DNA of 64,000 nucleotides from Andalucia godoyi And28 (taxonomy: Eukaryota > Protista > Jakobida), in NCBI GenBank assembly GCA_009859145.1, contig VRVR01000014.1:251618-315617 (forward strand). Direction: 5' to 3'. The translations under genes were made by a program, and so were the position numbers. A model generated the notes under the pieces. That model did no database searches. It was not told the DNA's origin and saw only the letters and a list, made by a program, of their open reading frames with translations. Below, one piece after another: positions 1 to 64,000 of the stretch. Each line of letters starts with the position of its first letter. Positions within the stretch are counted from its first letter, which is position 1.

Positions 1-889
1 GCGCACACACGGCAGGAATTACATCCACAAGCAAGTCGACTCCCTTTCGATAGACAAGTCGGGTGACGACAACAATCGTAATTGTGTCTTCATCTGGGCG
101 AAGAGTTGCATTTCGATTTCCCGGAAGCGGAATAAACTGTGAAGTATCCACAGCATTGGGTATCACTGACACCCGAGAAGGTTCAAGAGCAGCTCGCAGC
201 ACCGTGTTTTCACGGGACGTATGAGAAACGCAGATGACTTGATCCACATCGGAAAGGGAGAACTTAAGAAGTTTGTTGATGTGAATGCAAGCCGCATCGG
301 CAAACCCAAAAAGGGAATGATCTGTAAATGTGACACGAAGTCCCATGGTCCTCGCATGCATCATTGCTTCATGGCACAACGTCGATGTCGCCTGGTGACC
401 ATGAACGATGTGGATTCTTTCTCGGAGAAAAATCGAACGGAAAACAGCAAACGCGCCAAACAACGTAGGAAGCGTGGTGGCGCCTGCTGGAGTCTCAATC
501 GCATGGAAAGGAACATAATACACTTTCAATCCAGACGTGATGTATCGAACACCGGTTCGGTTGCCGTATTGTCGCGTGACGACAACCACTTTGTGGCCTC
601 GTTTAATCAAACATTGGCTCAGATTGTAAATATGGGATTCAACTCCTCCGAAGCCAGGGAAAAAGAAATCCGAAACCATGCAAATATGAATTCGTGAAGG
701 GGATTGTGTGTTTGGTTCCGTGGATGCTTGGCGGATTGCAGGTGGATGGTCGAACCGCAGTTCAGGCGGAACAGAAAGATGGTGCTCGCCAAACACAGAA
801 AGCCGTTCTCCATACATGCCGCTTGTCGTGTTCGGAGCAGATGAAGATTGAGGGTACATTTCAAACAAGGATCTCTGAGATGACGCCAT
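1..889 (-). CDS. PIGA: GPI N-acetylglucosaminyltransferase catalytic subunit (PIG-A/GPI3), 3'-truncated at the window edge; absent from the ORF track
   Basis: Manual translation of the minus strand from ATG 889 is open to base 1: ...[62 protein letters not shown]...[29 protein letters not shown]...VSVIPNAVD...[16 protein letters not shown]. These are the hallmark PIG-A motifs. Alternative in-frame ATGs lie downstream (e.g. 817). ORF 221..697(+) is its antisense shadow. Confidence 0.93.
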
Positions 890-1286
890 TTTTTATAATT
901 TACTTTTTGTTGGTTTATTACGATTTCTAATGGTTGACGTGCTTGATTTTCATGCTCTGAATGTATGTGGTCAAAAAAAGGGGAAAGGAAATTCGGGCGA
1001 ACGGTCGACTACGGCATCGAGTGTGTGCAGTAGCCATAATATCGCAGGATATCACATGCGAAATCTACCAGTAGGCGTCCTGGCGGCAGACGTCCCCACC
1101 AGCGACTGGTGTTTTTTTTGCCTTCTTCTTCTTCTCCGTCTTGGACCATTCCTTTCCCCGCAAAAAAAGAAAAAACAAAAGCAAAACAAAATCAAAATCA
1201 AAATCAAAAACAAAAAAGAGGAAATTCTGAAACCCAATCAGTAAAGTTAGCATCGTCATCACACGCATTGTCTAACGGTTGTGAAC

Positions 1287-3716
1287 ATGGTGGACGCTCT
1301 TCCCTCAAAAGATGCATCGAACTTCCGTGCAATGGTTCGCTTGTACGAATCAAAGGAATACAAACGCTCGATCAAGACTGCGGATGCCATTCTGAAGTCG
1401 CACCCCAACCATGGCGAAACCCTTTCTATGAAGGGCCTGGTGCTTTCTCAAATGGGCGATGCCAAACGTAGCGAGGCCTTCGACTATGCAAAGAAGGGTT
1501 TGATGTTTGGGATTAAGTCTCATGTTTGCTGGCATGTCTATGGTCTTCTTTATCGGCAGGACCGCAAGTATGTGGAAGCCATCAAGTCCTACAAGAACGC
1601 TCTTCGTATTGATCCTGAGAACACGCAGATTTGGCGTGATCTTTCTCTGCTCCAGGTGCAACTGCGGGACGTGCATGGGTATGTTGAGTCTCGAAGGAAG
1701 ATTCTGGAGGCTAAGCCCACTGGTCGCATTTCGTGGTTGTCTCTGGTTATCGCTCATCAGTTGTGCAAAGATTTTGACATGGCCTTGAAGGTTTTGGAAG
1801 CATATGAAGGTACGGTTGTGAAGGATAGTGCAGAAGCGCACAACAATTTCGAGCAGTCTGAGATCAATCTGTACAAGGTTCAACTGCAATTGGAGTCTGG
1901 CAACGTTGACGCTGCATATGATACTTTGGTCTCGAAGGAAACAGCGATCGTTGACAAGGTCTCTTATATGGAGCTTAAGGCGCTGCTTGCCGAGAAGAAA
2001 GGACTCTTTGACGTTGCGAAAGCCGAATATGAGAAGCTTGTTAAGCGAATCCCGGGCAACGTGTCGTATATAAGCTCGTTACTGCGCTGCACGCTGGCTT
2101 CTGAAAATGTCTTCGATGATGTCGATACATCCATTTACGTTTCCAAAGTGGAGGAGATCGCTGCCTCTTTTCCGAGAACTGCGTCTTTCTGCACGATGTT
2201 GGTTCTCCAACGGTTACGTGGATCCGAGCTCGAAGAAAGGCTGTCGAAGTTTGTGTATGAGAATGTTTCGAAAGGTGTGCCGTCCTTGTGGTCTTCCTTG
2301 AAGTCTCTGTACAAGATCGATGCTAGCAATGCGGCTGTTATGCAGCGTGTGTTTGAGAAATTCTCTTCCAACTCTGAGACCAATTCGGAAGCTCGGTTGT
2401 GGTCCCGAGTTGCGCTTGCAAGACATCACGATTTTCTGGGTGACCATGCTCTTTCCTTGCGCCTTATTGAAGAGTGCATGAGCGAGAGTGCAGATATACC
2501 GGATTTCTTCATTGTCAAGGCCCGCATTTTGAAACATGAGCATCGTTTGCACGCCGCGTTTGAGGTTGCCGAATCGGGCCGGAAGCTCGACGTTTCTGAT
2601 CGATTTATGAATGCTTTCGCAGTGAAATATGCAATTCGGGCTGGACGTGTTTCGAAAGCTGAAGAACTCATGGCACTGTTTGCTGCGCAAGATGGCGGAA
2701 AGCCCAACACCTTCGATATGCAGAGTTCGTGGTATGAAGTTGAAGTGGGCGATGCGTTTGCAAAACTTGGTTTAAACATTCCGAAGGCGATTGCTCAGTA
2801 CTCTGCCGTGGAGAAGCATTTTCAAGATTTTCGAGAGGATGAGTATGATTTCCATACCTATTGCCTTCGGAAGATGACGCTGCGTGCGTATATGAAGCTG
2901 TTGGATTGGGAGTCCTCTGTTTTTCAACACGTGTATTACAGACGAAGTGTGGTCCCTCTCGTTCATTGTTTGATCAAGCTTGTGGATTTTCCGTATATTA
3001 TCGACTCGTTCAATCAACCGGAAGAAGAGATCTCTGGCGAGCTGGATGAAAAAGAAAAGAAGAAGTTGCAAAGGAAGAGGAACAAGGAAAAGGCTCGTCA
3101 AGAAGAGCAGAACCAGTCACAAAAGGAAAAAGAGAAGGACGATGCACCGAAACATGATTTTAGTGGCGCGGAGGTTGTTGCTGCTAAAGACCACTTGTCG
3201 CTTGCTGCTCAGTATGCAAGGAACCTTTCGACTCACTGCATTGATTTTCCCGAGGCTCTGGAGGCAGTGTTTGAAGTTGCTTTCCGGAGACGCAAGTGGT
3301 GTCAGGTTGTCCGCGTTCTCGGACGCTTGGCCCGGCTACGTGGACCCAATGATCATTTCACGTTTGTCGCATGCTCTCGCTTTTTGCAGGCGTGGCAGCA
3401 GGGCGCAGAGAAGGTGGACAAGAGAGTCGTAGAAGTCCTTGATCAAGAAAAGCAAGTGCTCGAACAGTATGTTTTCTCCTTCAAGGGATCTGCTTTGGCA
3501 GGTTTGGAAGCCCAAGCTTGGACAAATGAAGGCGTGAAGTCTACGTTTTTTGAGTCCGCCGTTGCCTCGATATCGGCGAGCTCTTCTCGTGACGATGCAT
3601 GCGCTGTGTGTGCATGCATTGGTCGTGTCCTCGGACCTCGCGAAGAAAAGCGAGCCAGAAAGGTCTTTGCTCCGCGTTTTGGCGACGACGTATTCTTTAG
3701 AGTTGATATTCAGTAG
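1287..3716 (+). CDS. NAA15: NatA N-terminal acetyltransferase auxiliary subunit
   Basis: TPR-rich; HGETLSMKG, SHVCWHVYGLLYRQDRKY, DRFMNAFAVKYAIRAG, DMQSSWYE, DFHTYCLRKMTLRAY and a basic EKKKLQRKRNK helix. ATG at 1287 (the ORF track starts at GTG 1281). Confidence 0.95.
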   Translation: MVDALPSKDASNFRAMVRLYESKEYKRSIKTADAILKSHPNHGETLSMKGLVLSQMGDAKRSEAFDYAKKGLMFGIKSHVCWHVYGLLYRQDRKYVEAIKSYKNALRIDPENTQIWRDLSLLQVQLRDVHGYVESRRKILEAKPTGRISWLSLVIAHQLCKDFDMALKVLEAYEGTVVKDSAEAHNNFEQSEINLYKVQLQLESGNVDAAYDTLVSKETAIVDKVSYMELKALLAEKKGLFDVAKAEYEKLVKRIPGNVSYISSLLRCTLASENVFDDVDTSIYVSKVEEIAASFPRTASFCTMLVLQRLRGSELEERLSKFVYENVSKGVPSLWSSLKSLYKIDASNAAVMQRVFEKFSSNSETNSEARLWSRVALARHHDFLGDHALSLRLIEECMSESADIPDFFIVKARILKHEHRLHAAFEVAESGRKLDVSDRFMNAFAVKYAIRAGRVSKAEELMALFAAQDGGKPNTFDMQSSWYEVEVGDAFAKLGLNIPKAIAQYSAVEKHFQDFREDEYDFHTYCLRKMTLRAYMKLLDWESSVFQHVYYRRSVVPLVHCLIKLVDFPYIIDSFNQPEEEISGELDEKEKKKLQRKRNKEKARQEEQNQSQKEKEKDDAPKHDFSGAEVVAAKDHLSLAAQYARNLSTHCIDFPEALEAVFEVAFRRRKWCQVVRVLGRLARLRGPNDHFTFVACSRFLQAWQQGAEKVDKRVVEVLDQEKQVLEQYVFSFKGSALAGLEAQAWTNEGVKSTFFESAVASISASSSRDDACAVCACIGRVLGPREEKRARKVFAPRFGDDVFFRVDIQ

Positions 3717-3852
3717 ATAAAGGGTCTCCTTTGTTGGGGTTTTTTTTTTCTGTTTGTTGGAGTTTTATTGTTTTGTTTGTTTGTTTGTTTGGTTGTTTGT
3801 TTGCTTGCTTGCTTGTTCTTGTTATGTTCTCATTTTGGTTTTTATTATGCTC

Positions 3853-4653
3853 TCATAAATATCGTTTCAGCATTTCTTTGTACATGTCGTTTGATTGCTG
3901 CAATTGCTGAATCCTTTCTCGCAACTCAAACATTCTCTTCGTTGCGTCGGCTTCATTCTTCAATGCAGTCTCCAGTCGATTGGAGTCCTCCTTTGACCGA
4001 GTCAGCAGATACTCACTCTGCCGCACTTGCGATTTCAGCAGATCGTTCTCCGACTGCAACAATTTGATTTTCTGGGTGCTCTCTTGTCTATACAATTCAA
4101 ACTCGTGCTTCAAAGCCACTTCGGCAGATCGTGATTGCTCTTCCTTTGCACGCCTTAATTCTTGTTTGACAACAGACAGCTCATGCGCTGCCTTTCCCAG
4201 CTGCATCCCCAAGCTTGAGAGCATATCGCTGAATACGTTCTCTTCACTCTGGGTTCCAAAAGATCTAAAAGACTCTGACCTGGCATGATCTGGAGTGGAT
4301 ATTGCCAACTGGTGCCTGAGAATGCATATCTCTTCTTCCATCATATCCTGCCGGCGCTGAAAGTACTGCTCCATCAAGACGATTTCGTCCAATACTGTAT
4401 TCAACAGCTCCCGCTCATGCTTGGAGACATTTCTGCCTTTACTTCTCAGCTTCGACAGCTTCTTCTCCAATTCTGAAGCGTAGTCCAGAGTAACTGACAA
4501 TGCATGATCATGGTCTTCTTGTGGCGGACGTTTGAGAATGGGCTGCGAGGCAGCAGCATCGCTATCTTTTTTTGGAGTTTTTTTTGGACTTGCGGTTCGC
4601 GCCGACGGTGCTCCTCGGGGTGTCTTCGGAGATAGTCCTGTTCTTCCGCTCAT
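3853..4653 (-). CDS. Hypothetical coiled-coil protein (266 aa) with a basic, S/T-P-rich N-terminus
   Basis: ATG-initiated ORF, heptad E/K/L/Q-rich central and C-terminal regions, SPK/TPR/SPKK/TPKK motifs. Head-to-head with NUF2. Confidence 0.7.
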   Translation of the reverse strand: MSGRTGLSPKTPRGAPSARTASPKKTPKKDSDAAASQPILKRPPQEDHDHALSVTLDYASELEKKLSKLRSKGRNVSKHERELLNTVLDEIVLMEQYFQRRQDMMEEEICILRHQLAISTPDHARSESFRSFGTQSEENVFSDMLSSLGMQLGKAAHELSVVKQELRRAKEEQSRSAEVALKHEFELYRQESTQKIKLLQSENDLLKSQVRQSEYLLTRSKEDSNRLETALKNEADATKRMFELRERIQQLQQSNDMYKEMLKRYL

Positions 4654-4896
4654 CGCTGAGTTGTGAAAACGCAGCGGAAACGAGACGAAGTGGAAAAAGA
4701 AATCACAAAGACTGAATGCACTGCCAGGGCGTTTTCTTTTTCTTTTTCCCCCAAACGTCCAAACGCTTTTGGTGCTGAAATGAAATTACGGCCGCAGGAG
4801 CTCAACTTCATGGTTGAGTCCACAGATGTTCGGCAAACGGACCGTTACGTGGGGCTTTTCTATTTCTGCTTGGGTCCATGGTCCGCTTCGAAAGAT

Positions 4897-4985
4897 TCTC
4901 TCTCTCTCTCTTCTCTCTCTCTGTTCTCTCTCTCTCTCTCTTTCTGTTTCTCTCTCTCTCTCTCTCTCTGTTTCTCTCTGTCTTT
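4897..4985. repeat. Imperfect (CT)n microsatellite in the bidirectional spacer upstream of NUF2
   Basis: Directly visible CT dinucleotide run with interruptions. Confidence 0.9.
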
Positions 4986-5066
4986 GCCTGTCTCTGCCTG
5001 TCTCTTTGTGTTGTTTGTTTTGTTACATAAGGTGCTTTTTTCCAAGCAGATACTATCTTTACCAAC

Positions 5067-6383
5067 ATGGCCGACCAAGAAGATCTTGTACCTTCCATGA
5101 AGTACAAGGAAATCCTTGACTGTCTGGCGTCCCTTTCTCTACCGTGTTCTTTGGAGGAACTCAAGAATCCGACTCCAGAATTTGTCCAGAACCTTTATGA
5201 GCATTTCGTTGATTTTCTGTGTCCAATGCCCCGCCTCGCTGTCTCTGATTACCAGTTTGAACATCCAGAGCTTTACGACGAAGCAACAAACGAATTCCAA
5301 TTTGAACGACGGCTGTTTACGTTGATGAGAACCTGCGGTGTGACAAATTTCGGTCTGAAGGACCTCATTGCGCCAACTGCTGTTGGTCTTAAGCGCTCTC
5401 TTCGAGGACTCATTAACTTCACGAAATACCGAGAGCAGCGCCTAAACACATTTGTGGAGCTTGCACAGAAGACAGACGAAATTCTTGAACGGAAAATGTC
5501 GTTGGAGGAGCAACATCACATGCTTTCCCAAGCTGTTGGTCAATATGAACAGCAAAGAGCGCGAGATGCTCCTATTGTCGAGCAGCTGACTGAAGAAGTA
5601 TCCACATTAGAACAGCAGGTTCTCGAAAAGAACAGAACTCAGGCTACTTTGCAGGCGGAGCTTCGAGTTCTCAAGACTCGCTACACCGATCTTCAGGACC
5701 AGATTGCGTCTTCCAAGTTCTCTTTGGAAGAGACAACCAAGGAATGCGAACGCTTGGCTGCTGGGGTGGTATCTTCTCCAGACAGGGTGAAGAAGGAGAT
5801 TCGTGAGCTGCAAAGAGCTGTGGAGAACGAGAACCAAAAGTCCCAGTCATTACAGGCCCGTTCGAAGGATCTTGATAACCGCATGACCGCCGTTGATCAT
5901 GCGGCCGTGCAAGTTGAGAAGGCCGTTTCATTGCTGGAAGCAGCGGATGAAGATCATACTCGATACCGTGCAATCATCCAGCAAATCAGGTCCTGCAACG
6001 CCAAGGTTGCGGAGCTCCAGAGAGAGATCGCCGACCTTTCTGAGATGGAGCAACATCTGAAAAGACAGATTACTGGAGTGCAGGAACGCATGGCCCGTCT
6101 TCAGAATCAATTCGATGCAAGGCAGGAAGCTGCTCGTGCGAGTCTTGAAGCTGCGCGCCAGGAGCGCTTGCTGCTCGAGCGTGAAAAGGCGACGCAGCAG
6201 CGGCAAGTCGAGGAAAACGAAGCCCTTGCACGCGAATATGCTGCACAGATTGAAGAGGTTCGTCGTCAGCACGACGATGAGATAACAAAGATGAAGTCCA
6301 AGTACGACGACCTTGAGTCATGCGTGAAGAAATATCACGAAACTCTCTTCGTCGCCCTTGAGAATGCGCAATTTGCTGTATGA
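5067..6383 (+). CDS. NUF2: Kinetochore NDC80 complex subunit Nuf2
   Basis: N-terminal CH-like domain (EELKNPTPEFVQNLYEHF...GVTNFGLKDLIAP...LRGLINFTKYRE) followed by a long coiled coil with VVSSPDRVK. Confidence 0.92.
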   Translation: MADQEDLVPSMKYKEILDCLASLSLPCSLEELKNPTPEFVQNLYEHFVDFLCPMPRLAVSDYQFEHPELYDEATNEFQFERRLFTLMRTCGVTNFGLKDLIAPTAVGLKRSLRGLINFTKYREQRLNTFVELAQKTDEILERKMSLEEQHHMLSQAVGQYEQQRARDAPIVEQLTEEVSTLEQQVLEKNRTQATLQAELRVLKTRYTDLQDQIASSKFSLEETTKECERLAAGVVSSPDRVKKEIRELQRAVENENQKSQSLQARSKDLDNRMTAVDHAAVQVEKAVSLLEAADEDHTRYRAIIQQIRSCNAKVAELQREIADLSEMEQHLKRQITGVQERMARLQNQFDARQEAARASLEAARQERLLLEREKATQQRQVEENEALAREYAAQIEEVRRQHDDEITKMKSKYDDLESCVKKYHETLFVALENAQFAV

Positions 6384-6777
6384 CCCCATTTATGATGTAC
6401 TGTAATAAATTCAAGTAAGATCATTCTCGTTCTCATTGTGACGAAGGATGAGCTGAAACATTTGTTGGGGAGCAGCGAGAACCTCCGTATTCGAACGATT
6501 CAAAAAGCCAGAGATTTCGCGCTTCAACGCCTGCGATGCGCTGCATCAATGCTGGATAACTGGCTTTGCTGGCGGTAAGAGTCATGAACAGCAAGCCGAC
6601 CGTAAATTCTTAAAAATCAAAAAAATGGCTCACCCCGCGAGTTCCGAAAGAAACGAAGTTCCTTTGCAACTCTCTAACTTGTGTTTCTTTTGCGGTCAGA
6701 AATCGCGTTTCATCGCAAACCGGAGTCGTGGAAGTGTCGCACTAGTCTAAGTGTATGACTGCAAAGAAGAAGAAGCC

Positions 6778-8643
6778 ATGAAATTTGGTAAGTATTTGGC
6801 GTATCAGCGGACTGTTTACCCGCAATTTCGCGACTATTACATAAGATACAAAACACTAAAACAAGACCTTAAGCCTCTTCAACAAGTCCGAGGAAGCGAA
6901 GACGATTTGGATCGAGCGAAATGGGTATATGATGAGTGTATGCGAATGTTCCACCAACATTTGGACGAAGATTGTGCTTCAATTCATTCGTTCATATCCA
7001 CAGAACACCAGTCTCTATCAAAAACACTGGCTCGTTGTCAGGAGCTTCATGACTTTTCCGCATGTGTTTCAGTCTATCGCCGTTGTGAAGAATTGAAGGA
7101 ATTTCTGAGCGTTAATAGTGTGGCTTGGCAGAAGGCTGTGAAAAAGTGCCTCAAGGCCGTTTCACAGACTGGATTCTCGTTTCCACCACCAGCGGCGGCA
7201 CTGCAACTTCCTTATCCTCCAATCGCGACGTCATCCATTGATGATGTCATGCATGAAACAGAAGATCTGTACTCGTATAACGTCCACAGAAATGATCACC
7301 AGCGAGCTCTTGCGGTGCTTCGGGCGCCGATTGTTCGGTATTCACAAAGGAACGTGTTTATCCTGGCATTCTTCTTGGGTTTGAATGTTTCTATCATGTT
7401 TTTGATGCTGGCATTCATTGCATATCCGCCTTCAATCGAGTCTTATGGAGAGTTTTCGAACGAATTCACTGTGTTCCGCATGAGCGGCCTCGCCATCTTC
7501 TTTTACTGGTTGTGGGGATGCTGTCTTTTCGCTTGGCAGAGGTACAAAATCCACCATGGATACTTGCTGCAGTTTCAGACCCGAAAACTGCTGAGCTGGC
7601 TGAAGATGTTTAAGTTGTGTTCGGTACTCACGTTCATTTGGTTGTGCGGGTTCGCCTTCTATGTCGGCTCGCGGAAGAAACTCCTGACCTTCATTCCACC
7701 AGAAGACGCAATCTACTTGCCGCTGATCACCACGTTGACATTGGTTGTGATATTCTTTATGCCGACTCGCGGTCTCCTGTACTGGTCCTCCAGGAAAGTG
7801 CTCTTGCAGACGCTTGTGCGACTCTTTGCGTTTCCCTTTGTTGTTGTTCGCTTCCGAGACATCTTCTTCACCGACGTTTTGACGTCAATGGTCATTCCTT
7901 TGTCAGACTTGGAGTTCACGATCTGCTACTACACGACTGGCAATTGGCTGCGGCCGACTGACAGCTACTGCAGCAAGACGAACATCTATGCTGGTCCCGC
8001 GTTGGCCTTCCTGCCGTTTTTCTGGCGTGCCTTGCAGTGTTTACGTCGCTATTACGATACGAAGCAGAACATGAATCTTGTGAACTTCGGCAAATACCTG
8101 TCCGCCATTCTCGTGATTTTGTTTTCGGCATTGTATGACACGTATAGATCTCCTGGATACCGTGCCATCTGGCTTTTTCTAATCCCTGTTTCGACTGTTT
8201 ATGCGTTCTTGTGGGACGTCATGATGGATTGGGGACATCCTCTATCTTTCAAGAGACCTTTTCAATTTCGAAACCTCCTGCGCGAGACTCGACTGTATCC
8301 TTCAACGTCGTGGTACTTTGCTGCGATCATCATTGATGGACTCCTCAGATTTGCTTGGGTTAGCACTATTTCAGCAGCAAATCTTCTTCCCGTACTTTAC
8401 CTCAAGGTATTGTTGGCCGCACTCGAGTTGTGCCGTCGTGCACATTGGGGAATTTTCCGCATGGAATACGAAATGATCCTCACGCGGGACATCTTCAGTT
8501 CTAAACTCGGCAACGTCTCTTTGGAAACCGATGACGGCGTGGAACCATCGCACTCCAGACCCAGGAAACGAGCATCCATCAATGGTAATGGTGCCGTCTC
8601 CGAGAATACTTCTCTGCTACTGCCCCCTTTGCTTCCTCGATAG
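6778..8643 (+). CDS. XPR1: SPX-EXS phosphate exporter (XPR1/SYG1/PHO1 family)
   Basis: Starts MKFGK (SPX signature; ATG 6778), with YIRYKTLK and KAVKK. Multi-TM EXS domain with FRDIFFTDVLTS, WRALQCLRRY, NFGKY, WDVMMDWG, LRFAW and ELCRRAHWGIFRMEYE. Confidence 0.93.
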   Translation: MKFGKYLAYQRTVYPQFRDYYIRYKTLKQDLKPLQQVRGSEDDLDRAKWVYDECMRMFHQHLDEDCASIHSFISTEHQSLSKTLARCQELHDFSACVSVYRRCEELKEFLSVNSVAWQKAVKKCLKAVSQTGFSFPPPAAALQLPYPPIATSSIDDVMHETEDLYSYNVHRNDHQRALAVLRAPIVRYSQRNVFILAFFLGLNVSIMFLMLAFIAYPPSIESYGEFSNEFTVFRMSGLAIFFYWLWGCCLFAWQRYKIHHGYLLQFQTRKLLSWLKMFKLCSVLTFIWLCGFAFYVGSRKKLLTFIPPEDAIYLPLITTLTLVVIFFMPTRGLLYWSSRKVLLQTLVRLFAFPFVVVRFRDIFFTDVLTSMVIPLSDLEFTICYYTTGNWLRPTDSYCSKTNIYAGPALAFLPFFWRALQCLRRYYDTKQNMNLVNFGKYLSAILVILFSALYDTYRSPGYRAIWLFLIPVSTVYAFLWDVMMDWGHPLSFKRPFQFRNLLRETRLYPSTSWYFAAIIIDGLLRFAWVSTISAANLLPVLYLKVLLAALELCRRAHWGIFRMEYEMILTRDIFSSKLGNVSLETDDGVEPSHSRPRKRASINGNGAVSENTSLLLPPLLPR

Positions 8644-9321
8644 TGTTTGCTCAGCAGGTCGGCACGTCTTTTCTAGTCCTGGTGCTGGGACAGCTCGAGA
8701 AGAGTGCTCTTCTTTTGTATCATCTTCCAATATTCTCCTCCACAATATCGCTGTCGTCCAACAAGTTCATTTTCGTGGAGAAACGTATCATCCCACAGAT
8801 ATCTAAACTAAGATCTTTGAATGTATCATGATCTCTTCAGAGTGATCGTGTTCTTCTTCCTGAAGACATCCCTCCGAATGCACCTGGTCACGTCGACAAG
8901 CGCAAGAGATGCCAGAGATACTCTCACCTAGACAGATTGCCCGTGGTACAAAGGAAACAATCTCTGCGTCAAAGCAACGTAACCTTTTTGCTCTTGCACA
9001 TTAAATTACATGGAAAAAAAGACTTCACAAATGCCAATGCTGTGCTCCTGAAAACTGCCCCCCCTTCTTTGAAGTCGCAAAACCTTTCGAGGAAGAAAAA
9101 CCTGAACTACAGTCTACTTGATGGTCTGACTTGAATTGAAATTTTTTTGAGAGGAAAGGCTGCTTCAAGAGTTTTCCTTCCGAGTTCTTTGCCCATGAAT
9201 CCGCTGCGTCCGGGTTTTTTTGTTGTTTTTCAATTCTATTTTATTTTATTTTTTGTGTTTTATCAAGTTGACTTTTGGCTGCTTCGTCAAAACTAACACT
9301 TCATACTTTTGGGAAACAAAG

Positions 9322-10575
9322 ATGGCCGGTGAACTGATCGTTACACAGGATCACTCTGCTGCTGCAGACGCCACAATTGCACAATCTTCGAGTCTTTCGT
9401 TGGACGCTGCGGTCGAAGCGCTTTTGGCGACTGAGAAGATTGCGCGTCTCGGAAACGACATTGCATCCACCACAAAACTCTCGGTGGCGATTGTTAAGAG
9501 GTGCGTTGCGGAGAACGCGTGGGAGGTATTGAATGAGAATGTTCTTGTACTTTCGAAAAGACGTGGCCAATTCAAAGAAACCATGAAAGCCATTGTTCAA
9601 GAGTGCATGCAGTATCTTGCGACGCTGGAAGGTGCTCGGAAGAAAGCTCTCATTTCGGTCCTGCAGTCTGTCTGCGAGGGAAAGATCCATCTCGAACTTG
9701 AAAGAGCAACGCTGGTCAAAACTCTTGCTGCAATCCGAGAGGCTGAAGGGGATTTGAGTGGCGCCGCCGAAATCATTCAGGAAGTCGCCGTCGAAACTGT
9801 CGGGTCCATGGAAAAGACCGACAAGATAGAATTTGTATTGGAGCAAATGAGACTTGTTCTCACGGTGAAAGACTTCGTTCGGGCTGGAATCTTGTCGAAG
9901 AAGGTCACAAAGAAGGCTCTTGAGGATCAAGCGGACACTCTGAAGATCAGATATTATATGCTGCTCCTGCAAATTTTGAACGAGAAAGATGATCATCTGG
10001 GCTGCGCAAATGCATACTTTGAAATCTACAACACGGATACTGTGAAGAATAACCTTGGTGAGCGAAAGTCTGCACTGCATTCGATTGTGAAAGAACTTGT
10101 TCTTGCAAAGTACGACAACCAACAGCAGGACATGGCTCGCCGGGTTTCCTTGGACCGTAATCTAGAAGATGACGCTCCGGAATTGAAGAAGCTTCTCGAT
10201 GGGTTCCTTGGAAAGGATCTCCTGGACGGCAACAAAGTGTTCTTAATTGTTGGAAATCCAGCTGTCCAAAAACGTGTTGTTGAACATAACATTCGTGTTA
10301 TCTCCTCTTACTACACTCGATGCACGCTTGATCGCCTCGGTCAATTAATCCATTTGTCTCCTGACGAAGCCGAACGGTCGCTGTGCGAGATGGTGAGCAA
10401 CAAGGACGTGTTTGCTCGTGTTGACCGGCTTTCTCGAGTTGTCGTGTTCAAGAAGTCAGAAGCCGCGAATGAAGTCATGGACGCCTGGGCGTCTCGAGTT
10501 TCGCAAGTATTTGAACTTGTAGATAAGTGCAATCATCTCATTCACAAGGAGAATATGGTTCACAAGATTGCGTAA
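9322..10575 (+). CDS. PSMD12: 26S proteasome lid subunit Rpn5
   Basis: LLATEKIARLGND, LSKRRGQFK, IHLELERA, VETVGSM, EFVLEQMRL; PCI domain VVEHNIRVISSYYTRCTL; C-terminal HLIHKE. ATG at 9322. Confidence 0.95.
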   Translation: MAGELIVTQDHSAAADATIAQSSSLSLDAAVEALLATEKIARLGNDIASTTKLSVAIVKRCVAENAWEVLNENVLVLSKRRGQFKETMKAIVQECMQYLATLEGARKKALISVLQSVCEGKIHLELERATLVKTLAAIREAEGDLSGAAEIIQEVAVETVGSMEKTDKIEFVLEQMRLVLTVKDFVRAGILSKKVTKKALEDQADTLKIRYYMLLLQILNEKDDHLGCANAYFEIYNTDTVKNNLGERKSALHSIVKELVLAKYDNQQQDMARRVSLDRNLEDDAPELKKLLDGFLGKDLLDGNKVFLIVGNPAVQKRVVEHNIRVISSYYTRCTLDRLGQLIHLSPDEAERSLCEMVSNKDVFARVDRLSRVVVFKKSEAANEVMDAWASRVSQVFELVDKCNHLIHKENMVHKIA

Positions 10576-10807
10576 GGTCGGCTTCTGCTTTCCATCCGAC
10601 CAGAACCAAGCCCATAAAATGTCTTTCTATTTTTCTCATCGCTTGTACACCCCTCCCGCCCTCCAGCTTGATTCGTTTTCAGATTCCTTTTTGCTGTTGT
10701 TTTTTCCCCCCGCCCCTTTGGTGAACGGGATTTCGGTAGAGTCTGTCGTCTCCGGTTTATCCCTCATACACTTGCTATTGCACTGGCATGCGCGCTATGC
10801 GATCTGT

Positions 10808-11959
10808 ATGATGAAACCATCGACTTCAAATTCGAAATCCAGTCTTCAGTTCAAGACCGTCGACGAGGTGCTGCATTCTGAAGATGACATCATAGGAGGT
10901 CATTACTGCCCGACTGCGCTCCTCGGGTCTGGTGCTTTCTCCTTGGTTCTAGCCGCTGTGGAACAGAAAACACAAGATCCTGTTGCCATAAAGGTCATAC
11001 AATCTTCTTTTTCCCCCGTCGGTCAACAGGAGGTCAACATCATGCAAACAATAGCGTCGCTTCCGCATTACGACATTTCCAGAATTGTCAGGTTCCAAGA
11101 GTCTTTTGTGCATGACGGGCACGTTTGCCTTGTTTTCGAACGCCTTTCTACTCCAGTTTCTTCGATGAAAATGAACTTCAACAGCTGGAAACGAGCGCTG
11201 CATGACACTCTCTGCGGGCTCGCATTTTTGCATTGCAATCAGTTTGTGCATGCAGACTTGAAGCCGGAAAACATTTTGGCGGATGGGCATGGAGGATTCA
11301 AAATTGCAGATCTCGGAAATTCTTTCCCTTTGTCGCAGAAACATCTTTATTTTGACGACTTTGATCTGCAGACCCCGGCATATCGTGCGCCAGAAATCTT
11401 GCACCGAAGCCGTGACTTTGGTGTGAAGGTTGATGTGTGGTCCGCAGGCATTGTGTTCCTGAATTTGTTGAAGAGACACGACCTGGTGACCTTTCCTCCT
11501 GATATCGCACATGTCGATTCGTCACTTCATATGCCCTCAGTCCTGTCACGATTACTTGTCGGATCGGAATGGGACCTTCTGAAATCGCTTTTTCACGGTT
11601 TGTTGTGTGCGGATCCTGCGTCTCGCCATTCTTCCTCTCAAGCTGTTTTTCACCCGTTCTTCCGGGAATTGAATCCGTATGTTTCTTTTTTGTGCACAGC
11701 TCCGATTCTTCCTGACATTCCAAAGGATGACGCGGAGTTGTTGCCTGAAGATGCTCCGTCGGTCCTCGATGCAGAGCCTCCTCCAAAAAAAGCAAAACTT
11801 CTGGAGGAATACGGGATACGATTGAACCCAAACACGACAACAGTGATATCGACACGCCTTTATTCTACAGATGAGCTATCCAATTCATTTCAATCCGAAG
11901 TATCGTCGCAACTTGTTCACGATGCCGAACATTTGAGCCAGGAACTTCAATTAATGTGA
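10808..11959 (+). CDS. CMGC-group Ser/Thr protein kinase (SRPK/DYRK-like, non-RD)
   Basis: GSGAFS glycine loop, VAIK, HVCLVFERL, HADLKPEN, KIADLGN, QTPAYRAPE, DVWSAG. First plausible ATGs are at 10808/10811; the TTG-started upstream part is probably UTR. Confidence 0.85.
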   Translation: MMKPSTSNSKSSLQFKTVDEVLHSEDDIIGGHYCPTALLGSGAFSLVLAAVEQKTQDPVAIKVIQSSFSPVGQQEVNIMQTIASLPHYDISRIVRFQESFVHDGHVCLVFERLSTPVSSMKMNFNSWKRALHDTLCGLAFLHCNQFVHADLKPENILADGHGGFKIADLGNSFPLSQKHLYFDDFDLQTPAYRAPEILHRSRDFGVKVDVWSAGIVFLNLLKRHDLVTFPPDIAHVDSSLHMPSVLSRLLVGSEWDLLKSLFHGLLCADPASRHSSSQAVFHPFFRELNPYVSFLCTAPILPDIPKDDAELLPEDAPSVLDAEPPPKKAKLLEEYGIRLNPNTTTVISTRLYSTDELSNSFQSEVSSQLVHDAEHLSQELQLM

Positions 11960-12303
11960 CCCGCTAACTCCCGTTGCCTACTCTCCTCCGCCAACGAAGA
12001 GCGAACAGCGCGCAGGAATCGGGTGTGCAACTCGGAGTTTGAATCTGCGTGCCTCATCAGTCTCTGCGCGATGAAGTTGACAGGGTTGACAGTTTGAGAC
12101 CCAACTACCGGTGCCATTTTGGAATTGTGGTCGTCATATGCCGATGCTTCCGATTCGATCAAGGACGCCAGGTCTTGCAGAGCAGGAATCAGGCGGGGAA
12201 ACACATTGGACTGAAGATACGTTTCGTCAAGACCTCCGTTCGACAGCATTGAGGACACTGAAGCAGAGATTGCAGAAAGTATTTGCTTTTCAGATTCATT
12301 CAT
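11947..12303 (-). CDS. Small protein (118 aa) with a Dpy-30/RIIa-like docking motif
   Basis: YLQSNVFPRLIPALQDL...VNPVNFIAQRLMRH matches the Dpy-30-type YLxxxVxPxL...NPxxFLAxYL pattern with an internal insertion, as recalled for EFCAB5/IQCK-type domains. Confidence 0.65.
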   Translation of the reverse strand: MNESEKQILSAISASVSSMLSNGGLDETYLQSNVFPRLIPALQDLASLIESEASAYDDHNSKMAPVVGSQTVNPVNFIAQRLMRHADSNSELHTRFLRAVRSSLAEESRQRELAGHIN

Positions 12304-12577
12304 GACGGTATGCTGTGTGAGGACCTTTGCGTGCGATCTTTATGAGTCTTGAATTCGGACAACGTTTCTCAGAAAAAAAGGAATTCGTTTCATTTTGTCA
12401 ACGTTCAATCGATGAAAAAAGGTTTTTCAAGGTCGACAATTATCGATCTCGGTTTTTGAAATTTTTCTCAACTACTGTTGCTTTCCACCGTCAATTGTCA
12501 AATGCTGCATATCTTCTTCTTCTTTTGTTGTTGTCCTTTGTATTTGTTTTCTCCCGACAAGCAACGGTGAATCGAGT

Positions 12578-14260
12578 ATGGCAGTTACCCCAAAGGAGCC
12601 AATAAGCGACCTCTCTCAAGTGGTTGTTTGTTTGCGTTCTCCTCTTCGGATGGTGACACAGTCATGCAAGCCGTTCGTCACGCAAAAACATAAAGTCGAT
12701 CGTTCGATGCCGCATCCACGCCCATTGAGACACTGCGATACTTGCGCGCGAAAATAAAAATGGAACATCACTTCCGCAACCCTCGGTACTCGATGCTCGG
12801 TTGACGAGACTTGCAATCGGACTGGGCAATTTTTCTGCCCTGGCCTGCGCCGTATCGCTGGTCTTGCCACGGAGAATGTTTTTGTTGGCTCCTCTCTGAA
12901 TGTACAGCATGTCTCTGATGTAATATACTCATCAACCATCACATCAAGTGGAGGCCGGTAACAAGATGTTACTGCGCTCGAGCTCGACAATTCGAGTTCG
13001 CCGCTGCGCTTGACACAGACTCCGCATCGTCAGGAGCCCCCACGAGAGAACGATCGTCAGCAGGACCCACAGGCATGCAGAAGACAAAGTCCCTATAATT
13101 GCTACTGTGACCACATACATCCGTTCGTCGGAGTCTCCAAGAACGAGCAGGAGTTCCAAGACACTCTGAGGCACACCTCCATGTTTCGAGTGTGCCTGTC
13201 CTGTGTGGTACAGCAGCCGTGCTGTGCATCGACGACTGGAAGGATACATCCCTGTGGTCGCGCTTGTCAAGCTATTCGAAGACGTGAGACTCCACAAAGG
13301 AGATTCGTCTTTGATATGGAAACGCTTCCACACTTCTATCGTTTGCAATAAGGATTCGATCCGTGATCGGTTATCGAAAGATGGCAGTATGTGTCTATAC
13401 ATTTTTTAATACTGAGGCAGTGCACGCAGTTGTTTCGTCGCTTCTGGCAAGAAGATCCGATCTATGTACAGCATTCACCAAATATGAACAGATTATGCTG
13501 CATCAGAGATAGGGGGAAACGTCCATACACTCGCAGGAGAAATGCTCATGTTATGGCTGATGAAGCAATCAGTGCGGCGAAAGCATGGCTGACGCACTGC
13601 GAAACACTAATGATGCATTCCAACAGAGAGGAAAGTTGTTCCATGTCAGCAGCACTACCTGCAAACCGCTCGTCACGCTCTCGAACTCGGCTGGAATAAT
13701 TCACGGCTCACAGAAGAGGATGCGTAGCATTAAAGAAAACAGAATCAAAAATGGATGAAAATTACTTAGATGCGTCCTGCAACGTCAACAAAGACTTAAC
13801 TCCCGTCCAGGTGCCAATTCAAAAAACCAGACAATTAGATAACTTGTCCTTGTAACAAGCGGTATGAGGATTGTCTTCCAACTGCACATCATGCACCCCA
13901 ACACAATGCAATAAGTGTCAAGTGAAACGAATTTTTACAAGCCTTGTCGGCAGAACGTGCTTTATCAGCAGTGACATCAAAGATCCGAATTGCAGGTAAG
14001 TGACAACGTATGCAGCGCTTGCGATTTCGATTCTCCGGAGCACTAGCATCGTCTTTTGCAGAGAGTCAGAAGCTTCGACGTTTGATGAAAGCACTCGTAT
14101 TTCCAGCCTGAATGCGCTTCATAAGTCTTTTTCAACAGGATCAACAGTTCGAATGAGGACTCGGCGTCTTGTTAAAGCAGCTTTGACACTGTGATTCTCC
14201 TGACCTGATGACGTCGAATGCGATGTTCCACAAAGGTCTGCGTTCTTGGAAATAGGAATG
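12578..14260 (+). pseudogene. Probable decayed protein-coding gene of unknown identity
   Basis: ATG at 12578, then protein-like segments in shifting frames broken by stops, e.g. NEFLQALSAERALSAVTSKIRIAGK*QRMQRLRFRFSGALASSFAESQKLRRLMKALVFPA*MRFISLFQQDQQFE*GLGVLLKQL*, with in-frame TGA at 14001, 14109, 14154, 14184 and TAG at 14253. Confidence 0.4.
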
Positions 14261-15388
14261 CAACACGCTGTTTCTCACGATGTGCAGCTCACGTTCCTCC
14301 TGCGGAGCTGGACATGCGGTTTGCTCGCGACGATTTCTTTTTTTTCAGCTCCGACACCCTTCACTGCAGTCATTCGGAATAGGCGAGTGCGTAGTTGCAT
14401 CCAGGCATGTCGGAGCGACAGTGAGGTCCCGTTCGTTGGATTTTTGTTGTGATTCAAGTTCTGTTTCCCGAAATAGTGATCACCTATTTTGTGCAAGTGC
14501 CCAAGACTAGTGTTTTCTTCCCCCTTTTCGGATACCATCGGAAACTTTTCAGAATGTCCCGTGTTTTGTTGGCAGTTTTCATCCCTGTCAATCTTTATCC
14601 ACCGGAAGTTTCTTTTTACAGAATAGTGTTGCGCTGGAATTCATTTGTTAGATTGGCTGTTTTTAACGTCCTTGCCCAACAATTCCAGCGTGTCATATTT
14701 TTAGCATGCAGGTTATTTATCACCGAGTCAGCTCTTTTGTTCATGACATTGGTTTTTCATACTGTCGTCGTTGTGTTCAAGGATTGTAGGGTTTTTGTTC
14801 TTCTGTTTCGGATACTCAAAAGTGCCATTTCAGCGTGTCAAGTAAGGATTAACCTACCAGTTCGCTTGTCCTCGTAGCGAGAATGATAATCCACTTTTCC
14901 AGTCGTGCCTGAGTTCTTGTGTGTTTTTGCGCACAGTCTGTCATTCTATTTCACGTTTCATTTGTCCTTCAGTCGCTGTTGTGCTTGAATTACACGTTAC
15001 CCTCCCTCAACTGCTCTCTTTCTAAAAGAGTCGGGATGCTGCGTCAGTGAAGTCGATGTGAGACAACGTCATTTGATATATCCATTTGTCTCTTCCTGCC
15101 GTGGGACGGAAGAGTGTTTCTTTGTTACGGATGAAGGTGTGTGTCTGTGAGATGTGATAGCGTTGACGCAGCTTTTCACTGGGGCTGCAGCACTATGTTG
15201 CCGCCTGGAAATCTGGTGCATGATGGTCATTAGAGAATCTCAGATAACGCTTTGTGGTATATCCGAAGTGCACGGCCTGACTGTCGCCTGGTGTGTTCTT
15301 GCGAATTAGAGTCATTTCAAGATGATTTGAGAGTGGTGTAGCGACTGACTGTACTGCCTGTCGACTTGCTCAAACGTAACTTTGCCAT
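14200..15388 (-). pseudogene. Possible second decayed gene converging on the first
   Basis: ATG at 15388 followed by K/E/Q/S-rich frames with many stops. The hydrophobic plus-strand ORF 14449..14877 looks like its antisense shadow. Confidence 0.25.
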
Positions 15389-15911
15389 AACAGTGGACTT
15401 TTCTTCTTCTTCTTCTGACATTAAACACAGGATAATGGTAGTTGGTGAAGCATGTTGGGTCTCCGATTGGGACTACTCACCCATGTACTAGATGGTGTCG
15501 CACCCAAGAGACCCCATAATCTGCAAGTATGTTTCGACGACCTACTTAAGGGCAAGTAAGACGTGCACGTTGCAAAACACACACTCGGTCCTATCAAGAA
15601 AGAGAAAAAGAAAGGAAAAAAAGAAGAAAACAAAGAAGAAAATCAAAACCAGAGGAAAAATCAGAGTGGGAAACAGAACGCGAAATCTCAGAAGTGCGAG
15701 AGCGAATAGAGGCAGACGCCATACTTACAATCAATTGACGCTTCTTTGCTCTTTACAGTGGGAGGCTGTTCACTTCCACTTTCCGGCGTTGTGAACTTCC
15801 AAAACCATCTCGTGTATCTTGTTTTTCTTGGTTCTCCTGCGTTCTTCACACACATGCGACCCATGCGCTAGCTAGAACAAAGCATCCAAATAGGCCGCTG
15901 ACCACACAATC

Positions 15912-17663
15912 ATGATATGGAGAGTTGGCGTCTTCCTGGTTTTCCTTTGTTGCTCAATCTGCTTCTTACCACAGTGTGCCCGGTGCCTCGAGGACTCTCA
16001 CGCTTTTTCGAGTTCCGATGCTGTTTCTGTTTTTGCGAACAAGGTTGCACCGTCTCATAACCCCCAAGAGACGTATTATTTCTTTTCGCTTCCTTGGTGC
16101 ACACCTTCTGTCTCCAGAGAGAAGAGGTCCAGTCTTGGAGAAGCAATCCAGGGCATTCGGCTGGTTGATACGGGGATTTCAATTCCGTTCCGCCAGGAAG
16201 TGAGATCCACGGTTGTTTGCAGGAAGTCATTTTCCGAGGAAGAAGTAGATGCATTTTTGCATGCAGTAGAGCAAAATTATTGGTTTGAATTGTACATAGA
16301 CGACCTCCCAGTTTGGGGATTTGTTGGTGCGGAAAAGGACCGGCATTCGTACCTGTTTTCTCATTGGCACTTTGATCTCGGATCAAACCAAGACAAGATT
16401 GTCGAGGTCAATCTCACTGTGTCGAAAGCGATTCTTGTCAATTCGCCACAAGTGCAGTTTACGTATTCCGCCGCGTGGTTTGACTCCGATGTTTCCTACG
16501 AGGACAGGATGTCTCGGCATTTGGACCGCGCGTTTTTTGAACAAAGCATCCACTGGGCAGCGATTCACAATTCGTTTATGGTTGTTGCAATTGTTGCCGG
16601 GGTCGTGTTATTTATACTGCATCGGACTCTGAAAATTGATGTCGCGCGATTCAAGAACGAGGTTGAAAGCCAGCTGCCCTCCGAAATTCTTGCCGACGAC
16701 TCGGGATGGAAGCAACTTGGGGGCGATGTGATGCGGAGACCCAAGCATCTGGAATTTTTATGTGCATGTATTGGATCTGGTGCACAACTGTGTATAATGG
16801 TGCTACTCACGATCATTGCTGCTTTTTTGGGCAATCTTCACTATACTCGAGGTTCCATTGTCAATGCGTGGATCGCGTTTTTTGTCCTGACCGAAATCAT
16901 CTCGGGCTTCTTTTCTGGCTATTACTACTGTTTGTATAATCAGCCGATGTGGATTCGAAATGCACTAATCACTGCGTCTCTGTTTCCGGCTTGTTGCGGG
17001 GGTGTTGCTGTGTTTGTCAATATCTTTGCTGTCATGTATGGTTCGTCGGCTGCGATTCCGTCACTCACGATGCTTAGTATTTTTGCGTTGTGGATATTCT
17101 TTGCGCTGCCGATGGTACTTGTTGGCACTCTGAGTGGCCGTGTCCTTGCAAAACGCGCCTACGATCCGGAGTTGATGCGAGTGTGTGCCATTCCCAGACG
17201 AATTCCAGAAAAATCGACGCTTTTGCAGTCTTGGGTCCTGATTGCAGGATCCGGAGCCGTCCAGTTCTTTGGAATCTTCATGGAGCTGTACTTTATCTTT
17301 ACTAGCTTTTGGAACTATAAGCTGTATTATGTGTACGGCTTCATGTTGCTTGTGTTTCTCGCTCTTGTGGTTATCTGTGCGTGTGCTGTCACTGCAGCGA
17401 CGTTTCTTCACCTCAATTCAGAGGATCATCGTTGGCAGTGGTTTTCCTTCGCAGCCGGTGCGTCTGTTGGGGTCTATGTCTTTTCGTACTCTGCGTATTA
17501 CTACAGAGTGCACACCGAAATGCGCGGAGCTTTTCAGTTTGTCTTCTTTTTTGGGTACAGTGGTCTGTTTTCGTGTGTCATTGGCCTTCTATGTGGCACC
17601 ATTGGTTTCTTATCGTCCAAGTATTTTGTGGAAAAGATATACAGAAACCTGAAAGCAGATTGA
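15912..17663 (+). CDS. Transmembrane 9 superfamily protein (TM9SF/EMP70)
   Basis: Signal peptide, YYFFSLPWC, WFELYIDDLPVWGFVG, GWKQLGGDVMR, nine TM segments, EDHRWQW and a C-terminal KxD Golgi motif (NLKAD). Confidence 0.95.
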   Translation: MIWRVGVFLVFLCCSICFLPQCARCLEDSHAFSSSDAVSVFANKVAPSHNPQETYYFFSLPWCTPSVSREKRSSLGEAIQGIRLVDTGISIPFRQEVRSTVVCRKSFSEEEVDAFLHAVEQNYWFELYIDDLPVWGFVGAEKDRHSYLFSHWHFDLGSNQDKIVEVNLTVSKAILVNSPQVQFTYSAAWFDSDVSYEDRMSRHLDRAFFEQSIHWAAIHNSFMVVAIVAGVVLFILHRTLKIDVARFKNEVESQLPSEILADDSGWKQLGGDVMRRPKHLEFLCACIGSGAQLCIMVLLTIIAAFLGNLHYTRGSIVNAWIAFFVLTEIISGFFSGYYYCLYNQPMWIRNALITASLFPACCGGVAVFVNIFAVMYGSSAAIPSLTMLSIFALWIFFALPMVLVGTLSGRVLAKRAYDPELMRVCAIPRRIPEKSTLLQSWVLIAGSGAVQFFGIFMELYFIFTSFWNYKLYYVYGFMLLVFLALVVICACAVTAATFLHLNSEDHRWQWFSFAAGASVGVYVFSYSAYYYRVHTEMRGAFQFVFFFGYSGLFSCVIGLLCGTIGFLSSKYFVEKIYRNLKAD

Positions 17664-17867
17664 TAAACAATGATGTTCATTTTGAATGGAGCAATGAAGC
17701 AGGGGCAGGAGTACTTTGGAAAAAAAGATACAAAAAAAAAGGACTTGAGAAATGAGTTACCTACAAACCGGACGAAACAAAAGGTCGGCAAAAACGACAC
17801 CAGCCAGTGATGTGAAGCGTTCTGCCCAAGGGTCCACTTCCAAGAAGAACAAGCACACAGGACATCT

Positions 17868-17975
17868 TTAGGATGATTGGGAGCGCTTTCTGGAATAGGC
17901 TCCAAGACCTGCAAAGATCATGACGAGGCCAATAAAAATACCAACAACGATTGCAATAGCGTCTCCGGCGTCCAT
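17868..17975 (-). CDS. 35-aa single-pass membrane microprotein, SMIM30-like; below the ORF-track cut-off
   Basis: ATG 17975 to TAA 17868 translates MDAGDAIAIVVGIFIGLVMIFAGLGAYSRKRSQSS, which resembles the SMIM30 core as I recall it (AGDAIALLLGVVL...CLGVYARKR). It lies tail-to-tail with TM9SF. Confidence 0.75.
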   Translation of the reverse strand: MDAGDAIAIVVGIFIGLVMIFAGLGAYSRKRSQSS

Positions 17976-18420
17976 GGTGTTATAGCAGTCCTTTGGGGGA
18001 TACACTGTGAGATACACTGTGAGAAAGATGCAGAAAAACCAAAATGAAGTAAAAACAGAAAGCTAACAACAATAAAAAAATAGGGGAAATTCCCTCCAGA
18101 GTTTTTGGAAATGCTCTCGGTTTCTTCTGGAACTTGGGCTTTTTGCAAAATCCGCTAACCCTTGCTGCAACCCTCAACAGTGTCCGTCCAATTCCTGAGG
18201 GTCTGATTGTTCAACTACAGCCGATTCCTCCTGTCTCTCCCACCCAAAAGATAAATGTCTTCCTGGGGTCGGAAATAAGGGAGAAAGAGGGAAGGGGGGT
18301 GAAGGGGGAAGAAAGATGAGATATGCACAGACATACTTTGCGTGATAATATACATCATAGCATATAGAGTACAGAGGGATATTCATCCGAGGAATAAGTG
18401 ACAGCAACGAGTAAAAAGAG

Positions 18421-19548
18421 CTACCTCACTTCTTGGTGAACAGCCGGGTTGATGACAGATATTGGCATCGAAGCTCTTCTTGACATGTCGACGGGGCAAT
18501 CCAGTGCTTCGAAGAACAACAAGTAGCCGGTTTCTGTAGTTCCTGTCGTTTCGTGCGGAAGTCCAAACACTGATTCAACTTCGCTTTCATCGATCAGTTC
18601 TGCGGATCCGTCATCGAAAAGGATCCAGTGATCTTGAGACTTAATCATTGAAATGTAGTGTCCATGGTTCGGACCAGACCCAATGTGGACCACAACAGCA
18701 AACAGCGAATAGAGAATGTCGTCGGCACTGTTAAAATCTGGCCCGCCCCCATCTGTTTCAATCGTGTTCACAAGTCTCAGTTCGTGCGGAAACACAACCC
18801 TGTAAGACAGTTTTTTGAATCTCTGAAGCTGTTCTACATACTTGAAACGCTTCAAATGAATCGCAAGGATTTTTGGGAGCTTCTTCACACATATTCTCTT
18901 CTGAGCTTCTTGAAGAGACGCACATTTGTCACAATGAAACTTGTTGTTTCGAGCCAGCATTTCCACCGAAGAAAACGATCTCAAGCAGGCGGTTAGAGAG
19001 CAATTCTGCTGGACATCGACGGAAAGATCAAAGCACATTTCATCTCGAGAAGTGACTGTTTCACAGGTAAGGCACTTCGTTTCCGAGGTCAGCGTCCCTG
19101 CAAACAGATCGTGCACCCACGAACGGATTTCCAGCAGACTCGCTGTGTTTCCATTTGCCTTTTCCTGCTTCTGAAGATATTCAGCAACGTCGTTGATCAA
19201 GAAATTAAAAAATTCATGAGCATCTTGCTGAGCATATCCACGGAAAAGCTCGTTTTCTTTCCGGAGTTTTTGAACAAACTTCCGTGGAGCAACAGACCCC
19301 GTCTTTTTCTTTGAAGAGTTAACTTGAACAAATAGATCTGCAAGACACCCAAGCAGCGTTTCGTCGTCCGATGGATGACGGTGTGCATACTCCAGGACTT
19401 TGTTGCGAAATGGGGCGCAATAATAAAGAGCTTGAAGGACAGAATTGCAGTAGCAAGTGTTCCCAAAATTCTCGAAGCCAAGGTAGTGTTCGTTTTCGGG
19501 AAAACTGGCCCCTAACGCCTTTTCTAGTTTAGATGGCTGTCCGCCCAT
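18421..19548 (-). CDS. Ubiquitin-specific protease, USP12/USP46 family
   Basis: MG...SKLEKALG N-terminus, Cys box [25 protein letters not shown], His box [11 protein letters not shown]. Confidence 0.95.
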
Positions 19549-20076
19549 GCGATTTTCTCAAATCTAAATTCACCAGGGAAAACAGGTCCAAAGTATTGTG
19601 CTGTAGGAATACACATGTCCATATCCTTGCGCTCATCATTAAATACCCAGACTTTTTGCTCGTGTTGAAAGATGTGTTGCGATGGTTGCTCATACGTTGT
19701 TTGCACTACAGTAGGTGCTGCGAATCTCGACAGAAAACCGAGAAGGTCACTCAAAAATGCTTCATTCATTCATTGTCGAGGCAACTCTTCTTTAAAAAAA
19801 GTAGCGTTTGTTATTTTTCGATCTGAGATGTTTTATAATATATAGAGGAACCACATGAGATGCAAAATTCGGAACCCCGTTTAATTAATTTAAAAAAATG
19901 CATCTCGAAGCGAGCGCGGTTAAAGCCAAAACACTTTGATTTCTCTTCCACGACGCTCAGAAGATGATGGGGCTTCCTCTGGAAAGATCGAGTAAATCGT
20001 GGACGCCTCTACTCCGTCGAATCCATCCAAAACTACCTCGCAAGCCGCTCCGTCACCACTGCCACGGAAAAAAAGA

Positions 20077-20541
20077 ATGCAAAGAGAAGACGATCTGTTG
20101 CGCGAGAGTTCTCCAGCGATCATCAACGGCCCGATCTCGAAACGACAAGTCCAAGACCCTTCAAACGACAATATCGCGTCCGGGAGCAACTTCAACCGCC
20201 CCGGTCTTAAAGACGATGCCGTAGCGGAAACGTCGAAGAAGCTGTGGTTGTCCACAAAGACCGTGTCGCTCGATTCGGTTTCGATCTCCTCAGCTTGGAT
20301 TTTCCCAGACGTTTGCTGTTCGACTCCGATCATTCACACGGACACGACGAGCAGCGTTGACCTGTTGTGGTCCACGACGAAGCAACTGAAGAGTACAAAC
20401 ATTGTGGAGTTCGAAGTGGATCGCGATTGGCTTTGGTGCTCGAAATGCATGTTTGAAGCATTATTCAATCATTCTGAGCGCCTTTGCTTTAAGCGAAGTG
20501 CGCGATGGGTGCCTCGGCGCTTCTCGTGTACGGAGTTGTAA
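20077..20541 (+). CDS. Hypothetical protein, possibly degenerate
   Basis: Open frame 19999..20541 with first ATG at 20077. The orientation fits the local head-to-head/tail-to-tail pattern, but an in-frame TAA lies just upstream and there is a competing antisense ORF (19920..20333). Confidence 0.3.
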   Translation: MQREDDLLRESSPAIINGPISKRQVQDPSNDNIASGSNFNRPGLKDDAVAETSKKLWLSTKTVSLDSVSISSAWIFPDVCCSTPIIHTDTTSSVDLLWSTTKQLKSTNIVEFEVDRDWLWCSKCMFEALFNHSERLCFKRSARWVPRRFSCTEL

Positions 20542-20830
20542 GCATAAATCTCATGAAAGCGAGGCGAGTGTTGTTGCCAGTACTGATCAACACTGATTAG
20601 TATTGGAACGAGGCGAGAGAAACTAAATACATACCCCAAACAGCAGAGTGACGGATGAAAATGCGGGACACGGTGGTGAAGAAACCGAAAAAGGGCTCAC
20701 AGATGAATGCACAACCATGATTTTTATCCTTGTCAATCCACGGACTCCCCTCCGCCTTCCTCCCCCCGGCGATCAACCCCCTCTTCAGAATGGGGGCGTC
20801 TTGAATTCCGAATGGCAAAATTTGTCAATG

Positions 20831-23175
20831 TCAAGACATAGAGGATGCCACGTTTCTGATGAACAGTACGTCGTCCTTATCAATTCCCAGCGTCTCTGCA
20901 ACACTGTCATCAAACAATGTCGACGATTCGGATGAACTGCGATTCATAAAAACCGAGTCAACAGCCAACCCTCTCACAGCCCGAGCCTGGTAAGCTACAT
21001 TCTGGAGATACCCGTGAATATAATTCACAATCAATTCCGCTGGCATGTTACTCTTACTCATGCTGACGGCAGAATCCAGCATTTTCGAAAATGACGGAGG
21101 ACATCTCCATCGGAAACGCTGAATGCCCTGCAGACTCTCCATGCTCGCTTCCGAAAACGCAAGATGATCCATGGATCTGATTGAATCAGCATCAGAAGAG
21201 GACAGTGCAACCACTTCCACAATCTGCTTCGAGACGTCCACTAGTATCGTGTACACAACAGACGGGTAAACATCCATCTCCAGGAAGGGTTGTTCGATCA
21301 GTAAACGCATGTCCGCAAACACGGAGTTCAGAGAAAACCTGGCACGATTGACTCTTTGCATGACAAAGTCACCGCAAAACCGTTCCGACCATTCAGCAAA
21401 ATACATTACCGACGATGATAGCGATGCTAGCTCTGATTCAATGTTTGACACATCCAGACTGTTGTTTAACTGGTGGTTTTGTTCCGCAACAGCAGGCAGA
21501 AGAATCGAGTGCTGGTTTGTGTCAAGTTCTGCGCCTCGTAAAAAGAAAGATGCACAAGACATCAAAGCCTGTCCGACGGAGTCAAAATCCGGACCTGCAT
21601 GTCCATTCTTATGCAGATGTGGAATAACTTGCTTGTGGGACCTCGAGTCCTTGAACACTGGAGCATCCTCAATAAACACAATACGACATAGTTTCAGCTG
21701 TGGTGAGGCATCAATATACCGGCAGAGATCGGGTAGATCAGTCGCAGTGGAATCCAGAGAGCCGTGGCGGACTGAATCAATTAGCCATCGAAGAAACGGA
21801 ACACCACCGAGAACAGAGAGTCTGTGATGGCCAATTGGGAACCGCACAACGCTGCTGTTGTCAGCAGACTTGACAGAACAACCGCTAGAGCTGAAGTGGT
21901 TCCCTGCAACAGTGTCAATCCAAGACACATGATGGCCAAGAATACAAGAAAGGACAGTAGCAGAAAACGGTAGCTTTGCATCATGCTCAAGAAATGCCAA
22001 TCCATCCATAAGGCAACGATACGCAGCTTGGGCGTGATCCACGCTTTGAATGGAGTACGGCCACAGAGGATATCGTAGCAGTGACGCAGATAAAAACGAA
22101 AAAACGGTGGATTTGAAATCTTGGACGGCAGCAGCTAAAACCGCATTGTTCGACAGAGATTGAGGCACGAAGTTCACGGAAAGATTACAGGGAGGAGAAA
22201 TTTTGTCAGACGATGCTCTCTGTGCGCACTCCTTTTGGACCCTTCTCACCAAATGATCAGACAGGAGCTTTCGGCAGATTCGCATTAGTTTGCGAATGCG
22301 ATACTCCACGACAACAAACACGCGTTGCAACACCTCAAAAGAAACTATAGGAAACACCACTCCAAGAGCACATTGCACTCGGCAATTGATGAATGGTTTG
22401 CCTTTTCTATCCACCGCAGTCGATTGAATGCAGTCACGCGCAGGAGAAAAACCCATGGAAGATGAATTTGCACTGGCATGGAAATCTCGGAAAGCAGCGA
22501 CAGAACTGCGACCGATCAGCCGGTCTTCGTCAATCAGGATTTGTGACGACCCATCAAATGAAGTCATCCTACGCATGACGTGGGCTCTAATTTCGCCGTC
22601 GGATTCTTCGATTTCAAACGAAGACTGACCCGTCACCGACCACCGAGGCGCATGGGATCTCCTGCTTGCAGATGTTCGGTCTTGAAGGTCGTCGTCTGCT
22701 CTGGTCTGTTGTTGCTGTGCAGCATGTTCGTTCATTTTTTCAATCTGGGCCGAATTTGAACTCACGGCGAAAATTTTTGAGATCACCAAAGACTCCATGG
22801 ATTGAATGAGATGAACCTTTGTCTGATCTGTGCGAACCTTGAATGGAAGTGCCCCAAACATGATTTCCCCAAAGACGTCGATCGATTTTGAGGGAGTGAC
22901 GGAGTCATACAGTAGAGTATGAGTCCTATTGGACCTGTTTTCTTGCATCAGCTGTTTCCCCCCCAAAAAATACAATAAATAAATGAAAATTAGAACATCG
23001 CCGACATCACGAAGCAATTCAAAAGCGAGGAAAGAAAAAAACATACAAAGATTCGAATGGGAAATTCATGAGTCGAAAACAGATGCAAAGGCTGCGATCC
23101 CTGCAGCAAATGAAGAGGAGCTAAATCAACGCTGGGGACAGAGACGTGATCGTCATGCGAGTGCTTGTTCCCCAT
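20831..23175 (-). CDS. FNIP: Folliculin-interacting protein (FNIP/Lst4), two exons: 23175..23047 and 22951..20831
   Basis: Splicing a GTATGT...CAG intron restores IRIFLMQENRSNRTHTLLYDS (FNIP_N start). Also GEIMFGALP...TKVH, LVISKIF, RYPLW, FSATVLSCILGHHVSWIDTV and SFFLRGAEL. 749 aa. Confidence 0.88.
22952..23046 (-). other. Spliceosomal intron in FNIP (95 nt)
   Basis: GTATGT donor, CTAAT branch-like site, CAG acceptor; phase 0 and restores the conserved frame. Confidence 0.85.
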
Positions 23176-23601
23176 TCATGAACTCTAGCAGATCTGCAAA
23201 ACCACAAACCGAGACAAGTAGTATTTTTTTTCTTCTTCTTCTTCTTCTTCTTCTTTTTCTTCTTTTTCTTGTTGAACAGAAACAGCACCCAAATAGACGG
23301 AAAAATTGTGATAACCAATCAAGGATTCCCAACTTCAAAGTTCAGAACCCATAGCTCGCATATCGAGCGCATTCCTCCTCATAGGGCGTTTTTCCCCCCC
23401 AGAAGCTTCCGCATTCCGTGCTCAACGATGAAATCTCAATTGATGCCGGGATGGAGAGACCCCGCCTTGCTCGCGCCAGATGGGAAAATGGACTGTTGTT
23501 TTTAATTCTTTGATTTATTAATTCTTTATTAATTCTTAGTTTTTATCATTGTTGTTGTTGTTGCCCTTCATGGCAACATTGATATATTGAGAAACGTTGC
23601 A

Positions 23602-25145
23602 ATGTCTCAAGTCGAATACCGCGTTACAAACATTGAGCCTTTGGAATCGAACTTGTTTCCGTTCGGAAGTGTTGGAATCCGCGTCTTGTCGAACTGCGGC
23701 TTCGTTCACAGCTCTGTTTTGGATCTGGCATCTCTTCGTCGTTTCGGTTTGTTTGAAGGCTGTGTTTTTCAGCTTGAGCAGGAATTACCCAAGGACAACT
23801 TCAGCTTGTTCTACTTTTCTCCGACTGCAAAAGTATGCATTTTTTGGTTTTCATTTTTAATACATACATTATGTTGGATGCACATCCCTCGACACAAAGC
23901 GATTCTCACGTGCAAGCGTGTTGCATTCGATTCTTTCTAACGTTGTAGATCAGAATCGTTCGCGAAAGCCAGCGTGATCTGTTTCCGTTTCCTGTCCACA
24001 GGGACATCCACCCATCGAGCACGTCTTTGAAATCACTGCGGGATGCCCAGGAAACATTGGAGCTGACTTCAGGGACCTCGACACCCCCACGAGAACCGCC
24101 CCTTGCGAAGATTCGTATATCGTCTGCCAATTTCTATTCCTGGGATCAGACAGAAGTCGAAATGCGCAAGCAACCGCCAGCAGAGTGCATTGTTTGGATC
24201 CCCTTGAGAGATTTTGAAGATTTTCCTGAAGAAGAGCTGGTTGCGCAATCCCTGAACAAAGAATTGCATCGACGGGACCTGGTGGATTCCGATGACGGCG
24301 AGTCCCCTGCAGGCATTGTCCGGATATCCAAATCAAAAGAAACCATCCGCTTTCCCAAGAAATCAAGCGGCTTATTCTTGTCGACCATCGGTTTCAAGAA
24401 GAAGCAGCACCCGAAATTGCTGTTCTCCGTTGCTTCCGACTTTCAGTCACAGCCTTCAAGAAAGGTTGAACTCCAGTCTCGCGCAAAGAAGTATCTGCAA
24501 AAAGTCAAACAAGTCATTCAAACACTGTCCCCGACCGCTTCGGTGCTTGCTCCTGCAACACAGATGCATCCCGTGTCGCCATTTTCACCAGCACCCGAGG
24601 CTGCGACGATAGCGGCGGACAATTCGCAGCTTGACGCATCTCAGATGTACTGTTCGCAGATTGCAAGCGCCGATTTCCAGGAGTTCCCAGATGCGAATTC
24701 CGATCATGTTCTGGTCACGCAAGCTAATTCGGTTGTCGTGGCTGCGGCTCACGGCAGTTCAGATGTTTCTCAGTCGTCGATGGAACTGCATGATTCAAGC
24801 GGTGAAGCGGAAGAAGCGTGGGAGCAAAACCTGAAAACATCACCGATTGACGACGACGTAGACAGTGATTCTGCTGAAGTGGATCCGTTCGCGTTTCCGA
24901 TATCTCCGGCGAATCATCACCATCGTACCGCCGTTCAGAGAAGAAGCTTGGCAGAAAACCGGAAAGAGGACACTTCCGAAGAAGTTGACGTATTTTCCGA
25001 TGTAATCTCCCTCCCAATTCTCTCCCGCACGTTGACGTCATCACTTCGGACGATGATGACCCGTGTTCTTCCGCAGGATCGCAATTTCTCCAACGATGAG
25101 GATGAAATCGAGATCTTTACTCAGCAAGACTCCAACGATGATTGA
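23602..25145 (+). CDS. Hypothetical protein (475 aa), two exons: 23602..23832 and 23949..25145
   Basis: A GTATGC donor at 23833 and TTCTAAC-GTTGTAG acceptor join ORFs 23587 and 24027 in frame. Beta-rich N-terminal half, Ser/Asp-rich disordered C-terminal half. Confidence 0.75.
23833..23948 (+). other. Spliceosomal intron (116 nt)
   Basis: GTATGC donor; CTAAC branch point immediately before GTTGTAG; phase 0. Confidence 0.8.
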
Positions 25146-25336
25146 GCATGAAACAATCTGCCGCAGCGTCGCCACAACAAGCATAAAATCTGTACATAAG
25201 GCCGTGCGAAACTTGTAAAATAGAATGGATTGACAGTATGCAGTGATAATTTAATTTTTAATATAAAAAAAAAAGACTCCAGACTCCAGACTCTAGACGA
25301 AAAACCTAAAGCAAATTTGACCGATTTTCGAACCAG

Positions 25337-26641
25337 TCAGTTCGCGAAACGCAGCACACCGATTCGCTCCAGAAAGATCAAGCGATCCTGGGTGGGCAGC
25401 AACGTAACCACTTCGGCAAGAAAAGAGATGTCTTCCACAGTACGGGAAGCCGGGGGTTTGGCAAACACAATCGAGCCTCCGATCAGAGAAAACTCCACTG
25501 GCGACTTTGCCTCGCGTTCCATTTGCGTAATGTTCTCAGCAGTGGATGTCAGGGAAGCGACGTAGTGGATTTCATCTGCTGTTCTCTCCTCTGGAGCTTT
25601 CACAAACACGCGCATGGATTCGATCAAAAATTGCTCCTGTTGCCGGATAAGCAACCGCTGTTCCTGGACCAGGGCAGCAAGCTGCAACTCAATCTCCATC
25701 ACATACTCCCGTTCTGCCTCCGTCCGTTGCTCAAATGGAACAGCGAAGGCGTACGTCCCCGTCGCGAGTTCCAGCACAACTTCACCGCGCCCGTCGGGAA
25801 CAGCCTCCTTGCAGAGTCTTTTGACTTGTGCCGCGAAGTTCCGCAGAGCAAGCACGTACACTTGCTCCTCCTTATTTCGATGTTCAGGGCGCTTGGAAAA
25901 CACTTGTGCACAGCCAATGGCCAATTCAAATGCATCATCATCCGCAATGGCTACTGGAGTGTCCCCCCACGCGCGATCGCTCGTTGCAACAGCAGAGCCC
26001 GGAAACTGCAGTTTGATCCTAGCACTTTCCGCAGCGATACGGGCATTTTTCGACTCCAGGACATTCAAATCCGAAAACGATGTATTCCGAATCAAAGACT
26101 GGGTCCTATATGCTCTACTTTGCTGAGCAATCGAGTCACGCCGGCCACAAAGCGTCTGAGATGCCTTCAGTCCTGCAGCTTCCGCAGAAGCAGCGGCCTT
26201 CTTTGCATGCTCCGAAGCTTTCGAGTCAAAGGATGATACATTCTTGGAAGCATTGCTCGATTTGCGCAAAGCGGGAGCAGAAGAAGAACGCTTCTCTGTA
26301 GTTTGATCGACGTTTTCATTGGAAATCCGAATGGACTTCTTGACCGCACTAAGAAACACGTCCAATTCTTCCGACGTCTCAAACGCAATGTAGAATGCCT
26401 TTTCATTTGCAGTCAGCTTCAGGCAGAATGGCCGGTTCTGAGAGGCCATCTCAGAGGACCGTCCACATGCGCAATTCGTCAGCGAGATCGTCCCAACGAC
26501 CGCAGCAGGAGACGCATGGTCGCTCTTATAGAAGGACAGTTCGTTTCTCGACACAATGAAATATCGCCTTTTCCATTTCCTCAGAAACGATCCAGAGAAC
26601 AATTGACCCCAACCCCGTGTCACTACATTATCTCGTTCCAT
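25337..26641 (-). CDS. PH-domain protein with an uncharacterised helical C-terminal region (434 aa)
   Basis: RKWKRRYFIV...LSFYKS...VGTISL...RPFCLKL...YIAFETSEELDVFLSAVKK is a canonical PH domain. ATG at 26641. Confidence 0.85.
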   Translation of the reverse strand: MERDNVVTRGWGQLFSGSFLRKWKRRYFIVSRNELSFYKSDHASPAAVVGTISLTNCACGRSSEMASQNRPFCLKLTANEKAFYIAFETSEELDVFLSAVKKSIRISNENVDQTTEKRSSSAPALRKSSNASKNVSSFDSKASEHAKKAAASAEAAGLKASQTLCGRRDSIAQQSRAYRTQSLIRNTSFSDLNVLESKNARIAAESARIKLQFPGSAVATSDRAWGDTPVAIADDDAFELAIGCAQVFSKRPEHRNKEEQVYVLALRNFAAQVKRLCKEAVPDGRGEVVLELATGTYAFAVPFEQRTEAEREYVMEIELQLAALVQEQRLLIRQQEQFLIESMRVFVKAPEERTADEIHYVASLTSTAENITQMEREAKSPVEFSLIGGSIVFAKPPASRTVEDISFLAEVVTLLPTQDRLIFLERIGVLRFAN

Positions 26642-27388
26642 TCGAGAACAACCATTTGTGCTGCAGATTGCTGCTGCTCGGAAAGAATAATGTAAAATCA
26701 AAGAAAAATACAGCAACAAAAGACAACGAACAACGAGAAATTAAAAGTCTCCATGGAGAAAAAAAAACACGGCGACTGTAGTCGAACGAAAAAGCAGAAC
26801 TACAGGAGGAGCCAAAAGGGGAAAAAAAAAGGAGTCTGTGCGGAGTGATGCATCTGTGCTGGCGGCACGAGGAGCAGATCCCTCGACCGAACACTGGGGT
26901 CGGTTTTGACTGCTCTGTTGCCAGCCTCGTCCGTTGCCCAATCTCTTTAATCGCCGTGATGCCAAAGCCGCTTACGCAGCAGCACCCCTGCAAACAGCGC
27001 CCTTCGAGCGGTGCTCAAAACCCTAATCCGCCAGCCCGGAACACCCGCGCCCATTCTCCAATCTCCACCTTCTCCCAGTCGCAAAGAGTCACAGCCGGTG
27101 CCGCCGGCCAAGGCTAAGCACACAGCGCAGCCAAGGTTGCTTTTCAATGTGCGGCACTCTCACTACTTTCATACTTGTGGGTGTGGTTGCGAGCTGGACT
27201 GGTTTTAATTTTGGCAGATTTTTTGTTTTTACGACCAGTTGTTTTCTAGGGGCGAGAGTCGATGTCTTTTGGTGACCTCGGACAGGAGAGGCGTATCAGA
27301 ACGAACATATCGGCGCCTCGGGAGGCACGGCAATGCGCTGCAAATAAACAGAAAAAGGAAGAGAAGGACATGGATGATGGGTACTGTA

Positions 27389-28915
27389 CTAGTCGAGATC
27401 GAGGATTCCCATTTGGTCATCAAGTTCTTCGATGAGTGGTTGTTCTTCTTTCGGCACAGGCATCGGGACGTCGTATTTCACATCGTCGGTTCGCATAGCC
27501 TGCATTCCTACTGGAGTCGAGATTGAGCCGAGCATCTTGGGCGCCTCTCCCTCTGCTGCAAACTCGAGCTTCATTTCTCCATGCTCATCCACCTGCTCCG
27601 CAACGCGCTTCACAACGTCCAGCAGCTGCTGCAGAACCGTCCGCAGCGCAGACGAGGATTCGCTCGTTGAAGATCCGGAGGCGGAAGATGCAGAGGATAA
27701 GAGCGACTCAACATGCTGCGTAAGCGATGGAACTACGCGACGGAAATACAGCTCGCGGTTGCATAGAGAGCTGTTCGTAAGCCGCAGCAAGGCTTCTGCA
27801 TATTTTATCCTGATCTGCAGGCTTGGCTCCTTTTCAAACCCGGCGTAGTGCTTCGCGATCTTGACAGTCGATTCGTCTTCGCTCTCCTCAACCCACTCCG
27901 CTTCGTCTTTTCCCTCCATTTCAGCTCCATCCTCCAGCTGCGCCTCCTTTGATGGAGCTGCTGGTGTGACTGCAGACGATGAGACGAGCGTGCCTCCGTC
28001 TTGCGTGGCAGAGCTGCTCTTGTTCTTTCGGACAGTCTTTGGAGGCAACTTAGAGCCCACAACGAGTGGCCATAAACAGTGTAAAATCGCAGCCTTTTTG
28101 ATAAGCTCATCGTGCAGATCCTCGTTCACGACGCAGTTTCGAATGGTGGTGGCAACACCGACTCGGCGGACCGTGTCTGCATCATTTGCGTATCTTGCGA
28201 ACCGCGCGAGCAAACACGCATCGTCGTCTGCAGAGTCAAGAAGCGAGAGCTGAAATGGACGCAGAACTGAGAGTGACCCGGCGACGCCAAAGAGCCATCG
28301 ATGCGCATCGGCCGTGACCATTTCGTCTGTCTTTGCGCGCAAAGGAGGCATTTCAAACGCTCGCAGAAGCACAGGAGGCAGCAAACTCTCGAAAAACGCA
28401 CCACCGTCCGCTGTCGAATGGTGGTTGGCCACAAGATGGGTGTGGACCGGAACTGCAGTCGTGATGTTCAGCAGCAACAGTGCATTCAGCGGCGCAAATG
28501 CCTTTACGGATGACGCATTCTTCGCTGTCGTCGTCGTTGTTGTTGTTGTTGTCGATGATGATGAAAGAAGGGAAAGAAGACGTGGGAAAAGTCGAAATGT
28601 AGAGGCCATTGCAAGAGCAGCATTCGGATCCGTAGCGAGGTTTACGAGTGCTTTGAGCGCATTGGAGGCAGTGGCGGGATCTGCCGCTGCAGAATCGGAC
28701 CACGCAATTGTCGCCAACCGTCGAATCACGTCGGTGTGTAGCGCCAGAGCCGAAAGTGAGAATGATTGTGAATCATCCGATGATGACGTGGATGATGAGG
28801 TTAGCGATAGCACATGAGACACAGCAGTCGCGCGAACAGCTGGGTTCGAATGCGAAAGAAACGACACGAGCTCAACGATCGTTGGGTCAATCCCAGCTGG
28901 TGATGTCTCCGCCAT
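27389..28915 (-). CDS. HGH1: HGH1/FAM203 (eEF2 chaperone), ARM-like
   Basis: ELVSFLSHSNPAVRATAV, ALKALVNLA, VRRVGVATTIRNC, EKEPSLQIRIKYAEALLRLT; acidic C-terminus ending LIEELDDQ... Confidence 0.85.
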   Translation of the reverse strand: MAETSPAGIDPTIVELVSFLSHSNPAVRATAVSHVLSLTSSSTSSSDDSQSFSLSALALHTDVIRRLATIAWSDSAAADPATASNALKALVNLATDPNAALAMASTFRLFPRLLSLLSSSSTTTTTTTTTAKNASSVKAFAPLNALLLLNITTAVPVHTHLVANHHSTADGGAFFESLLPPVLLRAFEMPPLRAKTDEMVTADAHRWLFGVAGSLSVLRPFQLSLLDSADDDACLLARFARYANDADTVRRVGVATTIRNCVVNEDLHDELIKKAAILHCLWPLVVGSKLPPKTVRKNKSSSATQDGGTLVSSSAVTPAAPSKEAQLEDGAEMEGKDEAEWVEESEDESTVKIAKHYAGFEKEPSLQIRIKYAEALLRLTNSSLCNRELYFRRVVPSLTQHVESLLSSASSASGSSTSESSSALRTVLQQLLDVVKRVAEQVDEHGEMKLEFAAEGEAPKMLGSISTPVGMQAMRTDDVKYDVPMPVPKEEQPLIEELDDQMGILDLD

Positions 28916-29218
28916 GGCGTTCTGCAGCCCTTCTTTTCCTTTTTTTAAAAAAAATTAAAAAAAGTGATATACAATAAATAAACAAATCTAACATTTAAAA
29001 AAAGGTTTCTTCTTCTTGTCAGCAATGCGCAATCATTAATGATCGCGTCTTTTAATGTGGTGACGATTTCGGCATTTCGGAATTATCGGATTTTGCCTCT
29101 GCTTGGAAGCAACAAAAACAAAGGGGGGAATTGAGCGAAATGAAACTGCCGGATCTTTTACGATTCCTTGCATCAATGTGATGCAACCGCACGTTTCCTT
29201 CCTTTCGGATTATGATGG

Positions 29219-29332
29219 AACGAAACGAAGCGAAACGAAGCGAAACGAAGCGAAAGAACGAAACGAGAAAAGCAAGAAAGAGAGAGAGAGAGAGAACGAG
29301 GGAGGGAGAGAGGGAGAGAGGGAGAGAGAGAG
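29219..29332. repeat. (AACGAAGCGA)n-like and (GA)n purine-rich repeats immediately upstream of the WDR89 ATG
   Basis: Directly visible tandem repeats. Confidence 0.85.
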
Positions 29333-30499
29333 ATGTACGTGGCGAGCAAGAGTGTGTGGAACAGCCATCAAGTGTCGGACGAGTGTTATGTGCTTGACAT
29401 GGATCTGAACAGCGATCACAGCGTGCTGTCGGTTGCATCATCTTCGCATGTGATTAAGCAGTATGCGGCGGACAGCGACTTGTCGTTTCGCAGCGAGCTG
29501 AAGGGGCACACACAGCGGATTCACCAGATCCGGCACGACCAGAGCTCAGCTCCTCATGTGGCGTCTGGTTCCGCAGACAGCACCGCGCGTCTCTGGGACC
29601 TTCGCTCGGGCCGCAGCGAGCGCACGTGCTCGTTCCCACGCGGACAGGAAGTCTACGCAGTTGACGTCTCTATACAGCGGAGCGTTATGGCAGTCGGAGT
29701 TGATTCTAGAGTGGTCCTCCTGGACTTGTCGACAGGACGCACGATCCACGCATGGGACGACGCGCACTCGAACGAGGTGTCCCAGGTCGCTTTCCATCCG
29801 TCCGTGCCCAACATGCTGTTCTCGGCCTCCGTCGATGGCTTCATCAACCAGTTTGATCTGCTATCCTTGAACACCACCAGCAGTGGCAGTGGCGGAGTAA
29901 AGAAGGAAAAGAGTCGGAAAAAGAACGCCGGGTTCGACGACAACGACGACGACAACGACGAGGATGAGCAGGGAGAGGGAGAGGAAGATGAGGACGGACT
30001 CCAAGCGACCATGAATGTGCAAGATGCAGTGTCCAGAATTGGGTTCTTCGGACGCCAAAATGAGAATTTATGGGTGACGACAACGTCAGAAAGGCTTTCG
30101 CTATGGAGCCTAGAGTCTGCCTCGCGAATCGCGGACTTTGATCAGACCGTCCGAGAGACCTGTGTTGCCGATTACCTTGTGTCGTGCGTGTACGACTCGG
30201 ATTCAGATGCGCTGGTTGTGGCAACAGGCACATTCGACGGAACCATCAGGCTTGCTGCAGTCTCGCAAACTGCAGTCCAGCAGCCGTTTGCGGAGCTGTC
30301 TGGCGCCCATTCGGCTCTTGTCAGATCGTGCCTTGTGAGCTCGGCTGGAAATGTCATCTACACGGGCGCTGAAGACTCGAAAATCACAATGTGGACTAGA
30401 AATACCGGAGCTGCTGCACACCCGTCTGCAAGCAACTCTCCTCTTGTGGACGATGAGCGACGCGCCGAAAGGGAAAAGAGAAGGTACAGTCCGTACTGA
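29333..30499 (+). CDS. WDR89: WD40-repeat protein, WDR89-like, with an acidic insertion
   Basis: GH...WD repeats (GHTQRI...RLWDLR; AHSNEVSQVAFHP...SASVDGFINQFDL; AHSALVRS...YTGAEDSKITMW). Confidence 0.78.
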   Translation: MYVASKSVWNSHQVSDECYVLDMDLNSDHSVLSVASSSHVIKQYAADSDLSFRSELKGHTQRIHQIRHDQSSAPHVASGSADSTARLWDLRSGRSERTCSFPRGQEVYAVDVSIQRSVMAVGVDSRVVLLDLSTGRTIHAWDDAHSNEVSQVAFHPSVPNMLFSASVDGFINQFDLLSLNTTSSGSGGVKKEKSRKKNAGFDDNDDDNDEDEQGEGEEDEDGLQATMNVQDAVSRIGFFGRQNENLWVTTTSERLSLWSLESASRIADFDQTVRETCVADYLVSCVYDSDSDALVVATGTFDGTIRLAAVSQTAVQQPFAELSGAHSALVRSCLVSSAGNVIYTGAEDSKITMWTRNTGAAAHPSASNSPLVDDERRAEREKRRYSPY

Positions 30500-30591
30500 A
30501 TAAAAAAGAAACGGGAAAAAACAACAGCAAACAACAACAACAACAACAACAACAAAAAGCTAAAAAAACTTGTATCCACGGCATGCGCCCT

Positions 30592-31488
30592 TCAGCATGC
30601 TAGTGGACGCGCATCCGCTCCGGTTTGTTGCATTCGAATGGCAGCTGCTGTCGCTGTTTGGGGGTCTTGGGGTGACGGTTTCTGGTGCGTTTCGATTGAG
30701 AGAATCTTGACGACGGTGGCGGACAGGCCGTGTTGCTCGAGATGGCGCTTGAATTCAGTGCAGTAACAGTTGCATTCTAAGATGAAGCGGAAACGGCACG
30801 CGGCACATTCCGAGTTCATCTGAAGATAGGAAAACGCCTCTGTGATCGTTTCAAAAGGGACCATTTCCTGCGCAGAAGAGATTTCTCGATCGAGACTTCC
30901 GTCCCACAATCGTTCGAAATCGGGCGGATTGTCCGTCGCCCATACCGCACAGCACGTGGATGGTTCATGTTCGTACAGATTGCCAATAGTGAGGCAAACA
31001 CTTGGTTCTGCCGATGCAGAACTCGCGGTGGTATAGCTGGCCGTTTGGCGGACGTGGCCTGGGGTGTCAACCGGATGGCCCGTGCCTTTTACGCTGTCAT
31101 CCTCGGTCGACAAACGACGGCATGCTGGAGACACATCTTGGACCTTCCCCGAACGGAAATCCACGGCTACGACCATTGGGCGCCCATTGAGCACGTCGGT
31201 TGCGCCGATGCTGGACATCGCACGAACCAGGACCTTGATGCACACACGATAGTTCGACAGCGTCTCTGCTGGCTCCAGACCGTAGATCAAAAGACACTCG
31301 TCCTTGTTACAGATCCGTTCTTTCCTCACCGCGTCATCGAGAAGAGCAATCAGTCGCCCAATCTGCGGTGCGTGCTCGTCCGAGAGGGTTCGCGACGCAG
31401 ATGCGTACCAAGCACCATCGAACACTTGAACTCTTTCGGACTTGCTGCAACAAGCTCTCAGCGTCAGCAGCAGCTCCGTATTCTTCAT
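30592..31488 (-). CDS. Uncharacterised protein A (298 aa), paralogue of 32085..33170
   Basis: ATG 31488 (MKNTELLLTLRA...). Aligns without gaps from Met1 to Tyr28 with the neighbouring plus-strand protein, which supports both start codons. Confidence 0.8.
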   Translation of the reverse strand: MKNTELLLTLRACCSKSERVQVFDGAWYASASRTLSDEHAPQIGRLIALLDDAVRKERICNKDECLLIYGLEPAETLSNYRVCIKVLVRAMSSIGATDVLNGRPMVVAVDFRSGKVQDVSPACRRLSTEDDSVKGTGHPVDTPGHVRQTASYTTASSASAEPSVCLTIGNLYEHEPSTCCAVWATDNPPDFERLWDGSLDREISSAQEMVPFETITEAFSYLQMNSECAACRFRFILECNCYCTEFKRHLEQHGLSATVVKILSIETHQKPSPQDPQTATAAAIRMQQTGADARPLAC

Positions 31489-32084
31489 TGTTCCCTCCCG
31501 CTTCCTCCTTTTTCTTCCCCGCAGCACTGCAGAGTGTGGTCGTTCAAACGGGAAAGACAACACAATTTTTTTTTTGTTGAAAAAACGCGCAAGTGCCGAC
31601 AAACGGGTGCTTGTCAGGTTGTCGCTGGTCTGCTAGCCAGCAGACAAACATGTCGGGGATTGGAGGGCTTTCGAATGCGACCGGGGGGAAGGGGGGGGGG
31701 GAATATAGATATAAGTGGAAGTGGTTTTCGGAGGATTGCACACACACAGGACGGCGTCGAGTTCGATACAAATGAACGTAGCGACTGAAACAAAGTGACG
31801 TCCTCTGAGAATACAACTTGGGGTGCAATTTGCACAACAAATTCCCTTTTTGAGCGTCTGGGGCTAGTCAACTAACGTATCCGTTCCGTGTCGGGACCTC
31901 CCCCCACCCGTTCCGGAAAATGGAGCGGTCAAGGTTTTTGGGGGGCCCAACATGAACACAGAGAAGATGTTAAAGGACGGCGACTCCCGCACATCATTTC
32001 TTTCTCATCTGAATGTTTTGTTACGGTTTTGCACTGTCTGATTCTTGAACCACACTGAGGAAAAAAAACCAACAACCAGATTTC

Positions 32085-33170
32085 ATGAGGTCTGAAGAGT
32101 TCGTGTTCCTGCTCACAGCAAGCGCCAACAAAACAGCAAATATTCGAATATTTTCTGGCAAGTGGTATTCCGGATGCGATCAGATCGACACATCGATTGC
32201 ACGCCAAATGGGGAGCTTGGTGGGTTTGCTGCAACAGAACGTAGACAATGGAATACTTCCGTGCGATCCTCGGACCGAGTACCTGCTCTTGTACAATGTC
32301 CAAAAGAGTGCGATTTCTTCCGACTGGTTAACGGTGGACCTGCTTATTCGTTCGCAAGAAGGAAGCTGGATCACGAAATCGCATCTTCGGAGCGATACCC
32401 TTGTTGGAAAGCCTCTCAATCTCGCCGTCAACGCCGACACACTGGAGGTAGTCAACGAGACCGAAGCTCTACTTCGTATGGGTCTTATTGATGAAAGCGA
32501 CGTTGCACCGGGGAAGCAGCCGTCGTCTTCCTCCTCCGGGAACTGCGAAGCCACTAGCCTGCCTCAGCCAATCGTCCTTGGAAGTTTGCACCATTCTTCA
32601 GCTCCCGTCACCTTCTTAGCGTGCAAAGCGCATCGAGAGCAGTTTCAGCCGGAGGCCATTTTCAACGGATCGCGCGACTCGCACTTTGCGGATTTGTTCC
32701 GAGAAGGCCGCTTGCTTCCGTTTTCTATGGTTTCCGATGCGTACATGCACGTCATCTCCCCGGAGTCGCCGTCATCACAGCGAAACCGGTCGCAGAACGT
32801 TGGCCCGTCGGATACAGATGGTCCGCCTGACTGTGGCAAACAAGAGATGTCTGCAGAAGCGTCGAATAAACCCCGCGTTCCCGGCAACCTTCTGCCTGTT
32901 GTGGATGAATCCGAGGTGGATCACTCCGGTTTGTGTCACGGATTTATTCTCGAGATAAAAGGCCGGCGACGGGATGTACAAAAGATTGTGGATCAAGGAG
33001 TGGGTAAGATGACGAGCAAGGTGATCGAGATCCCCACAGGCGAGGTCACAGCGACGACAAACACGTCAGCTGCGCAGCCAGAGAACAACGTCATGGACCA
33101 GTTTAAAAGACTGAAGACTGCGTACCCCGGTTTTCAGGTTCCGGATGCGCCTCCTCCATCGAGCGCATAG
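32085..33170 (+). CDS. Uncharacterised protein B (361 aa), paralogue of 30592..31488
   Basis: Shares FxGxWY, Q[IM]GxL[IV]xLLxxxV, ExLL[IL]Y, DxLxG[RK]PxxxAV, GSxD, PF and FILE motifs with protein A. Confidence 0.8.
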   Translation: MRSEEFVFLLTASANKTANIRIFSGKWYSGCDQIDTSIARQMGSLVGLLQQNVDNGILPCDPRTEYLLLYNVQKSAISSDWLTVDLLIRSQEGSWITKSHLRSDTLVGKPLNLAVNADTLEVVNETEALLRMGLIDESDVAPGKQPSSSSSGNCEATSLPQPIVLGSLHHSSAPVTFLACKAHREQFQPEAIFNGSRDSHFADLFREGRLLPFSMVSDAYMHVISPESPSSQRNRSQNVGPSDTDGPPDCGKQEMSAEASNKPRVPGNLLPVVDESEVDHSGLCHGFILEIKGRRRDVQKIVDQGVGKMTSKVIEIPTGEVTATTNTSAAQPENNVMDQFKRLKTAYPGFQVPDAPPPSSA

Positions 33171-33340
33171 ATCATGAAGCCCCTTCCCCCCCCCCCCCCA
33201 CTGGATAAGCCCCGTGGAATATCTCTTTGGACGCCACCGATTAAAAAAACAAAAAGGAGAGTGCAAAACATTGGTTCGGAGAGGGCGTGAAGAACGGAAG
33301 GACAGCGATCGTTCCAAGGAGGAAAAAACAGAAATCCTCT

Positions 33341-34072
33341 TTATTTTGACGATTTTTTCCAAAACTTCCACGAACTTCCTGATTTTTCCTTGGTGGTTTC
33401 CCCTTTGCTTGAGACGTCGCCGTCTCGAATCGACCGCACAAGTGCAGCAAAGCAATTGTCCACATGTATGTTTGTTTTTGCCGACGTTTCAAAGAACGGA
33501 GACCGGATATCGGCCGCAAGCGCTGCTGCGTCTGACTCCTGCACCTGCCGTTTCGCCGCCGCCAAATCCACCTTGTTTGCAGCGACAACGCACGGAAACC
33601 ACTCGACGTCTTTTGCGCGCAAGACCCGGTTCCGCATGGTTTTAATGTCCGCAAACGTCGCTGCGTTTGTCAGATCATACACAAAAATAAACCCGTCTCC
33701 AGTCCGATTGTACTGGTCACGAAGAACCGCATACTCTTCTTGGCCAGCAGTATCAAGGATGTTCAGCGTGTACTCCTCTCCGTCCACAACAAGCGTCTTT
33801 CGATACGTGTCCTCAATCGTCGGATTGTAGTCTTCTTGGAACTTGTTCTCTGTGAACCGGATTGTCAGCGCTGCAAAAGTCATAACCCCCAAAATCCAAA
33901 CGAACCGTGCCATATTAAAAAACCTCACAAAGTAAGAGTGAATTGTTACATTGTAGAAGCCGCACAATCACTCAAAATACGAGAACAAAAACAAAACAAA
34001 CAAGCAAACCGACATACATGATTTCCCGACGCCGCCTTGTCCCACAATCACAATCTTCAAAGACTTTGCCAT
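33341..34072 (-). CDS. Ras-family small GTPase without a CAAX box, two exons: 34072..34018 and 33870..33341
   Basis: The spliced product reads MAKSLKIVIVGQGGVGKSSLTIRF..YNPTIEDTY..DTAGQEEY..NKVD..ETSAK, so all five G motifs are present. It ends SGSSWKFWKKSSK*. Confidence 0.95.
33871..34017 (-). other. Spliceosomal intron in the Ras gene (147 nt)
   Basis: GTATGT donor, TTTTGCAG acceptor; phase 1; restores the GKSS P-loop. Confidence 0.92.
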
Positions 34073-34382
34073 TTTTCCAAAATGTTCTCAATGGCTCCCT
34101 TTCACCTCGCAGATCTTGTCGTTCGCGGTCCGCTTACTCTCACTCTCTGCAGCAGGATTGGAAGAGAAAATATAAATAAAATATGTCGGCCGGGCAGCTC
34201 TGCAAGGCAAAAACTAGGAAAGCTTTTGGAAAGCGGGAATTAGGTCACAGTAAATGTCCGATCGAGTCGGCGTTGGTGGTGCGGGGACGACTCCACCGTT
34301 CCATGTCAGTGTCAGACTGTCAGTGTCAGTGTCCGTTTCGTTCTGTCTTGCATTGACTTTTACGAGTTCCGAAAGAGAGACA

Positions 34383-34469
34383 ATGTGTGTGTGTGTGTGT
34401 GTGTGAGTGAGAGAGAGAGAGAGAGAGAGACAGAGAGAGAGAGAGAAGGTTGATTAATTCCCACGCGAT

Positions 34470-34502
<33 letters not shown>
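34383..34502. repeat. Compound microsatellite (TG)n-(GA)n-spacer-(CA)n in the Ras/ERH divergent promoter
   Basis: Directly visible. Confidence 0.9.
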
Positions 34503-34504
<2 letters not shown>

Positions 34505-34523
34505 TAGAAGGAAAAAAAGAAGA

Positions 34524-34728
34524 ATGACACATACAATTCTGCTTTTGCAGCTTGGGCGGCAACGCTCATCGCGCACGTTCCGCGACTACGAAGATGTCGC
34601 GCAGTGCATCCAAGGTATGCTTTCCATCCGAGACAACAACAACATGTGCTACGACCGAGGACAGAGAATGCAACAAAAATAGCAATAACAAGCACAGAGA
34701 AAGGGGGACGAGGAAAAAAAAAGAAAAA

Positions 34729-34764
<36 letters not shown>

Positions 34765-35019
34765 CGTGTGTGTACTAATGCGACAATAGATATTGTGGTG
34801 ATGTTTGAGGGCGAGCTGCGCAGACTGAATCCCAACGTTGGATCGCTGGCGTACCAGATCAGCGATGTTCAGAACTGGATTGATTCGCTTCCAGATATGG
34901 TCATTCTGTGTTTCAGTCCACAACGTGCTGCATATGATCCGCACGACAAGACATGGATCAAAGAACGCGTTCACACTCACATTGCACAGCTGTCCCAACG
35001 CTCCGGCTTCCGATCTTAG
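34524..35019 (+). CDS. ERH: Enhancer of rudimentary homolog (106 aa), two exons: 34524..34614 and 34790..35019
   Basis: Spliced product MTHTILLLQLGRQRSSRTFRDYEDVAQCIQDIVVMFEGELRRLNPNVGSLAYQISDVQNWIDSLPDMVILCFSPQRAAYDPHDKTWIKERV matches ERH along its length. Confidence 0.93.
34615..34789 (+). other. Spliceosomal intron in ERH (175 nt), purine/microsatellite-rich
   Basis: GTATGC donor, TACTAAT branch site at 34773, TAG acceptor; phase 1. Confidence 0.9.
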
Positions 35020-35104
35020 CAACACGAACAAGAACAAGGAGGCAGAAGAGGAAGCTAGGTTAAAGATAATAAAGGAAAAGCTTTTGCAAGGTTAGCCGTC
35101 CGAA

Positions 35105-35722
35105 CTAGAGAATGGTGCTGGAGGATTTTTCAATGTGCTTTGCGTGCTTCGAAAACTCGGATTCGACAATGAGGTGTTGAGTGGAGACTAGCCGGTCGAT
35201 GTAGACGATTCCGTTGAGATGGTCGAGTTCGTGCTGGAACACTCGTGCTTCGAACCCTTGCAACGTTTCCGACTTTTGGATGCCATTGACGTCCAGGTAC
35301 GACACCTTGATGTTTCGGAACCGAGGGACGTACCCCAAAAACCCAGGGATCGATAAACATCCCTCCCAGCCCCACTCCTTCTCATTTTCCATTTCTGAGA
35401 CCACTTTTCCCTTGACCGCCGCACTGGTGCCGCTGGTGCCACCTACACTGTTTGTGGAGGTGGTGATGACCGACTCGAGAACCGGATTGACGATGGTTTT
35501 GTACTCGGTTTGGCCCTCGTTGGACATGATAAACACACGCAGCAGGGTGTTAATCTGGGGAGCTGCAATGCCGACGCCACAATGGGTCTTCATGGTGTTT
35601 GTCAGCTGCGTCGCCAGAGTCTTGACTTGCGCCCGATGATGGGAAAAGTCCACCGGCTGACACACCTTTCGAAGCGCTGGATTCCCAAGAAACGTCAGCT
35701 TGGCAACATTCGAAAACCTCAT
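35105..35722 (-). CDS. PDF: Peptide deformylase (organellar)
   Basis: All three PDF motifs: GVGIAAPQI, EGCLS, QHELDHLNG. ATG at 35722 leaves only a very short presequence. Confidence 0.95.
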   Translation of the reverse strand: MRFSNVAKLTFLGNPALRKVCQPVDFSHHRAQVKTLATQLTNTMKTHCGVGIAAPQINTLLRVFIMSNEGQTEYKTIVNPVLESVITTSTNSVGGTSGTSAAVKGKVVSEMENEKEWGWEGCLSIPGFLGYVPRFRNIKVSYLDVNGIQKSETLQGFEARVFQHELDHLNGIVYIDRLVSTQHLIVESEFSKHAKHIEKSSSTIL

Positions 35723-36062
35723 CGTCTCCCACCCCCTCACTTCCACTCAGTTCAGACAAGGAAAGAGCCTGCAAAAAAGCAGTGCAATATATAAACAAAC
35801 AAATAAATGAATGAACAAACCTGAGACAGTCAGTCATGGAAGAAATACAAACAAACAAAGCACATTCATCATACATGGGATGAATGGTGCGTCTGGTTCT
35901 GATGAACGTGCGTTGTATGGACTCATCTTTTACTTGGGGGGATTCTTCTTCATTCATCCTTTTTTTTCTTCTTCTTCATCTTCGGGGAAAAAAAACAGGT
36001 TCACAACTGATTGCAAAGAGTATCTAATTTTGTTCTTCAAGGGGATGGGGGGAGGCGCGAAA

Positions 36063-36536
36063 TTAGTATGCTGCGAACTGCTTCTTTGCTGCCGAGGCGT
36101 GGGTGATGACCTTGAGGACGTTGAATCGGACAGTCTTGGAGAGCGGGCGGCATTCTCCGCAGATGACCTGGTCTCCCTGCTGGACACGGAAAGCTGGCGA
36201 GAGGTGGGCGGCGAAGTTCTTGTGGCGCTTCTCATAACGGTTGTACTTGGGGATATAGTGGAGGTAGTCGCGGCGAAGAGTGACAGTGCGGGTCATCTTC
36301 GTGGACTTGATCACTCCGCGCATCAGACGACCACGGATCGAAACGTTTCCGGTGAACGGGCACTTCTTGTCAACATAGTTACCCTCGATTGCGTCCTTGG
36401 GGGTCTTGAAGCCAAGGCCCACGTTCTTCCAATAGCGAAGACCCGCCGACTTCTTCGACGAGCGCAAAAGCCGCTTTGAGCCAAGGAAGATAGGCTGCTG
36501 CTTCTGGAATGCCTTCTGGTCCTGAACGTCAGTCAT
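36063..36536 (-). CDS. RPS11: 40S ribosomal protein S11 (uS17)
   Basis: [58 protein letters not shown] at 36536. Confidence 0.98.
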
Positions 36537-37255
36537 TCTCGGTTCCCGCAATACTTCCAATCTCTGTCGAAATCAAGAATAAAGAAAACAAGAAGAGAGA
36601 GAAAATCCAAAAGGAGGAAAGGAAAAATAGAACGAAAAAGAGGAAATAGAATAAAAAGAAAGGCAAAGAATTATCTGTGGCTCCTTGAAACAACCCTCGT
36701 CCGTCCCTCCTCCGAAAAACCAAAAGACCTCTTCAAAAGGGAAACCGAGGATTCCCAAGGAGGGGAACCCGAGAAAAGAGGGCTTGGGCTAGGGTTAGCG
36801 GTTGCACGTTGTCCGGCGCACCATATCTTTTTATTTTCCGTAATGAACCCTCGCTAATTGCAGTCTGAAAAAAAAAGAAAAGAAAAAAGGCAAGCATCAA
36901 GGAGGAGAAATTTGTTGCATCAATTGCCGGACCTTTTTCTCCCTCCAAATTGGATTGTGGGCGTTTGCGAATTGCCAATTGCGGCTTTGCGTGCTTCCCG
37001 CAAGCGTGAAGAGCTTTCTGCTTTCTTTGACTTTCTGTTCCTTTCCACGATGTGGACGCTCACTGACCGATCTCCCGCAAGTCCAAAGAAGTACTGCATC
37101 CTTCCACGTTCACCAGCGAAGTTTTTCTATAAAAACAAAAAACAACAACCACATCAGCAACAGTAACGCTAGACTGTGGGGTTTTTTGCTTTGTTTCTTT
37201 TTTTCCTTTCCCCATATAGACATTTCGAAACAAGAGAACTTGACGGAGTACACGG

Positions 37256-37444
37256 ATGTCGTCTGCAGTGGCACTTCCGGATGATGTGATATGCTTTTCA
37301 GCTTCTGAAATGGAGTTTCTTGCTGAGGAAACCCGAGTTGACATTGAGCCTTCGATTTCGATTCCGGCCGAAGTCGTTCTCTTATCCGTACGTTCCTCGC
37401 TCTTTTCTCCACCCAAGCATGATGATGCGTTACTCACAGAGTTC

Positions 37445-37476
<32 letters not shown>

Positions 37477-38199
37477 TAGGGCACATTGTCTGCGTTTCGA
37501 CCTTCTCGGATAGTCCGTGATGTTCCGCTATGGCTTGCGGTGTCGCTTCGTCAGCAAGCAAAGTGTCGTATCCGGCCGCCGCAATGGCTGGATGTTGACT
37601 ACTTGTCTTCTGCACTAAATCTTGAGCGCATGCGAGAAAACGATGACAAATTCACTGCGCTTCCATTCCACTATTTGGAAGTAGCAACGATTCTTTTGGA
37701 TGCAGCAGAGTCGGACATCCCGGCAGCTCCAAGGCTAAAGTCCATTGTGTCGGACCTGTTCCAGTTGCGCCAGGGAAAGCTGCGACGATCACTGATGGCT
37801 CTCGATGGGTACGTCGAGGGCTTCGAAGTCACGAATCTCTCTGCAATGGAAATCAACTCGGCAAGACACCTTGTTTGCGGCGCGCTCAACGAACTCTACA
37901 AGCTCCACGTTGCGTCCTCGGGTCCTCAAGCGCCATCGCAGACCCAGCAGCCTCGGGACAGCAGCAGCACCCAGCAATCAGCGTCATCCGCACCAGCACT
38001 GCACACAACGAGCATAGCTACAGGTGCAGGGGCGTGGAGCTCACAGCCTGGAGCGGGTGGCGTGATGGGCAGATCCGAGGATTCGCAGTTTGAATCGCAG
38101 ATTACAGAGGGCGATTCAGCGCTAGGAAGAATGGGGTTCATCGAGGAAAATATCACGCAGACATTTCCACACTCAGACTCTTCTTCTTTTGCTCCGTAG
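37256..38199 (+). CDS. GINS2: GINS complex subunit Psf2, two exons: 37256..37387 and 37480..38199
   Basis: EMEFLAEE..I.P, then GTLSAFRP...VPLWLAVSLRQQAKCRIRPPQWL, LPFHYLEVA, DLFQLRQGKL, NLSAMEIN; low-complexity C-terminal extension. Confidence 0.93.
37388..37479 (+). other. Spliceosomal intron in PSF2 (92 nt) containing an (ATG)n microsatellite
   Basis: GTACGT donor, TAG acceptor, phase 0; about ten ATG repeats directly before the acceptor. Confidence 0.88.
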
Positions 38200-38528
38200 T
38201 TATCTCTCCTTGTTGAATACTTATTTTTTAAAAAGCATACATGCGAAGCAAAACACGAAAAGATTGTTGCGTGCTTTCCAGTTGCCCACGTTGCAGGTAC
38301 GTCATGAATGCTCTATTCTTCGAACGAGCTTGTCGTAGACGCATTCCGTTAAGTCTTAATATTATTATTCTTCCGCGTGTTGCGTCCTTTTCCTACTTTT
38401 CCCTTGCATTTCCCCTGCATTTCCCCTTCATTTTCTTCATTTTCTTTCATCTTTTCTTCTTCTTTCCACCGTAGAACTGGAGAGATCCGAAGAAAGCAGA
38501 TAGAAGCAAGGAGTAGGGGAGAGGGTGA

Positions 38529-39368
38529 ATGATGCAGACGCACGATCGAGTGTGGGAGAAGTTCCGCAGCAAGCCTTCGGACCGATCACAGCTCTGCGAA
38601 ATGGAAGCACGGATGACGAACCGGCTGAGTTTTGTGCGGTCGACGTGCTATTACGATCCTTTGTTCACGCATTCCTCTGCGGTACTTGATCGTGGAGCTG
38701 ATTTTGCGGCTTCCCCATCGGTTATGCAGCAACAGCAGCTTTCCGACGCGCCGTCTTCTCTTACTTCGTCACCACATCAGTACCAACAAGGAGAGCATGA
38801 CCAGCAGGAGCACGATGTGGAGGAGCAGCAGGAGGACGAGCAAGACAGGCAGAGAGATGTGCGGCGTATAGAACGGCAGTTTTCTGGATTCTCGCGTGCG
38901 CACAGCAGTACTGCATCGGATGTGAGCTCTGAGGAATCGGAAAGTTCCACAACGTCGTCCTCAGAGGACTCTGCGTCAAGCTATGAGACAGCGCAAGACG
39001 AATGCGTGGACTCAGACGCGGTCACCGAGACCAGCACACATGCTTTTGAAGCGATTGCTAGAGAATCAAGAATCCCAGTGCACATTTCGCATCGCACGCT
39101 TTTCGGAGTCCGTCGACGTCAGGACCAGGAAGAGGACGTCCAGGATGGTGATGGTGATGGTGATGATGATGGTGATGATGCTGATGTTGAAGAAGAAGAA
39201 GAACAAGAACAAGAACAAGAACAAGAAGAAGAAGAAGATGATGATGAGGAGGAGGAGGAAGAGATGGGCGAGGTGGAAGTAATTGAGGATGCCGAGTATG
39301 ACGAAGAAGCAGAAGACGAGTTTGAGGCACAGCTTCAGCTTGCTCTTCGTCTTTCGATGCAGCCATAG
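38529..39368 (+). CDS. Acidic low-complexity protein with a C-terminal ubiquitin-interacting motif
   Basis: Long D/E tract; ends EDEFEAQLQLALRLSMQP, which fits the UIM pattern (acidic-x-L-x-x-A-L-x-x-S). Confidence 0.7.
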   Translation: MMQTHDRVWEKFRSKPSDRSQLCEMEARMTNRLSFVRSTCYYDPLFTHSSAVLDRGADFAASPSVMQQQQLSDAPSSLTSSPHQYQQGEHDQQEHDVEEQQEDEQDRQRDVRRIERQFSGFSRAHSSTASDVSSEESESSTTSSSEDSASSYETAQDECVDSDAVTETSTHAFEAIARESRIPVHISHRTLFGVRRRQDQEEDVQDGDGDGDDDGDDADVEEEEEQEQEQEQEEEEDDDEEEEEEMGEVEVIEDAEYDEEAEDEFEAQLQLALRLSMQP

Positions 39369-39426
39369 CCCACGCTCTTTGCCGTTCTGTATTCTTTATT
39401 ATAACCATGGAAGCAGCACGCATCGA

Positions 39427-40230
39427 CTATTTTTGCGTCAGAATGGCTCGTCTAAGGATGTCCTCGATCTTGTGTTTGACCTGTTCTCGCGACGTTAGAC
39501 GCTCATTCGTCGCCCCTTTTGTCCACACAAGCCTCTGGGTGATCCACGTGCTCTCATCCTCAAACATCGCCATGACATCCATCCCATGCTCGTCGACATG
39601 CGCCACGAACGCATCGAGAACCTCTCTGCTTTCACCGTTCCACGATCGCATCATCTGTGCAAGCTGCACTGCATCCAGTCCCGTGTTCAGATCGTCCATC
39701 AGCGGCCCATACACACTCGTCAGCGCATCTTCGCGCGCCTTGCATACTTCATTCAGCGACGAGGTGTGCATTGCCCCGAAGCCGTCAATCAGCAGCAACG
39801 ACCGCACCTCCAACCCATGCACCACCGTGTTCTTCTCTTTTTCAGCCCCTCTCTCCGTGTCAGCGTCCCTATCAGCGTCTGTGCTCGGAGACTTGGAGTC
39901 GGCGGTGGAAAAGAGGTCGGCAGGCCGCGGATGCCGACTAGAAGCAGGAACAGGCACTCCCGCGACCGAGACGCGTTCCGGGGCCCGCTTGGCCTGGAGA
40001 AACAGCTTGACGACCGAGACAGGATCGATGTGTCCCGTAGTGAGGCTGACTACAGCAGTTGAGGTCTCAAACTGCGCCGGACCCCGAAAGTGGAAAGCAG
40101 GTTTCGACGCCGGCTGGAATGATGCTTCCGTCAAGTGAGACACGAACCCAGCCGAGGATGTAGGATACGTGAGCTGCACGCGCGGCGATCGCAAAAGGAT
40201 CGACTTGATCCGACTCGCCACACTCGACAT
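39427..40230 (-). CDS. Hypothetical protein (267 aa), possible mitochondrial presequence
   Basis: ATG-initiated ORF; R/S-rich, acid-free N-terminus; tail-to-tail with the UIM gene. ORF 39407..40138(+) is treated as its shadow. Confidence 0.65.
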   Translation of the reverse strand: MSSVASRIKSILLRSPRVQLTYPTSSAGFVSHLTEASFQPASKPAFHFRGPAQFETSTAVVSLTTGHIDPVSVVKLFLQAKRAPERVSVAGVPVPASSRHPRPADLFSTADSKSPSTDADRDADTERGAEKEKNTVVHGLEVRSLLLIDGFGAMHTSSLNEVCKAREDALTSVYGPLMDDLNTGLDAVQLAQMMRSWNGESREVLDAFVAHVDEHGMDVMAMFEDESTWITQRLVWTKGATNERLTSREQVKHKIEDILRRAILTQK

Positions 40231-40242
40231 TCGCAGCTTGGA

Positions 40243-40273
<31 letters not shown>

Positions 40274-41041
40274 GTCTGTGTCTGTGTGTCTGTGTCTGTG
40301 TGTCTGTCGATCTGACTCTGAGGGCTCGTCGATCAGTACCGCTGTTGCCGTGATCTTTGCGATTCAATGAATGGGAACGGTACGAAAACGAGCTGAAGGC
40401 TCATGCATTCAACAAAAAGGAATGGGGTAGAATCAAGTGATGCAGAAACAAATGCGTCGGGCTTTTTTTGGTCCAGTCCTGCATTTTCCCTCCGATTTCT
40501 CTACAGCAGATAGCAGCATTAGAAGCAAATGTGTGAGTTCTATTCAGAAAGGAGGGCAGGGCCCAGTACACCGAGGCGTTTCTTCCAATAGATGTTGCGC
40601 GCACCATTCCATCCTCGATCCAGACGTGCCGGAGATTCAGAACTGTGGGCGCGAGGACTGAGGAGGGGTCTTTTTTCTGTGGGGTGAAATAAATAAAATA
40701 CAAAAAAAAATAAGTAAATATTTAAATATAAAACCTTTCCCCGAACGAAATGTCAATGGACTGGCGTGAATGAAAAAAGTCGACTGGAAAAGCATTGTCT
40801 GAAATTTCTGGATGAGCGGGGTAAGGTAGGGTAAAGAATGAAGTACCCACTTGCCAAAACGAAACCCAAGCTGAGAACCATTGAGAAAGCGAGATGCGGT
40901 TTTGCTTATTTGCTTGCTTATGGATTGTCAATGGTCCACGGATGAACCGCAGGGTTTTCGGTTCTCCGCGCGTCATTTATCACTCTTGTTGTGTTTTTTG
41001 CCTGTTTTTGCAAGTGTTGGATGCTTGTCTGTTGAGGGGAG

Positions 41042-42508
41042 ATGTCCTTGTTGGAAGGCACGTTTCTGCTGTATGCTGGTGAGAACGAGTATGAGACGGT
41101 GGATGCAGTTCTTTCGTCCACTGCGCTGATTCTGCGGCTTTCTGCAGCGCCGACAGACTGCATATCGATTGCACTTGGTCCCTTTTTCACGGTTCTTGCC
41201 ACCCAAATCCCACAATTGCCTGGGCCTATGCCTAAGTCGCCCGCGTCGTTGGGCCCCTCAATGAAAATAAGCTCTGCAATCGAAATCGTGACGCCGGAAA
41301 CCTCGGTTTTGCTGTGCGAAACGGGGGATTCTCACGAGCTGCACACAACTTGGACGCTGTTTCTTACCCAGGCATCCGTGCTGGTTACCCAGTCGCTCTT
41401 TCCTCTGAGCTCCGAGCACCTTTTCTTGTGGTTTTCACCGCCGGAAGAGGCGCTATTCGACGTTCTGAGTGCCGCAAAGAAGGAACGCGGAATCCCTGAA
41501 GACGTTGCGGTTCTGCTGACGCAGTTCAACGTGTCGCTCGTCCGCTTGTCCCTTGTCCCAAGGACTGCAGAGCAGAATCGGCGATCGCTGATTGTGTTGA
41601 ATCCGTATAATGGAAAGGAGCTATACGGGTTTTTTGGGTCCAGCAGTGGCGGCGGTGCCGTAACAGAGACCAGAGCCGGGACTCGGACAGGAATTGGAGA
41701 CGACATCGCAGTCGAGGAGGTTTCAATCGTTGAGCTTTCTGGATCGGCGGTTTCGGTTGTGGTGAACGATAGTGAATTATTTGCTGCGTTCGATGAGAAA
41801 GCCCGGTCGCGGCTTTTGAAGGAGTTTTACGGACAAGAGCGAAAGCGGCGAGAGGCGGTGACGAGAGACCGGACGGACACGACGAAGCGAGCTAGTATCA
41901 CTGGTCGAAGCGCGGAGATTGCAAACGGGTCGCTTGTGTTTGGCGAGCGATTTTCGTTTTCCAACTCGGGATCAAATTCCACTGCGAGTTCGTCCGAGTC
42001 GGGCTCCATTGCAAATAGCAGGCCGAGCAGCCGTCAGGATTCCGGGCGACCTGCGGCAGCTGCGAGCGTCAATAGCAGAGTTTCGTTTGCAGAAGAAGTG
42101 CAGGTGATTCCCGAGCGAACTGCACCGATTGCTGCAACTTCCGAGACTGTCACGGATTCCATGGATTGGAAGGTCGAGTGCGTAAAGCTGTTGACGAAAG
42201 TTCAGGTTCTTAGCGACGAGAATGCTGTTTTGGTGACACAAGTCAGTGCGATGCGAGGGCAATTGAACGAGGCGCATAACCGGATTCGAGAGCTCGAGCT
42301 CAAAATAGCGCAGAACTCGACTGGAGTTCACCAGCACCGTGATGCACCACTCTCCATGAATCATCACGATTGCCAGCTTCCTCAACAGCAGCTGCAGCAT
42401 GGGACAGAATCTGCACAAAGGACATTGAGCCGCAGCAATTCCCTCACGCAGTCGAGCGATTCCCCATCGACGTTTTCTCCAAAATCAAGGTTCCTTGCGA
42501 AGAAGTAA
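41042..42508 (+). CDS. Hypothetical protein (488 aa): beta-rich (possibly PH-like) N-terminus and C-terminal coiled coil
   Basis: Long ATG ORF; heptad region WKVECVKLLTKVQVLSDENAVL...IRELELKIAQ. Confidence 0.75.
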   Translation: MSLLEGTFLLYAGENEYETVDAVLSSTALILRLSAAPTDCISIALGPFFTVLATQIPQLPGPMPKSPASLGPSMKISSAIEIVTPETSVLLCETGDSHELHTTWTLFLTQASVLVTQSLFPLSSEHLFLWFSPPEEALFDVLSAAKKERGIPEDVAVLLTQFNVSLVRLSLVPRTAEQNRRSLIVLNPYNGKELYGFFGSSSGGGAVTETRAGTRTGIGDDIAVEEVSIVELSGSAVSVVVNDSELFAAFDEKARSRLLKEFYGQERKRREAVTRDRTDTTKRASITGRSAEIANGSLVFGERFSFSNSGSNSTASSSESGSIANSRPSSRQDSGRPAAAASVNSRVSFAEEVQVIPERTAPIAATSETVTDSMDWKVECVKLLTKVQVLSDENAVLVTQVSAMRGQLNEAHNRIRELELKIAQNSTGVHQHRDAPLSMNHHDCQLPQQQLQHGTESAQRTLSRSNSLTQSSDSPSTFSPKSRFLAKK

Positions 42509-42859
42509 TTCGCAGAGTTACGCACCGTGTTGCTGTTCATTCCACAAGCCCAGCAAAAAAGCAAACAAATGTAGGTATGTACATAAATGATGTTAAAATG
42601 TAAGTCCACTCGACTGTTTTCTTCAGCAAAGTGGTGTATCGTCCGTGTCTACTTCTCGTCCTCTCCCCGAACTCCTACGAGATTTTTGCAGGACCGACGT
42701 GGAACGGGAATCTCGAGTAGACGAAGATTTCGTTTGCCCTCTCCCCCTCCCTGCTAACAAAGGCCCAAAACAAGCCCTCGAGAACTGAGGAAAGAACGAG
42801 AACGTTCTTCCTTTTTATACATAATACTATACAAGATGGGAAAAACAGTGCGAATGGAG

Positions 42860-43988
42860 TCAGCTGAATCGGCCTCCAAGGCCATCGGCGTACTGCTGCT
42901 GGTGTTGCGGATGATGATATGACCCCATTTCATCGTCGCTCAGCTCATCATGCTGAACTGCAGACCCGTATCTGTTTCTTGCGCCGGCACTGCCAGGTCG
43001 CCCACTTTGTACGTTGTTTCTACTGGACGGGTTCAGCGCCGCGTAATTTGAATTTCTCGCGAATCCAGAGACCGACATAGACGACGATGCCGAGTCACCC
43101 GCTCCATTCCAAGCGGACTTTCTAATTCCATCTCCGTTGCTGCTCGTCGCCGGTGGTTTGCCAAGCATGACTGGTTCTGCATTTTCCATTTCTGCGACCC
43201 GTCCAAACCAGGTGTTGCTTGCAGTTCCTTTGCTCAGCAGTGTGGACACCGCTTGCTGCACCAGGTCTTCTTCCGACCCATCGAATTCAATGTAGGTCCT
43301 GCTCTTCCGCTTTGGACTGCCAGGTCGCAGAACCTCCACGGCGCCCTGGGGCACAGGCTGGGTGTGCAGTCGCGGATCCAGCAACATTCCCTGCTCTGCA
43401 TACACGGACGCCTGCGAAGGGGGCCGCGACATAGCAGGCAACGGAGTTCTTCTTACCGGGCTTGCCGGGCGTTCACGCTCCATCGAAAGCGAGAGCGCCG
43501 CAGCAGACGGCCGACTCGCGATTGATGTCGGTGGCTGTACAACAGTCGGAACCGGATTCCACGACACCTGGGGATGATGGTGCCTTTCAGCGTTTGCATG
43601 CTGCGCCACAACCTGAGTCGGCACCAACGGCTGCGGCTCTGAAGCGGGCACTTGCAGTGGCTTTTGGTCGATGCGAGACTCGTCTGTTTGAATGACAATC
43701 GAGTTCTTGGCGACTCGTTTGAGCTTGCGTCTCAGCTTTCGTGCCAGATAGCCCTTCCAAACCGCCTGAATCTTTCGAGCAGCCACAAACTCGCGAGTGT
43801 CGATCTTCTTCTCCACTACATTTGCGCTCACATTCCCATTCTCGTCAATCGAGATCGTAATGTGGATGTTCCGGCGCCCAGATGCCAGTAGCGCCCGAAG
43901 ATCAATCCCTTTTGGTGCACTTGCCTCTTCCGCCTGTTTCGTCTTTTCCCGTGAATCATCAGCAGAGCCATCGGAGCCGTCATCATCA

Positions 43989-44023
<35 letters not shown>

Positions 44024-44209
44024 TCCATCGTCATCGTCATCGCCCGAGTCATCGCCCGAGTCATCGCCCGAGTCATTGTCCGAGTCATTGTCCGAGTCAT
44101 TGTCCGAGTCATTGTCCGAGTCATTGTCCGAATTCTCTTCTTCAGAATCGTCGGAATTGTCGTCGCTGCTTGCATTGGAAGACCCGTCATCATCGGAATC
44201 CGAAGCCAT
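42860..44209 (-). CDS. IQ-motif protein with an Asp/Ser-rich N-terminus (449 aa)
   Basis: AARKIQAVWKGYLARK is a canonical IQxxxRGxxxR-type motif. ATG at 44209; the upstream TTG extension is UTR repeat sequence. Confidence 0.75.
44040..44130. repeat. 12-bp coding tandem repeat (DNDS/GDDS) in the IQ gene
   Basis: CCGAGTCATTGT about x5 and CCGAGTCATCGC about x3 on the plus strand. Confidence 0.9.
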
Positions 44210-44746
44210 TGTATTCTTCGATTGCACACGGAACACTTCAAAACAAAAACAAAAACAAAAACACTCCAAAAACAAAAACAAAAACACTCCAAAAACAAGA
44301 AGAGAAGCACGAAAAACAAGAAGAGAAGCACGAAACGAAAATTTAAAATAAGGAGATTAACGGCTTCGTCGCCGACTGTAGCTGCATGTTTTCATCCCGC
44401 ATCACCTGCCGTAGATGCACCCCTGCGTCGGGACAACAGACCCAAAGAGACCCAAAGCAACGTCCGGGTTTGCGCATGCATTTCTGCTTCATTTATCTAA
44501 TTGCTTTTGGCCTGTGGCTTTGCGGTCAAGTGTTGTTGATCAAAAGAACGTATTATAACAACAGAGTAAGCTCTCCTTTTTCTTTTTTCTTTTTCTTTTT
44601 TCTTCATTCCCTTTTCTTTCTTCTTTCTTCTTTTTCTTTTTCTGATTTTGTTTTGGTTTAGTTTAGTTTTTAAAAAAAGAAAAAATAGTATTACTTTAGT
44701 TTGGCTGGTGTTTTGTCTTGGGGAGACGGACACGAAGAATAGAAAA

Positions 44747-47700
44747 ATGCTGTCTTCTGCGTTCAGGAATCTTGATCCTCAGCAAACCGGGCGAGTGTCT
44801 GTGCAGGATTTTCAAAAGGCACTTGGGCAGTTTGGCATAAAGTCGGGGATCAATCCGATTCTGCGCAAGTTTCAAACTGAGCAAGGCTCAGTTGCTTATG
44901 GAGACTTTCTGAACTACTTTGATTCGGTCCGCGGCGAGCGCCGAGCAGTCTCCTCCAACAGACCCGCTCAATCTGCTAATCAAATCGTACGTTTTTCTCA
45001 ACACGATCCTTCTTTTTGAAATTTGTAATTTGAATACTCCGACTGTTTACGGTAACACTAATGTGACAACGACGACGATGTTGGTGATAACTGTTGATCT
45101 TCTGTAGAATGCGCGGCTGAAGGAGATTGAAGCGACGATTCCAGAGGCGGCGGAAAGCTCTCCAAGCGCAAACTCGACTCCTAGCAAGCTGCATCGTGTG
45201 CAAAAGCTCTATTCGGACTTGCGGATTGCTCCGGATAGTCCGACTGCCCTCCAAGCGCTGTTTGCGGTGCACGTGTCTCCTTCTCCTTCTTCTTCTTCTT
45301 CTTCTTCAGCTTCAATTCCTCCCCCTCCCCATTCTTCTTCCGGGAAGCCTGGGTCTGAGGGCGCCAATGGGAATGGCAATGCATCGCTCAGTGTGCACCA
45401 GTCTCAGTCGGCAAACTTTGCCTACTTGTCTACGGGAGCAACACCGAGCGTAGATCCATTGGTTGCAAAGAAGCAGCGGATAGGGAATCTTCTGCGGAAC
45501 ATGGACGCGGAAGGCACGGGATCGGTTCCAGTGTCTGAGTTCAAGATTTCCCTCGAGACGGTCGGGATTGACCCGTCTTCAGAGCGCGTGCAGCGCATGA
45601 TGAAGCAGTCCATCGAGCCGAGCATCGCTGCCGCCTTGCCCTCATCCTCCGCCTCGCCGTCGTCGTTGTCGTTGTCGTCGTCCTCATCGACAAGAAGTAA
45701 TGTTGACTATGTCAAGTTTCTTGCGTTGGTGGATTCGGCATCGGAGCTGGAAGACACTTCGATCAGAAGACCTGTTGCCAAGCACAACATCGAGTCTGTT
45801 GAAGAGCGTGTGCCGGGAAAACCCCGACGACACGGTTCTGCGACACCGCTCTCGTCTCCAAATCCGCTCAATGACGAAACTCCTGTCGTTTTCCGGCCGT
45901 CGAGAAGGCTTGTGGATGTCGAGGGGTATGCAGCAGAGAGTTGCGAAGAAAGGGACGTATTTCAGGGCGCTCATAGAAGAAAGATTCCGCAAAGCCAGTC
46001 CTCGACGCTAGAAGGAGATGATCATGTGATTCGCACTTCCGGAAAGCGTGGTGTAGTGAGAGCGAACTATTTCAAGTTCCTTGACTCGGAAGATTCGCCG
46101 TGGAATGTTCCAGATGCAATTCATGAAGACATGGAGATTCGCAAGGTGCGTGAGATTGTTGCTTCCAAGCTTGATTATTCCAAAGCCAATATCAGCAATC
46201 TGTTCCGAGAATTTGACGAAAATGGCGATGGCGTGATCTCTGTGGATGAGTTTAGAAACGGACTGCAGTCTTTGGGAGTCCACCTGCCGGAAGACAGGTT
46301 TCAGGTGCTTGTCAAGAAGACCGACAGAGACGGTGACGGAGAAATTGATTTTGGCGAGTTTGTGCAAGTGATGAAGTACCACGGTGGCAGTGGCGGTGAG
46401 ATTTCAGAAGACCCGTTCGCAAAGCAAGCTTCCTCGCTGAAAAGACAGGCCTCGATTCGCATCATGCAGCGAGAGTCCAGCATGAAGGACATCATCCAAG
46501 GAAAGCCAGTGGAAGAGCTTGCAAACGGTTCCGACGCCGACTATGGTACTAATGATAACGATTCTGCGGCCCCGTCTGGCACATCTGGCGCTTCTGTTGT
46601 CCGAAGAGGGCCTGTTTCAAAGACATTTGCGACTTCCACATCCGATGTGCAAGATAGAAAGGAACTAGAGGCCTCTGTAAGAAGAGATCGCCGTCTGCGA
46701 GACAAAATTTGCAAGGCAATTTTCGAAAAGAACCCCGGCACGTCCATCCGCGATCTGTTCCGTGCATTTGATGCTGACAAGAACGGACTGATTGATCATG
46801 AGGAATTCCGCAGGGGATTGAAGAGCGCAGGAGTCGATTTGACCATTAATGAGTTCGAGCGATTGGTTCACAATGTGGGAAAGCAAGAGCGCGATGGTGA
46901 AATCAGCTACACGGAATTTGCGTCATTAATGGGTCTTGATGAAGTGCCTGCGGGTGCCACGCTGAATGCTGGAGATACTAGCGAGGATGCTGTTAGCAAT
47001 GGGTACCGCGGAGTCAAGCATTTTGGCAATACACCAGACCATATGCAGTCTTCCATCTACGAGCATCAGGAGGTGCAGCGGCTCACTCCTGCACAGCGAC
47101 ACGGTATTGTGCTTCGCAAGAAGTTGACTGAAAAGCTGGATGCTTTGGGGAAAACGGCTACGGAAGTCTTTTTGGAACTGGATGCCGACAGGTCGGGCCT
47201 CTTGTCTGCGGAGGAAATCACCAGTGGATTTGGCAAGTACGGTCTCAAACTGTCCCATGAAGATGTGGATCAAATTGTGGAACGCTGCGATCCAGAGGGT
47301 TCTGGAAAGATTACTGTGTCTGATATTGCAGCATATTTGGCCCTTGAAACGGCTGGCCCTGCGACTGGGACGAATCCCTCGAAGCTTCAACGCTCATTGT
47401 CGAACATGCACCGTATTTCCAAAGAATCTTCCGAAGTTCAAAAAGAGCGTGGTTTGTTCAACCAGATCCGCCAAAAATTCTCCGAGCGTTCCACATCTGC
47501 TCGCCGACTGTTCATGGACCTGGACATAAATCACGATGGAGAGCTTTCTCGGGAGGAGTTTGCGGATGGTCTGTTGCGCCAGGGTCTGAATTTGTCCAGT
47601 GCTGAAATCGATTTTGTGTATCGACGCTGCGATGCAGACCAGTCCGGTACCGTTGATCTTTCGGAATTCCAACGAGTGTTCGACGGAGTTGTTAGTGGCG

Positions 47701-49877
47701 AGTCCGCGAAATCAAGCACCGTCAATGCTGCGGGTGGGAGTGTAGACTACTCACGGGTTCCTTTACAGATGCGATCGCATTTTGACAATGGCGGCTGGAC
47801 GTCCGAGATGGCTACTCCGATGGTCCAGAGTCGACACGTTGACACGCGGCTCTTTGAGAAGCGAATGTTTGGGGATGACGACGACGCAGCGTCGTCGGTG
47901 GACATGTCTTCGGACCATGGCGGTCCTGGTGGTGACGACAGTCACTCAGTGGTGTCTCAAGAATCACGGTCGACTGGTTCAAACACTTTCCACCAGTTTT
48001 TGCAGCAACCGCTGTCTTCCGGGGATGCAAGCTTACCTTCATCGTTTGCTTTCAAGCCTCGCTCGAGTTTTAATCCGGACGTGAATAGTGAGGATGCGTC
48101 GCATGGCTCGAACTCCCAGCACAACAACAGCAACAGCAACAGCAACATCAACGACAGCATCAGCAGCAGCAGCGGCGGCTTGAATATGAGTACGAGTGGC
48201 AGCCGACCGGCAGTATCATGGAACGAGCCTGCAGGACGTGCGCTTCGTTCGTCTCTATTGGATCTTCATTCTGCAGCCCAAATTCGGGAAACGTTTCGCA
48301 TTTTTGATCGCAATCGAAACGGCAAGATTGCAAGAACTGATTTTGAGGCTGCGGTTCGCTCGCTCCTTCACAGTGCGACGGGGCTCACGGACCGCAAGTC
48401 CAAGACGGACAACCTGCTTGTCGAGCGTGCGACGCAGGCGTTTTCGGAAGGACGAGAGGGCGTTGTTGTGGACTATTCCAAGTTTATGCACGCTCTTGAT
48501 CTTTCCAAGCAGCTTTTCGAAGACTCTGCAAGTTTCCAGTCAGGAGCAAACGAGAAGCCGATTATTGACGCGCACCGTACCACTACTGCAAACAGCATCA
48601 TCGCTCACGAAGAGTTTGCAGCTCCCTCTGAACAGGTCCGTGCGCTTGTTTCACCGATGAAGCCTCGTCGGGGACACGACGACCACTTTGACATGCTGCA
48701 TTTCCCATCGGAACGCTCCGAAGTCGATTCGAACCAGTCTCCCAAACCTCAGCGGACCGGGCGTCGAATGGTCACTGCGCCCCGGCAAGACTCCCTTCTT
48801 GGAACCACATTCAAAGAGCTACCGTCAAACTCATCCTCTCCTCCGCCACCACTGCCACCTCCTACTCATAGCCGTTCCAATGCCCAAGCCTCACCGTCCC
48901 AGTCTCTCGGGGTTTTGCCTCTTGCTCCCGAGCAAGTCCCGCGATCGTCGATCCGGGTCTATCATTCCTCTTCTCCTTCTCCTTCTGCGTCTGCGTCTGC
49001 GCCCCGGAATGGTACAGAGTCGCCACGGCCGACGACGGGAACTGCGGGCCAGCAGTCTGCTGTTGGCGAGCAAAAGCTCTTTGCAGCCAAGCGCCGAGCT
49101 CCGATTCCGGACTCTGGTGATCTCTCTGTGAACCTTGTTCGCGGCACAAAGCGAGTTTCGACAGCGACCTCTGAGCCCGAGTCGTCTCGAAAGCTGTTCC
49201 TCTCAAAGAAGCGCGTGGTAGATGCGCCGCAAGAGTCCATTTCTCTCGAGTTTGCAGAAAACACACCGCGAGAACCAGATCGAGGTTCTTCGTTGTCGTC
49301 GTCTTCGGCAATGCAGAAGCAACCGGAAAAGACGCGCAAGATTGATGACCTGATCCGACAGAAGGTATACCAGAACTCGTCGTCGCCACGCCAGGCATTC
49401 AACCGTGTGATTTCCGATCCAAGAAAAGACCGCGTGTCCGTCGAAGATTTGCAACTTGCACTGCGCAACATGAATCTCGAAGTCTCTGCGGCCCAAGTGC
49501 GCCGGGTTGTTCGCGAAGCCAACCGCGGTCGTGCATCCGAAGGACTTACGTATGAGCAATTCTGCAATGGATTCCTCGAACCCACCACCACCACCACAAG
49601 AGGCGCAGGCTCTCCAGCCACTGAAACTGGAGAAAAGTCTCACGTGATGAGGTCCCCGAATGTGTCGCGCCAGGCAGCGTTTTCCGCGCAGAACCACGGA
49701 AACATCCTTGCGCATCACTCGGGGCCGGCAGACCAAGCAGAAAAGACAGTCGAACCACTCAGGCCCGTCGGCCCGTACCACTCTCCCCACTCTCGAGGAA
49801 CTGTCTACTCCTCTCCATCGGCTCGCGCCCGCGGTTCTCCACGCTCCTCGGGCGACATTATCGCATGGAGAGAATGA
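44747..49877 (+). CDS. Giant multi-EF-hand protein (1669 aa, EFCAB6-like organisation), two exons: 44747..44986 and 45108..49877
   Basis: About eight EF-hand pairs. Canonical loops include DENGDGVISVDE, DRDGDGEIDFGE, DADKNGLIDHEE, DADRSGLLSAEE, DINHDGELSREE and DADQSGTVDLSE. A GTACGT...TAG intron joins ORFs 44648 and 45198 in frame. Confidence 0.9.
44987..45107 (+). other. Spliceosomal intron in the EF-hand gene (121 nt)
   Basis: GTACGT donor, CACTAAT branch-like site, CTTCTGTAG acceptor; phase 0. Confidence 0.85.
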
Positions 49878-50022
49878 CCAGCCCACCCCCCAGTCGTACT
49901 GGTCGTAAAAAACAATAAATTGTCAAATTTCTCGTTTCCTGAACGGTACAGCAGGTGATGACACCTTGTTTTGGTATTTTATTCTTTGAATTTATATAGT
50001 AATAATTATTAAAAAAAAAAGA

Positions 50023-50223
50023 CTAGGATGCTTCGGGCTTTGGCACGGCGAGAGGAGGACGGGGCGATGATTCAGGGGATGGCTTACGGCTTCGTAGGGA
50101 GTGAAGGTTGAAAGCATCTTCGAAAAAGATGCCAAATGAAGCAAATGCAACGCCGGAAAGACCGAGAAACAGCCTTGCACGTCTCGGAATCGCCCTATAC
50201 CTGTCCCAGATGCCCGCCGCCAT
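50023..50223 (-). CDS. 66-aa single-TM microprotein
   Basis: ATG in a good context (AATGGCG). WDRYRAIPRRARLFLGLSGVAFASFGIFFED is a basic amphipathic segment plus a TM helix. It sits in a GC-rich island between AT-rich spacers. Confidence 0.6.
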   Translation of the reverse strand: MAAGIWDRYRAIPRRARLFLGLSGVAFASFGIFFEDAFNLHSLRSRKPSPESSPRPPLAVPKPEAS

Positions 50224-50376
50224 TCCAATCTACTAGAAAAATAACTAGCTGTTGAATCGAACGAAGAAGCAAGAAGAAGCAAGGGAGAAGGGGGAAAAAA
50301 AAAATAAGAAAGAAAAGAGGAAAGAAAGGGTTTGAACGCGGAAGCCATTAGACAAAAAGAAAAGGCTTTTGGAAAA

Positions 50377-50988
50377 TTACAGAACAGACGAGAGAGCGAC
50401 GGAGACTACGGTCGCGAGGCCCTGGGCCATGAGGACGAGGAGAATGGCGCGGAGCCAGGTTGAGGCATTGTTGAGTGCGATTCCGACGGTGATTGCAAGT
50501 GATGCTAGGACGTAGAGATGGACGAGCCTGCTGTACATTGCCTGGGAATAGTTCCAAATGAACGGGAGCAGCAGCGCGGACTTGCCGAGGAGTGCGACGG
50601 CGAACTCGCGGGGTGTGAACGACGGTCCGGCAAGGAACAACAGTGCGCCGAGCATGACAGCGTAGTGCGTCGCGTCCAGCGCAAATTGTAGCATCAAGTG
50701 CCGCGGGGAGGCAGAGAGTGCCGCTTCAAGCACGCAGTTGAGTGCCACTGCCGCAAACAACAAGACCGGCGACGCACTGGTCGTAAACTCCGTGTTGCGC
50801 AGCAAATGCCGAAATGCCGCCGGTCGTAACAGCAGCACATCCAGAAGAATCACAATCAGCTCCAGCTCAATGTACGGGTCCGCGGGCTTGCGACACCCCG
50901 TGCAGTCCGTCAGCCGCAAGTCATCCTGCACACGGACAGCCGTATACAAGTCTGGAACAGACGCTCCACAATGCACACACTGCGGCAT
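50377..50988 (-). CDS. ARV1: Arv1 lipid/sterol homeostasis protein
   Basis: Arv1 homology domain CVHCG...LY...CTGCRKPADPYIE..IVILLDVLLLRPAAFRHLLRN, followed by TM segments. Confidence 0.9.
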   Translation of the reverse strand: MPQCVHCGASVPDLYTAVRVQDDLRLTDCTGCRKPADPYIELELIVILLDVLLLRPAAFRHLLRNTEFTTSASPVLLFAAVALNCVLEAALSASPRHLMLQFALDATHYAVMLGALLFLAGPSFTPREFAVALLGKSALLLPFIWNYSQAMYSRLVHLYVLASLAITVGIALNNASTWLRAILLVLMAQGLATVVSVALSSVL

Positions 50989-51303
50989 CGTTGTCCTTGC
51001 GCGCTCGAGTCAAGACAAGAAAAAAGCAAATCATACTCGCTGACAGAATGCAATCCACCAAAAAAGTCGACAATGTTCAATCTTTCCGTCAAACAGACTT
51101 CCAAAAGAAAGAACGGAAGCAAAACCCGTTTTAGCATCACTTGATGCAATATTTTCTCTCCGCCCTGTTTTCCCCCCTTTTAGCTTTCGTCGCGTTTGAT
51201 TGGCTTTGGATGGGAAAAATGGAAAGAAGGGGAATATATTTATTTTTAATTAAAAGAAAAGAGAACAAAAAGCAGGGAAAAAAAGAAAGGGGAAAAAAAA
51301 GAG

Positions 51304-51732
51304 ATGTCAGGAGTTGGCCTGCGGTCGTCTGTGCTCGGGTCGTTTCGGCGGTTGCTGCGAGCGGCCGAGGCGACGTTCTCGCATGATTCGCAGATGCTCG
51401 TTTCGTCGCGCTCGGAGATCCGGTCGCACTACGATTCGAATCGACAGTTGTCGAACAGCGGGATGATACGACAGGCGCTTGAGATGGCGGAGGAAGCGGC
51501 GCGGTTTGTGCGTCAAGCGGTCGTACAGACGGATGGAGCGCGTCTGCGGATGTCCGCGGAGCAAGTACAGCTGGCGAACGGATATGTTGAGATTGAGCAG
51601 GTGAATGCGGATCTGCTGCGGGCGGTGGACGACGAGGTCAGAGGAGTGGCCGTGGAGAAGAAAGTATGCGATGGATCGTCGTGCAAGTCATGCTCCTGCG
51701 GCAAGGTCGCCCGCACTGCTTGCTCGTCGTGA
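51304..51732 (+). CDS. LYRM7: LYR-family protein, LYRM7/Mzm1-like, with a Cys-rich tail
   Basis: VLGSFRRLLRAAEATFSHDSQMLVSSRSEIRSHY...ALEMAEEAARFVRQAVVQ matches the recalled Mzm1/LYRM7 pattern. Confidence 0.78.
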   Translation: MSGVGLRSSVLGSFRRLLRAAEATFSHDSQMLVSSRSEIRSHYDSNRQLSNSGMIRQALEMAEEAARFVRQAVVQTDGARLRMSAEQVQLANGYVEIEQVNADLLRAVDDEVRGVAVEKKVCDGSSCKSCSCGKVARTACSS

Positions 51733-51797
51733 GTCTGTACAGAAAGTAAGTCAATCAGAAATAAAAATGTGTTGAGCGGTTTAATGTCCGTTTGCAG

Positions 51798-52616
51798 CTA
51801 GAGTTTGGAGCGTTGGGTAAACTGCAGGGCGCCGTGGATGCCTTCGGAGTGGACGATTGGGGCCGACGCGGTGATTTCGCGGACGAGGGCTTCGTGTTCA
51901 GGGAGGTGGAATGCGAGCTGTATGGCGTTCTGCCTGTCGCGTCTCATGCAGAGCTGAGGCATGGCTGCGATGTCGCGGGCGATGCGCAGGGCCTCGGCGA
52001 GGGGGTCGTTGGCGATGCGGTTGACAAGGCCGATAGCGAGGGCTTCTTGTGCCGAGACTGGGCGGCCTGTGAGGATGAGATCTAGTGCGCGACTCAGCCC
52101 GAGGAGCCGCGGGAGGCGGATGGTGCCGCCGTCGATCAGTGGGACGCCCTTTGAGCGACAGTAGACGCCAAACACAGCGGCTGGCGAGCACACGCGTAGA
52201 TCGCACCAGCACGCAAGCTCCAGGCCGCCGGCCACCGCATGGCCCTCGATCGCTGCAATCACTGGCTTCGACAGCTCGAGCCGCGACGGGCCCATCGGTG
52301 CGTATCGCGTGTCGTCGTACGGCGGTTGAAGGTCGTTGATGGCGACAGACGGATCACAGGCTGTCGATGCAAGCGCCTTCAGGTCCGCACCCGCACAAAA
52401 TGTCTGGCCGGCGCCATGCAGAATCGCAACACAGGACTTTTCGTCCCGCTCGAACGACTGGAAGGCATCCGACAGCAGCCGCGCCGTCCTCCGGTCCACT
52501 GCGTTCTTCCGCTCCACACGGTCAATGGTAACCACCCATACTTTTCCAGCTTCGTGAACAGACACAGACACTGACACCGGCTCTTCATTGCGTGTCGAGG
52601 GTGCCATTGGAGCCAT
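51798..52616 (-). CDS. Enoyl-CoA hydratase/isomerase (crotonase) with a peroxisomal PTS1
   Basis: RKNAVD, FCAGADL, KPVIAAIEGHAVAGGLELA, GVPLIDGGTIRLPRLLG, LILTGRPV; ends RSKL*. ATG at 52616 or 52607. Confidence 0.92.
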   Translation of the reverse strand: MAPMAPSTRNEEPVSVSVSVHEAGKVWVVTIDRVERKNAVDRRTARLLSDAFQSFERDEKSCVAILHGAGQTFCAGADLKALASTACDPSVAINDLQPPYDDTRYAPMGPSRLELSKPVIAAIEGHAVAGGLELACWCDLRVCSPAAVFGVYCRSKGVPLIDGGTIRLPRLLGLSRALDLILTGRPVSAQEALAIGLVNRIANDPLAEALRIARDIAAMPQLCMRRDRQNAIQLAFHLPEHEALVREITASAPIVHSEGIHGALQFTQRSKL

Positions 52617-53432
52617 CCCAAGCACACCGTGTTGCTTTCTTTTTTTTTTTGTAAGGTTTGCTTTCGGACACGCTTGCTTTTATTCTATTTAATAATAATA
52701 AAATAATCATGTAAATTCACCCAAAACAACGGAAGCTGTTCAAGCAGTTTGGGGCAGCTGACGCGCATGTAAGTGTCGCTGAGCGCCAGAGTGGAAGGTT
52801 GCATGTGCAAGCTGATCCACTGGATCTTCTTGCACGGCATACAGCGGATTACAACGCAAGCTTTGCAGACGGCAGCGACAGCGAACGCCTACATTATACC
52901 CTGAACATGCATATCTACGAATAGACGTGCATATTCAGTCTTGCATCCCGTTGGCTGGAAGGGGATAGGCCCCAACACACCTCACGGCGCTCTTCAGATA
53001 GATGTTCCACGCTCCGTTCCCACTCTCGATCAATCTGCGAGCTACACGCGGGACACGCAAACATTTTGCTTCCGCCGCTCGCGATGCTCGGTCGCCTTAT
53101 GGAACAAACGTTGCAAAAAGTGAAACCATAAAACCAAACCAACGAATGATAGAATAGATGGCTACGGATGCTGCCTTAAAGAGTGTCGAAAATGCGAAGC
53201 CTGTGCCACAGGCTGAATTTTGGCCGAGCGTGCGAAAGCACGGATTCCTGTGAAACAAGCGTGCCAGTGTCGGCCAGTATTGACCGTGTCTGTTTATGGA
53301 TGCTTCCGAATGCATGACAATGACGTGTTGTTATTCAGCGGTAAGATACGCCGTTCTTTTTTAATATACAAAGACAGAAGCAGCAGCATAAGAAGAGTAG
53401 AAAGAAGACGAAGAAGACGAAGACGAGTTACC

Positions 53433-56400
53433 CTAGCTTCGGTATCGAGAAGATCGACCTCGATAATCGGAACGGTAGTCTCTTCGGTCGTCTCTCCGAT
53501 CTTCGTTTCGTTCATTCCGGCGATCCTCCTTTCGCTCCTCTGATACTCGATCACTTCCACGGTGATCATCCTTCCGGTCGTCCTTGCGGTCGTCTTTGCG
53601 GTCATCCTTGCGGTCATCCTTGCGGCCGTCCTTGCGGTCATCTTTCCGGTCGTCCTTGCGGTCATCTTTCCGGTCATCTTTCCGGTCGTCTTTGCGGTCA
53701 TCCTTGCGGCCATCCTTGCGGTCATCTTTCCGGTCGTCCTTGCGGTCGTCCTTGCGGTCATCCTTGCGGTCGTCCTTGCGGTCATCCTTGCGGTCGTCCT
53801 TGCTGCGATCATCTCGGCGGTCATCTCGGCGGTCATCCCTGCCACGATCACTGCGTCGCTCTCGCTCTCGCTCAGTTTCGCGCTCGGCCTCTCGGGGTCT
53901 TTCAGGTTCACGGTAATCGGTTCGTCGTCGTTTGGCAGCTCGATCCCCTGCATCATCTCGATCACGTTTTCGCGATGCAGTATCGTCTCCACCGGCTTCA
54001 CGACTGTCTGTTTCACGTCGATCACGATCACCACTACGGTCACGATCACGGTCGCGAAAAGACGACTCGGTTGAACGATGGTTACGTATAGATCGCTTTT
54101 CCGCATCCGAACCAGCCGCAGAAACAACAGGAACGGGAGCAGGAACAGGAGTGGGAGCGGGAGCGGGAGCAGGAAGGAGCAGGAGCGGCACCCGTAGCCG
54201 AAGCTCGTGTGGACGAGATGGAGGATGAATGCACAGGCTGGTCAAACTGATGGCTCTTGGGAGTTTCCAAGGAGACACCCAGGAGCTGCAAACAGCGTTC
54301 TGCTGCGAGTTGGATATCTCGAGAATATGCGCCCTTGGAGGCGTCGTGACAGCAATGCCGAACCGCAGCATTCAGCTCGCCAAACACGGACCCACAGTGT
54401 ACCCAGACAATGTTGGGAGGGAGGGCTGAAGAACTTTTCAGCACTCCTGAAGCCAGTGGTTTCGTTCGGTCGCGATGGATGGTCGTCTGAACGTCCCGAA
54501 CCGCTTCGGCAAGGCCTGCAAGCACATGCGTCGCGGCGCGCACTCGAGGCCATCCTGCAGAAGAGTGCAAGAAAGGGACCAATACTGCTGCAATGCGAGA
54601 AACTGCGAGAACTCCAAGCAGAAAGTTCGAAACTCCGCAATGGGGGCTTGCATTCTCGGAGAGCTGCTCCTCTTCCTCTTCCAGAAGAGCAAACACGTCG
54701 TCATGCGACTGCGATGCCATATCTTGCCAGTCATCTCGGCCGAAAGCACACAAAAAGGCCTGCGTCTCCCATCGGCCACCAAAGATGCCGCGAACAAACT
54801 CGCCAGCAAACCAAGAAAGAGCACGCGCCTCGTCAGGAACGGCAACTTGAATACCGGCGCCCACTACATAATGAGCTACCGGCTCAATCATATTTCGCAA
54901 AACACGCAACAGGGAAGACTTTTCCCAAGAAGACTCCCGCCATCCAGCGAGCAAGAAGCGGGCCGAAAACACTGCGTCTGCAACCGAAAAGAGGGCACGA
55001 AGAAGGATGTGCCTTCCGTAAAACTGAGGTTTAAGTACCATGCCATTATGCACCGAGAAGAACGAACCGAGCATCGAGTATCGTGTGCGGATACGAATCG
55101 TGTCCATCGCAACAGTCTTCCCCATTCCAGCAAGAAACGAATGGGACGTGGCCCCATCCGAAAGCACAACATCGGATGTCTTGAAGCGCCAAAAAACACG
55201 AATGATTTCCGCAAGAGACGCATCAACACCAAGAACCTCTGCATCCGCATCGGCAATCTCCGTGGATGTCCAACTGGCAACAAGATCGGCATTCTTGTCT
55301 TCCAGGCGACCCGACAGGCGAACCTGTTCCATTGCAGCGCATATGACAAGCACAAGTGAATTCGCCAGTGCATTCAGTCCATTCAGGGAGACTGTCGATG
55401 CTGATTCAGACGACTGTACTATCGCAACCTGGTGCTTGGCAACCAGCTGGGAATCCAGGGACGGTGAAATGGCTCCGAATGCCTTCTCCGTCATGGCACT
55501 TGAAAATGCTTCACGGATGGATTCCATGGTGGAAGCATTTTCATTGAGCGCGTAGATAGGAGCTATGGACGTCAGCAAGAATGGTCCAAACCTCACCCAC
55601 TCTTCCACAGTCATGTAGAACGTCAAAAAATCAACCAATACGTGAATTCCCGAGCGAAGCTCGTCAATCTTGAGACACACACTATGGGCAAGAGAGGAGC
55701 CACCGCGATCCAAAAGAGAGGTGATGTGTGCACGATAGCTGAAGATCCACTCGGAGAGAATGCGAAATCCAACACCTTTTGTCCACTGCTGCACCAGAAT
55801 ATTTTCCGCTGTTGTGGAATCCACATTTTCACGAGGACCTGCATTGGCGGCACCAGCAGCAGCCGCCGCCGTCACCGCCTCGGCGGACTCCTCAGCGATG
55901 CCGTTCTCCGTTTCCGTATTCTTAGTATCGCCATCCCCACCTTCTTCTCCATTTCCCGCCATTTCTGCATCCTTCGCTGCCTCATTTCCCTCTTCTACTA
56001 TGGCCTCTGCTTCTGCGTCGACTTCTGCGTTCTCATTCTCCTCATCTTGTCCGTCATCATCCTGATCCTGATCATCGTCTTCAGCTTGCGCGCCAGCCCC
56101 AGAATCGTCGTCAACGTCGACTGTTCGAGACTTCCGCGACGAAAATGCTGAAGACAACGATAACTTGCCAACCGAAGAAGAAACGATCTGCGCTCGGTGG
56201 TCCGCATACGCCTGGACTCGATTGAGAGTCTCCACATGTTCCAGATGCGCCAGCATCCGGATACACGCGGTAATCAACGGCACTTGTTTCGCCGCATCCG
56301 ATCTCCAAACTTGATGCAAGGTCACGTCAGGTCGTTGCTGAACCAGACAAGCAACAAACAGAGAGGCATTGCGTCGGCGATCGTCATCCTTTTGGCTGCC

Positions 56401-58164
56401 ACTGGACGCTGGACTCCACAGAGGATCATGAGCAACCAGGTGGTCCATCATCGAAACTACATATGATGGCAGGTACCGAAACAGAATGGGCATGGTTTGA
56501 GCAAGCGTTTCACCGTACGCACAAGCATGCGTCCAGACAGCTTGACAGAACGAACCGGGATGCGCGACCGCAATGCCAGTGGTCCACACTTTTCGAGCCA
56601 CCGACAAGGCATCAGGCACAGTCAAAGTCTTCAGCATTTTCCGGATCTTCGAATGCGCAGACGCCAGCATGAACGGAACCATGGGAAACGAAACAAACAG
56701 CTTGTGATAGACAGACAGAAGAGTATCCGTCGTTGTGTCTCGCGAGGCAATTGCAGACATCAGTATTTTAGGATTGCTGGAGACGACCAGCGCGGCGCTG
56801 GACAAGCCAAGAAGCCATTCCACTGTTTTGCCGTCGACTGCCTTCACCGACTCGTGCAGAACTGGAGACGCACCGTCGAACAAGGGTCGCAGAACCACGG
56901 GGAGATTTGAAATTCTCGTCGAGACCATCTCTGGATGGAAAGATGCAGCGACTTTCCAAACAGGATGCATCAGCAACCGCGAAACGATGAGCAGAAATCT
57001 CTTTTCGTCCGCATCGTCTTCCCACGAAAGCGTATTCATCGACTTCATCGCGGGTAACGCATGATGGATCAAAGCAAACAGTACTCTTAGCTGACGATCA
57101 ACGGAAGAGTCTTCCAAAGCGAAAGCGTTCCGGATAGATGCAGCAACACTCTCCAAACCCTGCGGTGCTGGATTCTCCATGAAAAGCGCTACGGAACGAT
57201 CGAGCACCAAAGCAGCGCGATCGTCTGTCCATTCTAGCCAGCTTGGCATCGCCTGCTTCTGCCCTTCGCTGGCCTCCAAGACAACAGGAATGCACCCGGA
57301 GATCAGACCCAGGGCAATCTGATCTGCGGAAACGGGCTTTCCACTGATCAACAACGCGCTGTGAGCGCACTCCAAAGCAAATGACGGTGCATACGTTTGC
57401 AGAGACCAAGCGCTGACACACTGCACAAACAAGTTACATCGCAGCAGGACATTTTCCATTACTGCAAAGGGAACTCGGTATTTTGACATCCATTCGAGGA
57501 GAATAGAGCAAACCACGTGTACATCACCGTGTATTCCTCCTTTTTTCAAAGTTGCACTTGCCAGAGAAAGCGCCACAGCGTTCGAAAGCGACGCAAACCC
57601 TCCTCGTGGTAGCGACAAGATGGACTTACTTCGCAGAGCCGCAAATCGACTGGTGCTCTTCGCGATTAGCTCGGACGCTGTTCGAAGTCTGTCCATCAGC
57701 ACTGCTGCAACTTGGTGGTCGGATCCCAGCAACAAATGGCTGGCCTTCACAAAGTCCATTAGCATGACAAGCAGCAGCTTGTGTGTCGCATTCTGTTCGG
57801 AAGACTGTGTCAGAAACGACGTCAATATGGGCGAAATCGATCGGATCGCCGCAATCGCAGTCGAAGCAGGGACAAATGAAAGGAAGCTGTCCAGCGACTG
57901 GTCCGCCCGGCTCGCGTCCAGCTGCACAGTCGCCAAGATCACAAAGGACAAGATGACGGACATGCTTGGAGTCTGTGAAGCTACGGGAGAAATAGGAATC
58001 AGACTCGCAAGCAGTGAAAACAGCGACTTCGAAGGCTGAAGCACTTGACGCAAGGAGACCACATCGGCATCGGTCGCAACTGCGGTGCTTGAAAACAACG
58101 ACTGCAGCAATGCCGCTTGCGCCTTGAAGCTTATCACGCTCTCCACACTCGCCGTCTCACGCAT
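53433..58164 (-). CDS. THOC2: THO complex subunit 2 (divergent), with an apparent 1-nt frameshift at 54174-54175 before the Arg/Asp-rich tail
   Basis: IRKMLKTLT..AHPG..AYG..FRYLPS and RALFSVADAVFSARFL align with THOC2 (AKYIMKRLT..SNPT..KYD..LKYLTS; RCIFSAIDAVYCARFV, recalled). Joining 58164..54175 to 54173..53433 gives 1576 aa. Confidence 0.85.
53566..53837. repeat. 12-bp coding tandem repeat (about 20 copies, DDRK) in the THOC2 tail
   Basis: GGTCRTCYTTKC units directly visible; they create stop-free frames on both strands. Confidence 0.95.
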
Positions 58165-58363
58165 GAAAATTACTGAAAAACAAAATTAATACATATATAT
58201 GTAATATAACCAAAAACAAAAGAAAAAAAAAAAAGAAAAGGACGAAGAGTAATAATGGGACGAGCCTTTCCTTTCTGTGTTATGCTTTATTGTGCATTTG
58301 AGGGATGCGAGAAAGCCTCAAGTAGGCAAAGAGGGGGAGTGAAAGAGGATCTACGGTGGATGG

Positions 58364-61300
58364 TTACGACAGTCCCGAGAGGGATTGAAGAGCGTCACGG
58401 AGGGCACTCACGGCGTCATGGGGCAGGGCGAGGTCCGAGTCGTTCATACAAAACTCGCATGCATGCACAAAGCGATGGACGTGAACTGCCCGGACATGGT
58501 CGTGTTGCAACACCGCCAAGCAGTAATCACCACCGACGGCGTTCTTTTGTCGAATGACGAACTTTAGGTCCTGGTTGATTTGCCTGAACTTCTCATCGTG
58601 CCGAAACAGACGCTCCAGAACAGCAGTCACAAAATCCTGATAGTCTCGTGCAGCAGAACAGAACCGGCGCAGCGATCCCGTGTACACGTCTTTCATCAAT
58701 GCACCGGTAGTGCTCTCCGACTGTGATTCTTGCGGAGGAGGGACGGGTCGGGACCGCTTCGCCATCGGCATGTCGAAAGTGTCGTTCGGATCTTCTAAGA
58801 AGAAGAAGAACGCATTTCGTTCCTTCACAAATCGCTCTCTCCCCCTTTTCACACAGACTGAATCTCGTCTCATGGACGGCGAGTCGCAGTCGACAAAGGT
58901 CTGTGCATTGGCCATGAAGCCTACGCGGGTGCAGCACTGTTTTGACAGCGGATCCTGTTGCAAAAACTCGGAAAATAGGCGCAAAAAGTCACAAGGAGCA
59001 CTGTTCCTGGGAGCAGTGCACTGGAATTCGAAACGCTGAACATCCGTATCAAACGCCCACAACAACTGAATGGTACACTCTTCGCGACACCGATCTCCCT
59101 CGCCAAAGACGGTGACCCTCGTTCCAGTGATTGGATCGGAATCCTTGGATTTCAAAATCCAAAAAGGTGTCTGTGGATGTCGAGCGAGAAAGCTGATGAA
59201 TCTCCAGAAGTGATTTGGAGTAAGTACTGCATCCTGCAATTCCACAGTCGCCGACTTGCTTTGGACGATGCCGACACAGCGAACACAGAATGTCCACTCT
59301 ACGAACTCGGTCGATACGCTTGACGATTCCCAAAAATCCTCGAATAAGGAAGTCGGATAGCAATGCTCGCGATGTTGTTTGGGCTTGGGCCTTGCACTTT
59401 CCACGGACCACTGCGGAAAGAAGAACCTATCCCCAGGAACAGAGTCGCTGCGCACAGGAACAAGAATCCCAAATGATTCTAAAATGTTAAATACACGGTC
59501 GATATCATCCTCAACTTGCTTCTGCTGGGCCGGGGATTTAGAGGACCACGCTGTATCCGAGGCCGACAGCTGAAGATGCCACCACAGGCGCAGCATGTTC
59601 TTCGCACGACATGCGAGCATAATGCCATGGTTCTGCCACAGCGACGCCTCGCTACGAAGCCGCGCAACTTCATTAACCACTTCCCTGGACATGTTCGAAA
59701 AGTCAGCAGCCACAAAATGCGCACAGGCACGAACGAAGGCGTCAGGTCGGATGACAATGACGGATTTGTCTCCGGGGAGAGCAAAGAAGGAACCCAAAGA
59801 AACAAGTTCGTCAAACGACTCTCGTGCTTCCGTTGTATCCTTACAAAACATGCTGAGACCCGGAAACCTTGTGAAAATATCGGACGACAGGACTGTCATC
59901 AAACCTCGTTCGTGCTGCACCACAGATTCGACTAGCAAGTTCTTAAGCCGTATCTTTGGCAGCTTTTTTTGAAAATCTTGAATACAGCCCAGCAAGCATT
60001 TGGCAAACGTTGTGTTGTCCGACAGTTTGTGATTGCACCGTTCCGCCGGGTTGTTTTCCACCATCAGAAACGAATAAGTCGGAGAGCCAACGGACGTTGC
60101 CAGCCGCGGCACATCGATAAAGTTGAACTGCAGCCGCGCAATGTGCTCCAGCAAGATATCCTCCAGCTCTTTCAAAAAGGACGACGCGTCGCAAACCTCA
60201 CTGTTGGCGTGCGTGCCGATGAGCAAAACAGTTGACAGGCACTCCTGTCGTCCGTCGGAGATCTTGGACGATGTGGCGGCTACTGTGGGGGTGTGAACGT
60301 TAATTGCGTGTACTGCTTCGATTTGCTTCAGCCACGAGAGAATCTGTCTGTCGACTGCCGCAGAGAGGGTCCTCTGCTTCCAGGCATCGTGCAAGGACTG
60401 GAGATTGAAGACACACAAGTACATGCACTGCTTGCCAAAAAACAGCGGATCAAACGCTCGAAACACGTTTTGTCCAGCGAAATCGAACACAGACAAAGAC
60501 ACGGTCTCATTCAGCAGTTCTGCCAAGGCAGACTCGACGATGCTGACTGGCTCCGAGTGAGTCACCATCGATGGCCCCGCAGCATATTCTCTGAACGAGC
60601 TTTTTTGTGAATCAGGATCTTGCTCGGCAGTCGACGAAAAGATGGGAGAAGGCTTCGGGGCACGCCTCTTTTGCATGTCTTCCACCAGGGCCACCGGATC
60701 GTCGCCAGTCATCAAGGAGAACGTCTCGTGATGCGCATAACTGTGGTTCCTCGGGATGGCCAGTGCGGCACGGGAGGCCACTCCATTGGCACTCATTCCA
60801 CCGTCACCGTCGCTGCAGTCGTTCGAGCCAGTCTGCTGGTCGTTTTCAGCCCGTGAAGCGTCCAAACTTTCTTGCAAGACTTTCTGATCTGCAAACTGTC
60901 TTCGCACAATCTTGGAAATCAAAGGCTCGCGTGAGTGAATCGGATTCCAAAATGGAGACTCGCTCTTGAGAGACACGTCTACTACGATAATATCGCCCAC
61001 TTCGGTTCTCGAGATTGTCAAGAGAAAGTCGCTACCTCCAGAAGAAAGATTCCGAATGAGACTGGATTTGCCAGCCTCGCTTTCACCCACGACCAGCACG
61101 CGAAACCGCGACGGTCTGCACACTGTCTTCCTGTCAATATCCAGCTTCTCTATGGTTAGTGGCATATCCGCGTGAACGACTGGAAATCCGATCGGTCTAG
61201 CGAAATTCAGAGTCTTCCAAAAATTTGCGTTTGAGTGCTGTCGAATGCCAGGCTCGACAGCCAATTGAACCTCGCGGTTTCCAACGAAAAACCTTGCCTT

Positions 61301-62422
61301 TTGAATTGTCAGATCGAAATCAGGTCCAATGGGGTGCTCATGAAGCCGCCTGGATTTTGAGGACGTTACCGGAAAAGCTCTGCAGTCGAGTCGAACGGAG
61401 CACACCGCAGGCGGAACAACATCGACGACATCCACATCCGGTCGATTTTGCGACCCGCCGATTCCATAAATTCTGTTTTCGTAAGCAACGCATCCAAAGT
61501 CCTTTCGACTCTCAAAGTTCTTATCGTCAAGGAACGGTACGTCAACGGTCCGCCAGGCATCGACTCGCGGCTCATAGATTTCAAACCACGAATCTCGAGC
61601 AGTTCCACCGACGCAGTAGATGAGATCCTGTACAACCACGGCGGAGTGCCGCATATTTGGCTGATTCAACGGACAACACTTGGCCCACCTCCGCGTTCGA
61701 ACATCCCACCTCTCCACGGACGCCAGTGGAGACGATCCACTCCCAGACGCCCCGCCAATCGCATAAATCGAATCGAGAGAGTCGATCGCAACTGCAGCGA
61801 AATGTTCTCTGGGTTCCAGCATGGATGGGCATTCCTGTCGCGATCGAGACGATGGCAATATCAGGCACTCCACAGAGGAATCTGCCGAATCCAGCTCCAG
61901 ATGTGTTCGTCCGCCAAGCACAAGCAAATGGTCCATTCGCTTGAGCACGACGGTGGAGTGACCAGCTCGCGGAGAAATTGGCGAAGAGAAGCGGATGGGA
62001 CGCAACATATTTCCAGAACTCATGTTTCCTGGTTGGAAGTCCTGCAGGAACGACCATGCCTCCACGATTGGCGTAAGCGACGGCGCAGAATCCGGAAGCG
62101 AAACGATTCCACCGCAGCACACAATCTGGTTCCTGAACATGGTGACCGAGTGGTCATACCTGGGAAGAGTGGACGAGGGATCGCTTGGCACGACGACTTT
62201 CCACCACTGCGGGTGTGACTTACCGACCTGCAGGCATTCAATGCTCGAAATCGTCCGGCCTTTCGCTTTGCCACCGACCACGAAAACATTGCCTACGTCA
62301 TCCACGGCGGCACCAAAGTTGGAGCGGCCATAATTTAAAGACGGACCGATTCGAATCCTTCCGTACTCTGCACCCTGAACGCTATCCCACTCCGTGGCGA
62401 TGCGGTCCGTACCAAATGACAT
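58364..62422 (-). CDS. Roco-family protein (1352 aa): six Kelch repeats, Roc GTPase, COR domain, short helical C-terminal domain; no kinase
   Basis: Six Kelch GG motifs (VFVVGG, IVCCGG, LLVLGG, IYAIGG, IYCVGG, IYGIGG); P-loop GESEAGKS (61064..61087); Roc switch II FDFAGQ (60470..60487); G4 GTHAN (60203..60217); COR-like LVSLGSFF..VIVIRPD and ILESFGILVP..RFFFP. ATG at 62422. Confidence 0.88.
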   Translation of the reverse strand: MSFGTDRIATEWDSVQGAEYGRIRIGPSLNYGRSNFGAAVDDVGNVFVVGGKAKGRTISSIECLQVGKSHPQWWKVVVPSDPSSTLPRYDHSVTMFRNQIVCCGGIVSLPDSAPSLTPIVEAWSFLQDFQPGNMSSGNMLRPIRFSSPISPRAGHSTVVLKRMDHLLVLGGRTHLELDSADSSVECLILPSSRSRQECPSMLEPREHFAAVAIDSLDSIYAIGGASGSGSSPLASVERWDVRTRRWAKCCPLNQPNMRHSAVVVQDLIYCVGGTARDSWFEIYEPRVDAWRTVDVPFLDDKNFESRKDFGCVAYENRIYGIGGSQNRPDVDVVDVVPPAVCSVRLDCRAFPVTSSKSRRLHEHPIGPDFDLTIQKARFFVGNREVQLAVEPGIRQHSNANFWKTLNFARPIGFPVVHADMPLTIEKLDIDRKTVCRPSRFRVLVVGESEAGKSSLIRNLSSGGSDFLLTISRTEVGDIIVVDVSLKSESPFWNPIHSREPLISKIVRRQFADQKVLQESLDASRAENDQQTGSNDCSDGDGGMSANGVASRAALAIPRNHSYAHHETFSLMTGDDPVALVEDMQKRRAPKPSPIFSSTAEQDPDSQKSSFREYAAGPSMVTHSEPVSIVESALAELLNETVSLSVFDFAGQNVFRAFDPLFFGKQCMYLCVFNLQSLHDAWKQRTLSAAVDRQILSWLKQIEAVHAINVHTPTVAATSSKISDGRQECLSTVLLIGTHANSEVCDASSFLKELEDILLEHIARLQFNFIDVPRLATSVGSPTYSFLMVENNPAERCNHKLSDNTTFAKCLLGCIQDFQKKLPKIRLKNLLVESVVQHERGLMTVLSSDIFTRFPGLSMFCKDTTEARESFDELVSLGSFFALPGDKSVIVIRPDAFVRACAHFVAADFSNMSREVVNEVARLRSEASLWQNHGIMLACRAKNMLRLWWHLQLSASDTAWSSKSPAQQKQVEDDIDRVFNILESFGILVPVRSDSVPGDRFFFPQWSVESARPKPKQHREHCYPTSLFEDFWESSSVSTEFVEWTFCVRCVGIVQSKSATVELQDAVLTPNHFWRFISFLARHPQTPFWILKSKDSDPITGTRVTVFGEGDRCREECTIQLLWAFDTDVQRFEFQCTAPRNSAPCDFLRLFSEFLQQDPLSKQCCTRVGFMANAQTFVDCDSPSMRRDSVCVKRGRERFVKERNAFFFFLEDPNDTFDMPMAKRSRPVPPPQESQSESTTGALMKDVYTGSLRRFCSAARDYQDFVTAVLERLFRHDEKFRQINQDLKFVIRQKNAVGGDYCLAVLQHDHVRAVHVHRFVHACEFCMNDSDLALPHDAVSALRDALQSLSGLS

Positions 62423-62876
62423 GACTTCTGTCGCATGCAGCCGGGACCCGGCAAAAGCAAAAGACAAACACAGCAACGAAAATGTCGATCGTCGACGTTG
62501 CCAATGCACTTGTCTTTTTGATGTCTGTTGCACCTAATGTGTGTGCAGCCGGAGTCCTGTGTTTTCGTTTTGCGGGAGAGATTTAAAATAATAATAAAAG
62601 AGCATCCGAACGAAGCAAAAGGCTTGGAGACGGGTTATTTCGCAGTCGTGTGTGTGCTGCTGCTCTTGCAAATTGCTCCCACGCGCGTCTCCACCCATCA
62701 CGGTATCTGTTATTATTATTATTATTATTATATTTTTTTTTTGGCGCGCAAAACGACTGGAGAGAGCGGGGCGGAAAGCGCCGTGAAACCCGTAATGAGG
62801 GAACAACGTTCCTTGTCAGTTCAGATTCTTTACACTACGTAAATCAAAAAACGCAAAAGGAGAGCGCATCTCGGCA

Positions 62877-63542
62877 TCAAGAGTGTCCGATAAAAGGTAC
62901 GAACGCAACAGCCCCCAAATCCTCCCGCGTGACACTCCACTTGTCGTGAGTTCCGTGCTTGGTGACGAGCTCGAGCCGCTGCCCAAGTATGCTGTCTCGA
63001 TCACCAACTGGCATTATCAGTCGGCCACCGTCATCTAATTGCTGCATCAGCGCTGTGGGCACCTTACGCCCGCCTGCAGCAATGGTGATCGCTTGGAAGG
63101 GAGCGTGCTCCGGCCAGCCAAGGCCCCCGTCTCCCTGCTTCACCGTAACATTACCGTATCCAAGCCGCTTCATCCGCGCAGCAGCGACCTCTGCAAGCAC
63201 TGGCTGGTATTCGATGGCGTAGACCTCCTTTGCCATTAAGCTCATCACCGCAGAAGCATACCCGGACCCACACCCAACCTCCAGGACGCGGTCTGTCGGC
63301 TGGATACGGAGCGCTTCGTGCATCAGCGCAACAATGTACGGCTGTGATATTGTCTGTCCTTCCTCAATTGGCAGCGGTGAATCTGTGTATGCGAATGGTT
63401 TCATGTCCTCTGAAACGAACTCTTCTCGCGGAACTGCTCGCATTGCACTCAGCAGAGCCTTGTCCGTGATTCCACGAGCCTTAATTTGCTCATCCACCAT
63501 CCTGCCTCGCAACAGAGCTGGATCTGTGGAACCGTGCCGCAT
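62877..63542 (-). CDS. pcm: Protein-L-isoaspartate O-methyltransferase, bacterial Pcm-like
   Basis: AMRAVPREEFV, AYTDSPLPIEEGQTISQPYIVALM, VLEVGCGSGY, GDGGLGWPEHAPF, QLDDGGRLIMPVG, VAFVP. Confidence 0.95.
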   Translation of the reverse strand: MRHGSTDPALLRGRMVDEQIKARGITDKALLSAMRAVPREEFVSEDMKPFAYTDSPLPIEEGQTISQPYIVALMHEALRIQPTDRVLEVGCGSGYASAVMSLMAKEVYAIEYQPVLAEVAAARMKRLGYGNVTVKQGDGGLGWPEHAPFQAITIAAGGRKVPTALMQQLDDGGRLIMPVGDRDSILGQRLELVTKHGTHDKWSVTREDLGAVAFVPFIGHS

Positions 63543-64000
63543 TGTGTTGCCGACTGTTGAAAGATTAAAATGAAAAAGATGATCGATTCACGCGGAGTCG
63601 ATTCATCCAAATCAAATGATGCACAGTTCAGAAAGCAGGTATTATTTTTAATAATAATTAAAAAAAAGAATAGCACCCCCCGCTTCCCTCACGTCCACCC
63701 CTCCAGCCTCGGCACCCACCAAAACCGACCACCACCACCACCACCACACAACAAAAGACACTTCCAAGACGGAAAACTTGCACTACTGTCCGCGGCTGCG
63801 TGCAAACCCTCTCTCTTCAACAACACACGTCGCAGCAAGCAGCAGCGCCCTCCACGCGCCCCTCAAACTCAGTCAGTTGAATTGACAGTGGAAGCGGCGG
63901 TGGGAGGGGGTGTTTAGTTTGCCAGTCGTACACTAGCTTGTCTGGTCCCAACGTTCATAATTTTGCCACATTTGTTTTCGGGGTTTTGCACCCTTTCTGT

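Follow-up and report, generated by a model that had tools for sequence, protein, structure and literature searches.

A Kelch propeller joined to a Roc-type GTPase domain in a divergent gene family of the jakobid Andalucia godoyi

Introduction

Roco proteins are known mainly through LRRK2, and natural variants in which the sensor has been swapped or the kinase is missing help to define what the Roc-COR core needs. Such variation has precedents. Roco proteins with swapped repeats (ANK, TPR, WD40) and with TIR, CARD or death effectors have been documented (PMC11378527), Kelch motifs are mentioned for the Dictyostelium Roco group, where Kelch and WD40 propellers are reported as flanking domains (PMC6320773), and for the LRR-ROCO proteins of brown algae a role as immune receptors has been put forward (PMC3341825, PMC11378527). 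Here we analyse a locus of the jakobid Andalucia godoyi And28, contained in a window of 64,000 nucleotides (assembly GCA_009859145.1, contig VRVR01000014.1, positions 251,618 to 315,617). A preliminary description made from the sequence alone had read it as a Kelch-Roc-COR-effector protein of an undescribed architecture. Jakobida are almost without functional annotation, and the presence of a Roc-type G domain in one of them is of interest in itself.

Results

A single gene with an N-terminal Kelch propeller

The window is compact, with mostly intronless genes of alternating orientation, in the same style as the published A. godoyi genome (PMC7050145). The alternation of strands led us to reject a trypanosomatid origin. 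On the minus strand, a reading frame is open without a break over 58364-62533, and its first ATG, at 62422, gives a complete CDS (58364-62422) of 1352 codons plus stop that needs no intron, as judged from the list of open reading frames and the translation. Residues 11-1189 align colinearly, in a single tblastn match, with a paralogous locus on A. godoyi contig VRVR01000031.1. The locus is one genuine gene, encoding a large protein with a six-blade Kelch propeller and an LRRK2-type Roc GTPase domain.

The propeller occupies aa 25-340 (61403-62350, minus strand). Pfam matches it with Kelch_1 (4.5e-23) and Kelch_6 (3.7e-20), and aa 47-331 cover positions 2-287 of the 289 in the Beta-prop_ATRN-LZTR1 (Attractin/LZTR1) profile. 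In the PDB, the Kelch domains of KLHL20 and KEAP1 were matched at 1e-15 to 1e-28, and hydrophobic-GG blade motifs occur six times, at aa 46, 100, 166, 219, 267 and 317. Pfam, PDB, blade motifs and profile coverage all point to six Kelch repeats, in agreement with the six-blade propeller that had been proposed. It is followed by a predicted beta-rich linker (aa 345-430; 61133-61390, minus strand) that every paralogue shares, at an identity of 17-34% and with V385 and R409 invariant throughout. The linker has no Pfam match and no family assignment, and its strands are predicted solely in a low-confidence AlphaFold model.

A Roc domain with a disordered insert and a degenerate G4

The G domain lies in two parts on the minus strand. 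The N-terminal part (aa 431-500; 60923-61132), where the family profile aligns with G1 and switch I of the LRRK2 Roc domain, contains the P-loop GESEAGKS (aa 446-453; 61064-61087) and the switch I Thr within TEVGD (aa 473-477). The C-terminal part (aa 626-820; 59963-60547) contains the G3 motif DFAGQ (aa 647-651; 60470-60484), a degenerate G4, GTHAN (aa 736-740; 60203-60217), and a G5-like VENNP. It also carries the Pfam Roc match, which scores 34.9 bits against a cut-off of 27 (2e-8) and spans only aa 639-704. When the insert was removed, the top matches of a PDB search were the Methanosarcina Roco 4WNR and the LRRK2 Roc domain. With a six-member family profile, LRRK2 Roc was matched at 3.3e-9 and Rab and IFT27 at no better than 2e-4, which puts LRRK2 five orders of magnitude ahead of any Rab, and hhalign against bona fide Pfam-positive Roc-COR-A proteins gave 99.4% probability for the Roc G domain. 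By these matches the G domain is Ras-like and belongs to the Roc subfamily, as found in Roco proteins, and the three motifs by which it was first recognised (GESEAGKS, DFAGQ and GTHAN) are in place.

Residues G446, G451, K452, S454, T473, E474 and V475 are invariant in the family and, as the P-loop, the switch I Thr and DxxGQ are intact, the chemistry of nucleotide binding and hydrolysis looks preserved. GTHAN aligns with GTHLD of LRRK2, and the paralogues have GTHGG, GTHCA, GTHGN, GTHGN and GTRGS at this position; the guanine-specifying Asp occurs in none of the six. Judged by alignment, the Asp of the canonical guanine-specific G4, [NT]KxD, is missing. The preliminary description had listed GTHAN without remarking on this.

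The two parts are separated by a low-complexity insert of ~125 aa in the beta2-beta3 loop (about aa 501-625; 60548-60922, minus strand), recognised by composition and low pLDDT. Rich in S, A and D, it stands after switch I (beta2) and before beta3 and G3, and corresponds to the long insertion previously placed between P-loop and switch II. This segment is disordered (pLDDT <35). An insert is present in all paralogues, merely 17-26% identical there, and hhalign puts one in the same loop of more distant Roc relatives.

The absence of kinase and LRRs was likewise confirmed: there is no Pkinase match in Pfam and no protein kinase among the PDB matches, and no LRR family appears in Pfam at E<=1, the Kelch propeller standing at the N-terminus, where most Roco proteins have their LRRs. 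Nor did we obtain a match to an NB-ARC or NACHT STAND core; the sole NTPase is Ras-like.

The region following Roc

The region after Roc (aa 821-1215; 58778-59962, minus strand) is conserved in the family, at 26-34% identity to paralogues P0018-P0021. In position and size it corresponds to a COR domain, to which we assign it only putatively. By eye, the order of its motifs is also COR-like. The preliminary description had simply placed a COR here, a claim that our searches did not sustain. Pfam found no COR in any of the six paralogues or in the family consensus, and neither phmmer nor a profile search gave a COR or Roco match for this region in the PDB. As COR reference we used five bacterial Roco loci, retrieved by scanning bacterial genomes with bona fide Roc-COR sequences. 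COR was not detected by hhalign either, whether the comparison was with single sequences or with small reference profiles: the region gave P=0.13 against bacterial COR, whereas a control pair of true COR profiles, equally small, was detected in the same test at P=5.9e-5. Against COR-A of a canonical bacterial Roco (L020) the result was marginal (P=0.045). When the region was aligned ad hoc, by profile, with the post-Roc regions of Pfam-positive Roc-COR-A proteins, the score was 81.1, against 59.0 +/- 5.9 for shuffles, and 0 of 100 shuffles reached it; the register of this alignment is ambiguous and its shuffle null liberal. Only this alignment and the order of the motifs give a hint that aa 821-1215 may be a COR, and then a very divergent one.

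Structure prediction was too poor to add to this. AlphaFold2, run on the six-sequence alignment, gave pLDDT 38 for aa 345-1352 and 43 for aa 800-1352; true COR sequences were kept out of the alignment, since adding them would have biased the model towards COR. In both low-confidence models the first half of the post-Roc region is helix-rich and the second combines strands and helices. The top Foldseek match of the Roc-containing model is the Roc-COR-kinase-WD40 half of LRRK2 (E 5.4e-5, 545 alignment columns), and the low-confidence model of aa 800-1352, which lacks Roc, retrieved no Roco structure. For both models the best matches other than LRRK2 are DR_A0006, Bet v 1/START-like and lipocalin folds over ~130-200 alignment columns (1vjh, TM 0.57 and E 0.085, with the Roc-containing model; 3ggn, E 6e-3, with the other). 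These Foldseek results are weak because the models are of low confidence.

The C-terminal tail

The tail (aa 1216-1352; 58367-58777, minus strand) is partly helical by prediction and weakly conserved, with about 20% identity to the paralogue tails and a resemblance to that of P0019 only in the last ~30 aa. It had been described as a helical module of ~95 aa, possibly of the death fold. Helices are indeed predicted in the last 135 aa or so of the protein, but the low-confidence models disagree on its fold, one showing 4-5 helices, of which one has 34 residues, and the other helices plus a beta-hairpin. We rejected the death fold, for which there was no signal: none of its families appeared in Pfam at E<=10, and the PDB gave no death, CARD, DED or PYD match.

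Pfam on the tail returned just SH2 (0.034) and DUF6339 (0.094). The SH2 match, at aa 1280-1317, has 14.7 bits against a cut-off of 21, and the SH2 domains of SAP and SHIP2 were matched in the PDB at E about 1. Being sub-threshold and, by eye, not conserved in the aligned tail of P0019, where the SH2 Arg is not kept, this candidate was also discarded, and the match is probably due to chance. By eye, the sequence upstream of the match is too short for the first SH2 helix.

A paralogue family

Among 1.84 billion representative proteins we found five homologues, all of Andalucia godoyi and 22-35% identical, and no orthologue outside this species. Sequence comparison thus places the protein in a divergent family with six or more members, which A. 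godoyi alone has so far been seen to possess; the paralogue count that had been suggested for this locus gives a multi-copy family within one species. A separate profile search yielded two paralogues and nothing else, and word-indexed searches, for which the query was either the whole protein or aa 345-1352, gave solely generic Kelch proteins or the query. A metagenome scan gave Roc-level relatives only, at 24-30% identity, and none was found when bacterial genomes were scanned with the family profile. The Roc motif led to bacterial relatives, some of them with the architecture LRR-Roc-COR-TIR.

Kelch and Roc occur together in the full-length P0018 and P0019, while P0021 has one Kelch repeat and Roc, its gene model beginning at the last blades. 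Identity to the paralogues is 33-37% in Kelch, 36-40% in Roc and 26-34% after Roc. Kelch is therefore no more divergent than the rest, and the signature of a fast-evolving sensor is absent at this resolution. The C-terminal tails vary among paralogues, and one paralogue, P0021, may carry a nucleosidase-like module of the PNP_UDP type (Pfam E 0.0034, below threshold; colinear match to the MTA/SAH nucleosidase 4QEZ). One entry of the family, KAF0852540.1, is named in GenBank as 'mitochondrial Kelch and P-loop NTPase domain-containing protein'. A literature search found no paper on a Roco or Kelch-Roc protein in Andalucia, and Kelch is unmentioned in the available parts of the text and supplements of the A. 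godoyi genome paper (PMC7050145).

Discussion

We consider it probable that the product of this gene is a Roco-like multidomain G protein that lacks a kinase, is specific to its lineage and belongs to a set of six or more divergent A. godoyi paralogues. The N-terminal propeller would serve as a platform for binding a protein or ligand, and the conserved ~400-aa region after Roc would be a COR that has diverged very far, or would take the place of one functionally, holding two Roc domains together. Acting then as a nucleotide-gated dimeric switch, as other Roco proteins do, the protein would couple the partner bound by the propeller to the C-terminal tail, which varies. With the G4 Asp lost, base specificity is predicted to be relaxed or altered, with ATP or XTP tolerated, or nucleotide affinity to be weak. 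Intracellular signalling or scaffolding is the most likely cellular role; immunity is not demonstrably that role.

Doubt about this proposal centres on the region after Roc. The protein might not be a Roco at all, but the fusion of a Kelch propeller with a small G domain resembling Roc, beyond which would come unrelated domains specific to the family, perhaps one that is helical and one of the alpha/beta type, similar to SRPBCC/START. The COR-based dimer mechanism would then not apply. Every calibrated COR test was negative while the positive control was positive, and DR_A0006, Bet v 1/START-like and lipocalin folds are the best Foldseek matches after LRRK2 in both models. The START-like matches are weak, however, and come from low-confidence models, a COR after Roc is part of the definition of the family, position and size agree with COR, the motifs, judged by eye, come in a COR-like order, and the score of the ad hoc alignment favours a divergent COR. 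We regard this reading as rather unlikely. We consider it very improbable that the G protein is associated with mitochondria and serves the organelle in the manner of Miro. Such a role is suggested by the GenBank name of KAF0852540.1, which appears to derive from the in-silico mitochondrial proteome of A. godoyi, but that prediction is computational, its authors warn of false positives, and the term in the name was not found in the available parts of the supplements (PMC7050145). Moreover, the N-terminus runs straight into blade 1 with no presequence by eye, and the EF-hands and second GTPase domain of the Miro type are absent according to Pfam.

The preliminary description had put the protein forward as a candidate sensor or immune receptor. 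In this reading, an NLR-like receptor of innate immunity or cell death would sense a pathogen-derived or modified-self ligand through Kelch, switch through Roc and act through the tail, the paralogues forming a small receptor repertoire. PNP_UDP-type nucleosidase domains serve as effectors in fungal NLRs and in bacterial defence, and the possible module of this type in P0021 would fit, as would the lineage-specific, multi-copy nature of the family, its differing tails and the LRR-Roc-COR-TIR relatives in bacteria. The immune role proposed for the brown-algal LRR-ROCO proteins (PMC3341825, PMC11378527) points the same way. On the other hand, no recognised effector, be it death, CARD, TIR or another, occurs in the protein itself, its Kelch part does not diverge faster than Roc or the post-Roc region, the copies are only about six, with no tandem paralogues in the window, and the nucleosidase match is sub-threshold and belongs to another paralogue. 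We hold the reading to be improbable, and speculation at present. The same doubtful standing applies to its broader form, in which the Andalucia Kelch-Roc family would be what receptors of the NLR or Avs type are elsewhere, but in a protist and with Roc in place of the STAND ATPase, the propeller as sensor, a G domain of relaxed base specificity and interchangeable outputs (a helical tail here, a nucleosidase-like one in ANDGO_01445). If it were true, a modular repeat-switch-effector design would have arisen on a Ras-like scaffold in Discoba; and, if the variable tails were effectors, the family would be a data point on the rise of modular immune-like receptors.

The family offers three natural experiments: Kelch in place of LRRs, a family-wide loss of the guanine-reading Asp, and a post-Roc region beyond the reach of COR profiles. 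Its immediate consequence is a correction of annotation, from 'Kelch and P-loop NTPase' to Kelch plus Roc-type GTPase, not the discovery of a new system.

Compared with BTB-Kelch and KLHDC-type propellers such as those of KLHL20 and KEAP1, the Andalucia propeller likewise has six blades with typical GG and W motifs, but the protein has no BTB, BACK or F-box, so that nothing connects it with cullin ligases. LRRK2 and the Dictyostelium Roco kinases provide the best structural and sequence matches to the G domain; the Andalucia protein differs from them in having no kinase and no LRR, ankyrin or armadillo repeats, and in carrying its propeller at the N-terminus, where theirs is C-terminal. The nearest Roc relatives outside Andalucia are split-Roc proteins (the metagenome ORFs L001, L004, L010 and L013, and KAJ3116231.1 of the chytrid Nowakowskiella), which share the 'xSVxDFAGQ' context of G3 and have their insert, too, in the loop that separates switch I from G3. 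Unlike the Andalucia family, they keep a canonical GTHKD G4 and a Pfam-detectable COR-A, and they have no Kelch, the similarity being limited to Roc, at 24-30% identity.

The kinase-less Rocos (LRR-Roc-COR proteins of bacteria and archaea such as Chlorobium tepidum Roco, human MASL1/MFHAS1, plant TORNADO1 and brown-algal LRR-ROCO) have in common with the Andalucia protein a Roc core in a large multidomain protein, a repeat domain N-terminal to Roc and the lack of a kinase. The Roc signature of the Andalucia protein is nearest to LRRK2 and archaeal Roco. Insertions inside Roc are also found in brown-algal ROCOs (PMC11378527). The differences are a Kelch propeller where these proteins have LRRs, a COR undetectable by sequence, the lost G4 Asp and the confinement of the family to one jakobid. 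Of the architecture first proposed as undescribed, the Kelch-Roc order is real and recurs in paralogues, while the COR and death-fold parts are unsupported; no orthologue was found elsewhere, and its novelty is tempered by the Kelch motifs of Dictyostelium Rocos (PMC6320773) and by known repeat swapping (PMC11378527). The Kelch-Roc architecture is a variant of the Roco theme rather than a new class.

A Kelch propeller joined to a Roc domain

The Kelch-Roc gene consists of a single uninterrupted ORF (62533-58364, minus strand) whose first ATG, at 62422, gives a protein of 1352 residues. The six-blade Kelch propeller that had been proposed for its N-terminal part is borne out by Pfam (Kelch_1, 4.5e-23; Kelch_6, 3.7e-20), by a six-blade propeller profile (Attractin/LZTR1), of which residues 47-331 span positions 2-287 of 289, by PDB searches, which matched it to the Kelch domains of KLHL20 and KEAP1, and by six hydrophobic-GG blade motifs (at residues 46, 100, 166, 219, 267 and 317). 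The Roc domain placed after it was confirmed as well. Pfam Roc scores 34.9 bits in the window protein (cut-off 27), covering only residues 639-704, and with the insert removed from the query the best PDB matches were the Methanosarcina Roco protein 4WNR and the Roc domain of LRRK2. In the LRRK2 alignment G1 and G3 match, and 'LIGTHAN' pairs with 'LVGTHLD' of LRRK2. A profile built from the six family members (the window protein and five Andalucia godoyi paralogues) matches LRRK2 Roc (3.3e-9) and 4WNR (1.9e-6), while no GTPase outside the Roco proteins does better than 2e-4, IFT27 and Rabs being the best of them. Further, the whole G domain aligns with Pfam-positive Roc-COR-A proteins at 99.4% probability in hhalign.

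The long low-complexity insertion described ahead of G3 also stands: a disordered stretch of ~125 residues with abundant S, A and D separates strand beta2 (past switch I, 'TEVGD') from strand beta3/G3 ('SVFDFAGQ'). It is present in every paralogue, the same loop is occupied in the nearest Roc relatives outside Andalucia, and Roc insertions have also been described in brown-algal ROCOs (PMC11378527). Neither an LRR nor a kinase was found in the window protein.

Loss of the G4 aspartate across the family

The Asp of the [NT]KxD motif is absent from G4 in all six family members, which read GTHAN in the window protein (60203-60217, minus strand) and GTHGG, GTHCA, GTHGN, GTHGN and GTRGS in the paralogues (P0018-P0022), whereas the nearest relatives outside Andalucia retain GTHKD and LRRK2 has THLD. 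This Asp hydrogen-bonds the guanine base. In Ras-like proteins its replacement by Asn moves the preference to xanthine nucleotides, and in some TRAFAC NTPases loss of the G4 motif goes with ATP use. The Lys and Ser of the P-loop, the Thr of switch I and the DxxGQ motif do not vary within the family. We infer from these sequences that the phosphate-binding and hydrolysis site would be in working order and that base specificity may have been relaxed or changed with the loss of the G4 Asp.

A conserved region in the place of COR

A region of about 400 residues (821-1215), with 26-34% identity to four paralogues, directly follows Roc where a COR domain had been proposed, but neither Pfam nor the PDB recognises it as COR. 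Even at E<=10, neither COR-A nor COR-B of Pfam is matched by any of the six proteins or by the family consensus, and the region has no PDB match by phmmer or by the family profile. Compared with small reference sets by hhalign, it gave P ~0.4. We also used as COR reference five bacterial Roco loci, one of them with strong COR-A (1e-38) and COR-B (6e-35). The family post-Roc profile gave P = 0.13 against the bacterial COR profile and P = 0.045 against the single canonical sequence among these loci (L020), whereas three eukaryote-like COR sequences, the positive control, gave P = 5.9e-5 against the bacterial profile. A home-made profile-profile Smith-Waterman comparison with the post-Roc part of Pfam-positive Roc-COR-A proteins scored 81.1, a value reached by 0 of 100 column shuffles (59.0 +/- 5.9), with 65.1 for the reversed profile, two possible registers and a liberal shuffle null. 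The conserved motifs run in the order 'LPKxxLxNL...', 'LVxLGSFF...IVxRPDxFxxxCA', 'LxxxGxxVP...FFPQW' and 'VRCVG...HFWRFIxFL', which by eye is like what we take to be the order in the LRRK2 COR; this is a lead, not a test.

AlphaFold2 on the six-sequence alignment gave poor models (pLDDT 38 for residues 345-1352 and 43 for 800-1352). The best Foldseek matches of the 345-1352 model were C-terminal halves of LRRK2 (E 5.4e-5 over 545 alignment columns, gaps included), LRRK2 accounting for nine of the 14 top matches. The poor model without Roc found no Roco protein; its matches, all weak, were to START/Bet v 1-like and lipocalin folds. The LRRK2 signal is thus probably carried by Roc. If the post-Roc region is a COR, then it is an unusually divergent one.

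C-terminal tails

The possible death fold attributed to the tail finds no support: for residues 1216-1352, neither Pfam (E<=10) nor the PDB returned a match to death, CARD, DED or PYD. Below threshold, SH2 alone is matched, at residues 1284-1320 (58463-58573, minus strand; 'KFVIRQKNAVGGDYCLAVLQHDHVRAVHV' / 'QDLKFVIRQKNAVGGDYCLAVLQHDHVRAVHVHRF'), with a Pfam E of 0.034 and E ~1 to the SAP and SHIP2 SH2 domains in the PDB. Judged by eye, the sequence ahead of this match is too short to hold the first SH2 helix, and the homologous tail of ANDGO_08376 has not kept the FLVR-type Arg; the match is probably due to chance.

Conservation within the family is lowest in the tails, which share ~20% identity and range from 118 to 488 residues in length. 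The paralogue ANDGO_01445, encoded outside the window, carries an extra C-terminal module of ~330 residues with a sub-threshold PNP_UDP_1 match (E 0.0034) and a colinear two-segment match to the MTA/SAH nucleosidase 4QEZ across conserved motifs. By this resemblance, the Kelch-Roc paralogue may end in an output domain of nucleosidase type. ANDGO_05994 has another, different long tail that gave no significant match.

Family members and more distant relatives

An exhaustive phmmer search with residues 345-1352 against 1.84 billion representative proteins gave only five real homologues, all from Andalucia godoyi: ANDGO_07311, ANDGO_08376 (KAF0852540.1), ANDGO_05994, ANDGO_01445 and ANDGO_00624. 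E values lie between 1e-67 and 1e-78 for four of them, at 33-35% identity, and the fifth is matched at 1e-10 with 22%. Word-indexed searches found nothing specific, and no other paralogue lies within the window. By Pfam, two of the five homologues have full Kelch and Roc. ANDGO_01445 keeps one Kelch repeat beside Roc, since its gene model begins at the last blades. Only Roc is seen in ANDGO_05994, whose model begins just before it, and in ANDGO_00624, whose long N-terminal region has no Pfam Kelch match. The window protein is colinear over residues 11-1189, in a single frame, with a paralogue locus on VRVR01000031.1 that resembles the window in G+C and codon usage. On that contig (L015:9845-10000) the tblastn match to the locus of P0019 (ANDGO_08376) begins 156 nt before the start given in the record, which is marked 'partial', and the annotated model may be short at its N-terminus. 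A younger subgroup, its members 64-79% identical, consists of ANDGO_07311, ANDGO_05994 and ANDGO_01445; the window protein stands apart at 31-35%. The family would comprise at least six ancient paralogues, the Kelch-Roc gene among them.

Scans of metagenomes and bacterial genomes gave Roc-level relatives only. ORFs on four metagenome contigs (L001, L004, L010, L013) and the Nowakowskiella protein KAJ3116231.1 (P0033) have Roc-COR-A and likewise carry an insert in the Roc loop that lies between switch I ('STEGIDVH') and G3 ('SVWDFAGQ'); the L013 ORF carries two Roc-COR units in tandem. Another metagenome contig, Ga0099799_10449, encodes a 1719-residue ORF (L012:2940-8096) with LRR, Roc, a long region without assignment and a trypsin-like peptidase domain. 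Bacterial loci L016-L019 (Pirellula, Prosthecobacter and Verrucomicrobiaceae MAG contigs) have LRR-Roc-COR-A and a weak, below-cut-off C-terminal TIR_2 match (E 2.4e-5 to 1.2e-3), a defence-like Roco architecture, with an N-terminal FGE-sulfatase domain as well in L018.

Genomic setting

In the window, a compact eukaryotic region of 44-55% G+C, housekeeping genes that for the most part lack introns alternate between the strands (a NatA auxiliary subunit, Nuf2, an SPX-EXS protein, RPN5, EMP70, a USP peptidase, FNIP and an enoyl-CoA hydratase), a style that agrees with the published description of the A. godoyi genome as ~20 Mb, compact and nearly intronless (PMC7050145). A protein-L-isoaspartate methyltransferase lies 455 bp upstream of the Kelch-Roc gene and, 200 bp downstream on the same strand, a 1360-residue ORF (54082-58164, minus strand) with no Pfam match and an acidic stretch of low complexity. 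A 1559-residue ORF (45198-49877, plus strand) has many EF-hand pairs (EF-hand_7, 6e-55), an unusual size for a protein of the EF-hand kind. A signal recognition particle RNA gene lies at 26828-27112 (minus strand; full-length match to Rfam Metazoa_SRP, 90.5 bits), and no tRNA gene was found across the whole window.

Possible modes of action

We think it reasonably probable that the window protein is a nucleotide-gated scaffold that works as Roco proteins do. In it, two G domains would be kept together by the post-Roc block, the nucleotide state would alter the relation of a propeller-bound partner to the tail, and the S-rich insert would likely be a regulatory loop. The unrecognised COR agrees with a different reading, in which the C-terminal domains are unrelated to those of Roco proteins and the protein is not a Roco; we regard this as rather unlikely.

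Somewhat less probable still is an NLR-like immune receptor, as the preliminary description had suggested, within a Roc-based modular immune receptor family. The multi-copy, lineage-specific expansion, tail swapping among paralogues, the possible nucleosidase module in one of them and the bacterial LRR-Roc-COR-TIR relatives speak for it; however, a recognised effector is absent from the window protein and its propeller has diverged no more than the rest. A mitochondrial role, suggested by in-silico annotation only, seems very improbable.

Relation to known Roco proteins

The literature documents Roco proteins with ANK, TPR or WD40 repeats beside or replacing LRRs, and effectors of TIR, CARD and death type (PMC11378527); Kelch motifs are named among the flanking domains of Dictyostelium-group Rocos (PMC6320773). 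A literature search found no paper on a Kelch-Roc protein without LRR and kinase, nor on any Roco in jakobids, but Kelch-Roc family proteins are already in public databases, KAF0852540.1 being annotated as Kelch plus P-loop NTPase. Since repeat-swapped and Kelch-bearing Rocos are on record and the proteins are public, we regard Kelch-Roc as a variant of Roco-type proteins and not as a new class, one whose main interest lies in a G4 Asp lost family-wide and in a COR domain that has either diverged to an extreme degree or been replaced.
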